Part shown: in pieces, positions 1-64,000 of the stretch
How positions within the stretch are numbered: position 1 is the first letter of the stretch
Layout: each line of letters begins with the position of its first letter
Virus record (IMG/VR): IMGVR_UViG_3300037797_000117
Location: 32,001-96,000 of that record
Origin: a virus
Reading direction: 5' to 3' (one strand)
Length of the DNA: 64,000 bases
Translations under genes and position numbers: made by a program
The notes under the pieces: model-generated
The model's input: the letters and a program-made list of their open reading frames with translations, nothing else
What the model was told of the DNA's origin: nothing
The model's database searches: none

Positions 1-562
1 GGTGTCGACCACGCCCGGCTCCGGGATCGACCTGAGCCCGTTGCCGTCCGGGTGGGAAGACCTGGGCTGGTGCTCGACGGATGGCGTCACCTACGGCCGC
101 GAAACCGAGGTCAGCGAGGTCAACTCGTTCGGGTCGACCGAGCCGACCCGGGCAGACATCACCTCCGACACGATCACCATGTCTGTGACCGCTCAGGAGA
201 CTCGTCTCCTCACGGTCGGGTTGTACACCGGTGCCGATACGGCCGGTCTGGTTGCTGACGCGACGACGGGTGAGTTCTCCATCGCCAAGCCGTCCACGCC
301 GGGGTTCCGCTACTACCGGGTGCTGGGTTTGTTCGTGGACCGGGACGACAACGGTCGGGAAATCTTCATCGCCCGGTACATGCCAAGGGCGCGAATCACC
401 GAATTCGGCGAGCAACAGTACCAGTCGGGCGAAGACCCCGTCTCGTACAACATGACCTTTACGGGCTTTGAGGACAGCGTGGTCGGATATAGCCATCGGT
501 GGATCTTCGGCGGACCGGGCTGGTTCCCGCTTCTCGCCACCATGGGCATCCCCACCGCCTAA
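1..562 (+). CDS. Major tail tube protein, 5' partial
   Basis: WEDLGWCSTDGVTYGRE...FTGFEDSVVGYSHRWIFGGPGW resembles actinophage major tail proteins; lies upstream of the chaperones and tape measure. Confidence 0.85.
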   Translation, partial: VSTTPGSGIDLSPLPSGWEDLGWCSTDGVTYGRETEVSEVNSFGSTEPTRADITSDTITMSVTAQETRLLTVGLYTGADTAGLVADATTGEFSIAKPSTPGFRYYRVLGLFVDRDDNGREIFIARYMPRARITEFGEQQYQSGEDPVSYNMTFTGFEDSVVGYSHRWIFGGPGWFPLLATMGIPTA

Positions 563-652
563 CCCTTCTTCGTCGGCCAGGGCAGCCCAACGCGGGCGGC
601 TGCCCTGGCCTTCCTTCCGCACGCCCGCTCCAACGCCGAAGGAGATCCACCG

Positions 653-844
653 GTGGCCCGCAAGATCAAGCCCAAGACTTTCGTGCGCGACGGCGAGGTC
701 GCCTACGCGTACACCCCTGCCGACGAAGTCGGATTCGTCTACAACGGCTGGCGCGAGCAGAAGCCACCGCCGCCCGCCCCGGCCGCCGACAACACCGGCA
801 ACGCCGACAAGCCGAAGCCCGCGCCCAAGAAGGCCGCCGGCTAG
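653..844 (+). CDS. Small hypothetical tail-region protein (63 aa)
   Basis: RBS AAGGAG upstream; GC-rich hairpins on both sides. Confidence 0.6.
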   Translation: MARKIKPKTFVRDGEVAYAYTPADEVGFVYNGWREQKPPPPAPAADNTGNADKPKPAPKKAAG

Positions 845-968
845 CGACGGCTGCACACAGACGGTCGGGGCGGCGTTCTGGGTGGGCACGCCGCCCCGAC
901 CTTTCCCTTTCCCGGATCCGCCCGCCCCTCACCAACCCGACTCTTCAACCGAAGGAGCCCACCCGCTC

Positions 969-1283
969 ATGAGTAACACCATCGACGACAACCCGGCATT
1001 GGACCTAGACAAGCTCGAACGTGAAGGCGCACCCAAGCCGTTCGACTTCGTCCTGGACGGCCACCGGTACCTCATGTCCGACCCGCAGGAAGTCGACTGG
1101 CAGGACATGCTTGCCGCGTTGCAGAACCCGGTCATGTTCTTCCGGCTCGTGCTGCCCGCCGACGACCAGCAGCAGTTCTTCCGGACCAAGCTGCCGGCCT
1201 GGCGGATGAACAAACTCATGCAGGCCTACCAGGACCACTACGGGCTGCCGAGCGCGGGAAATGTCGGCGGCTTGCCGCGCTGA
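969..1283 (+). CDS. Tail assembly chaperone (gpG-like)
   Basis: RBS GAAGGAG; position before the tape measure; slippery GGGAAAT near the 3' end. Confidence 0.85.
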   Translation: MSNTIDDNPALDLDKLEREGAPKPFDFVLDGHRYLMSDPQEVDWQDMLAALQNPVMFFRLVLPADDQQQFFRTKLPAWRMNKLMQAYQDHYGLPSAGNVGGLPR

Positions 1284-1735
1284 TCGCCCGGTACGGCAAA
1301 GCCCTCGAGTACGACCTGCTGAACCTGCCGGCCCGGCTCGACCTGGCCACCGAATGGCGGTCCCGGCGATGGCGCCGCCTGCTCAACATCATCGACCAGC
1401 TTCCCCGTAACTCCCGTTACGTCGAAGCCCGGTTCGAGGACGAACAGATGGCCGAGGCGTACGTCGAGTACGGCCCTGCCGAAGACAAGTCGGCGCCGGG
1501 ACGGCGCATGTCGGACTGGTCTGCGCAGACCGAGTTGCTGACCGCGATCCTTAACCGGCTCGGTGAGATGACCCAGGCGTTGGCGTCCCTCGGTGGTGCG
1601 AAACCCCGCCCGGTCCCGCCGGCGCCGGTGCCGGTCGGTGCGTTGGAGAAGGTCCGCAACCGGCGCCGCCTTCAGAAACACAAGTCGCTGGTTGCCCGGC
1701 TGCTACCCAACCGCGGGCCCGATCCCCGTTCCTGA
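1256..1735 (+). CDS. Tail assembly chaperone -1 frameshift extension (gpGT-like)
   Basis: The -1 frame from G-GGA-AAT (1256-1262) is open as GKCRRLAALIARYGKALEYDL... into ORF 1448-1735. Confidence 0.8.
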   Translation, partial: GKCRRLAALIARYGKALEYDLLNLPARLDLATEWRSRRWRRLLNIIDQLPRNSRYVEARFEDEQMAEAYVEYGPAEDKSAPGRRMSDWSAQTELLTAILNRLGEMTQALASLGGAKPRPVPPAPVPVGALEKVRNRRRLQKHKSLVARLLPNRGPDPRS

Positions 1736-1753
1736 CGGAGAGGGGCCCGCCGC

Positions 1754-4700
1754 ATGTACAGCGTTGGCACCGCATACCTCAGCGTTGTTCCTTCGTTCCG
1801 CAATATTGAGCGGGAGTTCCGTCAGGTCTCCGAGCGGCTCGGCCGTGAGGTAGATGCCGCGATCGCCCGGGCCATCCCGGAAGGTGTGCGGGAGGGTGCC
1901 GCCCGGGCGTCGGAAACGGCCGCGCGGGAAGGTGCCCGGTCCGGGCAGGCCTACGCCGGTGCGTGGCGCAACGCCATGGACCGGCACCTGCGCGGAATGA
2001 TGTCCCGCCTCGGCGACGACGCCCGCGACGAAATCAAGGACATCGCCAAGGACCTGGGCGAGCTCCGCGACGCGGTCATCAACGTCGACGTCGACTCCGA
2101 CTTCGCCATGTTGGAGTTCCGCCGCATCCGGGACCGGATCCGGGAGCTGCAACGCGAAGACCACACCATCGAGATGCACTTCAACCTCGCCGAGGTCATG
2201 CGCGAGGCGGAGCAGATCGAGCGGGCGTTGCGGGACAGCCGTTCGGAGATGGAACGGGCCCACGAGCAGGCCCTGTCCGACGACCAGCGCCGCGACGCCG
2301 ACCGGGCACGGCGGCAGCGTGAGCTCAACGAAAACATGCAGCGGTTCCTGCGGGACCAGAACCGCATGGAAGACGAGGCGTACCGGGAGAACGCCCGCCG
2401 CGACAACGATCGGGCACGGCGGCAGCGGGAACTGAACGAGGGCGCCCGCCGGTTCCTGATCGAGCAGCAGCGGATGCTGCGCGAGGCCTACGACGAGAAC
2501 GAGCGCCGCGACCGGGACATGCGCCGCCGCCTCGGTGGTGCCTACGGCGAGCAGGCGCAGCGGCGCACCACCGCGGCCCGCGACGCCATCCCCGACTTCA
2601 TGGCCCGCGATGTCCAGTCGCGGCTGCGGATGACCGGTGTCCAGGTGGAGCTGGCCCAGATCCGGGCCCAGTTCGACCGGCTCAGCAACCTCACCGTCGA
2701 CGTCGACATTCCCGCCGCCCAGTACCAGGCGGAGCTGGCAGCACTCATCGCCCGGCTGGAAGCGGTCGAGGCCAACGAGGTCGACATCGACATTCAGGCA
2801 CACACCCGCGCCGCGTTGGCAGAGGTCCGTGCGTTGACCGGGCACATGCGCCGGGCCGGCGACGACGCCGGCGACGCGTGGGGCGGGTCGTTCGTCCGGA
2901 ACATCCGCGAATCGGTGCGCCGGGTCGCCGCCACGATCTCCGACATTGAGATCGACGCGGACACCACCCCGTTCCAGCTCGCGTTGGGTGAGGTCCGGGC
3001 ACGCCTGCTGACGTTGGGCAACGTCCGCATCGGCGTCGACATGGACCTGGCCCAGTTCCTGGTCGAGGTCGAGGCAATCGAGCGGGAACTCGCCGATCTG
3101 GAACTCGACGGCGACGTCGATATCCACACCCGGCTGGAAGCCGCCGCGACCCGGGCCGGGCTGGTACAGCTTCACAACCAGATCAACCAGATCGACCGGG
3201 ACGACATCACCGTCAACGTCGACACCGACCGGGCCGTGTTCAGCCTGCGCAACTTCGCCGACAACGTCGGCATCTCGATGTCCCGGCTCGGCCTGCTCAT
3301 CTCGCTCGGTGCGTCGCTGGGTACCGCCATCGTCCCGGCCGCGGCAGCCGCGGCGGCGTCGATCTCTGCGATCGCAACGGCGGCGTCGGCGGCGGTGCTC
3401 GGCATCGGCGTGTTCGCGTTGGGCATCTTCGGCACGTTCAAAGCGATCGGCGCGCTCAACCAGTACCAGAAGGATGCCGACAAGTCAGCCCAGAACCTGT
3501 CGGCGTCGCAGTCCCGCGTCGCCGGCGCCATGGACCAGGTGGCAGGCGCGGCCGCCGGTGTCCGCTCGGCTGAGCGGAACCTGATCCGCGCGCAGAAAGA
3601 CGCCGTCGACTCGGTCCGGGACCTGGTCAGGGCCCGTGAGGAAGCCCGCCGGCAGCTCGAAGACATGAAGCTGGCGGTCAAGGACAACGCGTTGGCCCTG
3701 CGGCAGGCCCGCCTCGACGAGGCCGAAGCCAAGAAGGACCTGGACGCGGTTCTGGCCAACCCGCGGGCCAGTGAGGCCGACCGGGAACAGGCCCGCATCA
3801 CCTACGAGCAGCGGGTTCTTCAGATCGAGGAACTGAGCCTGCGGCAGGACCGGCTGTCCAAAGACGAGGAAGTGGCCCGGAAGAAAGGCATCGAAGGCAG
3901 CGACCAGGTCCAGGCCGCGCAGGAACGTATCGCGTCTGCGATCGAGGCCGTCGCCGACGCGCAGGGTTCGGTGGCGTCCAGCCACCGGTCGTTGGAAGCC
4001 GCCAACCGGGCATTGCAGCAGAGCTACGAGAAGACCGGTGTCGCCGGTGGCGACGCGTTGCGCAACATGCGTGAGGCCATGGATGCCCTGTCCCCGGCCG
4101 GGCAGCGGTTCGCGCTGTTCATCTTCTCCCTGAAGGACGAATTCAAGGGGCTCCAGGCCGCGGCTGAGGAAGGTCTGCTGCCCGGGTTGCAGCAGGCCAT
4201 CACGAACATGCTGCCGTACCTGGCTCCGTTGCAGAACCTGATCGGCCGGGTTGCGCAGGCGCTGGGCCGAGGGTTCGTCATGGCGACGGAACAGTTGAAG
4301 GACCCGGTGTGGCAGCGGTTCTTCGGCTACCTGTCGGCCACGGCCGTGCCGGTTCTCGAAGGAATGTTCACGTTCATGATGAACGTGGGCAAAGGCATTG
4401 CCGGTATTCTGCTGGGCCTGTCCGGGTTCAACGGGCCCATCGGCCAGGGCGTTCTGCAATGGTCTGAAGACTTCGCCGCGTGGGGGTCGACGCTCGACTC
4501 TAACCAGGGCTGGCAGAAATTCCTGCAATACGTCCGCGATTCGTGGCCGGAAGTCCGCGATTTCTTCGCCGGGCTGTGGGATTTCACGAAGAAGTTTGTT
4601 GCGGCCGCAGCGCCCATCGGTGAATGGGTGGTTGGTGCGTTCGCGAAGGTTTTCGAGTGGATGAACAAACTCGACACCGACACGTGGACGATCATCATCG

Positions 4701-6415
4701 GGTCGATCGCGGGTGTGGGTGCCGCCCTGCTCGTCGTTGCCGGGATCACCTCGGTCATCACGACCGGCTGGGCCGGCCTGATCGTGGCCCTGATCGGCCT
4801 GATCGCCGCTGAGTGGACGTTCCTGTATCAGAAGATCGAGCCGGTCCGGGTCATCATGCAGGCCCTGTGGGCGGCGACGGTTACCGGGTTCACCTGGATG
4901 TGGCAGTCCGTTCTCAAGCCCGGGTTCTCGGCGTTGATGACCGCCATCCGGTTTCTCGGCGACGTCGCGATGTGGCTGTGGGAACACATCTTCCGGAACG
5001 TATTCCAGTGGATCCAGGCTGGTTTTTCCATTTTGTGGGCGGCGTTCCAGGTCGGTGTTGGTCTGTTCCAGATTGCCCTCAAATGGTGGGGCAACATGTT
5101 CAGCTGGTGGAACCAGACCTACCTTCAGCCGTTCATCCGGCTGCTTACGCCGTTCTTCCGGTGGATCGCCGACATTTGGGAAAAGGATGTTCTCCCGAAT
5201 ACGAAGCGCGGGTTGAGGTTCCTTTCCGACGCGTTCGACACGTTGAAGGAAAGCCTGAAGATACCGATCAAGTTCATCGTGAATACGATTCTGAACGACG
5301 GGTTGCTCAAGGGCTACAACGCCATTGCGAAGTTCTTCGGTGTCAAACCCGACGACGTGAAAATTGACCTGCCGAAGGGGTTCCACAGCGGCGGCGCGGT
5401 ACGGGGGAAGGGTTCCGCCACCTCGGATTCGATCGTGGCGCGGCTGTCCGACGGCGAGCATGTTCTCACCGCGTTGGAGGTGGCCAAGCTCGGCGGCCAG
5501 GACCAGGTGTACCGGCTGCGGTCGATGATCCGCCACGGTGTGCTGCCTGGGTTCGCGGCCGGCGGCGCGGTGTCGAAGTCGGGCGACGAGTCGTGGTTCG
5601 AGAAGCTCAAGCGCAGGGCCGGAGACATTGTCGGCGGCATCACCAACTTCCTGTCCGACCCGTCCGGGTCGCTCAAGGCGTTGCTGGACAAGCTGCTCGC
5701 CCTGGTGCCGGGCAAGGAGTCCGGGGCGGCGCAGGTCGCGGTGGGGGTTCCGAAGAAGGTTCTCGGCCTCGCGCTGGAGAAGGTCAAGGATGTTCTGACG
5801 TTCGGGTCCGGGGATACCGGTCCGACCGGGCCGGGTCCGGGGTTCCTTCCGTGGCCGAGTTCGCCGGGTGCGCAGCGTGGAAATACAGGTGTCTGGAAAA
5901 ACATCCTTGCCCTGATTCGTTCCACTGGGCCCGCATCTGGGTCGTTTGGTAACGCTTACCGCCCAGGTGACCCACTTTGGCATGGCAGCGGAAGGGCTGT
6001 CGACTGGATGGGCTACAACCAGGACGCTTTGGCCCAATTTTTCATGAATATGCAGGGCCGTGTCCTGGAGCTCATCCACACCACCGACCGGGGCGGCTAC
6101 TACATCAGCCGCGGTCGGCGCCGGTCCAGCATGGGCCGGCAGGATGCCTTGCACCGCAATCATATTCATATCGCCATGGACCAGGGCGGATGGCTCGATC
6201 CGGGCTATTCGGGCATTGTGAATCAGACGGGGCTACCCGAAGCCGTCCTCACCAACCGGCAGTGGCGGGACATCTCCGCCCTCGCCCGCGGCGGCGACGG
6301 CGCCAGCGCACCCACCTACCAGTTCGCGTTCCGCGATACCACGCTCGACCCGGGCCGGCTACGCGCCATCCAGGACCGCGAAGCCGCCCGGGAACGGCAG
6401 GGCCGCGCACGCTGA
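1754..6415 (+). CDS. Tape measure protein with probable C-terminal cell-wall peptidase domain
   Basis: 1553 aa, helical Ala-rich with Trp repeats; GTAYLSVVPSF N-terminus; SDSIVARLSDGEHVL motif; C-terminal WHGSGRAVD...HRNHIHIA (M15-like). Confidence 0.92.
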   Translation: MYSVGTAYLSVVPSFRNIEREFRQVSERLGREVDAAIARAIPEGVREGAARASETAAREGARSGQAYAGAWRNAMDRHLRGMMSRLGDDARDEIKDIAKDLGELRDAVINVDVDSDFAMLEFRRIRDRIRELQREDHTIEMHFNLAEVMREAEQIERALRDSRSEMERAHEQALSDDQRRDADRARRQRELNENMQRFLRDQNRMEDEAYRENARRDNDRARRQRELNEGARRFLIEQQRMLREAYDENERRDRDMRRRLGGAYGEQAQRRTTAARDAIPDFMARDVQSRLRMTGVQVELAQIRAQFDRLSNLTVDVDIPAAQYQAELAALIARLEAVEANEVDIDIQAHTRAALAEVRALTGHMRRAGDDAGDAWGGSFVRNIRESVRRVAATISDIEIDADTTPFQLALGEVRARLLTLGNVRIGVDMDLAQFLVEVEAIERELADLELDGDVDIHTRLEAAATRAGLVQLHNQINQIDRDDITVNVDTDRAVFSLRNFADNVGISMSRLGLLISLGASLGTAIVPAAAAAAASISAIATAASAAVLGIGVFALGIFGTFKAIGALNQYQKDADKSAQNLSASQSRVAGAMDQVAGAAAGVRSAERNLIRAQKDAVDSVRDLVRAREEARRQLEDMKLAVKDNALALRQARLDEAEAKKDLDAVLANPRASEADREQARITYEQRVLQIEELSLRQDRLSKDEEVARKKGIEGSDQVQAAQERIASAIEAVADAQGSVASSHRSLEAANRALQQSYEKTGVAGGDALRNMREAMDALSPAGQRFALFIFSLKDEFKGLQAAAEEGLLPGLQQAITNMLPYLAPLQNLIGRVAQALGRGFVMATEQLKDPVWQRFFGYLSATAVPVLEGMFTFMMNVGKGIAGILLGLSGFNGPIGQGVLQWSEDFAAWGSTLDSNQGWQKFLQYVRDSWPEVRDFFAGLWDFTKKFVAAAAPIGEWVVGAFAKVFEWMNKLDTDTWTIIIGSIAGVGAALLVVAGITSVITTGWAGLIVALIGLIAAEWTFLYQKIEPVRVIMQALWAATVTGFTWMWQSVLKPGFSALMTAIRFLGDVAMWLWEHIFRNVFQWIQAGFSILWAAFQVGVGLFQIALKWWGNMFSWWNQTYLQPFIRLLTPFFRWIADIWEKDVLPNTKRGLRFLSDAFDTLKESLKIPIKFIVNTILNDGLLKGYNAIAKFFGVKPDDVKIDLPKGFHSGGAVRGKGSATSDSIVARLSDGEHVLTALEVAKLGGQDQVYRLRSMIRHGVLPGFAAGGAVSKSGDESWFEKLKRRAGDIVGGITNFLSDPSGSLKALLDKLLALVPGKESGAAQVAVGVPKKVLGLALEKVKDVLTFGSGDTGPTGPGPGFLPWPSSPGAQRGNTGVWKNILALIRSTGPASGSFGNAYRPGDPLWHGSGRAVDWMGYNQDALAQFFMNMQGRVLELIHTTDRGGYYISRGRRRSSMGRQDALHRNHIHIAMDQGGWLDPGYSGIVNQTGLPEAVLTNRQWRDISALARGGDGASAPTYQFAFRDTTLDPGRLRAIQDREAARERQGRAR

Positions 6416-6460
6416 CCGTCATCGACCAGCCACCACACCCCGAACGGAGGTGGCTGGTCG

Positions 6461-7357
6461 ATGACGTTCCCCCTCAGCGACGTCGGAACGATCTACGCCA
6501 CGTGGACCGACCCGACCGGCGTTGAATGGCCCCTTACCGACAAAACCCCCGACCGGGGCTACCACACCACCCGCGGCATCGCCGGGTGGGGCGCCATGCC
6601 GTACGAGATCGTCACCGACCCGCAGGCCCGCGGCGGCGAAACGGTCCGCCACGTCCGGCAGCTCCCGGCCCGGCTGACGTGGCCCCTCAACATCTGGGGC
6701 GACACACACCTCGAGTTCGTCGACCGGTACCGGGCGTTACGCCGCGCCATCATGATGACGGTCCACCGCGGGCAGCCAGGCCGGTTGACGGTGATGCGGA
6801 GCGACGGCTCAGGCCGGTTCATCGAAGCGTTCTACGAAGACGGCTGGGGCGGCGAAAGCGGCGAAAACTGGCTGTTTGCCAACCCGGTGGTCACCTTCTA
6901 CTGCCCGGACGGGGCGTGGAAGGACATCGAACGTGTCGTCGAGACACGCACCTTCGGCACCGCCGGCACCCTCGTGTCGTTCCTCGCCCCGTTCCCGACA
7001 TTCTCCGCCGGGCAGAGCGGTGGCTCGCCGACCCTGACCAACCCCGGCGAGCTGGTCGCCTGGCCGGAGTGGGTCATCACCGGCCCGGCCTCCGGCATCA
7101 CCGGCACCAACGTCACCACCGGGAAGTCGTTCAGCCTCGTCTACGACCTGGCCGCCGGGGAGTCCATCACGGTAACCACCGACCGTCCGACGGTGCGCGG
7201 CCCGGCCGGGCAGAACCTCGTCAACGCCTTGAACTGGCCAACCGCGTACCTGTGGGGGCTGGAACCCGGCGACAACACCGTCGAGTTCTCCATCGGCGGG
7301 TCCGGCATCGGAACCACGATCGAAATCTCGTTCTATCCCCGTTACGAAGGTGCCTGA
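6461..7357 (+). CDS. Distal tail (Dit)-like minor tail protein
   Basis: Follows the tape measure; TNPGELVAWPEWVITGP and LWGLEPGDN motifs. Confidence 0.85.
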   Translation: MTFPLSDVGTIYATWTDPTGVEWPLTDKTPDRGYHTTRGIAGWGAMPYEIVTDPQARGGETVRHVRQLPARLTWPLNIWGDTHLEFVDRYRALRRAIMMTVHRGQPGRLTVMRSDGSGRFIEAFYEDGWGGESGENWLFANPVVTFYCPDGAWKDIERVVETRTFGTAGTLVSFLAPFPTFSAGQSGGSPTLTNPGELVAWPEWVITGPASGITGTNVTTGKSFSLVYDLAAGESITVTTDRPTVRGPAGQNLVNALNWPTAYLWGLEPGDNTVEFSIGGSGIGTTIEISFYPRYEGA

Positions 7358-7373
7358 AAGGCGGTAGACGCGA

Positions 7374-8015
7374 ATGGCCCGCCTGCCCATCGACGCCGCC
7401 GACACCAACGTGTGGGGGCAACTCCTCAACGAGTACCTGCTGGTGTCCCACCTCGACGACGGCGCGGTCAAAGTCGTCCCGGCCAACCTTGGTTCTCCAC
7501 TGACCAGCGGCGAGGCATCGTTCGACCGCAAGTTCATCGGCCAGCCCGGTGCCGGAGCCAGCGGCGAGGTACTCCTGACGTACTTCACTGCCTGCAAGAC
7601 CGAAACCATCACCCAGGTCGCCATGTACTCCGTCACCGCGGCCGCCACTGCCACTTTGATCCGGTACGGGGTGTACTCCGTCGCCGGCAACGGCGACCTC
7701 GCACTGATCACGGGCACCGTCAACGACCTGACCGTGTTCGCCTCCACCAATACCCGGTACGTGCGGACCCTGGCCGCCCCGTGGAACAAGGTGGCCGGCA
7801 CCCGGTACGCCGTCGGGCACCTCGTCGTTGCGACCACCCCACCGTCGGTGTACGGATCGACCGACGCAACCGCTGGCACCGTCCTGGACGCGGTGTGGGC
7901 GATCGAACCTCGCATGTCCGGGGTACGGACCGGGCAGTCGGACCTGCCGGCGTCCATCACCTCAGCCAACGTGGTCGCCAACCGCCGCGGCCCGTACTTC
8001 GAACTCATCCCCTGA
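7374..8015 (+). CDS. Minor tail / baseplate-associated protein
   Basis: Beta-rich Thr/Ala protein within the tail operon. Confidence 0.65.
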   Translation: MARLPIDAADTNVWGQLLNEYLLVSHLDDGAVKVVPANLGSPLTSGEASFDRKFIGQPGAGASGEVLLTYFTACKTETITQVAMYSVTAAATATLIRYGVYSVAGNGDLALITGTVNDLTVFASTNTRYVRTLAAPWNKVAGTRYAVGHLVVATTPPSVYGSTDATAGTVLDAVWAIEPRMSGVRTGQSDLPASITSANVVANRRGPYFELIP

Positions 8016-8052
8016 CCTGCCCTGCCCGGCTCGCGCGATGTGGGGGTGACGG

Positions 8053-9294
8053 GTGGCTTACGGCCTTGGCCAGTACGGCGCCGGACCGTACGGCATCCTG
8101 CCCCCGCTCCCGGCCACCGTCGCCCCGGTCGTCCCGGAGGACTACCTGGTGCTGGTCACCGACCGGGACCTCAACGTCGTCGGTGACCCGATCACATGCT
8201 GGTCCCAGCTCGACGTGACGTTGCGGTTCAACGAGCCCGGATCCGGGATTCTGTACGTCCCCGCGTACGACTGGGTGCGGGAACAGATGGTGCCGGGCAA
8301 CCGGATCGTCGTCATCCGCAACGGGCAGGTCCTGATCGCCGGGCCGTGGGAGGAGAAGCTCCACGAACGGTCCGACGACGGGGAAAACGCCGGCGTCGGC
8401 CGGCTCACCGTCGCCTTCGCCGACGACCTGGCGTCGCTGGCCGCGCGGTGCGTGTACCCGGAGCCGAACCAGACCCCGGAAACGCAGGTCCTCGACTTCT
8501 ACGAGTTCACCGGGAACGCGGAGACGTCGCTGCGGCAGCTCGCCGACGGTGCCGGCGGGCCGGGTGCGTTACCGGACCGGCGCATCCCGCGGCTGGCGAT
8601 TGCGCACGGCATCGGCGTCGGCACCAACGTCGTGGTCAAGGCGCAGCGGCACGCGCCGTGGGGCGACGTGGCCCGCGATATCGCGCAGATCGGCGGCAAC
8701 CTCGGGTTCCGGATCCGGCAGGACGGCAACATCCTCCTGTTCGAGGTGTACCTGCCGACCGACAAATCCAGCGAGGTCCGGTTCTCGTTCGGGCTGGGCA
8801 ACCTGCGCTACGTCAGCCACGAACAGAAGGCACCCACCGCCACCGCGGTCGCGGTCGGTGGCCAAGGTGAAGGCGCCGAACGGGCCATGATCGAACGGGT
8901 CAATGTGGTGGAACACGCCGCGTGGGGCCGGTTTGAAAAGTTCGTCGCCCGCGGCGGGTCGTCGCCCCTGCAGGAACTCCAGGACGACGGGGACCTGGCC
9001 CTCGCCGAAGGTGCCGCCACCGTGCGGATGACCGCCAACGTGTCCGACTCCCCCGACCAGCAGTTCGGCGTCCACTACCGGGTCGGGGACATCGTCGCGA
9101 TCGAACCGGCCGACGGTGAACAGATCGCCGACGTCGTCCGCGTCGTCCACCTTCAGGTCCACGCCACCAGCGGCGAGTACGTCGCGGCGACCGTCGGCAA
9201 CCAGTCCGCCACCACCGACCCGATGTGGCTTCAGAAGACCCGCGACATTGAATCCCGGCTGGGCCGCGTCGAGCGGGCCGTCACCCCGGGCTGA
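8053..9294 (+). CDS. Minor tail protein (siphovirus Gp37-like family)
   Basis: LRFNEPGSG, VGGQGEGAER, QFGVHYRVGDIV motifs. Confidence 0.85.
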   Translation: MAYGLGQYGAGPYGILPPLPATVAPVVPEDYLVLVTDRDLNVVGDPITCWSQLDVTLRFNEPGSGILYVPAYDWVREQMVPGNRIVVIRNGQVLIAGPWEEKLHERSDDGENAGVGRLTVAFADDLASLAARCVYPEPNQTPETQVLDFYEFTGNAETSLRQLADGAGGPGALPDRRIPRLAIAHGIGVGTNVVVKAQRHAPWGDVARDIAQIGGNLGFRIRQDGNILLFEVYLPTDKSSEVRFSFGLGNLRYVSHEQKAPTATAVAVGGQGEGAERAMIERVNVVEHAAWGRFEKFVARGGSSPLQELQDDGDLALAEGAATVRMTANVSDSPDQQFGVHYRVGDIVAIEPADGEQIADVVRVVHLQVHATSGEYVAATVGNQSATTDPMWLQKTRDIESRLGRVERAVTPG

Positions 9295-9341
9295 CCAACC
9301 ATTCGTAACCGCCGGCCGGCCCGGCAGAAAGGGGCCGAGCT

Positions 9342-10397
9342 GTGGCCGAGACTTCGTGGCCCACCGTCGCCGGTGCCCGGGCCGTCACCGACGACCAGTG
9401 GGAGTTGATGTCTGCGGCGTTCGCCGCCGACGGGGTTCAGGGTGCGTGGACCAGTTCGTCGCCTGTATTCGGTGACTCGTCCGGGCGGCAGGTGAAGGTC
9501 CGCTCCGCGCAGCTCGCCGTCGTCGGCGGCCACGGCTACAGCTCCGGCACCTCCGACACCATCAAATCGATCTCGGCCAACTCGTCCGGATCGACCCGCA
9601 TCGACATGGTGGTGCTCGGGTTGAGCCGCACCACGTGGGCGGTCACCTCATACGTTAAGACCGGCACTCCCGGGGCGGGGGCGCCGCCGGCGTTGACCCG
9701 TAACGCCCGCGGCGGGTCGACCGGCGTGTGGGAAATCCCCCTCGCCATGGTGACCGTCGTCAACGGGGCGGCAACCATCGCCGCCGGCGACGTCACCAAC
9801 ATCGCCTGGTACAGCCGTGGCGAGACGGTGGCAACGTCGTCGGCGACACCGCCGCAGCCCGACGCGGCCAGCTACTCCCGGATGATGCACACCGACACCG
9901 GTCACGAATTCGACTCGGTGTCCGGGGCGTGGCGCCGCTCACCGTGGCAGGTGTCACGCGGCGTGGTCGGCGGCAAAAGGTACAACGCCAACGCGATCAT
10001 CGCGGCCGGTATCTCCACGTCGGAGTCGGTGCTGAACATGAATTCCGGCTCGGTCGTGTTGGAAGCCAACCGGCGGTTCCGGCTGCAATCCAACCTGAGA
10101 CTCCAGGCCGCCTCGTCCAACACGTACTTCATCTACCGGCTCCGGGAAACCGACCTTTTCGGAACCATCGTCGGATACGCCGAACAGTTCATCACCGGCA
10201 GCGGCGCACCGCACAACTTCACGTTCGAAGACGAAATCGCCACCTCGTCGTCGATCACCCGGACCTACGTTCCGACCCTGCAACGCATCGGCGGTGGCAA
10301 CCTGACCGCCTTCACCGGCGCCACGTTCCTCACGTGCGGCGTCTGGGTCATCGACGTCGGCCCGTCCGCGCCCGACGTCGTCACCATCGTTCCCTGA
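9342..10397 (+). CDS. Minor tail / tail fibre (receptor-binding) protein
   Basis: ISANSSGSTRIDMVVL and WEIPLAMVTV upper-baseplate motifs followed by a variable beta-rich C-terminus. Confidence 0.75.
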   Translation: MAETSWPTVAGARAVTDDQWELMSAAFAADGVQGAWTSSSPVFGDSSGRQVKVRSAQLAVVGGHGYSSGTSDTIKSISANSSGSTRIDMVVLGLSRTTWAVTSYVKTGTPGAGAPPALTRNARGGSTGVWEIPLAMVTVVNGAATIAAGDVTNIAWYSRGETVATSSATPPQPDAASYSRMMHTDTGHEFDSVSGAWRRSPWQVSRGVVGGKRYNANAIIAAGISTSESVLNMNSGSVVLEANRRFRLQSNLRLQAASSNTYFIYRLRETDLFGTIVGYAEQFITGSGAPHNFTFEDEIATSSSITRTYVPTLQRIGGGNLTAFTGATFLTCGVWVIDVGPSAPDVVTIVP

Positions 10398-10432
10398 CCC
10401 CGACAACTCCGGCGGGGGTGGCTGTGGCCTTC

Positions 10433-10747
10433 ATGCTCGCCGCCACGGCGGAAGCCGGAGCGGTCAACCTGGCCGTGTTCGCCCAGTACGGCGTCCTCGG
10501 CGTCGTCGCGGTCATCCTCATCTGGTTTGCGAAATCCGCGCATCAGCGTGAACGGGAACGCGCGGACCGGCTCGAAGAGGACAACAAGCGGCTCAACATG
10601 CTGATCCTGGACCGGGTCATTCCGGCGTTGACGTCTGCCACCCGGGCGGCTGAGGAATCGGCCGACCTGCTCAATGCGGTGCTACGCGAGCGTGCCATGC
10701 CGTCCCGCGTCGACCTACGTCGAGGTGTGGAAGGCAGGTCCCAATGA
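10433..10747 (+). CDS. Membrane protein, lysis cassette (holin-like)
   Basis: One TM helix (QYGVLGVVAVILIWF) followed by a coiled coil. Confidence 0.65.
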   Translation: MLAATAEAGAVNLAVFAQYGVLGVVAVILIWFAKSAHQRERERADRLEEDNKRLNMLILDRVIPALTSATRAAEESADLLNAVLRERAMPSRVDLRRGVEGRSQ

Positions 10748-10938
10748 TGTCCGTACCTCCCCCCATGCCGGATTCGGCACATATCGAAACCCGGCTGCTG
10801 GTAGTCGCCGAAATGTTGGAAAAGGCCGTTGCCGAGGTCAACCGGGCAATGGCGGACCTGAAATTCGGGGTTCGGGACTTTACCAGCGTCGGCACCTACG
10901 AACCCCCCGAAGACGGTGTCAGGAGTACCCATGTCTGA
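10744..10938 (+). CDS. Small hypothetical protein
   Basis: ATGA overlap with the previous gene. Confidence 0.5.
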   Translation: MMSVPPPMPDSAHIETRLLVVAEMLEKAVAEVNRAMADLKFGVRDFTSVGTYEPPEDGVRSTHV

Positions 10939-11497
10939 ACTGTTCGACCAGGACGGTGGGCGGCATTCCATTCCCCGCCCTGCTTTCCCCCCGGCTCCCC
11001 CACCTCCCCCGCCGCCTTCGCCGACCTCGCCTCCCCCGCCGGTTCCTCCCGCGGTGGCGGTCCTGTCCGCGTCCCTGTCCGCGCTGGTCGCCGAATCGCA
11101 GGCGTTGCGTAGCGACGTCCTCGCCGCCGAACAGGCCCGCAAACGGGCCAACCGGATCGCGTTGAGCCTGCTCGCGGTGCTGTGCCTGTTCACCGGTGCC
11201 GTGCTCGCCATCGGCTGGCAGAACAACCAGTTGAGCCGGCGCGTGGACAAGACGAACAATCAGATGGCTGACTGCACCACCCCGGGCGGGGTCTGCTACG
11301 AGGACGGCCGCCGCCGCACTGAAGGTGCGGTCAGCTCCGTCGTGCGGATCTCCCTGTTCGTATCCCAGTGTGGGCGCCTGCACCCGGGCGAGTCCGGCCC
11401 GGAATACGACCAGAAGATGGAGAAGTGCGTCACGGACCGGCTGGCCGCGGCCGCCGCCGCTGACCGGGCCACACCCGCCCCGTCGCCGGGGGGCTGA
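10931..11497 (+). CDS. Membrane protein, lysis cassette
   Basis: RBS AGGAG; Pro-rich N-terminus, single TM, DCTTPGGVCY extracellular Cys motif. Confidence 0.65.
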   Translation: MSELFDQDGGRHSIPRPAFPPAPPPPPPPSPTSPPPPVPPAVAVLSASLSALVAESQALRSDVLAAEQARKRANRIALSLLAVLCLFTGAVLAIGWQNNQLSRRVDKTNNQMADCTTPGGVCYEDGRRRTEGAVSSVVRISLFVSQCGRLHPGESGPEYDQKMEKCVTDRLAAAAAADRATPAPSPGG

Positions 11498-11500
11498 GCC

Positions 11501-11866
11501 GTGGGCAAGTACGGCAAGGCGGTCGCGGCTGCCCTCCTCGCCGTCGCCACCGCATTTCACACCATGTTGTCCGACAACGTCGTCACCCAGCAGGAAGGTG
11601 TGCAGATCGCGATCGCCGCGGTCACCGCCCTGTCTGTGTGGCTCGTCCCGATGCTGACCTACCCGTGGATGAAGACCGCCATCGCCGCGGTTCTGGCCGG
11701 GCTCAACGTTCTAGTCACCGCCATCGTCGGCGGCATCGGTACCGGCGACCTGGTGCAGGTTTCCATGTCGGTGTTCACCGTCCTCGTTGTCGGTGCCGCA
11801 CCAGCCCATTCCGACCGGCCCGCCCCTGCCGGGCCCGCTGGCCCTTCGGTAGAGCGGCACGACTAG
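11501..11866 (+). CDS. Holin (4 TM)
   Basis: KYGKAVAAAL start; four hydrophobic helices; just upstream of the endolysin. Confidence 0.75.
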   Translation: MGKYGKAVAAALLAVATAFHTMLSDNVVTQQEGVQIAIAAVTALSVWLVPMLTYPWMKTAIAAVLAGLNVLVTAIVGGIGTGDLVQVSMSVFTVLVVGAAPAHSDRPAPAGPAGPSVERHD

Positions 11867-12016
11867 CCGCCCCACCGAAGGGTGGTGCCCCGCCGGATGC
11901 GAGGGAGAGGCCCGCTCAGCGTGGCCCCGCAACCCGTTGCGGCGCAAGCGTTTCACCCATTTCTGGAACACCCGGAACACCTGTAAGCCGACACGCGATC
12001 GCCACGGGGGCAGCGC

Positions 12017-12919
12017 ATGGACAACGACAGCACGATGTGTGAACGCGAAATCGAGACCCAACCGGTCGGTGTCGACGCCGTTGTCCAGGCGGGCCGGTTC
12101 GGGGTGTCCGTTGCCAACCCGAACCAGGCCCGCATCCCCGACGGCCTGTGGTGGCTGTGGCTACGCCTCAAAGGGTTGGAGCCGGCAACCCAGCTCGGCG
12201 GCATCTACGCCGCCAAGTCCGGCTACCACGGCACCCGCGATGAGAACCGCAAGCGGTGGCCGGGGAACTACTCGATCCGTGAAGCTGAGGACCTCGGCGG
12301 GCCGGGTGACAAGGCCGCCGCCCTGGACTGGACGTTTCCCGACGCGCAGGCCGGCCGGTACGGCACCATCTCGAAGTACACCAAGCGGCTTCTGGTGTCG
12401 GGGAAGGACTCCAACGATCCGCGGCTGGACGGGCTCCGCGAGTTCTACGGCCAGGCCGACACCGACCGGTACGTCGAAGGTTGGGACTGCCGGCACCTGG
12501 TCGACGTCACCTCCGACGCGTCCCACCTGTGGCACCTGCATTTCAGCTTTGACCGGGACAAGGTCAACGACATGAAGGTGATGGAGGCGTTGCTGTCGGT
12601 CCTGACCGGGGAGGCGTTGGTGTCGTGGAAGGCCCGCACCGGCGGTGCCTCCCCCGCCCCGCAGCCGACCGGCCCGCCGGCCGGGGCAACCGGTCACCGG
12701 CCGGGGTCGCGGACGTTGCGGCTGACCAGTCCGCAGATGACCGGCGCCGACGTGACGTTCGTGCAGCGGTGGATCGGGCCGGAACGGGCAGGCGCCGCTG
12801 ACGGGATCTACGGCCCTGCCACGGTGGCCGGGGTGAAGTGGTACCAGCGGATGCGTGGCCTCGCCGTCGACGGCGAGGTCGGCCCGAAGACGTGGGCCCA
12901 TCTCGGGGTCAAGGCCTGA
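12017..12919 (+). CDS. Endolysin: Zn-peptidase (M15-like) plus C-terminal peptidoglycan-binding domain
   Basis: GYH...AALDW...SHLWHLHFS; MTGADVTFVQR...DGIYGPAT...VDGEVGPKTW. Confidence 0.88.
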   Translation: MDNDSTMCEREIETQPVGVDAVVQAGRFGVSVANPNQARIPDGLWWLWLRLKGLEPATQLGGIYAAKSGYHGTRDENRKRWPGNYSIREAEDLGGPGDKAAALDWTFPDAQAGRYGTISKYTKRLLVSGKDSNDPRLDGLREFYGQADTDRYVEGWDCRHLVDVTSDASHLWHLHFSFDRDKVNDMKVMEALLSVLTGEALVSWKARTGGASPAPQPTGPPAGATGHRPGSRTLRLTSPQMTGADVTFVQRWIGPERAGAADGIYGPATVAGVKWYQRMRGLAVDGEVGPKTWAHLGVKA

Positions 12920-13587
12920 TGGTGTGCCGGTACTACGAGGATGAGCTGGTAACGCTGTACCTCGGCAATTGCCACGAGATCGCGGAGTGGACGGCGGCAG
13001 ACGTTCTCGTTACCGATCCGCCGTACGGAATCGGATGGCGGACCAACGGTGGCGGCGGAAACGGTATCACCCCCGGCCGGCGTCACGACGGCATCCAAGG
13101 CGATAATGACACCTCGACTCGCGACAGGGCGATGGATCTATGGGGGGCAAAACCGGCGCTGGTGTTCGGATCGTTTCGCGCCCCGCCCCCGGCTGGCGTG
13201 GTCGAAACTCTGGTCTACCGAAAGCCAGCAGATTCGGGTGTCCTCGGCACCACCACCGGGTGGCGTCGGGACGTCGAACCCGTTTACGTCCTCGGTACGT
13301 GGCCTCGCCGCAAGACGCGGTGGAGTGCGGTAGTCGCCGCTCGCGGCGGGATTTGCAACGCCATCATGCGTACCGGCCACCCCCACACCAAGCCGCTCGA
13401 CGTAATGGAGCAACTCGTCGAGGCCTGCCCCGAGGGTGTGATCGCCGACCCGTTCGCTGGCTCGGGTTCGACGCTGGTTGCAGCACGTAACCTCGGACGT
13501 CGTGCTGTCGGCGTAGAGCTGGAGGAACGCTATTGCGAGGTCGTCGCCAAGCGACTCGACCAAGGCGTACTGCCCCTCATGTCATGA
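12919..13587 (+). CDS. Site-specific DNA methyltransferase (N4-C/N6-A, beta class)
   Basis: VTDPPYG catalytic motif, HPHTKP, DPFAGSGST SAM-binding motif; start overlaps the endolysin stop. Confidence 0.92.
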   Translation: MVCRYYEDELVTLYLGNCHEIAEWTAADVLVTDPPYGIGWRTNGGGGNGITPGRRHDGIQGDNDTSTRDRAMDLWGAKPALVFGSFRAPPPAGVVETLVYRKPADSGVLGTTTGWRRDVEPVYVLGTWPRRKTRWSAVVAARGGICNAIMRTGHPHTKPLDVMEQLVEACPEGVIADPFAGSGSTLVAARNLGRRAVGVELEERYCEVVAKRLDQGVLPLMS

Positions 13588-13621
13588 CATCTGGGATAGT
13601 GGTCGACGTGCCGATGGCATG

Positions 13622-13670
13622 CGAAGCGGCCCGGCCACACCCCCGTCGGGGGTGTGGCCGGGCCGCTTCG
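13622..13670. terminator. Bidirectional terminator hairpin
   Basis: Perfect 23-bp inverted repeat CGAAGCGGCCCGGCCACACCCCC with a GTC loop, between convergent genes. Confidence 0.85.
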
Positions 13671-13688
13671 TGGTTCGGCGCGGGCCGG

Positions 13689-14018
13689 TTACCAGACGGT
13701 CTTGCCGTGTCCGACCTGGGCACTGCGTGCCCGGTTCCAGTGCGGCACGTGCTGCTGGACCGGGTTGACACCGACCATTTCGACGTAGGTCGAGGCCGGC
13801 ACGACGGTGCCCAGGCGCAGGTCGCCGGGTTCGGCGTCTCCGGGCCATTCGAAGGTAGGCAGGTGCCGGTCGACGTACAGGGTGGCTTCTTCTTCGCTGC
13901 CCCACACGGTGCGGGCCACGGTGCGGGCGTCTTTGTCGCCACGTTTGAACGCGAGAACTGCGATCCATACTTCGCCGGGTGGTGCCCAGGCGGGTGGAAC
14001 GGTGGTGCTGGTCGTCAC
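13689..14018 (-). CDS. Hypothetical protein (109 aa)
   Basis: RBS GGAGGGA upstream; ends at the hairpin. Confidence 0.6.
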   Translation of the reverse strand: MTTSTTVPPAWAPPGEVWIAVLAFKRGDKDARTVARTVWGSEEEATLYVDRHLPTFEWPGDAEPGDLRLGTVVPASTYVEMVGVNPVQQHVPHWNRARSAQVGHGKTVW

Positions 14019-14169
14019 GGGTGTTCCCTCCGCCGGGTTGCGTTCGAGCTGGCCGTGTCGTTTTGATCAGTGCGCCGTTGTGTGTACAACGACGGGTCCG
14101 GGCTGGCAGGTACGGCCCCCGCCGACTTTCGTATTTGTGTGATCACTCTGAGCTAGGAACATAGACATG

Positions 14170-14510
14170 ACGGTTGACCTTGGGACGGTGGCCTGACGCA
14201 CTTGCCCGACAAGGGGTCGGTTCGTTAGACGCCGCCCGTGCCCGCAGCCCTTGCTGCGCGCGGGCTATCGGCGTCTACAACCGACACACCCGTACCCGGC
14301 CCGGGGCCGGGGTGCGGGCCGAAGTCATTGCTCCATCGGGGGCGCGGCGGCGGCACAAGGTTGGGTGTGCGCGGGCGAGGCCACAGAACCCTTCCTCATG
14401 CCACCGCCGCGTTGACGCGCAGCCGATCGGGGGACGGAATGCGCGTATGAGGTGGCGGGGGGCCGCGAACTGGACGTGGCCCCCCGCCCCGACAGATTCG
14501 GGCACCATAC
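14170..14510 (+). ncRNA. Candidate structured non-coding RNA
   Basis: No convincing ORF; nested stems 14216-14285, 14289-14318, 14344-14410 and 14454-14488; G-U wobbles favour the + strand. Confidence 0.4.
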
Positions 14511-14574
14511 CGCTCAACCCAGGTACCGCGAGGCCAAACTACGCGCGCTTATAACCCGACTTGAGCGGGGAAGG

Positions 14575-15489
14575 TTACGGCCCGGGCGTCGACCAACTGC
14601 TCTGGATGGTGGTGACCGCGTCGGCCAGCGTCGGCCATTCCATCCACGCCACCGACCCGGCGATGGCTGTAATCAGCAGCGGCCGCACCACGTACTGCTC
14701 GAATAGGCCGCCGGTGTTGAAGCGGGTCTTGACCGTCGCCGACCAGGACCCGGCCCGGACCGTGACGGTTTTCGGTGGTCCGACCGGATGCCACCGCCGC
14801 CACCCGACGATACGTCTGCGGCCGGTGGAGTCGCGGCGCAGCACCGGCACCGGGACCGGCGCCACGATCGGGCAGGCCGAGTTGGTCGGCGCGTCGCCGA
14901 GGCAGTGGATGAGAGATCCGGCGGCTACGGCGAGGCCGAGCCACCACGCCGACCCGGGCGCCTGAACGAAGGTGAACACGGCGAACCCGGCCGGCACCAG
15001 GACCGGAACCGAGATCCGCATTCGCCGCCGTCGGGGTCCGGTCCGGATCTGGATCCGTTGCCACCGCCACGGCAGTGTCGTGCGCAGCCCGAGGTGGGCT
15101 GACACGAATACCAGGGCGGCGGCCAGGTACGGCCCGGCCCACCGGCCGGCCGCGGCCACCACCACACCACACAGGATTGCCCACACCGCGGTGTGGGTAA
15201 GGAGCCGATGCCCGCCCAGACCCGGGCGGTCCCACGCGGTACGGGTCCGGTCGTGGACGACGCGGCTCAGTTCAGCGACCGCTTCGGCCAGGTAGCGGGT
15301 GATGGGGCCGGCGTACCGGGAAACCGTCGACTCTGGGTGGTCCAGGTCGGGAATCAGTGCCCACCCGGCGCACACCGCCGCGCCGATGGTACGTACGTGC
15401 AGCGCCACTGGGTGCCCGGCGGCGTCGAGGACCGCGCAGCCGGCGAGCCAGCCGGCGGCGCCACTCATCGCGTGCTGCTTGCCCATCAT
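14575..15489 (-). CDS. Membrane-bound metal-dependent hydrolase (YbcI/DUF457-like)
   Basis: MMGKQH, ALIPDLDHPES, GHRLLTHT and HCLGDAPT motifs; multiple TM helices. Confidence 0.85.
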   Translation of the reverse strand: MMGKQHAMSGAAGWLAGCAVLDAAGHPVALHVRTIGAAVCAGWALIPDLDHPESTVSRYAGPITRYLAEAVAELSRVVHDRTRTAWDRPGLGGHRLLTHTAVWAILCGVVVAAAGRWAGPYLAAALVFVSAHLGLRTTLPWRWQRIQIRTGPRRRRMRISVPVLVPAGFAVFTFVQAPGSAWWLGLAVAAGSLIHCLGDAPTNSACPIVAPVPVPVLRRDSTGRRRIVGWRRWHPVGPPKTVTVRAGSWSATVKTRFNTGGLFEQYVVRPLLITAIAGSVAWMEWPTLADAVTTIQSSWSTPGP

Positions 15490-15740
15490 CGGCGGCGTCC
15501 CCGGTCGGTGGAGCGTCGACCTTTGCGGCCTTCGTTGGCGTCCGGGGCGCGGTGCCCGACGTGGTGAAAGCCGCAGCCGCCCTGGTCGGGTCGGCAGTAG
15601 TAGGCGCCGAGGCTGCCCCGCGGGTGAAGACCGCTGCCGATCATCTGTTCGCGCCGGGCGACCGCAGCTTCCCGGGTCTCCAGACGTTCCTTCTTCTTCT
15701 TGTCTCCGCATCGGCGGGCGACGGACTGGGTGAACGGCAT
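15486..15740 (-). CDS. Hypothetical Zn-binding protein
   Basis: RCGDKK...AYYC...GCGFHHVGH motif; overlaps the next gene. Confidence 0.6.
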   Translation of the reverse strand: MPFTQSVARRCGDKKKKERLETREAAVARREQMIGSGLHPRGSLGAYYCRPDQGGCGFHHVGHRAPDANEGRKGRRSTDRGRRR

Positions 15741-15741
15741 G

Positions 15742-15963
15742 TCACACCCCCGCCGCGGGGGTGACCATGCCAGGCGCGAAGTGGACGATGACGCCGGCGA
15801 CGACCCGCTCGGGGTGGCCTGCGGTGCAGGGAACCACCGCGACGGCGGTCACGGTCGGGTACTGGCCTTTGACGCGGCGCAGCTCCCGGAGCAGGCAGCC
15901 ACAGCGTGCTTGCAGGTCGTATCCGACCGGAGCAAGGGGTGGGGCTGTTTGAAGATCAGACAT
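15742..15963 (-). CDS. Hypothetical protein
   Basis: RBS AGAGG; operon position. Confidence 0.55.
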   Translation of the reverse strand: MSDLQTAPPLAPVGYDLQARCGCLLRELRRVKGQYPTVTAVAVVPCTAGHPERVVAGVIVHFAPGMVTPAAGV

Positions 15964-16074
15964 GGCGGTAACCTCTTCTTTAACAATGGGGCGATTCGTC
16001 GTCCCGCCCCAGGAAGTCGCTCTGGCCTTCGGGTCCGGGTCGGGTGTCGTGGGGCCGTTTGGGGAAACGATTGA

Positions 16075-16108
16075 GAAGCGGGGCCACCTCTCGGGTTGGC
16101 CCCGCTTC
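16075..16108. terminator. Terminator hairpin
   Basis: GAAGCGGGGCCA...TGGCCCCGCTTC. Confidence 0.7.
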
Positions 16109-16113
16109 GCTTG

Positions 16114-16524
16114 TCAGAAGGGCCGTTCGAGGATCGTGCCGTCGGGCCAGGCGATCATAGGGACGGTCTTCACGGCCTGGCCGTCGGTGACTCCCAACCT
16201 CCAGATGTCACCCCAAACGGGGCCCTGGCCATGCAGGTAGCCGACGAACTGGTGGCCGGGGAAGGCGTCGACGAGCTCTTGAAGCTCCTCTTCTACGAGG
16301 GACAGCCTCACCGGGTACGGCCATGGAAACGCGACCGCGGTCGCGGTACGCGCTTCCAGGATCCCGTCGTCGGTCTCGACCTGTTCTGATCTTTCGACCA
16401 AGTACAGTCCCTTGCGGTTTTCCATGGCGTGTTCCCGGCTGCGGTACGGGCTGTCCTTGTACTCGAACCACCGCAGCGGTGGTTCGATCGTGATTTCTCC
16501 GCGCATGGAGCTGTCGTAGCCCAT
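16114..16524 (-). CDS. Hypothetical phage protein
   Basis: MGYDSSMRGEITIEPPL start with RBS GAAGGA. Confidence 0.7.
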   Translation of the reverse strand: MGYDSSMRGEITIEPPLRWFEYKDSPYRSREHAMENRKGLYLVERSEQVETDDGILEARTATAVAFPWPYPVRLSLVEEELQELVDAFPGHQFVGYLHGQGPVWGDIWRLGVTDGQAVKTVPMIAWPDGTILERPF

Positions 16525-16610
16525 CTCGGTCCTTCCTCGGATTCGGGGGTCAGGCGGTGGGGCCGCCCGGCTCGTCATGCGGGTCGCACTCCGGCATGAC
16601 GTTCTCCTGT

Positions 16611-16937
16611 TCAAGCGGCTGAGGAACCGGAGCGGCGGCGGCTGCCGCGGCGGGCGGCCACCCGCAGCATCAGGTTCATCGGGTTGACCCCGGCCCGGGT
16701 AGCGATCTGGTCCCAGGTGGTCATGGCGGTGGACTGTTCGTGGATGGTGGAGGCCGCGTCGTCGATGATGGCCTCGTACAGGCCGGTCATCGTCGTGAGG
16801 TGTTCGAGGACCTGCCGGGCGGCGTCGAGCCGGCGGCCGGGGTCGTCGAGGTCTCTGATCAGCCCCGGGGACGGCACCGTGAAGTAGCTGCCGGCCAGGC
16901 GGGTGATGCACGCCTCGTCGAGGGGGCGGCGGCGCAT
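16611..16937 (-). CDS. Hypothetical protein, possible C-terminal HTH
   Basis: TWDQIATRAGVN motif; start overlaps the upstream stop. Confidence 0.6.
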   Translation of the reverse strand: MRRRPLDEACITRLAGSYFTVPSPGLIRDLDDPGRRLDAARQVLEHLTTMTGLYEAIIDDAASTIHEQSTAMTTWDQIATRAGVNPMNLMLRVAARRGSRRRSGSSAA

Positions 16938-17248
16938 CAGGCCCGGCCTGTCCGGGCACGGATCGCGGTGGCGGCCGCGACAACAGCGGCGCCGGCGGCT
17001 TCGCGACGGCGGTCGGTGGCCACGTAGGACGGGATGTCCCGGATGAGGTCGCCCGCGATCCCGGACTGGTCGCCGGCGGCGATCAGTCCGGCCATGTAGG
17101 CCTCGGGTAGCTCGCCGAGGATGTCCGACACCTTCGCGGCGATGACATCACGGGCGGCGGCCTTGATTCGGAACGTGGCGAGTGCCCGGTAGGCGGCCCG
17201 CCGGGACCGGACGTAGCTGGGGATGTGCTCCCCGCCGGGGTGGTTCAT
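16937..17248 (-). CDS. Hypothetical protein
   Basis: First gene of the leftward operon; RBS GGGAG. Confidence 0.6.
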   Translation of the reverse strand: MNHPGGEHIPSYVRSRRAAYRALATFRIKAAARDVIAAKVSDILGELPEAYMAGLIAAGDQSGIAGDLIRDIPSYVATDRRREAAGAAVVAAATAIRARTGRA

Positions 17249-17298
17249 GAGGTTTCTCCCAGCTCGGGTTCGGATCTCAGATCGGGTGTACCTCTTTC

Positions 17299-17328
17299 TT
17301 GTACCGTACCCGGGGTACCGAGTATTGT
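17299..17328. promoter_or_regulatory. Regulon promoter/operator copy 1 (divergent)
   Basis: + strand TTGTAC-cgtacccggggtaccgag-TATTGT; overlapping - strand TGGACA-N17-TACGGT. Confidence 0.75.
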
Positions 17329-17398
17329 CCAGAATCGAAGTAGGTTGCCGACCCGGGGAGCTGGACCCCGGCCGGTGGCCCCATGAGATGGAGCACCG

Positions 17399-17776
17399 AT
17401 GCGTCGCCACCTTGTTCTCGTACGCCCGGAACCCATGCCGCGGTGCACCGCCGCCGACCCGTCCGCAACCTGCACCTGCAAAGGGCTGCTGGCCTACGTC
17501 GGTGGGGAATGGGTCCACGTCGACGTCTGCCTCGACTGCCTGACCGGGCCGGGCGGGCGGTGCCAGGGCCGGCATTCGCCGGTCGACCCGGACGGCGGGC
17601 CCTGCGACGACCCGCAACCGGCCGTGTGCGTCCACGAAGAGGACTGGCAGTGCCGCAACCCGGCCGAGATCCACGTCAAATGCGCCTACGCGCTCCCGGA
17701 TCAGACCTGCTGCGGCTGCTGCTGGGCAGACGAGTACCCGCTGGTCGACGACCGCGACCTGGTCGGGGCCGGGTGA
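17399..17776 (+). CDS. Cys-rich hypothetical protein
   Basis: RBS GGAG; many Cys residues. Confidence 0.6.
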   Translation: MRRHLVLVRPEPMPRCTAADPSATCTCKGLLAYVGGEWVHVDVCLDCLTGPGGRCQGRHSPVDPDGGPCDDPQPAVCVHEEDWQCRNPAEIHVKCAYALPDQTCCGCCWADEYPLVDDRDLVGAG

Positions 17777-18336
17777 AGCGGTCGCCGATGACCCGGTCGC
17801 AGACCCCGATGTCCCGAAGCCCGATGACGCGGACCCGGATGAAGCGGCGGCCGGCGGACAACCACCTGACCGGCGACGAGTGGGATGTCCAGGGCCAGAT
17901 GTTGCTGGTCCGCACCGGTGGCCTGTGTGAAGGGCGCACCCCGGCGTGTATCGCGCCGGACGGCCTGGTGCTGGGGATGCCCCGGGAGCAGGTGGAGATC
18001 CAGCACCGGCGGGCGCAGGGCATGGGCGGTACGGCCCTGGTCGAGGCGAACAACCTGGCGAACCTGTTGCTGTTGTGCGCGCGGTGTCACCGGTGGGTGG
18101 AGTCGCGGCCGTCGCCGCCGGATGACGGGGCGGATCTGGCCCGGCGGCGGGGTCTGTGGGTCGGGCATGACTACCGGGACGGGGTGCCGGTGCCGGTTGA
18201 GGAGTATCCGCTGGTGTTGGCGTCGGGGCGGATGGTGTTGCTGGATCCGGTGGTGCCGGAGTATCGGCGGCATCCGTCGGAGTGGTCCGGAGAATGGTCA
18301 CAGCTTGTGCCGTACCCCGGGTACGGCTACAGTTAG
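17773..18336 (+). CDS. HNH endonuclease
   Basis: GLCE...C...QHRRAQGMGG...NLANLLLLCARCHRWVE. Confidence 0.85.
   Translation: MKRSPMTRSQTPMSRSPMTRTRMKRRPADNHLTGDEWDVQGQMLLVRTGGLCEGRTPACIAPDGLVLGMPREQVEIQHRRAQGMGGTALVEANNLANLLLLCARCHRWVESRPSPPDDGADLARRRGLWVGHDYRDGVPVPVEEYPLVLASGRMVLLDPVVPEYRRHPSEWSGEWSQLVPYPGYGYS
18305..18333 (+). promoter_or_regulatory. Regulon promoter/operator copy 2 (perfect palindrome)
   Basis: TTGTGC-cgtaccccgggtacggc-TACAGT. Confidence 0.85.
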
Positions 18337-18368
18337 GTTGTTGGTAGAGGACAACGGAAGGCAACCCC

Positions 18369-19442
18369 ATGACCACAGCGACCGTGACACCCCTGGTCTC
18401 CGGCACGACCGACGCGCACGGCACTACGAGCACCGTCACCAACGGTGGACTCCTCCGCGACGAGGCCCGCCGCATCCCCGCCTTCATCGCGCTGTCCCGC
18501 CTCGGCGACGGCCGCTACGCCGAGAACGTGGCCGGCATGACCGTCCCGCAGGCCCTGGAAGCCGCCGGCCTCGACTTCACCGTCGCCAAGCACGACGGCC
18601 TGTCCGTGAACGGCTTCAACGACGGCTGTGACCGAGTTGCCGGCCTGACCAAGATGCGCGGCGCCGTCGCCCACTTCACCGACCACCGCCCGCCGACCCT
18701 CCTCGGTGTCGTCGGTGAGGGCTACGAGGTCGTCCAGCCCGCCGAGGCAGCCCAGTTCGGCCAGGCCGTACTCGACGAGGGCGGCGCCACCGTTGTCGCA
18801 GTCGGCGCCTACGGAGACCCGATCGGGTCACGCATGTACATGGCGCTGAAGATGCCCGGCGGCATCACCATCGGCGGCGAGGACCCGCACGACCTGTACC
18901 TCACCATCGGCAACTCGTGGAACCGCTCGACCGGCCTGTGGGCCGTCTGCGCCCCGATCCGCCTGGACTGCACCAACCAATTCGCCGCCACGTTCGGCAA
19001 GCTCTCCGCACGGATCTCGCTGCGCCACACCGCCGGTGTCGCCGCCGAGGTTGCCGAGGTCCGTCGCATGCTGACGATCGCGAACACGTTCACCGACCAC
19101 TTCACCGCGTTCGCCGAGTCGCTACTCACCGAACCGATGGTGGGCAGCGACGTCGACACCTTCGTCGAGAAGCTCATGCCGACCCCGCACGCGGTGAAGA
19201 CCGACCGCGGTGAGCAGAACTGGGCCGGGCGGCGCAACACGATCTCCTACCTGATCCGCGCCGGTGAGCGCAACACCGTCGGCCGGGGCACCCGGTACGC
19301 CGCCTACCAGGGCGTCGCCGAGTGGGCCGACTGGATTAAGGACGCCAAGAGCCCGTTGACCCGCGCCGTGCGCGCGATCGACGGCGGCGAGCACGAACAG
19401 ATCAAGATTCGGGCGGCGGAGCTGCTGTCCGCTGGCCTGTAG
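18369..19442 (+). CDS. DUF932 family protein
   Basis: AGLDFTV, LGVVGEGYEVVQ, YLTIGNSWN, PIRLDCTNQ, LRHT, GTRYAAYQGVAEWAD. Confidence 0.88.
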   Translation: MTTATVTPLVSGTTDAHGTTSTVTNGGLLRDEARRIPAFIALSRLGDGRYAENVAGMTVPQALEAAGLDFTVAKHDGLSVNGFNDGCDRVAGLTKMRGAVAHFTDHRPPTLLGVVGEGYEVVQPAEAAQFGQAVLDEGGATVVAVGAYGDPIGSRMYMALKMPGGITIGGEDPHDLYLTIGNSWNRSTGLWAVCAPIRLDCTNQFAATFGKLSARISLRHTAGVAAEVAEVRRMLTIANTFTDHFTAFAESLLTEPMVGSDVDTFVEKLMPTPHAVKTDRGEQNWAGRRNTISYLIRAGERNTVGRGTRYAAYQGVAEWADWIKDAKSPLTRAVRAIDGGEHEQIKIRAAELLSAGL

Positions 19443-19448
19443 GAACGT

Positions 19449-19487
19449 CAGCCGCCCGGCCCCGTCTCCCCCGGGGCCGGGCGGCTG
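19449..19487 (+). terminator. Terminator hairpin
   Basis: CAGCCGCCCGGCCCC...GGGGCCGGGCGGCTG. Confidence 0.75.
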
Positions 19488-19544
19488 CACAGACGGCACA
19501 CGGTCACACCTTCGCGCCGTTGCCCCGGAATCGAACTACCTCAG

Positions 19545-20006
19545 ATGAGTTGTCCGCCACCACCACCGGGAGTCCCCGTGGATACCGTCACCAGAGTCAA
19601 GATCCCCGTATCCGCGAACGCCCTACCGAAGCGGACCCCGACCCAACTGGTCGAGATGGCCCGCGCCGACCTGGCCCAGTCCGGAACCATCCGCAACAAC
19701 GGCCTGCGCTACGCCACCGCCCACCTCGCCGCGTTGCGGGCCGCGTCCGCGTTGCTCGCCGCCCGGGCCACCCCTACCGAGGACATCGCCGACAGCCCCA
19801 CCAGCGTGTGGGTGATGCTGGTGATGGTCGCCCCGGAACTGGAACAGTGGACCGACACCTTCACGGCGAGCGCCCGGAACCGGGCCACCATCGAAGCCGG
19901 CGGGGTACACACCGTAGACGGGCACCAGGCGGACATTCTGATGATCCAGGCCGGCCGGTTCGTACAGGTCGTCGAAACCATCCTCGGCCTGACCCGCCCG
20001 ATTTAG
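19545..20006 (+). CDS. SAV_6107-like HEPN domain protein
   Basis: RYATAHLAALRAASALLAARA...PTSVWVML..VAPELEQW..F.ASA..RA.IEAG. Confidence 0.8.
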   Translation: MSCPPPPPGVPVDTVTRVKIPVSANALPKRTPTQLVEMARADLAQSGTIRNNGLRYATAHLAALRAASALLAARATPTEDIADSPTSVWVMLVMVAPELEQWTDTFTASARNRATIEAGGVHTVDGHQADILMIQAGRFVQVVETILGLTRPI

Positions 20007-20015
20007 TCCGTGACG

Positions 20016-20054
20016 ACCGCCCCTGCCCAGCCGCAACGGCTGGGCAGGGGCGGT
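20016..20054 (+). terminator. Terminator hairpin
   Basis: ACCGCCCCTGCCCAGCC-gcaac-GGCTGGGCAGGGGCGGT followed by TT. Confidence 0.8.
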
Positions 20055-20087
20055 TTCGCATTTCCCGGAAAAAGCCCCATCACCGTA

Positions 20088-20116
20088 TTGTGTCGTACCC
20101 CGGGTGCGAGTAGCGT
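20088..20116 (+). promoter_or_regulatory. Regulon promoter/operator copy 3
   Basis: TTGTGT-cgtaccccgggtgcgag-TAGCGT. Confidence 0.8.
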
Positions 20117-20173
20117 CACGGGCAGGCAAGGGAGAACTGGACTCCCCCACTACCCCGAGATGAGGCATCCGCC

Positions 20174-20404
20174 ATGGCCACCATCGTCGCCACCGCCGAA
20201 ATCGTGTTCGCCAGCCCCTTGCAGGAAAGCGACCCGCTCACCCCCGACACCGTCGAGGCTGCGGTCACCGCCACCGAGCTACGCCTTGGCCTCGACGGGT
20301 GTATCGCCCAGCTCGCCGGCGAATACGCCCGCCACCCCGACACGGCAGCCGCCCGGATGCGTTTCTCCCTGCGGGCCGCCGCACTCATCTGCAACTGCCA
20401 CTGA
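20174..20404 (+). CDS. Conserved small actinomycete protein
   Basis: FASPLQES...GCIAQLAGEYARHPDTAAARMRF motif. Confidence 0.7.
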   Translation: MATIVATAEIVFASPLQESDPLTPDTVEAAVTATELRLGLDGCIAQLAGEYARHPDTAAARMRFSLRAAALICNCH

Positions 20405-20425
20405 CATTCGCTGGCAGGAAGGGAA

Positions 20426-20743
20426 GTGATGACGATGCGCGCCACCCGTCTCGACGCCATCCGCAGGCGCGCTGCGGCAGCAACACCGGGCACCTGGAAG
20501 ATCGGCAGCAAGTTCGGCTGCGGCGTCCTCGGATCGTCGGTCGTGGTCCTGTCCGGCAAGCTCCCGTCGATCGACCTGGACCCCTACCGGAACGGCCGGG
20601 CCGATGCCGCTTTTATCGCCCATGCGCGTCAGGACATTCCGGCGCTGCTGGTGGAGATCGACCGTTTGCGGGCCGAGCTGGAGAGCCGCCCAGGACGTCC
20701 GGGCACTCCGGGCGAAACCTGTCACCGTAAATCCCGGGTGTGA
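20426..20743 (+). CDS. Ead/Ea22-like protein
   Basis: LDAIRRRAAAATPGTW...ADAAFIAHARQDIPALLVEIDRLR. Confidence 0.75.
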   Translation: MMTMRATRLDAIRRRAAAATPGTWKIGSKFGCGVLGSSVVVLSGKLPSIDLDPYRNGRADAAFIAHARQDIPALLVEIDRLRAELESRPGRPGTPGETCHRKSRV

Positions 20744-20787
20744 CATTTCCCCCCACCACCCGCCCAGACCAGAACGGACCCCGACCC

Positions 20788-21414
20788 ATGAATGAGCCGC
20801 TCCTGTCCGAGCCCCGCATCGCCGGTGTCATCTACGGCGCGATCGGCGGGCGCCGCGTGTTCCGAAGCTCCGCCGACCAGCGTGACTACCTGGCCGCGCC
20901 CCGGTTTTCGATCGAGACGGTTGAGGACATCGACGTGACCGACCTGATGGCCGCGATCGGAGGGGCCGGCCACGCCCGACGCCACGTCGGCGGGATCTGG
21001 GAGTTGACCGCGGCCGGGGAGGAACGCCTGTCCGAGTACGCGGTTGAAGCCCTGTTCCACCCGGAAGTGCTGCGGCTGCGGGAGCAGGCGGTCGCGGTCG
21101 AGGATGCCCTGCGCCGGCTGGCCCTGTTCCAGGAGCCGACCGCGAACCAGTTGGCGGTGGTCCCGCCGGAGCATCGGGTGTATCTGATGGGTCAGGCCGC
21201 CGGGCACCGGGCGATGCAGGAGCTGTACCGGCGGCACCGGCGGGTAGGGGAGATGTTGGCGTCGTGGTTGGGCCGGTTCGGGTCCGCCGGTGGGGATCCG
21301 CAGGTCCGTCAGGTGGCGTTGGTGAAGGCCTACCTCGACGGGGAGGCCGTCGAACATCAGGACGGCCCGGAGCGGGTGGCGGAGATGGCCCGGATGGTGT
21401 CGACGGGGTCCTGA
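20788..21414 (+). CDS. Hypothetical protein
   Basis: ORF with phage-like codon usage, followed by hairpin 21432-21465. Confidence 0.6.
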   Translation: MNEPLLSEPRIAGVIYGAIGGRRVFRSSADQRDYLAAPRFSIETVEDIDVTDLMAAIGGAGHARRHVGGIWELTAAGEERLSEYAVEALFHPEVLRLREQAVAVEDALRRLALFQEPTANQLAVVPPEHRVYLMGQAAGHRAMQELYRRHRRVGEMLASWLGRFGSAGGDPQVRQVALVKAYLDGEAVEHQDGPERVAEMARMVSTGS

Positions 21415-21469
21415 CCGTTTTCTGGTGTGGTTGGCCGGGTTGCCGAGGGTTCGGCAGCCCGGCCACTTC

Positions 21470-21499
21470 TTGTTCCGTACCCGGGGTGCGGGGTAGTGT
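21470..21499 (+). promoter_or_regulatory. Regulon promoter/operator copy 4
   Basis: TTGTTC-cgtacccggggtgcgggg-TAGTGT. Confidence 0.8.
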
Positions 21500-21545
21500 T
21501 GGTGGTGGTGGGGAACTGGACCCCGCCACCGGAGATGGAGACACG

Positions 21546-21806
21546 ATGGCAACCACGGAAAGGATGTTCGCCGATCTTCTGGGCGGCACGGAGGAATGGC
21601 AGGAGCGCGCGCTGTGCGCGCAGACCGACCCGGAAGCGTTCTTCCCGGAGAAGGGCGGGACGACCGGGGACGCGAAGCGGATCTGCCGCCGATGCGAGGT
21701 TCGTGGGGAGTGCCTGGAGTACGCCTTGGCCGGAAACGTCAAGTTCGGGATCTGGGGTGGGCTGACGGAGCGGGAGCGCAAGAGGTTGAAGCGCCGCGCG
21801 GGGTAG
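21546..21806 (+). CDS. whiB: WhiB family transcription factor
   Basis: WQERALCAQTDPEAFFPEKGG...AKRICRRCEVRGECLEYAL...FGIWGGLTERER. Confidence 0.95.
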   Translation: MATTERMFADLLGGTEEWQERALCAQTDPEAFFPEKGGTTGDAKRICRRCEVRGECLEYALAGNVKFGIWGGLTERERKRLKRRAG

Positions 21807-21828
21807 ATCATCCACCCGCCCACACGTC

Positions 21829-21857
21829 TTGTATGGAATCAGGGGTACGGGTACACT
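21829..21857 (+). promoter_or_regulatory. Regulon promoter copy 5 (right half-site)
   Basis: TTGTAT-ggaatcaggggtacggg-TACACT. Confidence 0.7.
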
Positions 21858-21951
21858 GGGGGCGGCTGATCTTGGCCTGACCCCCCTGTACACCCCTGGA
21901 GGCATCGTAGTGAACGGAGCAGACACCGTGGAGGAGGAGGACACCTCCACC

Positions 21952-22458
21952 ATGAACCCGGAAAAGGAACGCCAGGAACGGGAAAGGGCCCAACTCGCCG
22001 ACGAGCGCGAGGCCCGCTACCGGCAGCGGCGTAAAGACCTCACCGCCGACACCACCATCGACCCACGCCGCCGCGACCTGTACCTGGACCGCACCCTGTG
22101 GGACAGCTCCCGGATCGCCGCCGAGCTCGACATCAGCGACCACCGCCTGTCAACCATGCGCGGCGGCCGGCGGACCGCCGGCGGGGTGACCCTGCCGCAG
22201 CGGCCGTACCCCCACCCGTCCGGGTTCATCCCACCCGACGAGATCAGAGGTTACGTGTTCGGCAACCCCACCTACGCGTGGGAAGCCGGCCGGGTCCGCC
22301 AGTTCGCCGTCCGGCGGGGCCTGAACCTACTCAACCTGGACACCGGCCGGATGCGGAAGATGCGCGCCCGGTACGGCCGCGCCCGGCACGGACGCACCAC
22401 CGCGTCGAAGGTTCACAAGGCCGGCACCCCACGGAAGGGCAAGAAGACCACCGACTGA
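21952..22458 (+). CDS. Putative HTH DNA-binding protein
   Basis: LWDSSRIAAELDISDHRLSTMR HTH-like segment and P..AWEAGRVRQF wing; very basic. Confidence 0.55.
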   Translation: MNPEKERQERERAQLADEREARYRQRRKDLTADTTIDPRRRDLYLDRTLWDSSRIAAELDISDHRLSTMRGGRRTAGGVTLPQRPYPHPSGFIPPDEIRGYVFGNPTYAWEAGRVRQFAVRRGLNLLNLDTGRMRKMRARYGRARHGRTTASKVHKAGTPRKGKKTTD

Positions 22459-22606
22459 GGAAATGGGCGAGGCCCGCACCGACCCGGAACAGGACTGGAA
22501 TCCGAGGTCTGGCCAGCGCGGGCCTCTGAGATGAAGCACGACTACAGGTCCCCCGTCTCCGGGTTGTTGGCGCCGCGTAGGTAACGGTACCAGCGCGCCC
22601 GGACCA

Positions 22607-23584
22607 ATGTCATCTTCTGTTGAGGAGATCACCGTGTCCGTGTCCGCGCCCCCCGCCCCGCCCCGTGTCGACGTGTCCGGCTACAACGGCCCGACCATGC
22701 TGGACGACCAGATCCGGCTGGCCGAGGTCCTCGCGACTGCGACCCGGGTCATCCCGGTCGACTACCGCGACCAGCCCGGCGACCTGCTGGCCCTCATCTA
22801 CGAGGCGCAGGCCCTCAACATTCCGGTGATGACCGCCGTCCACAACCTCTACTTCGAGGACGACGGCTCGTACGGCATGTCGGCGCAGTTGATCGGGGCG
22901 TTGCTGCGCCGCGGCGGCGCCGACTGGTCCACCACCATCGAGCAGGGTAAGTCGTGCACCCTGGTGTTCACCTTCGCAGACGGCCGCACCGGTGGAGAGG
23001 CCAAGTACACCATCGGCGACGCGCTTCGGGCCGAGATCGCCAACACCACCAACTGGATCCGGTACCCCGACGACAACCTGTACGCCCGTGCGGTGTCGCA
23101 GGGCGCCCGCCGGTTCGCCCAAGACCTCACCGGTGGCCTGGCCTACGTCCCCGGCGAACGGACCACCGCACCCGCCGTGCAGGAAGAGGCCGTCGACCCG
23201 GACGTGGCCGAGTTCCTCGCCCAAGCTGACGGGGCTTCCACCACCCAGATCCAGGCCCTGACCGACACCGCCCTGGCGAAGAAGTCCAACGGCCTGGCCG
23301 CCAAGCCCGCCGGCGGCGGGAAGTCCGTCGAGGACCGGCTGCGGGAGCTGTGGCTGGCCGCCGCCGCCCGGGAGCTGGCCGCCGCCACCGCACCCGACGC
23401 CGACGCCGGCGAGCCGGCACCCGAGCCCGACCCGCAGCCGGCGGCGGTCCCCGGTGACGGGCACGCCCTCACCGCCCCCGCCGGCGAAGGAGACCTGCCG
23501 TGCCGCTGCCCGGCCGCTGCCGTCCTCGCCACCGGCGAACACGACCCGGCCGTGTGCCTCAACACCGCGGCGGTGACGCCGTGA
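22607..23584 (+). CDS. RecT/Red-beta-like single-strand annealing protein
   Basis: IPVDYRDQPGDLL, MSAQLIGALL, YTIGDALRA, NWIRYPDDNLYARAVSQGAR. Confidence 0.75.
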   Translation: MSSSVEEITVSVSAPPAPPRVDVSGYNGPTMLDDQIRLAEVLATATRVIPVDYRDQPGDLLALIYEAQALNIPVMTAVHNLYFEDDGSYGMSAQLIGALLRRGGADWSTTIEQGKSCTLVFTFADGRTGGEAKYTIGDALRAEIANTTNWIRYPDDNLYARAVSQGARRFAQDLTGGLAYVPGERTTAPAVQEEAVDPDVAEFLAQADGASTTQIQALTDTALAKKSNGLAAKPAGGGKSVEDRLRELWLAAAARELAAATAPDADAGEPAPEPDPQPAAVPGDGHALTAPAGEGDLPCRCPAAAVLATGEHDPAVCLNTAAVTP

Positions 23585-24063
23585 CCGCGCCGGTCGACCT
23601 GGCCTTCACCGTGCGGCTGCCCTACGCCGCCGCCATCCGCAACGGCACGAAGCCGATCGAGAACCGGGGGCGGCCGCCGCACGGCAAGTACCTCGGCGCC
23701 CGGGTCGCGTTGCACGCCGCCATGACCTGGTCGAAAACCGGCGCCGCCGACCCTCGGATCCGGACCTGGTGGTGGGGACCAGACCGCGCGGACCACCCCG
23801 TCGACCCCGTCGACTTCTGGCCACTCGTCGGCCGGCTCATCGCCGTGGTCACCTTCGCCGGGTGGCACCAGGCCGACCGGACCACACCGTTCGCGACATG
23901 CTGCCAGCCGTGGGGCGACCGCATGTACAACGGCTCCCTCGACACGGTGGCCTGGCACATCGAGCTCGCGGACATCACCCCGATCGACCCGCCAACCTCG
24001 CGGATCCACGGCCGCCTGTCGGTGCCGTTCACCCTTGCCGACCCGATTGCCGACCCGCGATGA
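23581..24063 (+). CDS. ASCH domain protein
   Basis: FTVRLPYAAAIRNGTKPIENR...VALHAA. Confidence 0.85.
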   Translation: MTAPVDLAFTVRLPYAAAIRNGTKPIENRGRPPHGKYLGARVALHAAMTWSKTGAADPRIRTWWWGPDRADHPVDPVDFWPLVGRLIAVVTFAGWHQADRTTPFATCCQPWGDRMYNGSLDTVAWHIELADITPIDPPTSRIHGRLSVPFTLADPIADPR

Positions 24064-25079
24064 GCGGCGTCGCCCTACGGACCGCGTCCGACCTGGTCGC
24101 CGAAACCCGGGCCATGGTGGGGAAGGCGTTCACCGCTGAAAACAGCCGCCGCCAGGCCGAACGCGACCCGACCCGGCTCACCATGTCCGGTCTCGGCGGC
24201 TGCACCCGCGCCGCCGCCTACTCGATCGCGGGTACCCCACCGTCCGACGTTGCCCTCCCGGAAGAGGCCCGCCAAGCCCTCCTCGGCACCTGGATCCACG
24301 AACATCTCCTGCCCGGCATGGCCGAATTCGCCGGCCCCGACGTCGTGGTGGAACAGCCGGTGAAACTCGCGGCCGCCGGCCTCGTCATCACCGGCACCTT
24401 GGACATGGCCGTCCACGACGTGGTGTGGGAGGTGAAGTCGGTCAAGGAGTGGCGTCTACACGGCGTGCGCCGCAAAGGGGTCTACGCCGAACACCGCGTC
24501 CAGGCCCGCGGCTACGGCCTGGCCTACCTCCAGGCCGGCAACCCGGTCAGGTGGATCGTGTTCATCTACATCGACCGCGCCACCGGCGAAGTCCACATCG
24601 AGGCCGAGCCGTTCACCAACGCCGCCGCCCTGTCCGTCATCGACCGCCTCGACCGGATCAAATTCCACGCCGGCGACGACCCCGACCGGGCACCCCGCGA
24701 GGGCCGCGGCCCCGGCGTGTCCCTCGCGTGCGACCGCTGCCCGTGGCTACGCCGCTGCTGGGGCGACGACGCAGTCCCCGGCAAGACCGGCCCGCAGCGC
24801 ACGATCGCCCGCACCGACGCCGGAATCGAGTACGCCCTCGACCTGTACGGCCGGGCCGCCGCCGCCGCGTCGCAGGCCGAACGCGACAAGACGTTCGCGA
24901 AGCTGATCCTGGCCGCCGCCCCCAACGGCCAGTACGGGTCGTGGATCTACGGCCGGGGCAGGGGAAGCGAAAAGTGGGACCACGACCAGATCGCCGCTGA
25001 CTACGCCGCGGCCGGCTTGGAGGTCCCCAAGGCACCCACCGCCGGGAAGATCATCGTCAAGCCGGCCCCCCAGAAATAG
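24060..25079 (+). CDS. Cas4/RecB-like PD-(D/E)XK exonuclease
   Basis: MSGLGGCTR, GTWIH, GTLD...WEVKS, Q.RGY, CDRCPWLRRCW. Confidence 0.85.
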   Translation: MSGVALRTASDLVAETRAMVGKAFTAENSRRQAERDPTRLTMSGLGGCTRAAAYSIAGTPPSDVALPEEARQALLGTWIHEHLLPGMAEFAGPDVVVEQPVKLAAAGLVITGTLDMAVHDVVWEVKSVKEWRLHGVRRKGVYAEHRVQARGYGLAYLQAGNPVRWIVFIYIDRATGEVHIEAEPFTNAAALSVIDRLDRIKFHAGDDPDRAPREGRGPGVSLACDRCPWLRRCWGDDAVPGKTGPQRTIARTDAGIEYALDLYGRAAAAASQAERDKTFAKLILAAAPNGQYGSWIYGRGRGSEKWDHDQIAADYAAAGLEVPKAPTAGKIIVKPAPQK

Positions 25080-25476
25080 GCGACACCCCACGGAAGTCCG
25101 GTGTCTTCGGCCACTTACGGAGTACCGTGTTCACCGCTACTACCCGGTCTGCGGGCATGCGGCCCGACGGTGGGGATGCCCCGGAAACTATTCCGGCTCC
25201 CACCCGAGGGCATCGGGTAGGAGCCGGAATGTTGGCCCTTGTCAAGGGGCCACGGGCCAGGAGGGTCGAACAACTAAGCCGAGTTCGCAGCACGTCTCAG
25301 TCTCACTCAAACCAACCTCAACAGATCCCTGAGGAAAACACCCAGAAGATCCCGATGAAAACAGGCCCTGCGCGGGCGTCACGCGTTAACGAGTATAGCG
25401 GAACCGCGGGCGATGCATCACCGCCTACTTGTTAACACGTCCGGCGTGTCGGGGCTTCGAGTAGGAAGCAGACCAG

Positions 25477-26628
25477 ATGGCCGGCATGTCGGCATCCGAC
25501 GCCGATTTCGAGATCGAGATCGAGCCGGGGCGGGTTCCGCCCCCCCACACACCAGCCCCCGACTGGATCACCATGTCGGCCTTCTCCGCAGCGGCACAGA
25601 AGCTGCACAAGGTCCTCGGCATGCACGTCAACCGGGACCGCGGCGACGGGATCGTGTGGCCCAGCACCCGCAGCCTGGCCGCGCTGATGGGGTATAGCCG
25701 CGGCGACAAGATCAGCACGTTGTTGAAGGAACTCGCGGCCGGCAAGGCCATCGAGATCCGCCGCCGCGGCGTGCCCTGCCGCAACGTCTACGTCTGGCAC
25801 CAGCTCCCACCCGAGGGCTACACCGGCCCGGTGACGTTGAAGGACTGGTACAGCCGCAACCGGCCGCTGCTGGACCAGATGCGGAAAGCCGAGCAGGCCC
25901 GCCGCAAGGCCCGCCGCAAGACTTCCGCAAAAGCCCAGGTCAACCCAGATACCCCCGATCCAGGGGGCACCCAAGCGGACCCGGGGTGCCCCCCCGATGG
26001 AGGGGATCAGGCCCACCCCGATTCAGGGGATCCAGATACCCCCGATCCGGGTCGGGAACAAGAAGAAGAAGAACAAGAAGAAAAGAACCCCCCCCCTACC
26101 CCCCACGACGAACCGGCGGCGCCCGACGACGGCGAGGCCGCAACGGCGGAGGGGGAGGAACCTGAAGATCACATACAGACCCGCATCGACGATGCCGTCG
26201 TCGAGGTGCGGAAGCTGCGGCCGGGGTGGTCCCCTCCGCGCGTAGTGAAGGTTCTCCGGGCTGCGTTGGGTGAGGGCCGGGATCCGGCGGTGGTGTTCGC
26301 GGCGGTACTGCTGGTCGCTGCCGATCCGGCGACGAAGCACCCGTCCCGGTTGAACCAGGACGGGGATTGGTGGCCGGCGGCGGAGCGCGCGGTTCGTCGG
26401 CCCCCGCCGGCGCCGCCTCGTGTTTCGACGGTGTGGTGCGACCGGCACGGCCACAGGTACCCGGCGGGTGAGGACTGCGGTCTGTGTATGGCCGAGGCCC
26501 GGAACGGCGGCTACGGGACTTCTGACGGGCCGGGCGGGGCATCTGTGATCGACCTCAGCGACGCTGAGTGGGCGCGGCTGCCGGCGGCGACCCGTGCCCG
26601 GTACGCGGCGGCTCGGAGCGGGTCGTGA
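25477..26628 (+). CDS. Replication initiator (N-terminal wHTH, lambda O-like layout)
   Basis: VWPSTRSLAALMGYS...LKEL...RNVY HTH; internal DNA repeats and a purine tract; C-terminal CxxH-CxxC. Confidence 0.75.
   Translation: MAGMSASDADFEIEIEPGRVPPPHTPAPDWITMSAFSAAAQKLHKVLGMHVNRDRGDGIVWPSTRSLAALMGYSRGDKISTLLKELAAGKAIEIRRRGVPCRNVYVWHQLPPEGYTGPVTLKDWYSRNRPLLDQMRKAEQARRKARRKTSAKAQVNPDTPDPGGTQADPGCPPDGGDQAHPDSGDPDTPDPGREQEEEEQEEKNPPPTPHDEPAAPDDGEAATAEGEEPEDHIQTRIDDAVVEVRKLRPGWSPPRVVKVLRAALGEGRDPAVVFAAVLLVAADPATKHPSRLNQDGDWWPAAERAVRRPPPAPPRVSTVWCDRHGHRYPAGEDCGLCMAEARNGGYGTSDGPGGASVIDLSDAEWARLPAATRARYAAARSGS
25945..26088. repeat. Iteron-like repeats and purine tract, candidate origin
   Basis: CCAGATACCCCCGATCC at 25945 and 26032; CCCCGATNNAGGGG at 25953, 25992 and 26016; GAA-rich tract 26056-26088. 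Confidence 0.6.
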
Positions 26629-27023
26629 CCGCCGCCGCCCCGGCGCCGGCCGGGGGCGAGCGGCGTCCGGGGCCGCCGGCGCTGTCGCGGATCGAGGACT
26701 GCCCGACGTGTGGGCAGCGGATCACGTCGGTGATGGACCGGGTGGGGAAGCCGGTGAGGTTCAACTGCGACGACAACGGTAAGGCGGTGCGGTCGCCGGT
26801 CGGTGAGTGGTGGGCGGCCCGGTTCAGTGACCGGTGGTGTGTGGTGCGCCCGGAGCGGGGTGAGGATCCGCCGTCGACGGGTGGTGGGGTGCGGTATCGG
26901 CAGCACAACTGTCGGCGGACGGTTGAGGAGTTGGCTGCGGAGGATGTGTTGCGGCAGGTGTTCGGTGTGGTTGAGGTGTTGTCGTTGCCGGATGGTCCGG
27001 TACAGGGGGAGATGGGGCGTTAG
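26625..27023 (+). CDS. Hypothetical Zn-ribbon protein
   Basis: CPTCG...HNC; GTGA overlap with the initiator gene. Confidence 0.6.
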   Translation: MTAAAPAPAGGERRPGPPALSRIEDCPTCGQRITSVMDRVGKPVRFNCDDNGKAVRSPVGEWWAARFSDRWCVVRPERGEDPPSTGGGVRYRQHNCRRTVEELAAEDVLRQVFGVVEVLSLPDGPVQGEMGR

Positions 27024-27046
27024 CTGCCACGACACCCCGGCCGGTC

Positions 27047-27075
27047 TTGTATGGTTTCCGGGGTACGGGTAACCT
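27047..27075 (+). promoter_or_regulatory. Regulon promoter copy 6
   Basis: TTGTAT-ggtttccggggtacggg-TAACCT. Confidence 0.75.
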
Positions 27076-27115
27076 TGGAGGGTAGGTTTCCTTCCCACCG
27101 AGTGCTGGAGCGCAC

Positions 27116-27457
27116 ATGGACGAATCACCCATCGACACCACCGAGCCGCTCGGTATCCAGGCGAAACAGGTCCTCATGATGGCCGCCGAGGACCGGCTCG
27201 TCGGGTACAGCTTCCCGATCGACATGACCGACCCGGAGTCGGTGCAGGCCGCCCAGGAAGAGATCGGGCCTACCGGGGTTCTCCCCGACGACCAAGTCGG
27301 CGTCTACTACCTGATCAAGGTGACCGACGTTGCCGGGAACCGGGTGCCGTCGATCGTTGCCGAACCTGAGGTCCGGTCGACGATCTTCGGGATTGCGGTC
27401 AAGACCGACGCGGTTCTGGCCCGCAAGTACGCCTACCAGAGGTACCTGCTGCCGTGA
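27116..27457 (+). CDS. Hypothetical protein
   Basis: RBS GGAG; first gene of the cassette. Confidence 0.65.
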   Translation: MDESPIDTTEPLGIQAKQVLMMAAEDRLVGYSFPIDMTDPESVQAAQEEIGPTGVLPDDQVGVYYLIKVTDVAGNRVPSIVAEPEVRSTIFGIAVKTDAVLARKYAYQRYLLP

Positions 27458-27993
27458 CCGGGCCAGCCGACCGGCCCACCGGCCCCGCCGCGACAACGAC
27501 CGGGTGGCGTGTCGACGTCCACATGCCCGTGTGGGAGTCGGGGAAGAAAGCTGGGGAGCCGGTCGGCTGGCTGTCGCTGAACCGTCTACCCACCACCCGG
27601 TGGCAGAAGGTCGCCTTCGACAAGGTTCGAGGCCTGTGGCGCACCGGCGCCTACAGCGCCCTGGTCGTGGCCCGCGTCCCCCGCGGCCTGGCCCGGGCCG
27701 AAGTGGCTGTCGAGTTGCGGTTCACAGACCGGACGGTCCGCGACCCGTCGAACTACGAGTTGACCATCAAGCCGGTCATCGACGCGCTCGGCCCGCAACG
27801 AATCTACGAGTCGAAGGCGAAGAAGAAAGACCACGGCATCGTCGTCGAACACGGCCGCGGCGTCATTCCGGGCGACGACCCCCGCTACCTGGTTCGGCCC
27901 AACACCACCGTTGGTGAACCCCTCGGCCGCACCAACCCGATCAAGGGCATCGTCACGTTGACGATCCGCCCACTACCCGCCCTGGAGGTGTGA
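27454..27993 (+). CDS. RusA-like Holliday junction resolvase
   Basis: WLSLN, RDPSNYELTIKPVIDAL, GVIPGDD. Confidence 0.75.
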   Translation: MTGPADRPTGPAATTTGWRVDVHMPVWESGKKAGEPVGWLSLNRLPTTRWQKVAFDKVRGLWRTGAYSALVVARVPRGLARAEVAVELRFTDRTVRDPSNYELTIKPVIDALGPQRIYESKAKKKDHGIVVEHGRGVIPGDDPRYLVRPNTTVGEPLGRTNPIKGIVTLTIRPLPALEV

Positions 27994-28427
27994 TGCCCGT
28001 CGACCACGTACGTCGCGAACACATGCCGTGGCGGGCCCCGCTCGACCGGACCGAATGCGGCCGCGCCCTCAGCAACGTTCCCGGCCGGGTCCTGTCCCGC
28101 GCGGAGTGGCACACGGTGGCCCGCGAATGGAACGACCTGGTCCGTAGCTACCGGGTGGCGAAGATGCAGGTTCCGGCGTCCGCCGTCCGCCCCAACGTGT
28201 GTATGACCTGCTGGACGACATGCGAGCGGTGGCCGGCGTGGGAACGGGTGCCGCTGCGGCCGTTGTGGCGGTGGCTCGACGACTTCGGCTACTACCCGGC
28301 CGGCCGCGACGCTGAACAGGCCTGCCGGGAGCTGTGGGCGATCGGGCACCTGGTCCGGCGGCACCGCCGCGAGTTCGACGCCCTCATCGAATCCATGCCT
28401 GACGGCTACCGCCGCGACGACCTGTGA
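27990..28427 (+). CDS. Hypothetical protein
   Basis: Overlapping operon gene; TECG and CMTC motifs. Confidence 0.6.
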   Translation: MMPVDHVRREHMPWRAPLDRTECGRALSNVPGRVLSRAEWHTVAREWNDLVRSYRVAKMQVPASAVRPNVCMTCWTTCERWPAWERVPLRPLWRWLDDFGYYPAGRDAEQACRELWAIGHLVRRHRREFDALIESMPDGYRRDDL

Positions 28428-28443
28428 AAGGGGGGCGACCTCT

Positions 28444-29430
28444 GTGACCGAGCAACCCGCTGCCGAGATCGACGCGATCGTGGGGGCCGACCGGAAACGA
28501 CGGCTGATCGAGGCCGCCGCGGACCGGTGGACGCTGTACGGCGAGTTCAGCAGCAATGCCCAGGCCCTGCGCTACGCCCAGCAGACATGGCCCGACGCGG
28601 CCATCCTGGTGGCCCGCGGCCAGGTGTGGCGCCGGAAAGGCCCGGCCCGCCGCGGCGACATCGGGGTCATCCTCGGCCGCGACGACGAGACCGTCACCAT
28701 CGAACAGGTTCTTCACGCCGAGCAGATGGTCGACGTCGGCGGTGGGCGGCGCCTCAACTACATGTGTTACCTGACGGACAGGTACGAGCTGATCGGCTGG
28801 CATCCCGACTTCGTCCCGGGCGGTGACAACCCGCAGCCGCCGGCGGCGTCGCTGGCCCCGCCGGAAGAGCAACCCACCGGCGGGGAGCCCCCGTTCGACC
28901 CGCGCGCCATGTTCGTCCTGGTGCAACGCGAAGCCGACCTGGACGCCTACATCAAGGCCCGCACCGCCGGCGGCGAAGCGGGTCACGGCCCGCACTGGAT
29001 GCCGATGACCCGGCCCTACTGGCGGTCCGGCACCACCGAATGCCCCGTCTGCTACTTCACCGCGATCGACGTGGTGGCGTTCATCAACGACCCGGTCAAC
29101 CTGGCCAACTACCGTGCCGGCTGGCCCGACTTCCTCGCCGCGTTCGAGCACAAGGACGCCCATTGGAACTACTTCAACGAGCTGTCGTGGGGCGGGTTCG
29201 ACACCGACCTTCAGGTTGCGGCCTACCTCGGGCAGTGGCTGTTCCAGGCCATCCGCGGCGACGTCGCCCGTGAACACGGCGGCACCGGCGCCGACTACGA
29301 CACCGGGTTCATGTGGGCCGGTGACATGGCAGACGTGGTCCTCGAAGCGTGCCCGTTCGCCGATCCACGCGTCGACCTGCCCGCAGACCATGCCCTTGCC
29401 CAATGCGACGGGCAGGAATCCCTGCTGTAA
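28444..29430 (+). CDS. Hypothetical protein (328 aa, probably two domains)
   Basis: Long ORF in the operon with RBS AAGGGGG. Confidence 0.65.
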   Translation: MTEQPAAEIDAIVGADRKRRLIEAAADRWTLYGEFSSNAQALRYAQQTWPDAAILVARGQVWRRKGPARRGDIGVILGRDDETVTIEQVLHAEQMVDVGGGRRLNYMCYLTDRYELIGWHPDFVPGGDNPQPPAASLAPPEEQPTGGEPPFDPRAMFVLVQREADLDAYIKARTAGGEAGHGPHWMPMTRPYWRSGTTECPVCYFTAIDVVAFINDPVNLANYRAGWPDFLAAFEHKDAHWNYFNELSWGGFDTDLQVAAYLGQWLFQAIRGDVAREHGGTGADYDTGFMWAGDMADVVLEACPFADPRVDLPADHALAQCDGQESLL

Positions 29431-29447
29431 CCCCGAAAGGAACGATC

Positions 29448-29891
29448 ATGCAGTTGCGTGTGTACGGCGAACCCGTCGACCCGCAGCCGTGGGCCGTCGG
29501 TGACACCGTCCGGCTCGACGACAGCCACGACTGGACCGTTCAGGCCGCCACCGACCACTTCCACGCCCTGACCCGCCCGGTGACCGACCGGGACCGCGAC
29601 GAGGTTTACGCCGAGTACGAGGCGCCCGACGACTGCGACGACGGCGACTGTGACCACTTCGGCTGCCACAGCGAACCGCCGGACCTGGAACGGGGGACCA
29701 CCTGGTACACCGTCGTCGACTGGCGGGGCGGGGTCCGCGGCCCCTGCAACCTGGTCGGGCAGAGCTGGGGCGACGGAACCTACAGCGAAGACCAGTGCGC
29801 CGCGATGCTGGCCGAGTTCGAGTCCGGCAAACGGGAGGTGTCGCACCGCAACCGGGTTCGGCTCGGCGTCGTCGCCGGGGTCGTGCAGTGA
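29448..29891 (+). CDS. Hypothetical protein
   Basis: RBS GAAAGGA; YTVVDWRGGVRGP motif. Confidence 0.65.
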   Translation: MQLRVYGEPVDPQPWAVGDTVRLDDSHDWTVQAATDHFHALTRPVTDRDRDEVYAEYEAPDDCDDGDCDHFGCHSEPPDLERGTTWYTVVDWRGGVRGPCNLVGQSWGDGTYSEDQCAAMLAEFESGKREVSHRNRVRLGVVAGVVQ

Positions 29892-30334
29892 CCGCCCCCG
29901 CTCTGACCGTCCCGGACCTGGCCGGGTTCGACACCTGCTACGGGGTGCGGATCTCCTGCATCGGCGACGACGGCGACATGGTCATGCTCGGCCATGTCGA
30001 CCGGCGCCGCGCGATCGCCGCCGTCCGTGCCTACCTGCGCAAGCTGTGGATGGTCCAGGCCGAAGTCGACGACCACCTGACCTGCCATCTCGGCCTGGAC
30101 CCGGGAGACGCCGAGCGGGCCGCCGAACGCGGCTTCGAGTTCGACGCCGGCATCCACCGGCATGCTGTCGTGGTCGAGCACTGCAACCGGTGGCCGGCCT
30201 GCCAGGAACCCGACGCCGACTGCGGCGAGCCAGACTCCTGTACCGGGCTCGGCGGCTACGACTGGTACCTCAAGGTCGACGACGTCACCCCCGACACCCC
30301 GGGCGCATTCCCCATCACCTACTGGTCCGAATAG
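29888..30334 (+). CDS. Hypothetical protein
   Basis: GTGA overlap; TPGAFPIT C-terminus. Confidence 0.6.
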   Translation: MTAPALTVPDLAGFDTCYGVRISCIGDDGDMVMLGHVDRRRAIAAVRAYLRKLWMVQAEVDDHLTCHLGLDPGDAERAAERGFEFDAGIHRHAVVVEHCNRWPACQEPDADCGEPDSCTGLGGYDWYLKVDDVTPDTPGAFPITYWSE

Positions 30335-30377
30335 CACCCCCGCACCACCCGTTTCCCCAACGGAAAGGCCCGAAACC

Positions 30378-30524
30378 ATGACCGACCCCAACCCGGCCGT
30401 CAGAGCGGTCGCCGACCTGATCGAGATGTCCATCGTCGACGCCGAAGATGCCGGCATGCCCCGCGACCAGTTCGACCGGCCGCTACGCGCGCACCTCGAC
30501 CGGCAGGAAGGCAGGAAGGCATGA
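30378..30524 (+). CDS. Small hypothetical protein
   Basis: RBS GAAAGG; ATGA overlap with the next gene. Confidence 0.5.
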   Translation: MTDPNPAVRAVADLIEMSIVDAEDAGMPRDQFDRPLRAHLDRQEGRKA

Positions 30525-30709
30525 ACCGCCACAACGACGAGTTCGACCCGGACGACGTGATCACGGTCGGCGGGCAGCCGGGCATCACCGTCGGCCAACT
30601 CGCCGAAATCGCGTTCGCCCAGGAGGACACCTACCGGCGGCAGATGCGCGACGCCGGGCTCGGGGTCCTACTGGCCGACGACGCAGTCGAAGGTGGAGAC
30701 CATGCCTGA
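30521..30709 (+). CDS. Small hypothetical protein
   Basis: Coupled operon gene. Confidence 0.55.
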   Translation: MNRHNDEFDPDDVITVGGQPGITVGQLAEIAFAQEDTYRRQMRDAGLGVLLADDAVEGGDHA

Positions 30710-31532
30710 ACCGGTCATGCTGACCCTGCGTACCCACCTGAACGACGAGGTCATGGTGCAGAAAGCCAAGGCCAAGCCGACGTTCAACCAGTCAACCGGC
30801 GACGGTGTGAGCTGGGCAGCCTGGACGTGGAACCCCATTACGGGCTGCCTGCACGGATGTAAATACTGCTACGCACGCGCGATTGCCGCCCGCTTCCCGA
30901 ACGCGTTCCCGGTCGGGTTCACGCCGATCTTCCGTGAGGACCGGCTGGACGCCCCGGCCAACACCAAGATCCCCGCCGCGCACCAAGGCGATCCGGATTG
31001 GGAGCGGGTGTTCGTCACGTCGATGGGCGACGGATACGGCCGGTGGGTTCCGCAGGAGTGGATCGACCGTATCCACGCGGCCGAGCGGGCCAGCCCGTGG
31101 TGGCAGTACATCCACCTGTCGAAGTTCCCCGACCGGTTCCCCGGGCTCGACTTCCCTCCGGGCGCGTGGGTCGGCACCAGCGTGGACGAGCAGAAGCGCG
31201 TCCGTATCGCCGAACGGGCCATGGCCGCCGTCACCGGCGTAAAGGTGAAGTGGCTGTCCCTGGAGCCGCTCAAGGAGCCTCTCGTCTTCGCCGATCTAAC
31301 GATGTTCGACTGGATTGTCATCGGTTCGCAGACCCGCACGATCCAACCCGGAGGTGTGGTCGAACCGGCGTTCGCGCCACCAGCCGAATGGGTACTGCGG
31401 ATTACCCACCAAGCCCGTGAAGCCAACATCCCCGTTCACTGGAAACCGAACCTCCGGTCCAACCCCGGTGTGGTCGGCAGTCTCGGTACCGAGTGGCACG
31501 ACCGGTACCCGAGCGGGGTGATCCGGCCATGA
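30702..31532 (+). CDS. DUF5131 (phage Gp37/Gp68, radical-SAM-like) protein
   Basis: TWNPITGCLHGCKYCYA, VFVTSMGD, WVGTSV, WLSLEPL, DWIVIG. Confidence 0.9.
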   Translation: MPEPVMLTLRTHLNDEVMVQKAKAKPTFNQSTGDGVSWAAWTWNPITGCLHGCKYCYARAIAARFPNAFPVGFTPIFREDRLDAPANTKIPAAHQGDPDWERVFVTSMGDGYGRWVPQEWIDRIHAAERASPWWQYIHLSKFPDRFPGLDFPPGAWVGTSVDEQKRVRIAERAMAAVTGVKVKWLSLEPLKEPLVFADLTMFDWIVIGSQTRTIQPGGVVEPAFAPPAEWVLRITHQAREANIPVHWKPNLRSNPGVVGSLGTEWHDRYPSGVIRP

Positions 31533-31972
31533 GCGCCGGCATGATCCCGATCAGCGCCGGGCACGTCCTGGTCATCACCGGCAGCAATGAGGACGGCTGC
31601 GACGAACGCCGCTACAGAATCGACCACTACGGCCCCGTCGACACGTGCGCCATGTGGGTGCCCTGCGACCGGGACCTTCCCTGCGCCGACGACGTTCAGT
31701 GGGCGCCGGACGGCAAGGTGTTCCACGGGGTCGAACACAGTTGGGGCGACGACGCGTGGGTCGTGCGCCCCAACGAGCCGACGTGTATCTACACCCGCCA
31801 GTTCGTCGCCGATGATCTCCCGGACGTGGCCGCCGACCTGGAGTACGACGGCGGCCCGCTGACGGCGGGCCGGTACCTGGTCGGACTGGTGTGGATGGGT
31901 GACGGCGAGTTCGACCTGAACATCCGGTCCCGCCTCGACGACACCGAACCGGCCCGGCCGGGGGTGGGGTGA
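31529..31972 (+). CDS. Hypothetical protein
   Basis: ATGA overlap. Confidence 0.55.
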   Translation: MSAGMIPISAGHVLVITGSNEDGCDERRYRIDHYGPVDTCAMWVPCDRDLPCADDVQWAPDGKVFHGVEHSWGDDAWVVRPNEPTCIYTRQFVADDLPDVAADLEYDGGPLTAGRYLVGLVWMGDGEFDLNIRSRLDDTEPARPGVG

Positions 31973-32352
31973 TGCCGGTCAGGGCCGCGAGCTGTTTCGA
32001 GGTGGTCTGCGACAACGCCGACACGGTGCCGTCGTGTGACGGAGGCTGGGACGACGGGCCGATCCACTTCCCCACCGAACAGGACGCCGTCGACTACGCC
32101 CGCACGGCCGGGTTCGTCATCGTCGGAACTACGGTCCTGTGCGCCGAGTGTTCCGCCACCCGTGACTGCGAACGCCTCGGCCACCAGTGGGACACCTGGA
32201 CCGACGGCGAGCACCTCGGTGTCACCTTCAAGAAGCGGCACTGTGACCACTGCGGGATCGGCGACTTCAGCGAAGAATTCCAGCAGGCGGTCCTGCTGGC
32301 CGAGGTCCGGGACATCGTCAACAATGCCGACCAGGCCGGCCACGATGCCTAG
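31969..32352 (+). CDS. Cys-rich hypothetical protein
   Basis: CxxC pairs; coupled gene. Confidence 0.6.
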   Translation: MMPVRAASCFEVVCDNADTVPSCDGGWDDGPIHFPTEQDAVDYARTAGFVIVGTTVLCAECSATRDCERLGHQWDTWTDGEHLGVTFKKRHCDHCGIGDFSEEFQQAVLLAEVRDIVNNADQAGHDA

Positions 32353-32731
32353 CCGGGTCCGGGTCGACGGGGACCTGTTCCACGGCCGGGTCCCCGACGG
32401 CGCGATCTACGTGGGGCGGGCCGCGCCCGGTTTGCGGACCTCGCCGTGGGCCAACCCGTTCAAGGTCGGCAGGCCGGTCGGGCCGACCGTACGGCTCGCC
32501 GGCGGTGTCTGGACGGTGGCCCCCTCGATCGCGGGAAGTACCCCCGCCGGCACAGCCGAGGTGATCACCTGGTACTCGTGGGCCATCACCACGTTCGACC
32601 TGACCGGGCGGGTGGCGTCCGAGCTCGCCGGCCGGGACCTGGCCTGCTGGTGCCGCGAAACGCAGCCCTGCCACGGCGACGTCCTGATGACATTCGCCAA
32701 CCCGGGATGGGTGCCGCCGTGGATGCCCTGA
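32345..32731 (+). CDS. DUF4326 family protein
   Basis: IYVGR...SPWANPFKVG...ELAGRDLACWC...PCHGDVL. Confidence 0.9.
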   Translation: MPSRVRVDGDLFHGRVPDGAIYVGRAAPGLRTSPWANPFKVGRPVGPTVRLAGGVWTVAPSIAGSTPAGTAEVITWYSWAITTFDLTGRVASELAGRDLACWCRETQPCHGDVLMTFANPGWVPPWMP

Positions 32732-32754
32732 ACAACCTCAGGCTCCCGTACGAC

Positions 32755-32795
32755 GACGAAGGCGCCGACCGCATGATGCGGTCGGCGCCTTCGTC
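32755..32795. terminator. Bidirectional terminator hairpin
   Basis: GACGAAGGCGCCGACCGCAT-g-ATGCGGTCGGCGCCTTCGTC. Confidence 0.8.
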
Positions 32796-32804
32796 TGTCT
32801 GGAC

Positions 32805-33185
32805 CTACCGGTCGGCTTCCCGGGCCTTGCGGTCCTCCGCGATCGCCAACGCCTCCTCGGCCATGATCAGCGCCTCTTCGGGCGTTGCCATGACCCAGTC
32901 GACGTTGGGGCAGGCCGCCTCCCAAGCGTTGACCCGGTCCAGGGCGGCGTCGCGGAACGTGTCGTAGTCGAAGACGCAGGCCGGCGGGCTGGACGTGTCC
33001 GCGTCGGCGCCTTCCCACACCACGATCCGCCAGTGGTGGTAGGCGACGTTCTGGTTGTTGGCGGCCCATTCGGCTACGTCCCGCGCGGTGCCCGGGTCGT
33101 CGACCGTTTCGGAGGGGCCGGCGGCCTGCCAGACGGTGGCGTTGTGGTCGCCAGACACTTCAAGCTGAACGGTGTAGGCCGTCAT
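32805..33185 (-). CDS. Hypothetical protein ending in a copy of a TraB segment
   Basis: C-terminal PNVDWVMATPEEALIMAEEALAIAEDRK matches TraB PGVDWVASTPEEALIMAEVALAIAKDRK. Confidence 0.7.
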   Translation of the reverse strand: MTAYTVQLEVSGDHNATVWQAAGPSETVDDPGTARDVAEWAANNQNVAYHHWRIVVWEGADADTSSPPACVFDYDTFRDAALDRVNAWEAACPNVDWVMATPEEALIMAEEALAIAEDRKAREADR

Positions 33186-33424
33186 GAGGGGTTCCTCTCG
33201 GTGGAGGCCGGGCCGGCGGGCGGGAACAGCGGTGGGCGGGCGTCGTCGCACGCTACGTCGGCCGAGTGGTGGCCGCTGCACCAGTTGCGTGTGCCGGCCG
33301 GCAGGAAATCCGTCACCGGGGCGTACGGGCGACCTTCGCGGCCCTCGGTGTGTGCCTGCACCAGCAGGTCGTGTTGACGGGTGGCGGCATCCCACTGCCG
33401 GGCGGTGCGGGAACGCTTCGTCAC
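33182..33424 (-). CDS. Hypothetical protein
   Basis: Coupled in the leftward operon. Confidence 0.5.
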   Translation of the reverse strand: MTKRSRTARQWDAATRQHDLLVQAHTEGREGRPYAPVTDFLPAGTRNWCSGHHSADVACDDARPPLFPPAGPASTERNPS

Positions 33425-33425
33425 G

Positions 33426-34142
33426 TTAGGACTGCCTCTGCGCGGAGGCCCGGCCGGCGGCGTACGCCTGGCGGGCGATCTCGCGGTAGGTGTCGGTGCG
33501 GTGGTGACCTTCGCGGGCGTCGTCGAGGGAAACGTCCAGGCCGTCCTCGTCGATGGCGTGCTGGGTGTACGCGTCGAGCAGGGCGGCCGGGATTTCACTG
33601 GCGAGGTCGGGGGTGCTCGGCCTGTACACGTCGATGCGGGCCAGCATGTGGTACTTCAGGTGAAGCGCCGCCCCGGCGACGACACCGGGGGTGCAGCGGC
33701 AACCGCCGCCGTCGCCGCAGGCGTGGATGTTGTACGCGGCACCTTGGACGGCGCTGAAGAACTGTCCATCGACCAGCAGGCTGCCGTCGCGGGCACGGAC
33801 ATCAGCGATACAGAGAGTTTCGAGGACGTCGATCGCGATGCGTAGGTCGACTTCGGCGATCTTCGCGTTGAGCCGGTCGTACAGGTTGTCGATCTCCGAG
33901 ACAATGCCGCGCTCGATCCACCGGTCGTCGCCGAGGGCTGCCTCGTCGGCGACGAGCTTGGCCAGGACTGGGTCGGTGGCGTTGGCGAGGTCCCTGTCGA
34001 CGAAGAGGCGGGTGCGGCCGGGGAAGGACTGGTCGAAGCCTTCGTCGTAGTCAGGGAAGATCAGCATGGTGTACCGGTCGGTGTGGACCTTGTAGGTGCC
34101 GTTGAGGTCGGGGCCGGTCGTGGCGATGAGCGTGGCGGTCAT
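33426..34142 (-). CDS. Hypothetical protein
   Basis: RBS GGGAG; HACGDGGGCRCTPG motif. Confidence 0.65.
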   Translation of the reverse strand: MTATLIATTGPDLNGTYKVHTDRYTMLIFPDYDEGFDQSFPGRTRLFVDRDLANATDPVLAKLVADEAALGDDRWIERGIVSEIDNLYDRLNAKIAEVDLRIAIDVLETLCIADVRARDGSLLVDGQFFSAVQGAAYNIHACGDGGGCRCTPGVVAGAALHLKYHMLARIDVYRPSTPDLASEIPAALLDAYTQHAIDEDGLDVSLDDAREGHHRTDTYREIARQAYAAGRASAQRQS

Positions 34143-34177
34143 CCGGGTCTCCCTGGGGCTGTCGAGTTCGTCACCTC

Positions 34178-34207
34178 ATGGTACGCCGTTCCCCGGGTAC
34201 GGAGCAA
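34178..34207 (-). promoter_or_regulatory. Regulon promoter/operator copy 7 (leftward)
   Basis: Reverse strand TTGCTC-cgtacccggggaacggcg-TACCAT. Confidence 0.8.
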
Positions 34208-34240
34208 CACGACGGTTTGGCGCCATCTGAACATCTAGCG

Positions 34241-34269
34241 TTGTGCCGTACCCCGGAAAGGGGTACCGT
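34241..34269 (+). promoter_or_regulatory. Regulon promoter/operator copy 8
   Basis: TTGTGC-cgtaccccggaaagggg-TACCGT. Confidence 0.8.
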
Positions 34270-34279
34270 CGAGGGAACA

Positions 34280-34470
34280 GCCAGGATGGTCGGAACCCCC
34301 GAGATCCCGCAAGGCGGACAGGCCGACCCAACACCACCGGATCGGCCTGTCCTGGTCTCCAACAACCCCCCGCGGATCGTCTGCCGCCCGAGCCCGCTAC
34401 CGACAGGCTCGCGCGAAACGCGAAACGACGCGCTCAGGTGAGGAGACGTTTCGACCCCGTCCATCCTGGC
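34280..34470 (+). ncRNA. Candidate multibranch structured RNA or leader
   Basis: Closing stem GCCAGGATGG/CCATCCTGGC plus several internal helices, directly after promoter 8. Confidence 0.55.
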
Positions 34471-34499
34471 CCGACCGCCACTAGACCTGAAGGGTTCCC

Positions 34500-34991
34500 A
34501 TGACTGATGACGTATCCACCCATTCCGGCACCCTCGACCGCGACCGCCTCGTCACCGCGTACCGGGAGCTGCGCCGCATCGTCGACGTAGACCCGCTTAT
34601 CCCGGCGTTCCCTTCCTCCGTCCAGGTGTTCCAGGTCCTCTGCGACACACCCGGCTGGGACGAGCAGACCGCCCGCATGTACAGCATTGCCGCCCGATGC
34701 TGTTACCAGGACGGGGTCGACCCGGTCACCGGCCGGCCGCTGGCCGGGGAGGCAGCTATCCACCCGGTCCGGGTTGCTGAGGCCCGCAACCTGGTGTACT
34801 CGGTGCTTGCCGGCCTGGACCCGGCGGCGGCGTCCGCCGCGGCGGCGCGGGTGGTGAGCCTGCTCGCCGACGCCGGGTGGCGTCCCAGCGAAGTGCCGAC
34901 CGACCCGGCTGCGCACGCGACCGCGGTGGCGCGCGTTGTGAGCATGCTCCGCGGCGAGCCTCCGATCGAGGGGAATCAGCCGGCCCGTTAG
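34500..34991 (+). CDS. Hypothetical protein
   Basis: ORF downstream of the structured leader. Confidence 0.6.
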   Translation: MTDDVSTHSGTLDRDRLVTAYRELRRIVDVDPLIPAFPSSVQVFQVLCDTPGWDEQTARMYSIAARCCYQDGVDPVTGRPLAGEAAIHPVRVAEARNLVYSVLAGLDPAAASAAAARVVSLLADAGWRPSEVPTDPAAHATAVARVVSMLRGEPPIEGNQPAR

Positions 34992-35061
34992 GAGATCCCC
35001 GTGCCGGCGGGGCCGGTGCCTAGCTGTTCTGCACGGACCACATCTACGAGGAGGAAACAGA

Positions 35062-35784
35062 ATGATCAACCGTGTCCGCGGCGCTGTCGCCGTGGCGAAA
35101 GGCCGATGGCAGTGGCGCAAGGCTCGCAGCCTCGCCGACCTGGCCAACCTGCGAGCCGACCAGATCGCCCGCAACCTGCCCGGCGTGGGACGCCGGCCAC
35201 GGACTGCCTACCTGAACGGGGACGGCACGGTGCGGCTCGGCCCACCGGCGACCGCTGTCGAGCAGTCCACGAAGACCATGTACTCGGCGCTGGTCGCGCT
35301 CGGCCGGACCGGTGTGGTCGTCCACGACTGGCACCCGGGAACGTTCACCGAGGCCACCGGCGAGCACCCGGCCATGGCGACCAGGGCCTGCGTGGCCGGG
35401 TTCGCCGACGACGAAACGAAGGACTGGCTCGACAGCCTGCTGTACTACGCCGGCAAGGAGCCGGGCGCCACCGGCTACGAACTCGGATCCGTCCTCGACC
35501 TGTGGGCCCCCGGTCAAGAAGATTACGAACGGTGGGACGGGGTCGACGCCCACCGCTCCCGCGGTCACTGGGTCGAGCGCATCGACGACACCCCGACGGT
35601 CCGCATCGGCGACCAGATGACCGCCCGCGAGGTGTACCGGGCGTTCCCCACCCGCGGGCGTGTGCAGCGGGAGTTGCGGAAGGCGTGGCTGATCACGATC
35701 GTCGCACCGACGTGGGGCGACAACACGATGTTCGCCGACCTGCTCCCGCTGTTGGCCGGGGCCCGGCGCCCGGCTGAGGTCTAG
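35062..35784 (+). CDS. DUF6919-like protein (paralog of 39606-40283)
   Basis: WRKARSLADL, RACVAGFAD, AWLITIVAPTWGDN. Confidence 0.6.
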   Translation: MINRVRGAVAVAKGRWQWRKARSLADLANLRADQIARNLPGVGRRPRTAYLNGDGTVRLGPPATAVEQSTKTMYSALVALGRTGVVVHDWHPGTFTEATGEHPAMATRACVAGFADDETKDWLDSLLYYAGKEPGATGYELGSVLDLWAPGQEDYERWDGVDAHRSRGHWVERIDDTPTVRIGDQMTAREVYRAFPTRGRVQRELRKAWLITIVAPTWGDNTMFADLLPLLAGARRPAEV

Positions 35785-35862
35785 CGCCCGGTTTCGGTCC
35801 AGGAAGCGCCGGGCCCGACCCCCTGGGGACGTTGGGCCCGGCGCTTTCTTATGGTCCACATG

Positions 35863-35892
35863 TTGCGCCGTTCCCGGGGTACGCGTTACGGT
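35863..35892 (+). promoter_or_regulatory. Regulon promoter/operator copy 9
   Basis: TTGCGC-cgttcccggggtacgcgt-TACGGT, preceded by a terminator hairpin at about 35803-35847. Confidence 0.8.
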
Positions 35893-35930
35893 TGCTGTAT
35901 TCCCCGAACGGCCAATGCCAGGAGTTCACC

Positions 35931-36338
35931 ATGACCTCCCAGACGAAGACCCCCCGACGGGTGGGGTTCCTCCACGACCCCACCGGCGAACACCACGACG
36001 GCATGCCCACCTACCCGTGGGGCCTTGAACCCGGCGAAGACGGAGCCCCACCGGCCAACCTCGCCACCCGCCGCCAACTCGCCAAGATGGGCCTACGCCC
36101 CAACGGCCAGGAACACGTCGCCGAAATCCGCAAACTCGCCTACGGCTGGCTCGTAGCCAAGCTCTACCCGATCGCCGGGGCCGCACCGAAACGGCCCATG
36201 ACCGACGCCATGTGGCGGGCCGTCAACACCGCCGCCCGCTCCCGGTACCGGTGCAACACCTGCCCCCGCACCGACCTGGACTACATCCCGAAGCAAACCT
36301 CCCCGGTCTGGGGACGCTGCCACCACTGCTACCCCTGA
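35931..36338 (+). CDS. RRQRL-motif zinc-binding protein (typical of actinomycete plasmids/AICEs)
   Basis: PTYPW...LATRRQLAKMGLRPNGQ...AKLY...PKRPMT...RCNTC...RCHHC. Confidence 0.8.
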   Translation: MTSQTKTPRRVGFLHDPTGEHHDGMPTYPWGLEPGEDGAPPANLATRRQLAKMGLRPNGQEHVAEIRKLAYGWLVAKLYPIAGAAPKRPMTDAMWRAVNTAARSRYRCNTCPRTDLDYIPKQTSPVWGRCHHCYP

Positions 36339-36349
36339 GGAGACCCGCC

Positions 36350-36841
36350 GTGTCCGACGCCCACCAGTTCGCCACCGTCGCCACGATCATCGCCGCCCTG
36401 ACCCTGGGCGCCGCGGCCACCCTGATCGCCCTGTTGGCCAGCTACCGCAAGCTGCGCACGATGATGCTGCTGGCCAGCCTCGTCGACCGGTACGCCGTCA
36501 GCCTCGTCGACCGGGACGCCCCCGACCGGGCCAAGTCCACGATCTACGTCTATCGGCAGTACCTCCACGCCGCTGGCTTCGACCCGGAGCCGGACACCCG
36601 GTGGGTGGTCGTCGGCCCCGACGGCAAGGCCCTGTCCAAGCGCGACGGGTGGGTCGACTACGACCTGGCCGACCGGAAACGCCGCGACGACATTCAGCAC
36701 CCCGATCTGCACGCCGCACTCACGGTGGCCCGCGGCGCCGCCCTGGCCTTCGGCTACCACATGCCCAGCTACGACATGCTGCGCCGGCTGTCCCGCCTGG
36801 CGTCCGTCCAGTTCGGCCCCCGCCGTAGGGGTGATCTGTGA
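36350..36841 (+). CDS. Membrane-anchored hypothetical protein
   Basis: RBS GAGGAG; N-terminal TM helix. Confidence 0.6.
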   Translation: MSDAHQFATVATIIAALTLGAAATLIALLASYRKLRTMMLLASLVDRYAVSLVDRDAPDRAKSTIYVYRQYLHAAGFDPEPDTRWVVVGPDGKALSKRDGWVDYDLADRKRRDDIQHPDLHAALTVARGAALAFGYHMPSYDMLRRLSRLASVQFGPRRRGDL

Positions 36842-37239
36842 TGGACAACCCCGCAACCCGGTTCGGCCCGGTCGCGGAGCGCGAGTTCGACTCGGCGAAG
36901 GACTGCCACAAGCCGGCCCTCACAGCATGGCTGGAAGCCCTGCCCACCCTGTCCGACGACGACTTCTTCGCCGCCACCGCGTCCGCCATCCACGGCTCTG
37001 CCCTAGCCAACTCGTTCCGGGGCAACTGGAACCACGAATACTGCAAGGCGTCCGCCGCCCACGACGAGGCCGAACGCCGCCACCGCGCCGCCGGGCACAG
37101 CGACAACTGCAACGGCGACAGCATTTACTCGAAGGCGTTCGCGCAGGTGTGGCGGGCCCAGGGCCACAGCCGGTCTGCGTACCCGCATCGGCCGTGCAAC
37201 TGCGGCGCCAACGCCACGCCCGGGCGGGGGGCCACCTGA
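36838..37239 (+). CDS. Hypothetical protein
   Basis: Coupled gene. Confidence 0.6.
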   Translation: MMDNPATRFGPVAEREFDSAKDCHKPALTAWLEALPTLSDDDFFAATASAIHGSALANSFRGNWNHEYCKASAAHDEAERRHRAAGHSDNCNGDSIYSKAFAQVWRAQGHSRSAYPHRPCNCGANATPGRGAT

Positions 37240-37667
37240 TGGGCGCCATGTTCTGGATCATCCGCCGGGTGTGGCTCCCCCTGGTGGTGCAGGCCCTGTG
37301 GTGGGGCGGCCGACAGATCGACTGGCCGCGCCCGATGCAGCTCCTGTTCTGCGTCCTGGCCATGGTCGCCTTGGCCGTGGTCGGTCAGTTCATGGTCTAT
37401 TCGACCCGCAACCTGGGTGACGAGGCCCGCTGGATAGAGATCGTCCTGCTCGTCATCGGGTGGGTCAGTGTGCTGGCCATCGTCGTTCTGTTCGCGGTGC
37501 GGATCCCGCTGGTCGGCATCGTGGGGGGCGGGTTCCTCATTTACGCGGCGTTGGATGCGTTCCGGGAGTACCGGGACGCGTTTATCCGGAAGATCCGGGT
37601 CGAGCATGTGGCGCTGCGTCCGGGGGATCCGAACTACCGGCCGGCGGTGGTGCGCCGCCGAAAATAG
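37239..37667 (+). CDS. Membrane protein
   Basis: Three to four hydrophobic helices. Confidence 0.6.
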   Translation: MGAMFWIIRRVWLPLVVQALWWGGRQIDWPRPMQLLFCVLAMVALAVVGQFMVYSTRNLGDEARWIEIVLLVIGWVSVLAIVVLFAVRIPLVGIVGGGFLIYAALDAFREYRDAFIRKIRVEHVALRPGDPNYRPAVVRRRK

Positions 37668-37675
37668 CACACATA

Positions 37676-37704
37676 TTGTGTCGAACCCGGGGTACGGATA
37701 GGAT
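37676..37704 (+). promoter_or_regulatory. Regulon promoter/operator copy 10
   Basis: TTGTGT-cgaacccggggtacgga-TAGGAT. Confidence 0.85.
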
Positions 37705-37737
37705 GGGTGTGTTGACCCACGTCGAGGAGGCCGCCAT

Positions 37738-38220
37738 ATGCACAAGCCCCGCACCACGATGTTGAGCTGGGACTGGAAAGAACAGCCGGACCTGGACACG
37801 CTGGGCCGCGTTATAACCACCATGTCCAACGGAACGGTCCACCTGCACCAGGTCGACGACGGCACCGACAACATCACCATCCTCCTGTCCGACACCCCCC
37901 TCGACGCGCGGGCCGTCCTGGACGCCTACGACGCGGCCTGCGAACCGCAGGCCGGCACCGACCTTGTCGAGCTGTGGCTGATGCACGACACGATCACCCC
38001 GTACGAGGTTCGGGAGGTGTGGACCAACTGGGCGCGTGCCCTCATCCCCCCGGTCGGTCGGGTGCTGTACCTGAGCACCTTCGGTCCCGGCAACAGCTCC
38101 GGAACCTGGAAGATCAGGTCGGTTGAGCAGGTCCGGCCCGACGCCTACCAGGTCACCCTCACCGACGTCGACCCGTCCGACCCGGACCCGCTGGAACCGA
38201 TCCGGCGCCCGGAAGCCTGA
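37738..38220 (+). CDS. Hypothetical protein
   Basis: RBS GAGGAGG; SWDWKEQPDLDTL motif; hairpin 38246-38278 follows. Confidence 0.7.
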   Translation: MHKPRTTMLSWDWKEQPDLDTLGRVITTMSNGTVHLHQVDDGTDNITILLSDTPLDARAVLDAYDAACEPQAGTDLVELWLMHDTITPYEVREVWTNWARALIPPVGRVLYLSTFGPGNSSGTWKIRSVEQVRPDAYQVTLTDVDPSDPDPLEPIRRPEA

Positions 38221-38299
38221 CTCCCCGGTCGTGCCGGCCAGACACGAAACGGCCCCCGCACCGCGCGGGGGCCGTTTCGCCATCTGCACACTCGTCATG

Positions 38300-38328
38300 T
38301 TGTTCCGTAACGCGGGTACGAGTATGGT
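38300..38328 (+). promoter_or_regulatory. Regulon promoter/operator copy 11
   Basis: TTGTTC-cgtaacgcgggtacgag-TATGGT. Confidence 0.8.
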
Positions 38329-38379
38329 CGTTGACACGGGCGACCACGTCGCGGCCCCCCGAAACGCAGGAGGACCCCC

Positions 38380-38982
38380 ATGGGCGCAGACAAGATGACC
38401 CCGCAGGAAGCCTTGGAGATCATGGCATACGACATTGCCGACATGATCAGCCGCTGCGACGGCTACGACGGCCTGATCCCCGACGACAAAGCCACCCAGG
38501 ACGACCTGATCACAGCCCTGCCGGTCCTGTTCCGCGCCCTCGGCTTCGACCCGTTCCAGGAGGTTACGCCGGCCGACTGGATTCCCCAGCCCGGCAACCG
38601 GGTGGTCCACCTGCACTACCCGGAGCCCCGCCAGGTGTGGATCGTCGTCAAGGTGTTCTACCGGGCCGCCCCCGGCGCCGACACCTACCGCGTTGCGGAG
38701 GTCCACGCCGAGAAGACCCCGACCCGGCAGAACATCTTCCGCGCGGAGTTCCTGGCACCGGCCCCCGCCCGCGTTGAGCCGGTTCCGGCGAACAAGGGGG
38801 GCGGAAAGAACAACTCCGCTCCGTTCATCGCGCACTGCTGCAACCCCGAACGCCCCGGCAAGCCCCTCGGCTGGGGCCGGCTGGCCCCCCTCGGTGACTG
38901 CCCCCGCTGCGACGAGCTCCGCGCCGGAGCCGCCCCCCGCCCGGCCCCGGCGTGGACCCGCAAGTCCAACGGCACCTCGTGA
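38380..38982 (+). CDS. Hypothetical protein
   Basis: RBS AGGAGG; C-terminal CPRCDEL motif. Confidence 0.65.
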   Translation: MGADKMTPQEALEIMAYDIADMISRCDGYDGLIPDDKATQDDLITALPVLFRALGFDPFQEVTPADWIPQPGNRVVHLHYPEPRQVWIVVKVFYRAAPGADTYRVAEVHAEKTPTRQNIFRAEFLAPAPARVEPVPANKGGGKNNSAPFIAHCCNPERPGKPLGWGRLAPLGDCPRCDELRAGAAPRPAPAWTRKSNGTS

Positions 38983-38996
38983 AAGGCGAGCCCACC

Positions 38997-39284
38997 GTGA
39001 AAACCCTCCGCGACACCCTGACCGAGGCGTGGAATGCCCTGTTCGCCCTGCTCGCCGTCGTGCTTGCCTGCGCCATGCTGGTCGCCTTCGGCGCCGGCAT
39101 CGTCGCCTACGTCCGGGACGCCAACGTCGTTGTACCGGTCATGCTCGGCATCGGCCTGCTGGTGCTGGCCGTGGCCGCCCGGGTCCTGTCCCGTATCGAC
39201 GAATATGAGTACGTCCCTGTTACCACCACAACCCGCCGCGGCGGCACCCGTCGCCGCCCCACCAGGAAGGCAACGACGTCATGA
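38997..39284 (+). CDS. Small 2-TM membrane protein
   Basis: Two hydrophobic helices. Confidence 0.6.
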   Translation: MKTLRDTLTEAWNALFALLAVVLACAMLVAFGAGIVAYVRDANVVVPVMLGIGLLVLAVAARVLSRIDEYEYVPVTTTTRRGGTRRRPTRKATTS

Positions 39285-39547
39285 GCTACGTCTACAGGCA
39301 GATCCACAAGCAGCACGCACCCGATCTGTTCACCGTCGGCCACTACGACCCGGACGGCAAATTCGTTCCGCAGAGCGACTACCACACGGAGCAGTCCGCC
39401 GCCGACCGGGTTCACTACCTCAACGGCGGTGACGTGGTTCGGTCCCGGCAGGATCTTATCGACCTGGTCGAAAAGACCGTCAATGCCGCAATCACGCGGC
39501 ACCTGAACAAAGAGCCGCATCTGTACGCCGACGGATCCAACCGCTGA
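39281..39547 (+). CDS. Hypothetical phage protein
   Basis: LFTVGHYDPDGKF...AADRVHYLNGG motif. Confidence 0.7.
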   Translation: MSYVYRQIHKQHAPDLFTVGHYDPDGKFVPQSDYHTEQSAADRVHYLNGGDVVRSRQDLIDLVEKTVNAAITRHLNKEPHLYADGSNR

Positions 39548-39605
39548 AGTTCCCAAACCAGCCTTCCCACACGTCCGACCGCCACAGACCCGAAAGGACA
39601 ATCCC

Positions 39606-40283
39606 GTGAACCGGACCGACCGCGAACGGTGGCGCACCGCCACCACCCTGCCCGCGCTCGGCGAGCTGTACGCCGAATTCCTCGAAGGCCACCTGCCCGA
39701 CGCCCCCGGCTGGTACGGCAGTGGGCCCGACCCGGAGACCGAGCCGCTGGTGCCGACCCTGGCCGCCCTGAACCGGGCCGGGTACGTCACCGTCGAGTCG
39801 CAACCCGGCGACTACGCCAGCTCCCCCCGCGGCGACCGGGTGTGGCGGCAACGCGCCGGCGTCGAGGGGTTCGCCGACTCCCTCACCTTGGAATGGCTGG
39901 CGGCGGCCCTGGCCGGCACCGACTACCTGATGATCGTGCAGACGACCCAGGCCCGCGGTGGCAGCGCCGACCCGCGCGAGATCAACCTCAACCAGGGCAT
40001 CGCCGTCACGACCCGCAACGGCCAGCCGGTCACCTGGTACGGCCGGCAGTTGACCCGCCGGTTCATGCGGGCCGAACTGTTCGGCCGGCACCTGTGCGGT
40101 GCCGCCCTGGATATTCTCGCCGCCGCGTGGCACGTCACCATCGTCGACCCGGTGTGGGACCGCAACACCCTGTGGCCGGTACTGGAACGCGCGACCAACC
40201 CGCAGCCGCTGACGGCGGCGGGCCGCGATTACCACCTGGCCCGGCTGGCCCCGCTCGACGCGGCAGCCTGCCCTGTTTCGTAG
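39606..40283 (+). CDS. DUF6919-like protein
   Basis: LAALNRAGYVTVESQPG, QRAGVEGFAD, AWHVTIVDPVWDRN. Confidence 0.65.
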   Translation: MNRTDRERWRTATTLPALGELYAEFLEGHLPDAPGWYGSGPDPETEPLVPTLAALNRAGYVTVESQPGDYASSPRGDRVWRQRAGVEGFADSLTLEWLAAALAGTDYLMIVQTTQARGGSADPREINLNQGIAVTTRNGQPVTWYGRQLTRRFMRAELFGRHLCGAALDILAAAWHVTIVDPVWDRNTLWPVLERATNPQPLTAAGRDYHLARLAPLDAAACPVS

Positions 40284-40328
40284 ACCTACCAAGTCCGACC
40301 GCCACCGTTTTGCAAGCGAGGTATCTCG

Positions 40329-40730
40329 ATGAGTACACGGACCGAGCCGGCGCCCGCCGTCGACGTTGACGCCGCCGCCCAGGCCGCCGATGACATCGCC
40401 GCGATGAACGCGGCGATCGACGCGGCGCAGCCGATGACCACAGCCAGGCAGGTCGCTGCCCGGTATGAGAAGACCATCGTGGGGAGACCGATTGCGTACT
40501 TCGCGGTATTCCAGGCCAACGGGCAGGCCTGGCCGCAGGTGCAGCAGGGTGAACGGAGCCTGCCCACCAACGTCGACCCGAGCGCGCTGGAGGATCTCAC
40601 CGCCCGGCTGATGGACGTGTTCGGCCGGGAGCGGCCGACCCGGATCGTGGTGACGGCGACGGCCGGCGGTCGCGGCCACGTCGCGGTGCGGGAGCGGTGG
40701 CCGGTCGGCGACGGCTACATTACGGTCTGA
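40329..40730 (+). CDS. Hypothetical protein
   Basis: RBS GAGG; followed by a 21-bp-stem terminator at 40733-40785. Confidence 0.6.
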   Translation: MSTRTEPAPAVDVDAAAQAADDIAAMNAAIDAAQPMTTARQVAARYEKTIVGRPIAYFAVFQANGQAWPQVQQGERSLPTNVDPSALEDLTARLMDVFGRERPTRIVVTATAGGRGHVAVRERWPVGDGYITV

Positions 40731-40826
40731 TCCAGACGAAGGAGGTCCCTCCCGGGTCGCGACCGGGAGGGACCTCCTTCGTCTGTGTGTGGTTGTGCGG
40801 ATGGCGCCAACCTCCACATACCGGTG

Positions 40827-40856
40827 TTGCGTCGTACCCCCGAAAGCCCGTACGGT
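40827..40856 (+). promoter_or_regulatory. Regulon promoter copy 12
   Basis: TTGCGT-cgtacccccgaaagcccg-TACGGT. Confidence 0.7.
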
Positions 40857-40896
40857 GTGAGGGTAGGTCCACCCACACACCGTGCGGAGGCAGGAC

Positions 40897-41559
40897 ATGG
40901 TCACCACCCTCGATCGGACGTTCCACCACCCGATCAGCCTGACCTGCTCCGACCACCGCAGCATGTCTCGATGGCCTACCTACGCGGCGGGTCTCGGCGA
41001 GCTGCTCAGGAGCTGTTGGGCCTGCGACGCGACGTGGAGGAACCTCCAGGACCCGAACGGGGACTGCTGGGCCCGTTCCCACCTCGACTGGCCACTCGAC
41101 GAGGTCATCGCGGGCACTGCCCACCACGAGGCTGCACACACCGTTGCCGTGCTCCTCGCCGGGCAGCGGGTGGACGAGGTCGTCGTGCGCCGGGATCCGG
41201 ACGTAGACGTCTCGACCGACCCATCCGGGTGGGTCAGATGGAATTCGACGCGGACCAAGGTCGACGTGATGGACCACCTGGTCGTGTGCTGGGCCGGGCA
41301 GATGGCAGGCCTTCGGTACCTGGAGGAGATCGGCCGGGACACCCCAACCGACCGGTTCGACATCATCCACGGTTCGTCCGACGACGCGGGCCAGGCCTAC
41401 AAGCTGGCCGCCGACCATGGCCTGCCGGAAGACGCCGGGATGCGCGCGGCCCGGCTGATCGTGCGAAGCGAGTGGGCCACGATCGCCCGGCTGGCCCGGG
41501 AGCTGTGCACCCGCGGCCGGCTGGACGACACCGAGGTGCGGGCCATCGTCGGGCTCTGA
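40897..41559 (+). CDS. Standalone Zn metalloprotease (M41/FtsH protease-domain-like)
   Basis: TAHHEAAH (HExxH), VCWAGQMA, GSSDD. Confidence 0.7.
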   Translation: MVTTLDRTFHHPISLTCSDHRSMSRWPTYAAGLGELLRSCWACDATWRNLQDPNGDCWARSHLDWPLDEVIAGTAHHEAAHTVAVLLAGQRVDEVVVRRDPDVDVSTDPSGWVRWNSTRTKVDVMDHLVVCWAGQMAGLRYLEEIGRDTPTDRFDIIHGSSDDAGQAYKLAADHGLPEDAGMRAARLIVRSEWATIARLARELCTRGRLDDTEVRAIVGL

Positions 41560-41607
41560 CCCGGCGGGTTCCGTTGTGCAGTTGGTGAACACCCCGACAT
41601 CACCATA

Positions 41608-41637
41608 TTGTGCCGTACCCCGGTTTCGATGTACTGT
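41608..41637 (+). promoter_or_regulatory. Regulon promoter copy 13
   Basis: TTGTGC-cgtaccccggtttcgatg-TACTGT. Confidence 0.8.
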
Positions 41638-41695
41638 CTGTCTATCGGCAGCGCGCCACACGGCAGCAGCGCCACAGACTTTCCGGGAGATCCCG

Positions 41696-42385
41696 ATGAC
41701 CACCAGCACCGCTACCCAGCAGGACAGCACCGCCGGAAACTTCACCTACTACATCGCCAGGACCATCGTTCTCGGCTTCGCCATCGGCTGTCTCTACTTC
41801 TCCTTCGACCACACCATCCACCTGGCCCACATGCTCGGCGCCACCGGCACCCAGGCCTACACCGCCCCCGCCTTCGTCGACGGCTTCATGTTGCTTGGCC
41901 GCCTCGGCATGAGCGCCAAGTTCGACGCCGCCACCAACAAGATCGGCCGCCGGATGATGGTCGTCGGCGCCCTGATCTCCCTCGCCGCGAACATCGCCGC
42001 CGGCCAGACCCTCGGCGGCCGCATTCTCGGCGCGGCCGTGGTGATCGGCTTCCTCGTGACCGAGTGGTACGCCGGCAAGCTCAAGCCCGCTCCCGCCCCG
42101 GCCCCGACCGTCACCCCCGACGAGCAGGCCGCGATCGACCTGGCCGCCAAGCGTTCCGCCGCCGCCCGCAAGGCCGCCGAAACCCGCAAGGCGAACCAGG
42201 CCGCCAAGCCCACCCGCAAGCCCCGCACCCGCAAGCCCGCCGCCGCCAAGACCCACCCGGTCGCCGCGATCCAGGCCCTGACCCCCCAGCAGATCAACGA
42301 CGCCCCGGTCTCCCCCGCCCCGTGGATGGGCCCGAGCCTGGTCATCGCGAAGACCACCGCTGACATCCGGAACCTGACCAACTAA
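41696..42385 (+). CDS. DUF2637/Spd-like 4-TM plasmid spread protein with Lys/Ala tail
   Basis: SFDH..HLA..LGA...PAFVDG...GALISLAANIAA; basic KAAETRK tail. Confidence 0.7.
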   Translation: MTTSTATQQDSTAGNFTYYIARTIVLGFAIGCLYFSFDHTIHLAHMLGATGTQAYTAPAFVDGFMLLGRLGMSAKFDAATNKIGRRMMVVGALISLAANIAAGQTLGGRILGAAVVIGFLVTEWYAGKLKPAPAPAPTVTPDEQAAIDLAAKRSAAARKAAETRKANQAAKPTRKPRTRKPAAAKTHPVAAIQALTPQQINDAPVSPAPWMGPSLVIAKTTADIRNLTN

Positions 42386-42456
42386 CCCAGCACCACCCCG
42401 GGGTCGGCACCCGCCGGCCCCGGGACTTCCCCCCGTTCCGAGAGGACACGCCCGAC

Positions 42457-42642
42457 ATGAACGAGGACAACGACCGCAGGCCGACCGCAGAGCAGACGAT
42501 CCGGATGGCAGCCCTTATCGCCGCCGCTGAGATTGCCCCCTCCGGCCTCGGGATCGCCCGCCTGACCGACACCGCGAGCATCCTGGCCGCGTGGATCACA
42601 ACCGGCCAACTTCCCCGGCCCGAGCCGGGCACCTACTACTAG
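42457..42642 (+). CDS. Small hypothetical protein
   Basis: RBS GAGGA. Confidence 0.55.
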   Translation: MNEDNDRRPTAEQTIRMAALIAAAEIAPSGLGIARLTDTASILAAWITTGQLPRPEPGTYY

Positions 42643-42670
42643 ACCGGACCGCACCCCGAAGGAGCCCACG

Positions 42671-42994
42671 ATGACCACCACGACCGCCACGACCTACGGT
42701 GCCGAGTTCGGATTCACCGCCCAGACCGACGGGATCAGGGCGTTCGTGAACGACGCCGGCTACACCGCCGACGAGGCCGGCGCCGTGTTCGATGCCTTGC
42801 TGGCCGCGTTCCGTTCCGTGGTCGACGGACGGCTCCCGGACGGGGTGTTGTGGCAGCCGATCACGAGCGAGTTCATCCACCCGGTCGACGTCGACCTGCC
42901 CGACCGGGACGAGATGACCGAGCTGTTCCGGGAGGCGTGGGCCGCGACCGCAGATCGGATCGAGGCGATCGAGTCGGAGGTTCTTGGCGCCTGA
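42671..42994 (+). CDS. Hypothetical protein
   Basis: RBS AAGGAG; terminator hairpin at 42995-43042. Confidence 0.65.
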   Translation: MTTTTATTYGAEFGFTAQTDGIRAFVNDAGYTADEAGAVFDALLAAFRSVVDGRLPDGVLWQPITSEFIHPVDVDLPDRDEMTELFREAWAATADRIEAIESEVLGA

Positions 42995-43051
42995 ACACAC
43001 AGCGACGCCCCCCCGGGATCCCGGGGGGCCGTCGCTGTGTGTAACGAGGAT

Positions 43052-43179
43052 CGTCCGTACGTACGGACGGACGTACGGTTCCACCAAAAACAAGGGAGGG
43101 GGGTCTTACGCGAGCCCAGGGCCCCCTCTGAGGGGGGCGTACGTCCGTACGTACGTACGTCCGTACGGACAACCGTACG
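43052..43179. repeat. CGTACG/GTCCGTAC repeat cluster (candidate cis-acting transfer locus)
   Basis: Nine CGTACG in about 125 bp; GTCCGTAC x3 forward and x2 reverse. Confidence 0.7.
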
Positions 43180-43237
43180 ATACTCACGGTGACATGTCGG
43201 TGGGCGGGGGCATGCCGTCCGACAACCGTGGGAAGCG

Positions 43238-43549
43238 CTATTCCTGAACTTCGTTGCCGCCGTCCGCATGCCCGTCGACCGGGTCTGTCTGGTCCGCGCG
43301 GCTGCGTTCCTGCCCGGCCAACTGGGCCTCCAGCTCGCGGCGTTTCGCCAGAGCAGCAGAGCGGGGGATCCGCGCCCACCGCTTGTCACCCAGCCGGACG
43401 TGCAGCAGTTCTGGCGGGTCGCTGCCGATCATCGCGATGACCTGCCGGCGGGTGGTGCCGTAGCCGATGACCGCCGCCGCCTCCCCTGTAGTCAGCATTT
43501 CGCCTTCCCACGCGGGATGGTCCTGGTCGGGTACCGGCGTATCCGTCAT
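43238..43549 (-). CDS. Excisionase-like HTH regulator, divergent from the transfer operon
   Basis: MLTTGEAAAVIG...RQVIAMI...WARIPRSA. Confidence 0.7.
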   Translation of the reverse strand: MTDTPVPDQDHPAWEGEMLTTGEAAAVIGYGTTRRQVIAMIGSDPPELLHVRLGDKRWARIPRSAALAKRRELEAQLAGQERSRADQTDPVDGHADGGNEVQE

Positions 43550-43644
43550 AAGCACGTTTGCCCCCTTCGTTCCTGGTGTGGCCGGTCGCCGGTTCGCGTC
43601 CGGCCGACCGCACACACGTCCACGATCAACTGTCCCCCACCGGT

Positions 43645-43715
43645 ATGACAAAGGTACCGAAGTTACCCGACATACCGAGTGACCAAAGCTGCCAAAGTTT
43701 CCGACAGTATGTCAT
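43645..43715. promoter_or_regulatory. Tandem 9-bp repeats in the divergent intergenic region
   Basis: CAAAGGTAC-CGAAGTTAC-CCGACA and CAAAGCTGC-CAAAGTTTC-CGACA, bracketed by ATGACA/TGTCAT. Confidence 0.55.
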
Positions 43716-43724
43716 GATGAGCGC

Positions 43725-45368
43725 ATGGAGCGGAACACCGAACACGGAGCGCCGAAGAGTGCCGAATCGGCCCCCGGCGGTACCGCAGTACCCGCGGTAC
43801 CGGTGACCCCCGGTACCGCGGTACCGGTACCGCCCGCGGCCCGGCCGGTACCGGCACACCGCGCCCCGGTACCGACGACCGACACCGGCGGTACCAGTAC
43901 CGACAGCGGTACCGGTACCGCCGGCCGGTACCGCTGGTACCACCGGCTCGGCCGCCGGTACCGCCACACCGGTACCGGTACTGCCACCGCCGGTACCAGC
44001 CTCGCGGTACCGGCCGACGGGGCAGTACAGGTCTTCGGTACCGGTACCGGCGACCTGGTACCGGCCGCCGGGTACCGGTACAACCCGGTCGGTACCGAAG
44101 CAACGATCCGGGCCCACCTGCGCGACCTGCCGGTGCCGGCGGCCGGTACCGCCCGTCGGCACCGCAAGGCGGCGACCGGCACCACCACCGAGCCGGTGAC
44201 CTTCCTCGGCCGGATCTTCAAAGCGATCAGCACCATCTTCGAGATCGCCCCCCTGGCCGCGCCCCTGTTCGCCTCCGGCTGGTTCACCTACCTCGTCGTC
44301 ACCGACGAGTACGGCCTGAGCCAGCCGTGGCCGATCGCGGTGACCATGGTGCTCGGCCTCGAAGGTGTCGTCTGGACCCTCGCCAAGCTGTACGAGCAGC
44401 GGCTGGTCGCCGGCCACTCCACCATCGCCGACCGGCTCGGAATCCTGTTCGTCGTCAGCGCCATCGGCAGCCTCATCTACTGGCACTCCATGGTCGAGGC
44501 CAAGGCCCGCACCGCCGAGGCCAGGGCCGCCGCCGTGCTGGCCGGCATCGACCCGGACTTCGTCGTCGCCGCCAAGGCCGACTGGCGCGGTGCCGCCGTC
44601 GCCGCGTCCATGAGCGCGCTCGGCGTGTTCGTGTACGGGCGTAGGGCCAGGTGGAACCGCCGTGTCGAGCTGGAAGCCGAAGGCCGCGTCGACATGCAGG
44701 CCCTGCGGATCGGTCTCTGGCAGTGGATCGTCTCCCCCTGGGAGTCGACCTGGTCGTTCCGCCACGGCATGAAGTACCGGATCAAGCGCCCCACGGACGC
44801 GGTACGGGACTGGCGGCTGTGGAAGGAGATGGGCAAGCCCAAGCTGTGGCCGCCGGCCATGACCGCCGGTACCACCGGCACCAGCACCGACGAGACGGTA
44901 CCGGTACCGGCGTGGATGCTCGCCGAGCTACTCGGCAACGCCGCCGGTACCGGTACCGGCGGGGACCTGGTCGGTACCGGGTACCCGGTACCGACCTCGC
45001 CCGGCCCGGCCGGTACCGGTACCGGCGGTACGAGCTACGTACCGGTACCGCCGGCGAGCGTTGGCGGTACCGCGACCCGTACCGCCTCCGGCCCGGCCGG
45101 TACCGGAGCGCGCGGTCCCGGCGGTACCGGTACCGGTACCGCCGGGGACTCGGTGACGATCAGCCAGTACCGGCAGCGCAACGCCCACCGTCTCGACAAG
45201 ATCCGTAAGGTGCTCGACGGTACCGACGGCCGGCCGGATTGGCGGCTCGCCCCGGAAGCCGACCTGACCCTGTCCGTCATCACGGCCGCCGGCGGGTTCA
45301 GCAACCGCACCGACGCCGCCCAGTGCAAGTCGGTCCTCCTGGCCGACCGGCAGCGGGAAGGCGGATAA
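43725..45368 (+). CDS. Spd-like 4-TM membrane protein with GGTACC-encoded low-complexity arms and possible C-terminal HTH
   Basis: Central TM helices; GT/VP/RY repeats on both sides; first gene of the transfer operon. Confidence 0.7.
   Translation: MERNTEHGAPKSAESAPGGTAVPAVPVTPGTAVPVPPAARPVPAHRAPVPTTDTGGTSTDSGTGTAGRYRWYHRLGRRYRHTGTGTATAGTSLAVPADGAVQVFGTGTGDLVPAAGYRYNPVGTEATIRAHLRDLPVPAAGTARRHRKAATGTTTEPVTFLGRIFKAISTIFEIAPLAAPLFASGWFTYLVVTDEYGLSQPWPIAVTMVLGLEGVVWTLAKLYEQRLVAGHSTIADRLGILFVVSAIGSLIYWHSMVEAKARTAEARAAAVLAGIDPDFVVAAKADWRGAAVAASMSALGVFVYGRRARWNRRVELEAEGRVDMQALRIGLWQWIVSPWESTWSFRHGMKYRIKRPTDAVRDWRLWKEMGKPKLWPPAMTAGTTGTSTDETVPVPAWMLAELLGNAAGTGTGGDLVGTGYPVPTSPGPAGTGTGGTSYVPVPPASVGGTATRTASGPAGTGARGPGGTGTGTAGDSVTISQYRQRNAHRLDKIRKVLDGTDGRPDWRLAPEADLTLSVITAAGGFSNRTDAAQCKSVLLADRQREGG
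43779..44150. repeat. GGTACC array 1 (about 22 copies)
   Basis: Hand count of the palindromic hexamer. Confidence 0.9.
44868..45224. repeat. GGTACC array 2 (about 17 copies)
   Basis: Hand count of the palindromic hexamer. Confidence 0.9.
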
Positions 45369-45506
45369 AGATCGGCTAGCTGAACGGTTCCACGCCCATA
45401 GACGTGACCCTGAGCATGATCGATGCTTTACCTGGCACCACACGTACCAACTAGCACCAACCTCCCCAAACAGCCCAGATCCCGACAAGAGGAAGACGCG
45501 ACCCCC

Positions 45507-46094
45507 ATGAAAATGCTGACGGCGCAGACCCGGGCCGAATGGCACCGAGGCAACCCCCTCCCCGAACACCCGGTCCGGTCCAAGCCGGCGAGGCCGACGT
45601 TCAGGTTCCTCGACACCCGGGCGTGGCGGCTCCACACCCGCGGCGTGTGGCTCCTCGTCGCCGCGTGCCTGCCCGCCCTGTTCCTGGTGGCGTTCTGGGT
45701 GACCGCCGACGAACTCGGCATGATCGGCTGGGGCATGACCACCGCGGCGGTCCTGATGGTCGCCGTGGCCACCCTGTCCCTGTGGGCCGCCCGCGCCGTC
45801 GAGAACGCCACCCGCAACCGGGCCGACCTGAACGCCGCCGCCGAGGACGCGTTCCTGGCCTTCGACGGTGTCGGACCGGACCTTCCCCCGCCGGCCGCGG
45901 CGGCCGCCGCACCCGTCCCGACCGGTCCGCTGCCGACGCCCGCACCGTGGGTCGGCCCGAACATCGTCTGGCCGACCCGGCAGGAAGACATCCACGAGTC
46001 CGGCCGCGAATACGACGACTACGCGGAGCAGGTCACGGCGGAGGTCGCCGACCCGGCGCCCGCCGCCGGCCCGGCCCGACCCACCCGCCTGTAA
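45507..46094 (+). CDS. 2-TM membrane protein, transfer operon
   Basis: RBS GAGGA; two hydrophobic helices. Confidence 0.65.
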   Translation: MKMLTAQTRAEWHRGNPLPEHPVRSKPARPTFRFLDTRAWRLHTRGVWLLVAACLPALFLVAFWVTADELGMIGWGMTTAAVLMVAVATLSLWAARAVENATRNRADLNAAAEDAFLAFDGVGPDLPPPAAAAAAPVPTGPLPTPAPWVGPNIVWPTRQEDIHESGREYDDYAEQVTAEVADPAPAAGPARPTRL

Positions 46095-46106
46095 CCCGAC
46101 CAAGAG

Positions 46107-47597
46107 GTGAATATCGTGAGCACCCCTCAGAACGTTCCGACCCAGCCGGCCGGGCACGGGCCCTACCCGGTGTACCCGGTCGTTCCGGGTGCACCCGTGC
46201 CCGGCACCCCGGGCACGCCCGGAGCCCGGCCCCGCGGGGATGCGGCGTCCCGGATCCAGCGGATGCCGCTCGGGCCGCTGGTGGCCTCGGCTGGCCTGAT
46301 CAGCCTGATCGTCGTCCTGGTCCTGTTCGAGCTGTTCCCGCCGATGATCGCCCTGATGATTCTGTGTGTCCTGATCCTGCTGGCCATCGGGATCTGGTAC
46401 CTGCGTCAGCGCCGCGCCGCCCGCCGCCGCCCCGGCCCCGCCGGTGCGCGCGGCGGGGCTGCCGGGCCGGGTACCCGCCGCGGCGGGAACCCGATCAGCC
46501 GCATGCTCGGCGGCCGCGGTGCCCGCCCCGGTGGTGCCGGCGGCCGCCCGGGCGGTGGCGGGCTGCGCGGGATGTTGCCCCGCGCGCTCGGCGGAACCCG
46601 GGGACGCCCCGGCGGCGGCACCCCCGGCGGTGCGCGGGCTGCGGGTGGCCGCCCCGGCGGCAAACTCAACCCGCTCAACTGGGGTCGCAACCGGGCAGCC
46701 GGTCGCGGCCCTACCACCGGTCCGGGCGGCAGCAAGGCCCCCGGCCGGTTCAACCCGTTCAGCCGGAGCCGCGGCGCGGCCGGCCCGGGTGGTGGACGGC
46801 CCGGGGGCGGCGCTCCCGGCGGTGGGGGACTCGGCAGGTTCAACCCGTTGAACCGGTTCCGTAGCCGGGGAGCTGGCGGCCAGCCGGCGGGGGCCAAGCC
46901 CGGCGGTGGATCATCCAACTCGCCAGGAAGATCCCCCGGTGGTAGCGGCGGCGGCCTGTTCGGGGGCAAACTGAATCCATCCAACTGGAAACGGAACAAC
47001 ACGACCGGGCGCGGCCCGGCCGGCGGGGCCTCCCCCACCGGCGGAGGCCCGGCCGGCGGCGGCGGGGGGCCGGCTCGGGGGTCCGCTGGCGGGGGACCGC
47101 CACCAGGCCCCACCCTGCGCCGCGGTGGTGGCGGCCCCCCAACGCCGCCCCCCGCCCCCCGGCCGGGCGGTTGGTCCCGACCGGGGGGTGGCGCTACCCG
47201 GCGGGCACCGGATCCGCCCGCAAGCGGCGGCGGTGGTTCAGGAAGCGGAGATGGAGGCAGTTCGGACATGGGCATTGAACTTTCCGACGACAAGGTCAGC
47301 CTCATCAAGTGGGCACTCGGGTTGAAGGCCGCCGCCGCCGCGGGCGAGGCCGAGGCCAAAAAGTGGCGTGCTCTTGCCATGCAGGCGGAACAGGAGCAGC
47401 CGACCGAAACGGCGTTGATCGAGCGGCTCCGCGCGCAGGCCACCCGCTACACGGCGGCGTTCGAGCGGATGAGCAAGTGGTACGAAACCATCAAAAAGCA
47501 GAACGAGCCCGACTTCAGGGCCTACTTCACGCCGCGGCACGGGTCGCTGCATCGGGAGGCCCGGTCGGATACCCGGCGGGCGTTCGACGGCAACTAG
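46107..47597 (+). CDS. 2-TM protein with Gly/Arg-rich linker and C-terminal 109-aa helical domain
   Basis: TM hairpin; repeated G(K/R)(L/F)NP motifs; C-terminus paralogous to the next gene. Confidence 0.7.
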   Translation: MNIVSTPQNVPTQPAGHGPYPVYPVVPGAPVPGTPGTPGARPRGDAASRIQRMPLGPLVASAGLISLIVVLVLFELFPPMIALMILCVLILLAIGIWYLRQRRAARRRPGPAGARGGAAGPGTRRGGNPISRMLGGRGARPGGAGGRPGGGGLRGMLPRALGGTRGRPGGGTPGGARAAGGRPGGKLNPLNWGRNRAAGRGPTTGPGGSKAPGRFNPFSRSRGAAGPGGGRPGGGAPGGGGLGRFNPLNRFRSRGAGGQPAGAKPGGGSSNSPGRSPGGSGGGLFGGKLNPSNWKRNNTTGRGPAGGASPTGGGPAGGGGGPARGSAGGGPPPGPTLRRGGGGPPTPPPAPRPGGWSRPGGGATRRAPDPPASGGGGSGSGDGGSSDMGIELSDDKVSLIKWALGLKAAAAAGEAEAKKWRALAMQAEQEQPTETALIERLRAQATRYTAAFERMSKWYETIKKQNEPDFRAYFTPRHGSLHREARSDTRRAFDGN

Positions 47598-47616
47598 AGC
47601 AGAAAGGTGGCCCACC

Positions 47617-47946
47617 GTGGGAACACACAGCTACGACGACCAGACCAGCACCTACAAGTGGATCAACGGCCTGAAGGGGCGGGCGGGTGGCGCTAACGTG
47701 CTCGCCCGGGGCGTCCAGATCCTCGCCCACCAGGCGCAGGACCGCCAGCCGGTAACGCCGGCGTTCGCCGCCGAAGTTGCTGCCGTATCGGCCCTCCTGG
47801 GCAAGGCATCACTCGAAGCGGGCGAACTTTTCAAGGCTGCCCGGGCAGCTCACCGCCGTGACGTTGAACGGGTGGAGAACTACCGCAAGAGCCCGGCGGT
47901 AGAGACCAACGCCGACGTCACCGCAGCCAGGCGCGACGGCATGTAG
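47617..47946 (+). CDS. Small helical transfer-associated protein (109 aa)
   Basis: RBS GAAAGG; directly upstream of traB. Confidence 0.7.
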   Translation: MGTHSYDDQTSTYKWINGLKGRAGGANVLARGVQILAHQAQDRQPVTPAFAAEVAAVSALLGKASLEAGELFKAARAAHRRDVERVENYRKSPAVETNADVTAARRDGM

Positions 47947-48016
47947 CTGTCGGTGGCCGGGCCCACCCCCGGCCACCGACCCCCGCACCACCGAGACGTT
48001 GAGGGAGGCGAGACGG

Positions 48017-50233
48017 ATGCCGATGCAGTACAACGCCACCATGTCCGGCGGCACGGCATGGGGGGCGGTCAACGGGTTCCTTACCGCCTTCGCCGTGGCC
48101 CTGCTCGGGTCCAACTGGAATCGCCTCGACCGCAACTGGGGGTGGTGGCACGACCGGTTCGGCCCGTTCCCGATCTGGTTCCCGATGGCTGTCGCCGCCG
48201 CCGCCGCGGTCGCGGCGGTCCTGGTCGGCAACCACCGCGGCACCACCGCTTCCAACATCCGCTTCCGCGCCGGGTGCTGGCTCGGCGCGGGCGTGTGGAC
48301 CACAGTCACCATCCACTACGGCTGGTCCGTGATCGGGTTCGTCATCCTTACCGTCGCCGCGGTTCTTGCGGGAACCCTCGCCCCCGCGTTCGGAACCTTC
48401 ACTCCGCCTCCGCAGCCGTCCATGGACAGCGGAAGCGAGATCACCAGACTCACCCGTTTGATCAACAAGTTTGCCAACATCAAGCCCGAAGACCAGCCGA
48501 CCTTGCAGAAGGTCCGCGACTGGGAACCGAAGGACGCCGGCGTCACCTACAAGGCAGTCGGCGCTCCCGGCACCGACTTCAGTTGGCGCACGCTGCGGGA
48601 GATCCAGATCAGGTTGGCGGCCGGGCTCGGCCTGCCGGAAGGGTGCCCGGTCCAGTCAGAGCCGGCCGGCACCACCCAGAACGAAGCCCTTGTGATGGTT
48701 TCCACCCGGAACTACCTGGCCGAAGACGTCTGGTACCCGATGGACATGACGCCGCTAACCGTCACGGAAGACTTCCCCGTCGGCCGGTTCCTTGACTCGG
48801 CACCGACCGACGTCGAGTTGCGCCAGGCCGCCGGTGTCGTGGTAGGCCAGCGCGGCGGCGGTAAGACCATGCTGCTTCACAACATCACCGCCAGCTTGAT
48901 TCGCATGCCGGACGTCGTGGTGTGGCACATCGACCTCAACGGTGGTGGCCTGTCCGCGCCGTGGACCATGCCGGTAGCGATGGGCGAGGTGCAGTACCCC
49001 GGCGTCGACTGGGTCGCGTCAACGCCCGAAGAGGCGCTGATCATGGCTGAGGTGGCGCTGGCGATCGCGAAGGACCGCAAGCGACGCTACGCCGGCGAGC
49101 TGGTACGCAGCGACGACGACGTGCTCCCCGTCCGACCCGGCCTACCGAAGATCCTCATCATTGTCGACGAGAGTGCCGAGGTCACCGGCGAAGACGCCAA
49201 GAAGAAGGCCCAGGCGGTGTCGGCGGCGTTGCAGGAGGTGCAGCGGATCGGCCGCGCCATGTGCGTCGACGTCTTCTTCTCCGTCCTGCGTGGCACCGGC
49301 GATCTGCTGCCGGCCGGAATCAAGAAGCAGGCCGTCCTGTCGTTCTGCACCCGGGTGCGCGACGAGTCGGAACTGGCGTTCGTGTTCGACTGGAAGTCGG
49401 GCCTGGACCACGAGGCGCTCAAGGAGCCCGGCCAGATGTACATGCAGCGCGGCTCCGGCGCGGTCAAGATGTTCAAGGGGTTCCGATTGAAGCCCAGCAT
49501 GATGATCGCCATCGTGCATGCCATGCAGCATGTCCGGGCCCAGGCCCAACTCGACGGCCCCGCGTTGCGGGTCGCCGGTGACGCCTACCTCCAGCGGTGG
49601 CAGCGACCCGACGCAGTTGCCTACCTGGCGGGGCTCCGCGGCGAAGACGGCCCCGACCCCGGCGACGGTGGGGGCGGCGGCTACGGCGGCCCACCCGACC
49701 CGGACCCGGACCCGTATTCGTCCGGTGGCGACCCCGGGGACGACGCGCTCGCCGAGTTCGACGCCGCCATCCGCGAGATCGAGGCGGGGGAGAAGCCGGA
49801 ATCGACCCGGCCGGCGGCACCGGTGCGGGAGGCAGCACCGGCAGCACCGGCCGGGTCGATTCCCGACGACGTGGTCCAGCGGATGCTGAACCAGATCGAG
49901 GCGCTCCCCACGACGGAGGCGCCGCTGGTAGACCCGGCCCCGGCGGCGACGACGCTGGCCGGCCCGGGCCTGCCGGGCGGCCCGGATCAGGCGTCGACCC
50001 GTGGCCCCGTCCCCCGGCGGGCGTTCATCGAGCAGCTACTCGAGCGGGCCGGTCGGGACGGGATGCGGACGGGGGACATTGTGCGGCTTGTGATGGCGTC
50101 GGGGCTGAAGGTTCGGCGCGAGGCCACGATCAAGGAGGACCTACAGGCTCTCCTTGACGCGGGGGTCATCACGCGGAACAACCCGGACGGCGGCGAGACG
50201 CACGGCATGTACTGGCTGAGCCGGCTGGTCTGA
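48017..50233 (+). CDS. traB: TraB-like FtsK/SpoIIIE conjugative DNA translocase
   Basis: N-terminal TM helices; Walker A GQRGGGKT; VWHIDLNGG; Walker B ILIIVDESAE; R.GRA motif; C-terminal wHTH. Confidence 0.85.
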   Translation: MPMQYNATMSGGTAWGAVNGFLTAFAVALLGSNWNRLDRNWGWWHDRFGPFPIWFPMAVAAAAAVAAVLVGNHRGTTASNIRFRAGCWLGAGVWTTVTIHYGWSVIGFVILTVAAVLAGTLAPAFGTFTPPPQPSMDSGSEITRLTRLINKFANIKPEDQPTLQKVRDWEPKDAGVTYKAVGAPGTDFSWRTLREIQIRLAAGLGLPEGCPVQSEPAGTTQNEALVMVSTRNYLAEDVWYPMDMTPLTVTEDFPVGRFLDSAPTDVELRQAAGVVVGQRGGGKTMLLHNITASLIRMPDVVVWHIDLNGGGLSAPWTMPVAMGEVQYPGVDWVASTPEEALIMAEVALAIAKDRKRRYAGELVRSDDDVLPVRPGLPKILIIVDESAEVTGEDAKKKAQAVSAALQEVQRIGRAMCVDVFFSVLRGTGDLLPAGIKKQAVLSFCTRVRDESELAFVFDWKSGLDHEALKEPGQMYMQRGSGAVKMFKGFRLKPSMMIAIVHAMQHVRAQAQLDGPALRVAGDAYLQRWQRPDAVAYLAGLRGEDGPDPGDGGGGGYGGPPDPDPDPYSSGGDPGDDALAEFDAAIREIEAGEKPESTRPAAPVREAAPAAPAGSIPDDVVQRMLNQIEALPTTEAPLVDPAPAATTLAGPGLPGGPDQASTRGPVPRRAFIEQLLERAGRDGMRTGDIVRLVMASGLKVRREATIKEDLQALLDAGVITRNNPDGGETHGMYWLSRLV

Positions 50234-50236
50234 CAA

Positions 50237-50283
50237 CCGACGAGGCACCTGCCCCAGGGTTCGGGGGCAGGTGCCTCGTCGGT
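50237..50283. terminator. Bidirectional terminator hairpin
   Basis: ACCGACGAGGCACCTGCCCC...GGGGCAGGTGCCTCGTCGGT. Confidence 0.8.
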
Positions 50284-50294
50284 GTTTCGGTGGG

Positions 50295-50591
50295 TCAGGC
50301 GGCGTAACGCGACGGGTAGACGTCGACGTCGTCGTCGTAGTCGTGGTAGTCCGTCGGGGGTGTGTCTTCGCCGTCGGGCCGGTACCAGCCGTTGGCGGCG
50401 TTACGGGCCTGTGCACCGGTGGTGGTCGGCCAGTCGCGGGCGTCGTTGACGCCGTCTTCGACGAGGGCGAAGACCTGGTCTTCGTCGATGCCGACGGACA
50501 GAGCGGTCGCGGCAGCGGCACGGAGCATGCGCGCCGCGCGGTCCATGTCTGTCTGCCAGGCGTCCTTCATGTTCTCCACGATCCCATACAC
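50295..50591 (-). CDS. Hypothetical protein
   Basis: Acidic small ORF convergent on traB. Confidence 0.55.
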   Translation of the reverse strand: MYGIVENMKDAWQTDMDRAARMLRAAAATALSVGIDEDQVFALVEDGVNDARDWPTTTGAQARNAANGWYRPDGEDTPPTDYHDYDDDVDVYPSRYAA

Positions 50592-50672
50592 CTCCGCGTA
50601 AATACAGGCAAGTGCTCGCTGCCGGCGTGTCGCCAGCCACGTTCAGAACATCCGTGCTAACACCCTCCCTAG

Positions 50673-50701
50673 TTGTGTCGTACCCCGGCTTCGGGTAACA
50701 T
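50673..50701 (+). promoter_or_regulatory. Regulon promoter copy 14
   Basis: TTGTGT-cgtaccccggcttcggg-TAACAT. Confidence 0.8.
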
Positions 50702-50796
50702 CAACTTCTCCGAGTGGCGAGAACTGGACTCCCACCCCGGACCGAGATGGAGCACCACATGCTCACCGCCCCTACCCCCTCCTGCCCGGAGTGGCG

Positions 50797-52161
50797 ATGA
50801 CCACCACCGTCACCCGCCCCGTCGACGCCGACCGCTCGCCGCCCAACGACCTCAACGCCGAAATGGCCGTCCTCGGCGCCATGCTGATCTCCAAAGACGC
50901 CATCGCGGACATCGTCGAGATCCTTCAGGGCAGCGACTTCTACCGCCCCCACCACACCGCGATCTTCGACGCCGCCATCGGCCTCTACAACGACGGCGAC
51001 CCGGTCGACGCCATCTCCGTCACCGACGCCCTCACCACCTCCAACCCCGCCGCGTTCACCCGCATGGGCGGTGCCAGCTACCTCCACGACTGCATGCACG
51101 CCGCCCCCACCGCCGCCAACGGCGGCTACTACGCCGGCATCGTCAAAGAGCACTCCATCGAACGGCGCCTCATCGAAGCCGGCACCAAGGTCGTCCAGTA
51201 CGGCTACGGCACCGCCGGCACCGGCCTCGACGTCACCGAACGCCTCGACATGGCCCAACGAGCCGTGTACGACGTCGCCAACACCGACGCCACTGACGGG
51301 TTTACCGCCCTCGACGACCTCCTCCAACCAACCCTCGACGAAATTGAGGAATGCGGTGCCCAGGGCGACGGCATGCGCGGCGTCCCCACCGGGTTCACCG
51401 ACCTTGACCGGCTCCTCAACGGGCTCGCCCCCGGCCAACTCATCGTCGTCGCCGGCCGGCCCGGTCTCGGAAAGTCGACAGCAGGGCTGGACTTCTGCCG
51501 CTCGGCGTCGATCCGGCACGGCCAGGCCAGCGCCATCTTCTCCTTGGAGATGAGCAAGGTCGAGGTGGTGACACGGCTCCTGTCCGCTGAGGCCCGGGTT
51601 CCGCTGCAAGTGCTCCGGTCGGGGCGGCTGAACGACGACGACTGGACGAAGCTGGCCCGCCGCATGGGCGAGATCAGCGGGGCGCCACTGTTCGTCGACG
51701 ACACGCCGAACATGTCCCTCATGGAGATCCGGGCCAAGGCCCGCCGGCTCAGGCAGCGTCACGACCTGAAACTCATCGTGGTCGACTACCTGCAACTCAT
51801 GACCGTGCCGAGGCGGGGAGATTTCAACCGCCAGAACGAGGTGGCCGAACTGTCGCGGGGGCTGAAGCTACTCGCGAAGGAGGTCGAGTGCCCGGTGGTC
51901 GCGGTCAGCCAGTTGAACCGCGGCCCGGAACAGCGTACCGACAAACGCCCCCTCCTGTCCGATTTGAGAGATTCGGGCGCAATCGAGCAAGATGCGGATG
52001 TTGTCATACTTTTGCACCGCGACGACTACCACGACAAGGAATCCGTCCGGGCAGGCGAGGCCGACTTCATCGTGGCCAAGCACCGAAACGGACCGACCGA
52101 CACCATCACCGTCGCGGCGCAGCTTCACCTGTCCCGGTTCGTTGACATGGCCATCGTCTAG
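50797..52161 (+). CDS. dnaB: Replicative DNA helicase
   Basis: PPNDLNAEMAVLGAML, GVPTGFTDLD, AGRPGLGKS, VVDYLQLM, SQLNRGPEQR, LSDLRDSGAIEQDAD, AKHRNGPT. Confidence 0.97.
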   Translation: MTTTVTRPVDADRSPPNDLNAEMAVLGAMLISKDAIADIVEILQGSDFYRPHHTAIFDAAIGLYNDGDPVDAISVTDALTTSNPAAFTRMGGASYLHDCMHAAPTAANGGYYAGIVKEHSIERRLIEAGTKVVQYGYGTAGTGLDVTERLDMAQRAVYDVANTDATDGFTALDDLLQPTLDEIEECGAQGDGMRGVPTGFTDLDRLLNGLAPGQLIVVAGRPGLGKSTAGLDFCRSASIRHGQASAIFSLEMSKVEVVTRLLSAEARVPLQVLRSGRLNDDDWTKLARRMGEISGAPLFVDDTPNMSLMEIRAKARRLRQRHDLKLIVVDYLQLMTVPRRGDFNRQNEVAELSRGLKLLAKEVECPVVAVSQLNRGPEQRTDKRPLLSDLRDSGAIEQDADVVILLHRDDYHDKESVRAGEADFIVAKHRNGPTDTITVAAQLHLSRFVDMAIV

Positions 52162-52179
52162 TTGCGGAAAGGGCCACCC

Positions 52180-52533
52180 ATGACCGACACCGACGTGCGT
52201 TCCTCACCCCGTGCGGCCGCAGGTGAAGCCATGCGAACCATCACGATCAACGGGCACGACGTGCTGCCCTGGGACCAGCTCGCTGCGGACCGGCGCGAGC
52301 TGTGGGGCGACCGGGCCGCCCCGGCGGTGACCGCCGCACTCGACGCGGTCACCGTCCACCACCTCGATCAGCTCGCCCTCGTCCTGTACATCCAGCACCA
52401 CCGGTGGGCCGGCACGTACACCGACGAGACCGTACGCGGCTGGGAGGCCGGTGAGCAGCACGTGGACCGGTGGCCGTGGCGCCACCAAGCACAGACGGTG
52501 ATGGCCGCGGTTGCCCTGCTCGTCAGCCGCTGA
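52180..52533 (+). CDS. Hypothetical protein
   Basis: RBS GAAAGGG. Confidence 0.6.
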   Translation: MTDTDVRSSPRAAAGEAMRTITINGHDVLPWDQLAADRRELWGDRAAPAVTAALDAVTVHHLDQLALVLYIQHHRWAGTYTDETVRGWEAGEQHVDRWPWRHQAQTVMAAVALLVSR

Positions 52534-52562
52534 TTGTGCCGTACCCCCGAATCGGCTAACGT
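52534..52562 (+). promoter_or_regulatory. Regulon promoter copy 15
   Basis: TTGTGC-cgtacccccgaatcggc-TAACGT. Confidence 0.8.
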
Positions 52563-52600
52563 AGGTGGTGTTCCCCGAACCCCGCCCGGCAGGAGACGCC

Positions 52601-53023
52601 ATGCCCACCAGCCGCACCATCCGAGCCGACGCCCCCGGACCCGTCCTCGTCGACGCCCACACCCGCAGCCTCACCGTCCACGTCTCCACCGTCCCGAACC
52701 TCGCAGTGGCCGAGCTGACCATCTCCACCGACGACGACAGCGGCCCCTCCGCCGACCTGGTCAACAACGCCCACCTCGACGTGCTGCCACCGGCCGCCGA
52801 CGAGAAAGGAATCGGTGGTGTCCGCGGCGGATACCAGCCGGTGGTGTCCCGGCCGCAGACCTCGACGCGGTGGTCCGAACACATCCCGCCGAACCCGGGG
52901 CAGACCCGCCCGCGGCCGGCACCGCCCGCGAGCTACCACCGACCCGCCAGCCCGCGCTCCAGCCGGTCCAGCGGCGGCTGGCTGGACAGCGTCCTCGACG
53001 GAATCGGCGACGTCTTCGACTAG
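52601..53023 (+). CDS. Hypothetical protein
   Basis: RBS AGGAG. Confidence 0.6.
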   Translation: MPTSRTIRADAPGPVLVDAHTRSLTVHVSTVPNLAVAELTISTDDDSGPSADLVNNAHLDVLPPAADEKGIGGVRGGYQPVVSRPQTSTRWSEHIPPNPGQTRPRPAPPASYHRPASPRSSRSSGGWLDSVLDGIGDVFD

Positions 53024-53079
53024 CCGCAGCCCGTCCCTGCTGTTCAACGGCCCCGCCCACCATCGAAGGGATTCGTGTC

Positions 53080-53403
53080 GTGCCCGACGCATACCTGACC
53101 CCAGACCAGGCTGACATCTACCTGGGTGCCAAACGTGACCAGCTCACCCGCGCGGTCGCGGACGGCGACCACGCGGCCGCACTCGACGTCGTCCGCGGCG
53201 TCCGTGACGACGGATTCCCCACCGTCGCCGACGAAATCCACGACGGCGTGGTCCGCATGCTCCCCGCCGACACCGCCGGTCTGGGCTCCACTTCCCCGGA
53301 GCCCAGACCGGCAGCGGTTCACCGCTGGACAACCGCGTGTGACGTAGCCGCGTGCGCAGCGTGCGCCGAGGGCAGTCGTCCCACCACAGAGGACGGTGAG
53401 TGA
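53080..53403 (+). CDS. Hypothetical protein
   Basis: RBS GAAGGG; operon position. Confidence 0.5.
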   Translation: MPDAYLTPDQADIYLGAKRDQLTRAVADGDHAAALDVVRGVRDDGFPTVADEIHDGVVRMLPADTAGLGSTSPEPRPAAVHRWTTACDVAACAACAEGSRPTTEDGE

Positions 53404-53777
53404 TGGCTGAGGACCTGATCGGCCCGTTGACCGCCGCCGAGTGGTGCGAGTTCCGCCTACGCCCGGGCGACGACCTGCTGACATGCTGCTCGGTCACCTC
53501 CGAGTTCCGGGACGAGATTTTCTACCTGCTCCGCATGGGTGGCGACGACCGGTTGCTACGGGACGGGTTCCGCGCCGCGTACTACCGGATGGTCGACCAC
53601 GGTCTACCCGACGGCCGTAGTGGGGAGCTGGTCGGCCGGCTGGCGACCTACTTCCTCGGCGACCCGCCGGAGCCGAAACAGGACATGGACGATATGACTG
53701 TCGAAGAGATGCTTGCCGAGTTGAAGCGCCGCCAGGACGCCGACGCCGGTGACGTGCCCGGCCAGACAGCCGAGTGA
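53400..53777 (+). CDS. Hypothetical protein
   Basis: Overlap-coupled. Confidence 0.6.
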
Positions 53778-53826
53778 AAAACAGCAAGTTGCAGAGAGTG
53801 ACCACCACAAAGGGGACTACCAAATC

Positions 53827-54366
53827 ATGGCCGGAGATACCACGATCACGATCATCGGCAACCTGACCGACGATCCGGAGCTGCGGTTCACGCCGTCCGG
53901 TGCGGCCGTGGCCAAGTTCCGCGTCGCCTCGACGCCGCGGTTCATGGACCGGCAGACCAACGAGTGGAAAGACGGCGAACCGCTTTTCCTGGCCTGCACC
54001 GTGTGGCGGCAGGCGGCCGAGAACGTCGCCGAGTCGCTGCAACGCGGCGCCCGGGTGATCGTCTCCGGCCGGCTCAAGCAGCGCAGCTACGAAACCCGCG
54101 AGGGCGAGAAGCGCACCGTCATGGAGTTGGAGGTCGACGAGGTCGGCCCCTCGCTCCGCTACGCCACCGCCAAGGTGCAGAAGATGCAGCGCACCAACGG
54201 GGGGACCGGTGGCGGGTTCGGCGCGTCGGGTTCCACACCGGCAGGCAACGGCGGGGGAGCGGCCGCCGGCGGCGGCGGCTACGCCGACGATCCGTGGGCC
54301 AGCGGATCCCCCGCCACAGCGGGCGGGGCAAAGGCGGGCGACTTCAACGACGAGCCGCCCTTCTAA
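53827..54366 (+). CDS. ssb: Single-stranded DNA-binding protein
   Basis: [29 protein letters not shown]...DDPWA...DEPPF. Confidence 0.97.
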
Positions 54367-54390
54367 CCGACGAAGGAAAGGGCAACGCTG

Positions 54391-54654
54391 GTGCAGGTCT
54401 CTGGCGGGGACGTTCTGTTCATCACCGACCGGGCAAGTGTTCAGTTTCGCCGTCCCATCCTTTTCCGGGTGATCCGGGAAGAGCCGTGGTCCACCCCGCA
54501 GGGGTGGGTGTGGCTCGACGGATACGAGTTGAACAAGACCTGCGACGCCGTGTCCCGGCGTTCCATCTTCGTACAGCGGGCAGGGCTGATCCGGCCCCGC
54601 CAGAACAGTGCGCCGGCCCGTCTGCTGAACAGCTACAAACCGCCGCGGCTGTAG
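54391..54654 (+). CDS. Conserved small Micromonosporaceae-type protein
   Basis: GDVLFIT.RASVQF.RPI.FRVIR...GWVWLDGYEL...DAV.RRSIFVQ.AGL. Confidence 0.7.
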   Translation: MQVSGGDVLFITDRASVQFRRPILFRVIREEPWSTPQGWVWLDGYELNKTCDAVSRRSIFVQRAGLIRPRQNSAPARLLNSYKPPRL

Positions 54655-54739
54655 CGCACGATCCGAGAAGGCGTCGGCCGGTGGTGAAGTTTCACCGGCC
54701 GACGCCCGTATCCAAGACCAGAAACAGGGAGGCGCAGAG

Positions 54740-55300
54740 GTGGCGTTTACGTGGACGACGGTGGCCGGCACCGGCCCCCGCGACATGACCGGCCCGTCCG
54801 GCTGGACCCGCACCAACCTGGACCAATGTGCCGTGTGGCTGCGGGAAAAGGCAGGCACCGTCACCGCCGTGTCCGGCCTGGCCCGCGGCTTCGACCTGTG
54901 GTGGGGCGCCGCCGCGGTCCGGGCCGGCCTCGACCTGTGGGCAATGATCCCGTTCGAGGAGCAACCCGACGGGTGGAAGGACGTCGACCAGGCCGAGTGG
55001 CGACGCCTCCGAGCGGCCGCCGCGCGGGAAACGGTCGTCGGCGCCCTCGCTGGCGCCGCCGACCGGCGGCGCCGCGCGATCGATCTGTACCACGCCCGCA
55101 ACGACGCCATGCTCGAGGTTGCCGACGCTGTCGTCACCGGGTGGGAACCCCACCGGCGCAGCGGGGGAACACACTCCGCCCTGCTCAAGGCTGCCCGGCG
55201 GGGCATGCCCGGTATCCACCTTGACCCGGCCCGGCCCGGTGTCCGGTTCCAGCTCCCCACCCTCGCCGAGCTCCAGCCCCGTCGGCGGGCCCCCCGGTGA
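54740..55300 (+). CDS. SLOG superfamily (YspA/DUF1273-like) protein
   Basis: VAGTGPR, SGLARGFDLW, IPFEEQ, YHARNDAML, SGGT. Confidence 0.8.
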   Translation: MAFTWTTVAGTGPRDMTGPSGWTRTNLDQCAVWLREKAGTVTAVSGLARGFDLWWGAAAVRAGLDLWAMIPFEEQPDGWKDVDQAEWRRLRAAAARETVVGALAGAADRRRRAIDLYHARNDAMLEVADAVVTGWEPHRRSGGTHSALLKAARRGMPGIHLDPARPGVRFQLPTLAELQPRRRAPR

Positions 55301-55896
55301 CCGCCGTCCCGGCCGAGCTACGCCCGTACCGTGTCGTCGACCGGTACCAGCGTGGGTGGCTGACTGCGGTGGATCCGTGCACGACCTACCCGCCGATCGG
55401 TGGTAGCCGGGTGTGGACGTTGGCCGCGTTGGAGGAATGCCGGGCGCCGCTACGCCCGGTCGTGGCCGCGCCCACTACCGACCGGGACGCCCTGGTGGCC
55501 ATCCTGGCCGAGGCGGGCCGCGACGCGGTGTCCACGGTGGCGGCGGCCCTGTACCGGGTGGCCCGCGCTTGTTACACCGCGGACGGGCACGACGCGCGGA
55601 TGGTGGCCGGGCGGCCCGGGTCGTGGGAAAGCATGCTGCTGCCCCGGGTGGCGTGGGAGATCGGTATCGACATTGCCGGGCGCCGGGTTCACCCGCGGGC
55701 GTTGGCGGTGTGTGAGCGGACCATCCATTCGTGGGTGTTCACCGCAGAGTGGTATGTCGAGGTTGCCGAGAACCTGGCGTCGGTGCTGGGGGAGGTGGTC
55801 ACGGTGCGGGGTGGCTATCCGAAGGTGTGTGATCAGTGGATTCGTCAGCATGCCCTGGCTGACCGGGTGGAGGCGTGGGTGACGTCGACGGTGTGA
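55297..55896 (+). CDS. Hypothetical protein
   Basis: Coupled; AGRPGSWES motif. Confidence 0.6.
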   Translation: MTAVPAELRPYRVVDRYQRGWLTAVDPCTTYPPIGGSRVWTLAALEECRAPLRPVVAAPTTDRDALVAILAEAGRDAVSTVAAALYRVARACYTADGHDARMVAGRPGSWESMLLPRVAWEIGIDIAGRRVHPRALAVCERTIHSWVFTAEWYVEVAENLASVLGEVVTVRGGYPKVCDQWIRQHALADRVEAWVTSTV

Positions 55897-55927
55897 CACC
55901 TGGCATGCCACACCGCACCGGCCGGTC

Positions 55928-55956
55928 TTGCCCCGTACCCAGGGTACGGATACTCT
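55928..55956 (+). promoter_or_regulatory. Regulon promoter/operator copy 16 (perfect palindrome)
   Basis: TTGCCC-cgtacccagggtacgga-TACTCT. Confidence 0.85.
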
Positions 55957-56021
55957 GGGTGTTTGTAGTTGCCGAACCCGTTTCCCCACGGACCCATTCC
56001 ATACCCATCGAAGGACCGCCC

Positions 56022-58043
56022 ATGGCCAGCAAAACCGGCTACGTCAACTCCGGACAGTTCTGCACCATCGGAGATGTCGGCGTCACCCGCGCCGGTACCC
56101 GCCTGGAATGTATCGCCGTCGACGGTAAACGTGCCCGCATGCGTATGCCCGCCGGCGAAACCGCCAAGTCGAAAATCCGCAAGCGGGAACGCCGCACCCC
56201 TGCCGACCGGGCCGCCGACGCCCTACGCCCCTCCGAGGTCGGCCACCTGCGCCGCCTCGCCGGCCTGCCCTCCGACCAGGCGAAGATGCGCCGCAAATCC
56301 CAACTCGACAAGCTCCGCACCGCCGGGTTCGTCGACGACCAGGGCGACCTGACCGACGCCGGCCGCGACGCGTTGCGCCGCTGCGGCCAACTCGACGACA
56401 CAACCCCGAAGATCGACCGCTCCGACAACGCCGTCACCGACTGGTCGACCTTCAGCGTGTGCCCGACCTGCGGTGCCGACCTGACCGAGCCGTGCCACGA
56501 CCTGCGCGACCGGGGCAGCCTCAACGCCACCCCGCACGCCGGACGGCCCCACCAGGCCAGCGACACGCTAGCCGAGATCGACCAGCGGGTGGCGGGCAAG
56601 AAGGCCGCGGAAGAGTACCGGCTGGAAAATCACCCGGCCGCGTACGACCTGCGCAACCACCCGGACCGGTTCGTCGGCAAGACCGTTACCGTTACCTCCC
56701 CCAGCTACGGCGGGACGCCGGGAACGACCTACACCGGGGAGCTGGAGTCGGCGCCGTACACCCCGGGAATGTCGCACGTCGTGGTCCGGATCAAAGGCGT
56801 CGACGGCACGGTCCGGTTGGACCCCTCGGCCCCCGTCACCGTCCACGACCGGTCCGCCCAGGCCGGTACCGACTGGTCCCGGTTCGGTATCTGCCCGGCC
56901 TGCACCGCCGCCACCGGCCAGCCGTGCCACGACCTGGGTTCCCCCGGCTCGCTGAACGCGACACCGCACGACGGCCGACCCGCCATCCTGAACCGCGACA
57001 ACGAAGCCGCGGCCGATGTCCGTGCCCGGGACATCGCGGCCGACAAGAAGCTGTCCGACGTCCTGACCCAGGCCGACGAGGACGGCGACCTGACCAACCA
57101 CGACCTGGACAACGCATGCTCGCTGGGCCTGTGGCACACCGGCCCGTGCGTACCGAAGGACGGGCCGGCCCCGCCCGCCGACGACGAGGCCAAGTTCCAG
57201 GCAACCCGCAGCCGGCAGGCCGATATCGACGCCGGCCGGGCCGCGGCCAAGACCGCGGCCGAGGTCGACGAGCTCCGCGCCGAAGGCCACGACGACGTCG
57301 CCCGGCAGCGGCTCACCGACCGGATCGGCCACGACCACCCCAACTGGACTCCTGACCAGGTGAAGAACGAAACCGACCGGATCATGAACGACCCGTGGGC
57401 CGACGCCGCCCAGCACCACACCACCCCGATCGGCGCGGCCGGCGGCACCGAACCCTACGACCCGGCCCGGCACACCGCCATCGGTGACGCCCCCACCGCC
57501 GGCACGCCGGTCACCGTCGTGCGGCCGGGTGCCCAGTGGGGGAGCGGCGACGACACCACCCCGATCGAGAAGGCCCACGTCGCCGACACCGGCCGGCCGG
57601 TACCGGCCCGGCTCGACCCGTCGCTGCCGGTCGAGGACCGTATCCGCGCTGCCTACGACGATCTGAAGAACCGCAAGGACAGCTACGTTCCCGTCGCGGA
57701 CCTGCGGGCGGCCCTGCCCGATGTGCCGAATGACCAGTTCGACGCCACGCTGCGCCGGATGAGTCGCGCCGACGGGGACGCCTACACCGTGCCGGAGTCC
57801 AACCAGAAGGCACTCACCGAGCACCGGCGGGCTGGGGCGCTGTGGATGGGGAATCAGGACAGGCACATCGTTTCCTTCCCGGGTCGTGACTCCGAACCGA
57901 CCGGGGCGTTGGTACAGAGCCCGGGCCAGTGGGATGTCCTGCCTGCCGATGTGGCCGAGCGGGTCCGTGAGTTGTACGGCGATCAGGCGATGCCCAGCCG
58001 TGCGGCGGATACCGGCTCAGCGATGCCGCAGGCCGGTCTGTAA
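56022..58043 (+). CDS. Large multidomain protein with two Zn-finger repeats
   Basis: TDWS.F..CP.C.A....PCHDL...GSLNATPH.GRP twice; wHTH-like segments. Confidence 0.7.
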   Translation: MASKTGYVNSGQFCTIGDVGVTRAGTRLECIAVDGKRARMRMPAGETAKSKIRKRERRTPADRAADALRPSEVGHLRRLAGLPSDQAKMRRKSQLDKLRTAGFVDDQGDLTDAGRDALRRCGQLDDTTPKIDRSDNAVTDWSTFSVCPTCGADLTEPCHDLRDRGSLNATPHAGRPHQASDTLAEIDQRVAGKKAAEEYRLENHPAAYDLRNHPDRFVGKTVTVTSPSYGGTPGTTYTGELESAPYTPGMSHVVVRIKGVDGTVRLDPSAPVTVHDRSAQAGTDWSRFGICPACTAATGQPCHDLGSPGSLNATPHDGRPAILNRDNEAAADVRARDIAADKKLSDVLTQADEDGDLTNHDLDNACSLGLWHTGPCVPKDGPAPPADDEAKFQATRSRQADIDAGRAAAKTAAEVDELRAEGHDDVARQRLTDRIGHDHPNWTPDQVKNETDRIMNDPWADAAQHHTTPIGAAGGTEPYDPARHTAIGDAPTAGTPVTVVRPGAQWGSGDDTTPIEKAHVADTGRPVPARLDPSLPVEDRIRAAYDDLKNRKDSYVPVADLRAALPDVPNDQFDATLRRMSRADGDAYTVPESNQKALTEHRRAGALWMGNQDRHIVSFPGRDSEPTGALVQSPGQWDVLPADVAERVRELYGDQAMPSRAADTGSAMPQAGL

Positions 58044-58147
58044 CCCCCTTCGGTAGACGAACCGATCCCTGACCCGGGCCGCCCCCAGACAGATTGGAGG
58101 TGGCCGGGCCGGGGCCAGCCCCGAACTTCCCAAGGAAAGGATCACCC

Positions 58148-58660
58148 GTGACCGACGTCGAGGCGGCAGTGGCCACGTTCCACCGGTTTCTGGGGCAGCC
58201 CGGACCTGACCGGCCCAGCCTGGAGCAGCACGCGGCCCGCCGCGACCTACGGATCGCCCTCCTCGAAGGGGAGACGGCCGAACTGGTGGCCGCGATCCGG
58301 GCGGGTGACCTGACAGCGATCGCGCACGAGCTCGCCGACCTGGCCATCGCCGTCTACGGAACGGCCCACACGTACGGGCTGCCCCTGAACGAGGTGGTGG
58401 CCGTGGTCCACAGGTCGAACATGACCCGGACCCCGACCGCTTCCGGCAAGGCCGTGAAAGGTGTCGGATACGTGTACCCGGACGTAGGGAAGGTTCTCGA
58501 CGCGGCGGCCGCGCGTCCGGATCAGCGGCCGGCGTTCCGGTTCCCGACCGGCCGGCCCGAGTGGCTGGGGACGTTCCAGGAGTGGCCGTGTGGGAGCTGC
58601 GGGAAGGAGGCGGATGACTCGACGAAGCATTTCTGCCGGCCGACCACCACCCGCCTCTAA
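58148..58660 (+). CDS. MazG-like nucleotide pyrophosphohydrolase
   Basis: LRIALLEGETAEL...AIAHELADL...YGTA...VHRSNMTR. Confidence 0.85.
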   Translation: MTDVEAAVATFHRFLGQPGPDRPSLEQHAARRDLRIALLEGETAELVAAIRAGDLTAIAHELADLAIAVYGTAHTYGLPLNEVVAVVHRSNMTRTPTASGKAVKGVGYVYPDVGKVLDAAAARPDQRPAFRFPTGRPEWLGTFQEWPCGSCGKEADDSTKHFCRPTTTRL

Positions 58661-58662
58661 CA

Positions 58663-58691
58663 TTGTGCCGTACCCCTGAATCGGGTACCGT
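58663..58691 (+). promoter_or_regulatory. Regulon promoter copy 17
   Basis: TTGTGC-cgtacccctgaatcggg-TACCGT. Confidence 0.8.
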
Positions 58692-58733
58692 AGTGGTCGA
58701 ATCTGACCGCCACAACCAAAGGATCTCGCCCTC

Positions 58734-59059
58734 ATGGACACTCTTGACCCCGACATGCGACAGTTCCTGGGCAGGTACCTGGACCAGCGTGCCGACGAAC
58801 GCCGGCAGAACGCCGACCACGCACTGATGGCCATGACCGAACGGGAGCGGGCAATCTTCCGCGAGGCAGCCGTCATGGGCTACGTCCTCGGCGTCCGTTC
58901 CGTCCCGGGCAGCCACAACCAGGAGATGCCGACCGACGGCCGCATCGCCTACTCGACGCCATCATCGGCTCCGGCGTCGCCGACCTGTACCCGGTCATCA
59001 ACCGCATCGCCCGCAAAGCCGCACGCCGGCGTGCCCGCAAGGCCGCCACCAACCCCTGA
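58734..59059 (+). pseudogene. Hypothetical phage gene with apparent frameshift near 58950
   Basis: Protein-like up to ...PTDGRIAY; the -1 frame continues LDAIIGSGVADLYPVINRIAR... to TGA at 59059, just before the next RBS. Confidence 0.5.
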
Positions 59060-59070
59060 GAGGACCTGTT

Positions 59071-59247
59071 ATGCCCAGATGGCTGAAGTGGGGCCTGATC
59101 ATCGGCGGGGTGGTGTGGCTGGCAAGCAACCCCGACACCGCCGTCGATACCGCGGTGTCGATCGCTGAGGGCCTCGGAACCCTGTTCGGCAAGCTCATCG
59201 ACTTCGCCGTCAAGCTGTTCGACGGCGTCGGAGACGCCGCATCGTGA
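59071..59247 (+). CDS. Small membrane protein (58 aa, below the ORF-track cutoff)
   Basis: RBS GAGAGGA; MPRWLKWGLIIGGVVWLASNP... Confidence 0.6.
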   Translation: MPRWLKWGLIIGGVVWLASNPDTAVDTAVSIAEGLGTLFGKLIDFAVKLFDGVGDAAS

Positions 59248-59290
59248 ACTGGGAAGACTGCGCCGCCAATACCGAAGGGAACGGATCACG

Positions 59291-59857
59291 ATGCACTCCG
59301 AACAGCTGAGCCGATGGCTGGACCGGGAGGTGGAGCAGGAACGCAACGCCGACCTGGACCGGCTCCTGGTTGACACGGCCGCCATCCCTGGCGAGGTCCG
59401 CCGGCTGGTGGAAGCCGCCATCCGGTTTGGCCAAAGCAAGATGGCCGGCGACGGCTACCGCCAGGTCTACGACCGGGAAGAAGCCATCGCGAAGCGGCTG
59501 GCCCGCGTCGAAGCGTTCATCCGCTCCCACCGGCCGCCGCAGACCACCACGGCCGGTGTCCCCGACGACCTGGTCGACGCCATCCGCGCCGTCCTCGCCG
59601 ACAATCCCGACTACCGGGGGCGACCCGGCCTGGGCACCAACGCGTTGCGGAGACGGATCAAGCGCCACCACCCCGCCGTGTACGAGTGGCACATCGCTAC
59701 CGAATCGTGGAGCCACTTCAACGACCACGTGCTCAAGTCGCTGGCCGACGCCGGGATCCTGCGGGCCGACCCGGACGTGCGGTCCACCGCCGGGCCGCGC
59801 TGGCTGCTCGGCGGGGACGCTGCGCCGCGAACTGGGACGAAGGGACTTACTCCATGA
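59291..59857 (+). CDS. Hypothetical protein
   Basis: RBS GAAGGGA. Confidence 0.6.
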   Translation: MHSEQLSRWLDREVEQERNADLDRLLVDTAAIPGEVRRLVEAAIRFGQSKMAGDGYRQVYDREEAIAKRLARVEAFIRSHRPPQTTTAGVPDDLVDAIRAVLADNPDYRGRPGLGTNALRRRIKRHHPAVYEWHIATESWSHFNDHVLKSLADAGILRADPDVRSTAGPRWLLGGDAAPRTGTKGLTP

Positions 59858-60036
59858 CCGTTATGACGGAAGACCAGATCAGAGAGTTCGTCGACGACGC
59901 CACGAGTACCCCCGGCGACAGGGCAACCGCGACAGAGATGATCACCGCCCGGTGGCTGAGGGACCAGGCGGCGGCGGCCGAGGAAGCCCGCGACGCGATC
60001 TACGAGGAAGCCCGCGACAGTTGGGACGGAACCTGA
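59854..60036 (+). CDS. Small hypothetical protein
   Basis: ATGA overlap. Confidence 0.55.
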   Translation: MTVMTEDQIREFVDDATSTPGDRATATEMITARWLRDQAAAAEEARDAIYEEARDSWDGT

Positions 60037-60075
60037 CGTACCGGACGCCTTCAACAAACGAGAAAGGCAGACAGA

Positions 60076-60348
60076 ATGACGACCGGCCCGATGCTGTGGA
60101 TCGCCTACGACCCGAGCGTTTTCGACCACGACAAGAACCGCGAGCAGTTCAACGGCAAGGAACCCGCCTGGGGTGAGCCGATGGACGACCACCTCGCCAA
60201 GCAGGGCATCGACGTGCCGCAGGTCGGTGATGAGTTGAACCTGCGGATGGGTGCGCGGACCGTCGTCCAGCGGCGGTTGGAGGCGCCCGAGCGCGACGAC
60301 GACGGGAACAGGGCTACCGACTGGTACTGGACAGTCCTCGTCAGGTAA
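60076..60348 (+). CDS. Hypothetical protein
   Basis: RBS GAAAGG. Confidence 0.6.
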   Translation: MTTGPMLWIAYDPSVFDHDKNREQFNGKEPAWGEPMDDHLAKQGIDVPQVGDELNLRMGARTVVQRRLEAPERDDDGNRATDWYWTVLVR

Positions 60349-60400
60349 TAAGCCCCCCAAAGGGGCGCAACTTTACATAACGGGCATTATCGAACTGTGC

Positions 60401-60428
60401 TTGACTGTCCAGGACTGTCCTGTACAGT
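60401..60428 (+). promoter_or_regulatory. Independent promoter with a GACTGTCC direct repeat
   Basis: TTGACT-N16-TACAGT; GACTGTCC x2; ATG 7 nt after the -10, so probably leaderless. Confidence 0.6.
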
Positions 60429-60435
60429 ATGGGTT

Positions 60436-60840
60436 ATGGCGAAGTACCAGAAGGACAACCGGGTTCGGGTCATCGACCCGGCCGACAGGCGTAAGCGGGT
60501 CAACGGAACGGTGGTCAGCGTGAACGAAGGTCGCGGGCCGCTGGAGTACGTGGTTCTACTGGATGACGAAACGGTGCCGATGGCCTTCGGGCCGTCAGAG
60601 ATCGTTGGGTCAGCCCGGGTAAGTCAGATGACGAAGGCGGAGACGGAGGCGCTGGCCGCGATCAAGGCGGCGGGCACCCTCTACCCGCACAACGGCGTCA
60701 GCATCACGACCGTGGAGGCGTTGGAGCGCAAGGGCCTTGTGGCCGTCACGCGTCGCCCCCCGACTCGGCAGTACGGCACGCTGGGCACTCAGGGTGGCCA
60801 CGGTCGCATGGTCGCTAACTGGTCGGTCACGGCAGCATGA
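60436..60840 (+). CDS. Hypothetical protein (SH3-like N-terminus, wHTH-like C-terminus)
   Basis: KYQKDNRVRV...GTVVSV...YVVLLD; TVEALERKGLV. Confidence 0.6.
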   Translation: MAKYQKDNRVRVIDPADRRKRVNGTVVSVNEGRGPLEYVVLLDDETVPMAFGPSEIVGSARVSQMTKAETEALAAIKAAGTLYPHNGVSITTVEALERKGLVAVTRRPPTRQYGTLGTQGGHGRMVANWSVTAA

Positions 60841-61061
60841 GCCAGCGGCGCAAGACCCCGTACACCAGCATCAGCGTCACGCCCGAGGCAGCCGAAGCTA
60901 TGCGCCGGCTGGCCGTCAGCCTCTCGTCTGCCGTCGGTTTCCGGATCAGCATCTCGGGCGCAGCGCTGGCCGCCGAGAGGCTGACGGCCGGTGTCGACCT
61001 GGCAGCCCAACACGAAGTAATCAAGGACGCCATCGCCCAACCCACCATCAACTTGACATAA
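60837..61061 (+). CDS. Small ribbon-helix-helix-like regulator
   Basis: YTSISVTPEAAEAMRRL...ISISGA pattern; ATGA overlap. Confidence 0.55.
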   Translation: MSQRRKTPYTSISVTPEAAEAMRRLAVSLSSAVGFRISISGAALAAERLTAGVDLAAQHEVIKDAIAQPTINLT

Positions 61062-61089
61062 GAGACATTACCGAACAGGAGGCAGGATC

Positions 61090-61218
61090 ATGGAGAAGTT
61101 TTCAGTCAGGCTGCTACGCGCGCTGGCCGGGCCACCGGACCCGCCGAATCCGTACCCCGGTGACGACGCGCCGTTCTGGCGTCGGCTGCTGTGGGCGTTG
61201 GCCGGAGGCTACCGGTGA
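61090..61218 (+). CDS. Small hypothetical peptide (42 aa)
   Basis: RBS CAGGAGG; RLL.ALAG repeated twice. Confidence 0.4.
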   Translation: MEKFSVRLLRALAGPPDPPNPYPGDDAPFWRRLLWALAGGYR

Positions 61219-61223
61219 CCGAC

Positions 61224-61532
61224 ATGAGTACCGACTTCTGGCTTGGACTCGCCACCATCCCCACCATCGCCGCCGCCGTGCTGCTGGTGGTGAAGGTGCG
61301 CCGGTTCGTCCGGGACCGCATCCAGAACCTTCGCGGCTTCAACCCACGAAGGACCATCCCGCTGGCCGCCCGGCTGGCGGTGGCCCGACGGGCGATCGTC
61401 TGGTCGACACCTCGGGTGGCGGTCGCTGTCGTCGTCGGCACCGACTACGACGCCCACCGGCGGGCCGAAGCGGCGCTACTCGACGTATTCGTGCCGCTGA
61501 CCGATGACGACATTCGTCAAGGGCGGGGCTGA
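61224..61532 (+). CDS. Membrane-anchored hypothetical protein
   Basis: N-terminal TM helix. Confidence 0.55.
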   Translation: MSTDFWLGLATIPTIAAAVLLVVKVRRFVRDRIQNLRGFNPRRTIPLAARLAVARRAIVWSTPRVAVAVVVGTDYDAHRRAEAALLDVFVPLTDDDIRQGRG

Positions 61533-61831
61533 TGGGCGCCGTACCTGCCGAGATCGCCAACGCAGTTCAGCAGCTCGATGACGTAGGCATGCCGGGAATC
61601 GACGGCCGCATCGTCGCCGCGGTCCTCGCGGCTCATCCACACCTGGTGCACGAGGCCCAGGAATGGGGATGGGGTGACACCGAGGTCCGCGACGGTCTGT
61701 TCGTCAGCCTGTGGGCATACCTGACCGGCGGCGACCCTCACGCGCGAGTCGACGAGTCCGAACGAACCGAGCAGATTTACGCGTCCCAGCGTGCCTGGCT
61801 CTCGGCCCGATCGAACGCGGAATCGCCGTGA
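61532..61831 (+). CDS. Hypothetical protein
   Basis: Coupled; WGWGDTEVRD motif. Confidence 0.6.
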   Translation: MGAVPAEIANAVQQLDDVGMPGIDGRIVAAVLAAHPHLVHEAQEWGWGDTEVRDGLFVSLWAYLTGGDPHARVDESERTEQIYASQRAWLSARSNAESP

Positions 61832-62232
61832 CGACCGAGCCTGCCACGGTAGTTGTCGAGGACCGGGCCGCCGACGCCCGGCAACTCGTCAAGCACCTGA
61901 TGGTCATACGGATGGGACACGGCGTGAGCCAGGAAAAGCTCGCGAAACGGGTGGGTGTTTCGCAGCAGGTCCTCAGCTCCTGGGAGCGTGGGGTTTGCCG
62001 ACCTACACGGCGGTCGCTGCGCCGGTGGGCGTTGGCGCTGGGGCAGGAACCGCTACCTGAGCGGCTCCCGGTCCGGGACAAGTGCGGTACCACACCCGGC
62101 TACCAGGTCCACCAGCGGCGCGGCGAGCCCCCGTGTGACCCGTGCACCGATGCGAACACCGAGTTCATGCGGGCGTACCGCGCGGCCCGACGCGGCCTGT
62201 CGACGCGCCCAACCGAGAAAGGCAGATCATGA
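61828..62232 (+). CDS. XRE-family HTH regulator with C-terminal Cys/His motif
   Basis: GVSQEKLAKRVGVSQQVLSSWERG; CGTTPGYQVHQRRGEPPCDPC. Confidence 0.85.
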   Translation: MTTEPATVVVEDRAADARQLVKHLMVIRMGHGVSQEKLAKRVGVSQQVLSSWERGVCRPTRRSLRRWALALGQEPLPERLPVRDKCGTTPGYQVHQRRGEPPCDPCTDANTEFMRAYRAARRGLSTRPTEKGRS

Positions 62233-62891
62233 CAAGCCAGTTTCCACCGACGGACGTGGCGAACTACGGACTGCTGAACCCGGACCAGATCCGGTCTGTG
62301 TTCCGACGCGGCCGCGTCGGGCCACTCTCGCCGGGCGAGCAGATGATCCCCAAGGACGACCAGGGTGCGGTCGTGGTCTACGGCCACCCCGGCGCGAAGA
62401 TCGCCATACATGGCGCGCGCTTCTTCGGCGGCGGTACCGGCGAGGTTTCCGAGGTTCGCAGGGTTTTCCTGCTGTTCACCGAACGGCCGTTCGACGGGCG
62501 CGAAGCACCACCCGGATCCACGGTGTGCTGGACGGTGGTCCCGGCGGGCACATCCGACGCTGTCCCCGCCACGGTGGTCATCTTCGCCGCGGACCGGCCT
62601 GCGGCCGCCGCTGTCAAGCCGGCCGGCCGGGTACCCGACCGGAACGAGGTGAAGGACATCCTCGGCGAAGGGGTCCACACCGGGCTCCGCAAGGCCGTCG
62701 ACAGCTCCGCCGCGTGGCAGACACACCAATGCATCACCAACCTGTCACCGGCCGAATGGGACCGGGTGCTGAACTTCGCCCTCGACGGCCTGGCCGCTGC
62801 GGGCTACCACATCACCAGCGACCCCACCCAGTGCGGAGACTGGCCGGCCCCCTGCAACTGCGACGACCCGCTGCTGCACAACGGGCACTGA
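62229..62891 (+). CDS. Hypothetical protein
   Basis: ATGA overlap; C-terminal PCNCDDP..H. Confidence 0.6.
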   Translation: MTSQFPPTDVANYGLLNPDQIRSVFRRGRVGPLSPGEQMIPKDDQGAVVVYGHPGAKIAIHGARFFGGGTGEVSEVRRVFLLFTERPFDGREAPPGSTVCWTVVPAGTSDAVPATVVIFAADRPAAAAVKPAGRVPDRNEVKDILGEGVHTGLRKAVDSSAAWQTHQCITNLSPAEWDRVLNFALDGLAAAGYHITSDPTQCGDWPAPCNCDDPLLHNGH

Positions 62892-62907
62892 TCGAGAGAC
62901 GTGAACC

Positions 62908-63147
62908 ATGACGTTAACAATCGTTGTCGACGGAGGCGACTGGGTCATCGCCGAAGAGGACTACGACACCAACTACGCGGACGCAGACCCCGACGGTGAC
63001 GGCCCGTTCGAGGCAGACCCCGGCCACTGGTGGGACTTCCACGACGGCTGCGAAGAGGGCGAAGGCTACTTCGACAGCGGCACCGAAACCGGCCGAACCT
63101 ACTGCGGCTGCGGCTTCTGGTACGACCGCTACTACTGGGGGCTGTAA
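62908..63147 (+). CDS. Small acidic hypothetical protein
   Basis: Operon position. Confidence 0.5.
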   Translation: MTLTIVVDGGDWVIAEEDYDTNYADADPDGDGPFEADPGHWWDFHDGCEEGEGYFDSGTETGRTYCGCGFWYDRYYWGL

Positions 63148-63210
63148 CCCGAGCGTTACCGGCTCCCCGACCTGACCGTTTCCCCAAGCGTTGACAGGAG
63201 AACACCCGAC

Positions 63211-63819
63211 GTGAACATCAACAGTCCGACCGCCTACATGACTGACGACCCGGCCGCGGTGGCTGCGTTCCTCGCCGCCTGCGCCGCCCAGGCCGAGTTC
63301 GCCCGGAACGTCCACGCGGCCGCTGCTGCGGTCGGGAAGAACATCGGCGCGATGCGTGCCAAGAGTGTGTTCGGCAACGACGAAACCGTCGGGCTCGGCA
63401 CCGACACCCCCGACGACCGGCCGGCCGGCTGGGTGTACTCCAAGTCGAAGGGGTACCTGGTGCCCGGACGCGGCAAGGCCGGCGATGCTGCGCGTGCCTG
63501 GTTGAAGGCGCACCAGCCGCCGGAGGACATCTACACCTGGACGGTCCTGGCCGGGTTCGGGCTGCCCGCGAACGACATGCTCGGCACGACCTCGGCCGGG
63601 TTCCGGATGGGCCGCCCCTCCGTCGCCTACCACGACGACAAGCTGTGGGCCCTGTACCTGGGCACCCCCGGCCTGTGGTGCGAGTCCAACCCGAAGCCGG
63701 TCACGTGGACGCCGTGCAAGGTGAGCGAGTTCTACATCGCGTTGGAAGCGTCCAAGGAGGCCGCCGCGACCGCGCGGGCCGCCGACACATCTGCCGGCCA
63801 GGAGGTTCCTAGTGCCTGA
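63211..63819 (+). CDS. Hypothetical protein
   Basis: RBS CAGGAG. Confidence 0.65.
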   Translation: MNINSPTAYMTDDPAAVAAFLAACAAQAEFARNVHAAAAAVGKNIGAMRAKSVFGNDETVGLGTDTPDDRPAGWVYSKSKGYLVPGRGKAGDAARAWLKAHQPPEDIYTWTVLAGFGLPANDMLGTTSAGFRMGRPSVAYHDDKLWALYLGTPGLWCESNPKPVTWTPCKVSEFYIALEASKEAAATARAADTSAGQEVPSA

Positions 63820-64000
63820 ACAGCCCGCCATCACCGACCAGGCCATCCAGGCGTACATCGCGGCCGTCATCCGTGAAGCGCCCGCTATGGTCGGCTACCT
63901 CAGCGACCGCGACGTCCGCGCCGGCCTGGCCGACGCCGCACCCCACATCGCCGCCCAAGCCCTCCGCGACGCCGCCGAGGAGGTACTCAAGCCGATGCGC
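63812..64000 (+). CDS. Hypothetical protein, 3' partial
   Basis: RBS AGGAGG, GTG start overlapping the previous stop; AAPHIAAQALRDAA motif. Confidence 0.55.
   Translation, partial: MPEQPAITDQAIQAYIAAVIREAPAMVGYLSDRDVRAGLADAAPHIAAQALRDAAEEVLKPMR

Follow-up and report, generated by a model that had tools for sequence, protein, structure and literature searches.

The gene at positions 43,725 to 45,368 of the window (the whole 64,000-nucleotide stretch analyzed here, from a 166-kb siphovirus-like actinophage with 69% GC) carries two arrays of GGTACC sites that are selected at the level of DNA and not of peptide. The arrays are confined to the segments encoding two disordered arms of a membrane protein, and their position is conserved while the repeated word changes by lineage. 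Relatives each repeat a word of their own at these same locations, and for this reason the stretch is probably a docking array for a protein, set inside coding sequence. A putative reader is the C-terminal HTH-like domain of the same protein, which would tether the DNA of the element to a membrane transfer or spread complex; judged from the comparison of related loci, this reading stands at about an even chance. The features of the region are the following:

41576 to 42385, plus strand: gene for a DUF2637-like membrane protein of the Spd type, lying upstream of the module (PF10935 at E = 0.0017, short of the gathering score)
43238 to 43651, minus strand: small HTH_17-like (excisionase/MerR-like) gene, divergent, likely regulator of the operon
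43652 to 43724: promoter/intergenic region with one GGTACC (43653) and CCAAAG direct repeats
43725 to 45368, plus strand: membrane protein gene (P0001, 547 aa), from the open reading frame and its translation
43779 to 44150: N-arm array, 22 GGTACC with the core CGGTACCG, overprinted on residues 19-142
44178 to 44864, plus strand: region encoding the conserved membrane core (residues 152-380), no GGTACC
44868 to 45224: C-arm array, 17 GGTACC, 16 of them on residues 382-472
45147 to 45365, plus strand: region encoding the folded C-terminal domain (residues 475-547), HTH-like, proposed reader of the arrays
45423 to 46094, plus strand: module gene, 223 aa, between the array gene and traB
46107 to 47597, plus strand: module gene, 496 aa, between the array gene and traB
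47903 to 50233, plus strand (stop to stop, the real start being further in): TraB/FtsK/SpoIIIE-like dsDNA translocase, 2.5 kb downstream of the array gene (phrog_31069, E = 2e-72)

An earlier note on this DNA had described about 39 GGTACC in the gene, in two groups separated by a gap over the transmembrane core, irregularly spaced and read in three frames, and our counts agree. The plus-strand gene has 39 sites at 43779-45224: 22 fall in 43779-44150 and 17 in 44868-45224, and the intervening 717 bp (44151-44867) are free of them; the final C-arm site (45219) falls within the region encoding the C-terminal domain. Spacing varies from 6 to 54 bp. The sites are read as GGT-ACC (Gly-Thr, 23), G|GTA|CC (Val-Pro, 11) and xGG-TAC-C (Arg/Trp/Gly-Tyr, 5). 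The flanks lengthen the hexamer to CGGTACCG, with C at -1 in 35 of the 39 sites and G at +1 in 34. The window holds 74 GGTACC, against 17.0 ± 4.0 (maximum 27) in dinucleotide shuffles. Along the whole genome (166,387 bp) there are 138, 2.4-fold more than composition predicts, and their sole cluster is that of the array gene; the 99 copies beyond this gene compare with about 56 expected from base composition.

Codon choice at the sites is extreme. Gly-Thr is written as GGTACC in 23 of 27 cases in the array gene, against 24 of 252 in the remaining genome. Val-Pro is written as GTACCG in 12 of 14 cases and with the GTA codon in 13 of 14, while GTA makes up only 6% of Val codons genome-wide. Synonymous recoding of the gene with the codon usage of the genome (5000 simulations) gave 5.3 ± 2.0 GGTACC (maximum 13), and shuffling its own synonymous codons gave 14.4 ± 2.5 (maximum 25), against 39 observed.

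Twelve homologous loci, with 25-78% identity, have the same layout as the window, with sites in both arms and nearly none in the core of every one. Four of them (L001, L002, L003 and L005) carry 21-40 CGGTACC. The remaining loci use CGGAACC, CG(G/A)GAACG, GAGACG, ACGGGACA (L009-type), ACGGAACG, CCGAACC, CGACCG and GGGAC. The counts are 19 GGAACC and no GGTACC in L004, 41 G[GA]GAAC in L007, 47 GAGACG in L008, 19 CGAACC in L012 and 43 GGGAC in L014; L009 has 45 CGGGAC, compared with 7 over the remaining 12.8 kb of its locus, and L011 has 56 CGGAAC, compared with 5 over the remaining 8.9 kb. These words are mostly non-palindromic and occur in several frames and both orientations. The ratio of orientations is 38:7 in L009, 44:12 in L011 and 16:3 in L012, while L007, L008 and L014 use both heavily. 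Sites are also found in non-coding DNA upstream of the gene (13 in 200 bp in L008, 7 in L012). Alignment of the window with L001 gives 24 site columns common to both and about 15 private sites in each; N-arm identity is 82% at site columns and 56% elsewhere. This pattern is one of purifying selection with turnover. A one-base switch of word, from CGGTACC to CGGAACC, separates relatives whose conserved cores are about 60% identical.

This comparison bears out the view of the earlier note that the DNA and not the peptide is selected: homologues do not keep the peptide with random codons, they keep a DNA word that differs by lineage. Its emphasis on palindromy proved misleading. The unit looks like CGG-N-AC, of which the T version alone is self-complementary. 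Because the relatives carry other, mostly non-palindromic, multi-frame words, the DNA is selected, its word is lineage-specific and the palindrome is incidental. In Streptomyces phage Hiyaa, outside these loci, an FtsK-like gene has a membrane protein encoded upstream, but a large array is absent. Searches with tblastn of P0001 or its core against phage and plasmid collections gave no matches, and a search for related loci in viral, genome and metagenome contigs with alignment A1 gave none that were new.

The AlphaFold model of P0001, built with 51 homologues, has a disordered N arm, a helical membrane core, a disordered C arm and a folded C-terminal domain. The pLDDT is below 50 at residues 1-121 and 382-474, about 90 at 160-370 and 93-97 at 475-546. 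The core contains four helices (160-193, 202-229, 234-272 and 288-311; pLDDT about 90), in agreement with the hydropathy profile, which has three strong and one weaker TM segment. P0001 is therefore an integral membrane protein with about four TM segments, as are SpdB2/DUF2637 proteins, and like their genes the array gene sits with traB in a spread/transfer operon. No match of P0001 to Pfam was found, although 3 of 51 family members match DUF2637 (PF10935, best E = 6.5e-6) and a distant member, P0041, matches plasmid genes annotated as DUF2637. An hhalign comparison of the core profile with the phage's own DUF2637-like protein detected no relationship. Membership of P0001 in DUF2637/SpdB2 would thus be only remote. 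The C-terminal domain has about 70 residues (pLDDT 84 when modeled separately), is homologous across 30 family members and occurs in all 39 strong homologues. In VIA-align it has only weak matches (Z 4-5) to winged helices (ScpB, IclR and FtsK gamma), and the corresponding domains of a sister clade match HTH_23, Sigma70_r4_2 and HTH_24 in Pfam at E = 7e-4 to 0.05, below the cut-offs. No match came from Foldseek against the PDB, only chance matches from the PDB sequence profile, and nothing above chance from the ESM Atlas.

The arrays share an operon-like module with traB, 2.5-4.5 kb upstream of it and within another gene. In tblastn, traB is matched best by the FtsK-like translocases from four Streptomyces phages (Hiyaa, Galactica, Spocter, Keanu) and from the Thermobifida phage P1312; the product has a winged-helix-like C-terminal sequence (alignment A3). 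The linker of this traB holds a small GACCCGG cluster of its own. The HTH_17-like gene is kept in most related loci (alignment A6), and PF12728 is recorded on its counterparts in L002, L011 and L014. The CCAAAG direct repeats before the array gene are common to relatives irrespective of the array word. No match in Pfam or PHROG was found for the 223-aa and 496-aa module proteins, and Pfam searches on neighbor genes of L002, L008-L010 and L012 added no context. A phage-wide operator palindrome, CGTACCC-N-GGGTACG, is a separate system; the arrays match it at 3 mismatches only, and it is absent in front of the array gene.

Under the reading that we prefer, the GGTACC clusters would be arrays of short, element-specific dsDNA recognition sites, the unit here being CGGTAC(CG), written into the only parts of the gene that leave the encoded sequence nearly unconstrained, namely those for two disordered cytoplasmic arms. 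The gene that hosts them would encode an SpdB2-like membrane protein of a TraB-type DNA transfer and spread module. Once inserted in the membrane, this protein may bind about 40 sites in and around its own gene through its C-terminal domain, so that the phage or plasmid genome would be fastened to a membrane complex containing the TraB motor. From there the tethered DNA could pass through septa, in intramycelial spread or transfer, or stay with its compartment, in segregation. The disordered arms would serve both as flexible protein tethers and as DNA that carries sites. Since sites are often just 6-7 bp apart, a domain of 70 residues could not occupy all of them at once. The pooled spacings have no phasing of 10-11 bp. 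The last helix of the C-terminal domain reads N-[RK]-T within the GGTACC clade, against K-R-S in the GGAACC relative. In a partial Mantel test with core identity controlled, the dipeptide composition of the arms follows the identity of the putative recognition helix (r = 0.29, p = 0.0005), but the result is equally significant for helix 1 of the domain and therefore singles out no reader; concordance between domain and word is expected from physical linkage alone. Among the three roles that the earlier note had proposed, the comparative data favor an array for the protein's own C-terminal HTH-like domain.

Another of these roles, a loading zone for TraB, would make the arrays a very extensive collection of TraB recognition sequences, which the C-terminal winged helix of the downstream TraB would read in order to pump the genome through the membrane. 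The clt regions of Streptomyces plasmids are made of 7-9 bp direct repeats, specific to each element, to which the cognate TraB binds (PMC4447253, PMC3583192). The arrays are likewise clusters of short element-specific repeats (39 CGGTACCG-type sites here, own words in the 12 related loci): the words have 6-8 bp, one orientation is preferred in the non-palindromic arrays of L009, L011 and L012, and a TraB-like gene lies downstream in every locus long enough to reveal one. However, the TraB of L002 is 35% identical to that of L009 over its full length, with alignable winged helices, and only 31% identical to that of the window, in the motor domain alone and with winged helices that cannot be aligned; yet L002 shares CGGTACC with the window and not the word of L009. 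This links the reader to the array gene. Similar TraB helix-3 sequences in the window and L012 also go with different words. In addition, known clt loci lie at or adjoining traB and have 4-9 repeats, against 20-56 sites within another gene here, and the GACCCGG cluster in the traB linker also counts against this role. The exchange of TraB genes relative to the array gene, together with winged helices that do not follow the word, makes TraB an unlikely reader. Somewhat less likely still would be another trans-acting factor, such as the divergent HTH_17 protein (Xis/BldC-like), a small module protein or a host FtsK-type motor, with the arrays acting as a sink, a silencing filament or a partition centromere. 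The small HTH_17-like gene is divergently upstream in most loci, and proteins with this fold assemble on direct repeats as multimers arranged head to tail. Moreover, the segregational stability of pIJ101 is affected by SpdA2 and its sps sites (PMC4170104). Arrays are still present where the divergent regulator is a GntR protein (L007, L010) or is missing (L008), though, and within the GGTACC clade the HTH_17 proteins differ in their putative recognition helix. The promoter elements (CCAAAG repeats and GGCACACT) are common to lineages with different array words, and therefore the operator of the HTH_17 regulator is not the array word. Moreover, a conserved host factor would not be expected to read as many as eight different words among thirteen loci.

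The sites could also lack any DNA function and be Gly/Thr/Pro/Val low-complexity coding repeats produced by slippage or unequal recombination, with later drift of frame. Half of the pooled site-to-site spacings are multiples of 3 (187 of 382), tandem steps of 6 bp are common, and disordered arms tolerate nearly any sequence. Against this, the sequences that separate the sites are heterogeneous and change faster than the sites do; the sites occur in three frames, in both orientations and also in non-coding DNA; codon choice is biased as described, and whole arrays have changed word between relatives with their position kept. The claim of the earlier note that tandem duplication or protein selection is insufficient holds on these grounds, and an origin without DNA function is highly improbable and largely refuted by the comparative data. 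Still more improbable is the third role in the earlier note, in which a restriction or methylation system of KpnI type (GGTACC) or with the target GTAC would have the arrays as its decoy, sensor or sink. The word GGTACC is a palindrome of type II, and the genome strongly avoids several other palindromic hexamers (CTGCAG 3 against 57 expected, CCTAGG 2, CTCGAG 7). We reject this role because relatives have non-palindromic words at the same positions and the rest of the genome shows no avoidance of GGTACC; a decoy would also not need two-armed arrays in one particular gene. Other candidates were set aside. An iteron-type replication origin would have its repeats beside an AT-rich unwinding element and an initiator gene; here the lowest GC is 0.605 (200-bp windows, 42.5-46.5 kb) and the product is a membrane protein, not Rep. 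In every locus, moreover, the arrays go together with the transfer module. A role at the RNA level, suggested by the sense-strand bias, was set aside in view of the use of both orientations (L014, L008, L007) and of the upstream non-coding sites, and mimicry of Chi-like or host KOPS sequences in view of the difference in word between close relatives.

The TRS sequence of pSVH1 is GACCCGGA. The clt loci of pSVH1, pJV1 and pWTY27 resemble the arrays as element-specific, mostly direct repeats in the transfer region of a TraB element that moves dsDNA. They may also overlap with coding sequence, as in pWTY27, where 16 bp of clt lie inside traA (PMC3583192). The arrays differ from clt in their number of sites, in forming two arrays that flank the core of an SpdB2-like gene, in using three frames over regions that code for disorder, in a word that the TraB winged helix does not track, and in belonging to a tailed phage. 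The protein SpdA2 of pIJ101 binds palindromes within its own coding region, and the sps sites can be removed synonymously, with a phenotype in segregational stability (PMC4170104); our putative reading is similar, with a spread-gene DNA-binding protein whose sites would lie inside its own coding region. However, the sps site is a single conserved palindrome of 12 bp (CGTCACGTGACG), present 1-3 times and common to many plasmids, whereas the words here are lineage-specific, have 6-8 bp and occur in tens of copies, and the protein is integral to the membrane. With up to 2 mismatches, the sps palindrome was not found in or near the array gene, and the window has 5 matches against 11 expected. The SpdB2 protein of pSVH1 binds dsDNA, forms pores and interacts with TraB; its DNA binding is reported as non-specific, and homologues on actinophages were suggested to aid the spread of phage DNA (PMC4447253). 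P0001 is, like SpdB2/DUF2637 proteins, a multi-pass membrane protein in an operon with traB, but it reaches no Pfam threshold and only the three relatives mentioned touch DUF2637. No site arrays in spdB2 are described in the cited Spd literature.

In other systems (Noc-NBS and RacA-ram of Bacillus subtilis, and FtsK-KOPS), many dispersed short sites recruit a membrane-linking protein or orient a translocase. Those sites are spread over the chromosome, outside the gene of the reader, whereas the sites here are packed into 1.5 kb of the very gene that encodes the presumed reader.

These results may describe a self-addressing genome tether, in which the coding DNA of disordered linkers is a multi-site docking array for the DNA-binding domain of the same protein, an idea that we offer tentatively on the basis of the related loci. 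If it is true, protein and target would be inherited as one portable cassette, which could acquire new private specificities through concerted turnover of a word of 6-8 bp and could be combined with different TraB motors; the shuffling of modules among loci suggests that tether and motor may be separable parts. In tailed actinophages, phage DNA could be captured at septa and pumped between compartments without virions. It would also be a clear natural case of dual coding, where selection on DNA sites shapes the disordered regions of a protein, and it advises caution in reading low-complexity peptide repeats as protein features. The lineage-specific words and the small putative reader domain would provide a natural series of matched protein-DNA specificities. 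The arrays may represent a concrete and testable cis element for spread, a poorly understood step in dsDNA transfer of the Streptomyces type, and also for what TraB/Spd modules do in phages.

The genome that holds the window is one contig with 69% GC, and almost all of its genes share a strand. Among their products are a tape-measure protein, minor tail proteins, DnaB and an FtsK/SpoIIIE/TraB-like translocase. The nearest database relatives of the latter are FtsK-like translocases from four Streptomyces phages (Hiyaa, Galactica, Spocter and Keanu) and one Thermobifida phage (P1312); plasmid-phage ZL12 gave a more distant match. This gene content and these phage relatives mark the element as a large siphovirus-like actinophage with a TraB-type module.

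The window contains 74 GGTACC, against 17.0±4.0 in dinucleotide-preserving shuffles, and 39 of them fall in one ORF, the array gene, which encodes the 547-aa membrane protein P0001. A divergent HTH_17-like small gene lies upstream, and two genes of unknown function stand between the array gene and traB.

43725-45368 (+), array gene
43779-44150, N-arm array, 22 GGTACC, overlying residues 19-142
44868-45224, C-arm array, 17 GGTACC, all but the last overlying residues 382-472
45219, last C-arm GGTACC, within the region coding for the C-terminal domain
47903-50233, FtsK/SpoIIIE/TraB-like gene (traB)

The 717 bp separating the two arrays have no GGTACC. All three reading frames are used, as Gly-Thr (GGT-ACC, 23 sites), Val-Pro (GTA-CCG, 11) and Arg/Trp/Gly-Tyr (xGG-TAC, 5), and site-to-site spacing is irregular. 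With its flanks, the word is CGGTACCG. These figures agree with the counts, the empty membrane core, the three frames and the irregular spacing described in the earlier note, and a genome-wide check showed that this is the only GGTACC cluster in the whole 166,387 bp.

In an AlphaFold model of P0001 built with 51 homologues, residues 160-370 form a confident helical membrane core (pLDDT about 90) and residues 475-546 a small, confident C-terminal domain (pLDDT 93-97), whereas the arms (residues 1-121 and 382-474) have pLDDT below 50. Since the array positions match these low-pLDDT arms, the sites sit essentially only in disorder-coding regions. Hydropathy shows three strong transmembrane segments and one weaker, flanked by basic residues on the arm side. 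Pfam and PHROG searches with P0001 gave no match; DUF2637, a Spd-type family, was touched by 3 of 51 relatives, and a distant family member matches plasmid genes annotated DUF2637. For this reason the label SpdB2-like for P0001 refers to its architecture and context and does not imply demonstrated homology.

Codon choice identifies the DNA as the selected object. Gly-Thr is written GGTACC in 23 of 27 cases in the array gene versus 24 of 252 elsewhere in the genome, and Val-Pro is written GTACCG in 12 of 14, despite GTA being a rare codon. Synonymous recodings of the gene (n=5000) contained 5.3±2.0 GGTACC, with a maximum of 13, against the 39 observed.

A word-indexed search for P0001 found 5 close homologues, and an exhaustive search with a profile of the core yielded 60 proteins. 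All 39 strong profile matches have a variable arm, the core, a second variable arm and the C-terminal domain. The arms are rich in di- and tripeptides that differ between proteins; in each homologue these look like a single DNA word read in several frames, and the DNA of twelve relatives' loci (L001-L005, L007-L012 and L014) confirmed this.

Words in the loci of relatives (word; copies in the array-gene homologue; copies elsewhere)
L001: cCGGTACCg; 40; 2 in the remaining 11 kb
L002: cCGGTACCg; 24; 3 in the remaining 5.9 kb
L003: cCGGTACCg; 23; 0 in locus
L005: cCGGTACCg; 21; 1 in locus
L004: cGGAACCgg; 19, GGTACC none; 1 in locus
L007: cG[GA]GAACg; 41; 3 in locus
L008: GAGACG; 47; 13 more in 200 bp of upstream non-coding DNA
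L009: cACGGGACac; 45; 7 in the remaining 12.8 kb
L010: cCGACCg; about 49; high background in locus
L011: caCGGAACg; 56; 5 in the remaining 8.9 kb
L012: CCGAACC; 19; 7 in upstream non-coding DNA, 9 inverted copies in the gene that follows
L014: GGGAC; 22 forward and 21 reverse; 4 in locus

The words are thus lineage-specific, the arrays spill into non-coding DNA, and the core coding region is nearly without sites in every locus. The question whether homologues each have a different palindromic hexamer was answered positively, lineage by lineage, for the word but not for the palindrome (GAGACG and GGGAC, for example, are not palindromic). The words are alike (CGG-N-AC and close variants), which suggests homologous readers with drifting specificity; GGTACC appears to be the special case where N = T renders the unit self-complementary. 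Non-palindromic words favour the gene direction in L009 (38:7), L011 (44:12), L012 (16:3) and L010 (37:8), while reverse-orientation sites are common in L007, L008 and L014.

The window and L001, whose proteins are about 79% identical in the core, have 24 sites in common columns and about 15 private to each genome; identity in the N arm is 82% over site columns and 56% over spacers. The comparison points to purifying selection on the word while individual sites turn over. Together with the relatives' words, it rules out both protein-level selection and simple slippage as the cause of the arrays, in line with the earlier proposal that neither suffices and that the DNA itself is selected. A decoy or sensor for a GGTACC/GTAC restriction or methylation system had also been suggested; this is ruled out too, by the other words of relatives, and avoidance of GGTACC outside the array gene was not found in the whole genome.

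Three linked proteins may read the sites: TraB, the divergent HTH_17 protein and the protein's own C-terminal domain. TraB is the obvious idea, since the TraB of a Streptomyces plasmid binds the element-specific direct repeats that make up its clt locus (PMC4447253, PMC3583192). However, L002 shares the window's word, yet its TraB is closer to that of L009 (35% identity over the full length, winged helix clearly alignable) than to the window's (31%, motor only, winged helix not alignable), while helix 3 of the window TraB resembles that of L012, whose word differs. The TraB winged helix therefore does not follow the word, which speaks against the TraB loading zone proposed earlier. The array protein of L002 is 54% identical to the window's over the matched region and 32% to that of L009. 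These phylogenies are incongruent, the L002 array gene grouping with the window and its traB and preceding 560-aa gene with L009, and indicate that tether and motor genes were exchanged independently in a mosaic module.

L008 lacks the HTH_17 protein, and L007 and L010 have a GntR regulator in its place. Ahead of the array gene, the window (43652-43724), L001 and L002 have CCAAAG-N4-5-CCAAAG followed by acagtatgtcat, and the intergenic equivalents in L003, L005, L012 and L014 have GGCACACT. These promoter elements are conserved regardless of array word, which argues against this protein as reader; they probably serve the divergent regulator as its operator, and the HTH_17 protein is probably the regulator of the operon, with an operator of its own. 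The C-terminal domain is always present and homologous across the family. Its end is HTH-like, with F-x-N-[RK]-T in the GGTACC clade versus C-K-R-S in the GGAACC relative; sister-clade domains narrowly miss the thresholds of several HTH Pfam families, and by VIA-align the domain weakly matches (Z 4-5) winged helices, the FtsK gamma domain among them. Binding sites commonly adjoin the gene of their binder, as for SpdA2 and its sps sites on Streptomyces plasmids (PMC4170104). By elimination and by this rule, the C-terminal domain is the favoured candidate reader, although linkage by itself would produce its concordance with the word, and in a Mantel test its recognition helix did not stand out. 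A distant family member found by profile search, P0055, has a permuted order (HTH-like domain, Pro/Val-rich repeat arm, membrane core), so the link between arm and small domain is kept.

Other repeats were observed. Dense CGTACG / GTCCGTAC repeats (43042-43180; nine copies of ACGTACG within about 100 bp) have a terminator-like hairpin (43005-43030) on one side and the 3' end of the HTH_17 gene on the other, and form two patches flanking an A-tract and G/C hairpin; they have the GTAC core in common with the arrays but differ in flanks. GACCCGG occurs 5 times in 235 bp (49697-49931), the genome's densest cluster (next best 3), in the Asp/Pro-rich disordered TraB linker before the winged helix, and in L002 traB four copies of CGACCCGG lie within 80 bp at the equivalent place (L002:5822-5904). 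GACCCGG resembles the pSVH1 TraB recognition sequence (GACCCGGA); the cluster could be a small clt of TraB in its own linker, or merely Asp-Pro codons. CCCGCAAG, with 16 copies in the genome, occurs four times in 64 bp (42165-42228) in the Lys/Arg/Pro-rich C-terminal tail of a DUF2637-like gene (41576-42385); this may be a small cluster of sites, or it may simply reflect a basic peptide repeat. A phage-wide operator, CGTACCC-N-GGGTACG, has 12 window sites at <=2 mismatches, none in front of the array gene (17305, 18311, 20094, 21476, 34187, 35869, 37682, 38306, 41614, 50679, 55934 and 61151), and 24 when 3 mismatches are allowed, versus 9±3 expected. Several palindromic hexamers are strongly avoided in the genome (AAGCTT 0, CCTAGG 2 vs 57 expected, CTGCAG 3, CTCGAG 7, GCTAGC 7, CAGCTG 11), and GTCGAC, TGATCA, ACCGGT and GGTACC are over-represented, which looks like selection by host restriction systems.

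We infer both the identity of the reader and a tethering function. The membrane protein would insert with both arms and the C-terminal domain facing the cytoplasm, and the C-terminal domains of an oligomer would bind the dense arrays in and around their own gene, fastening the element's DNA to a membrane complex that includes TraB. SpdB2 of pSVH1 binds dsDNA, forms pores and interacts with TraB, and SpdB2 homologues on phages were suggested to aid the spread of phage DNA (PMC4447253). Such tethering may serve intramycelial spread or transfer, or it may retain and segregate a plasmid-like prophage.

The literature searched describes clt repeats at traB and sps palindromes in spdA; tens of lineage-specific sites on the linker arms of a SpdB2-like gene are absent from it, although key TraB papers may tabulate 8-bp repeats within spd genes. 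We class the arrays with the cis-acting repeat loci of TraB-type elements, but with an unusual dual-coding architecture, and their layout is a family-wide rule rather than a peculiarity of one phage.
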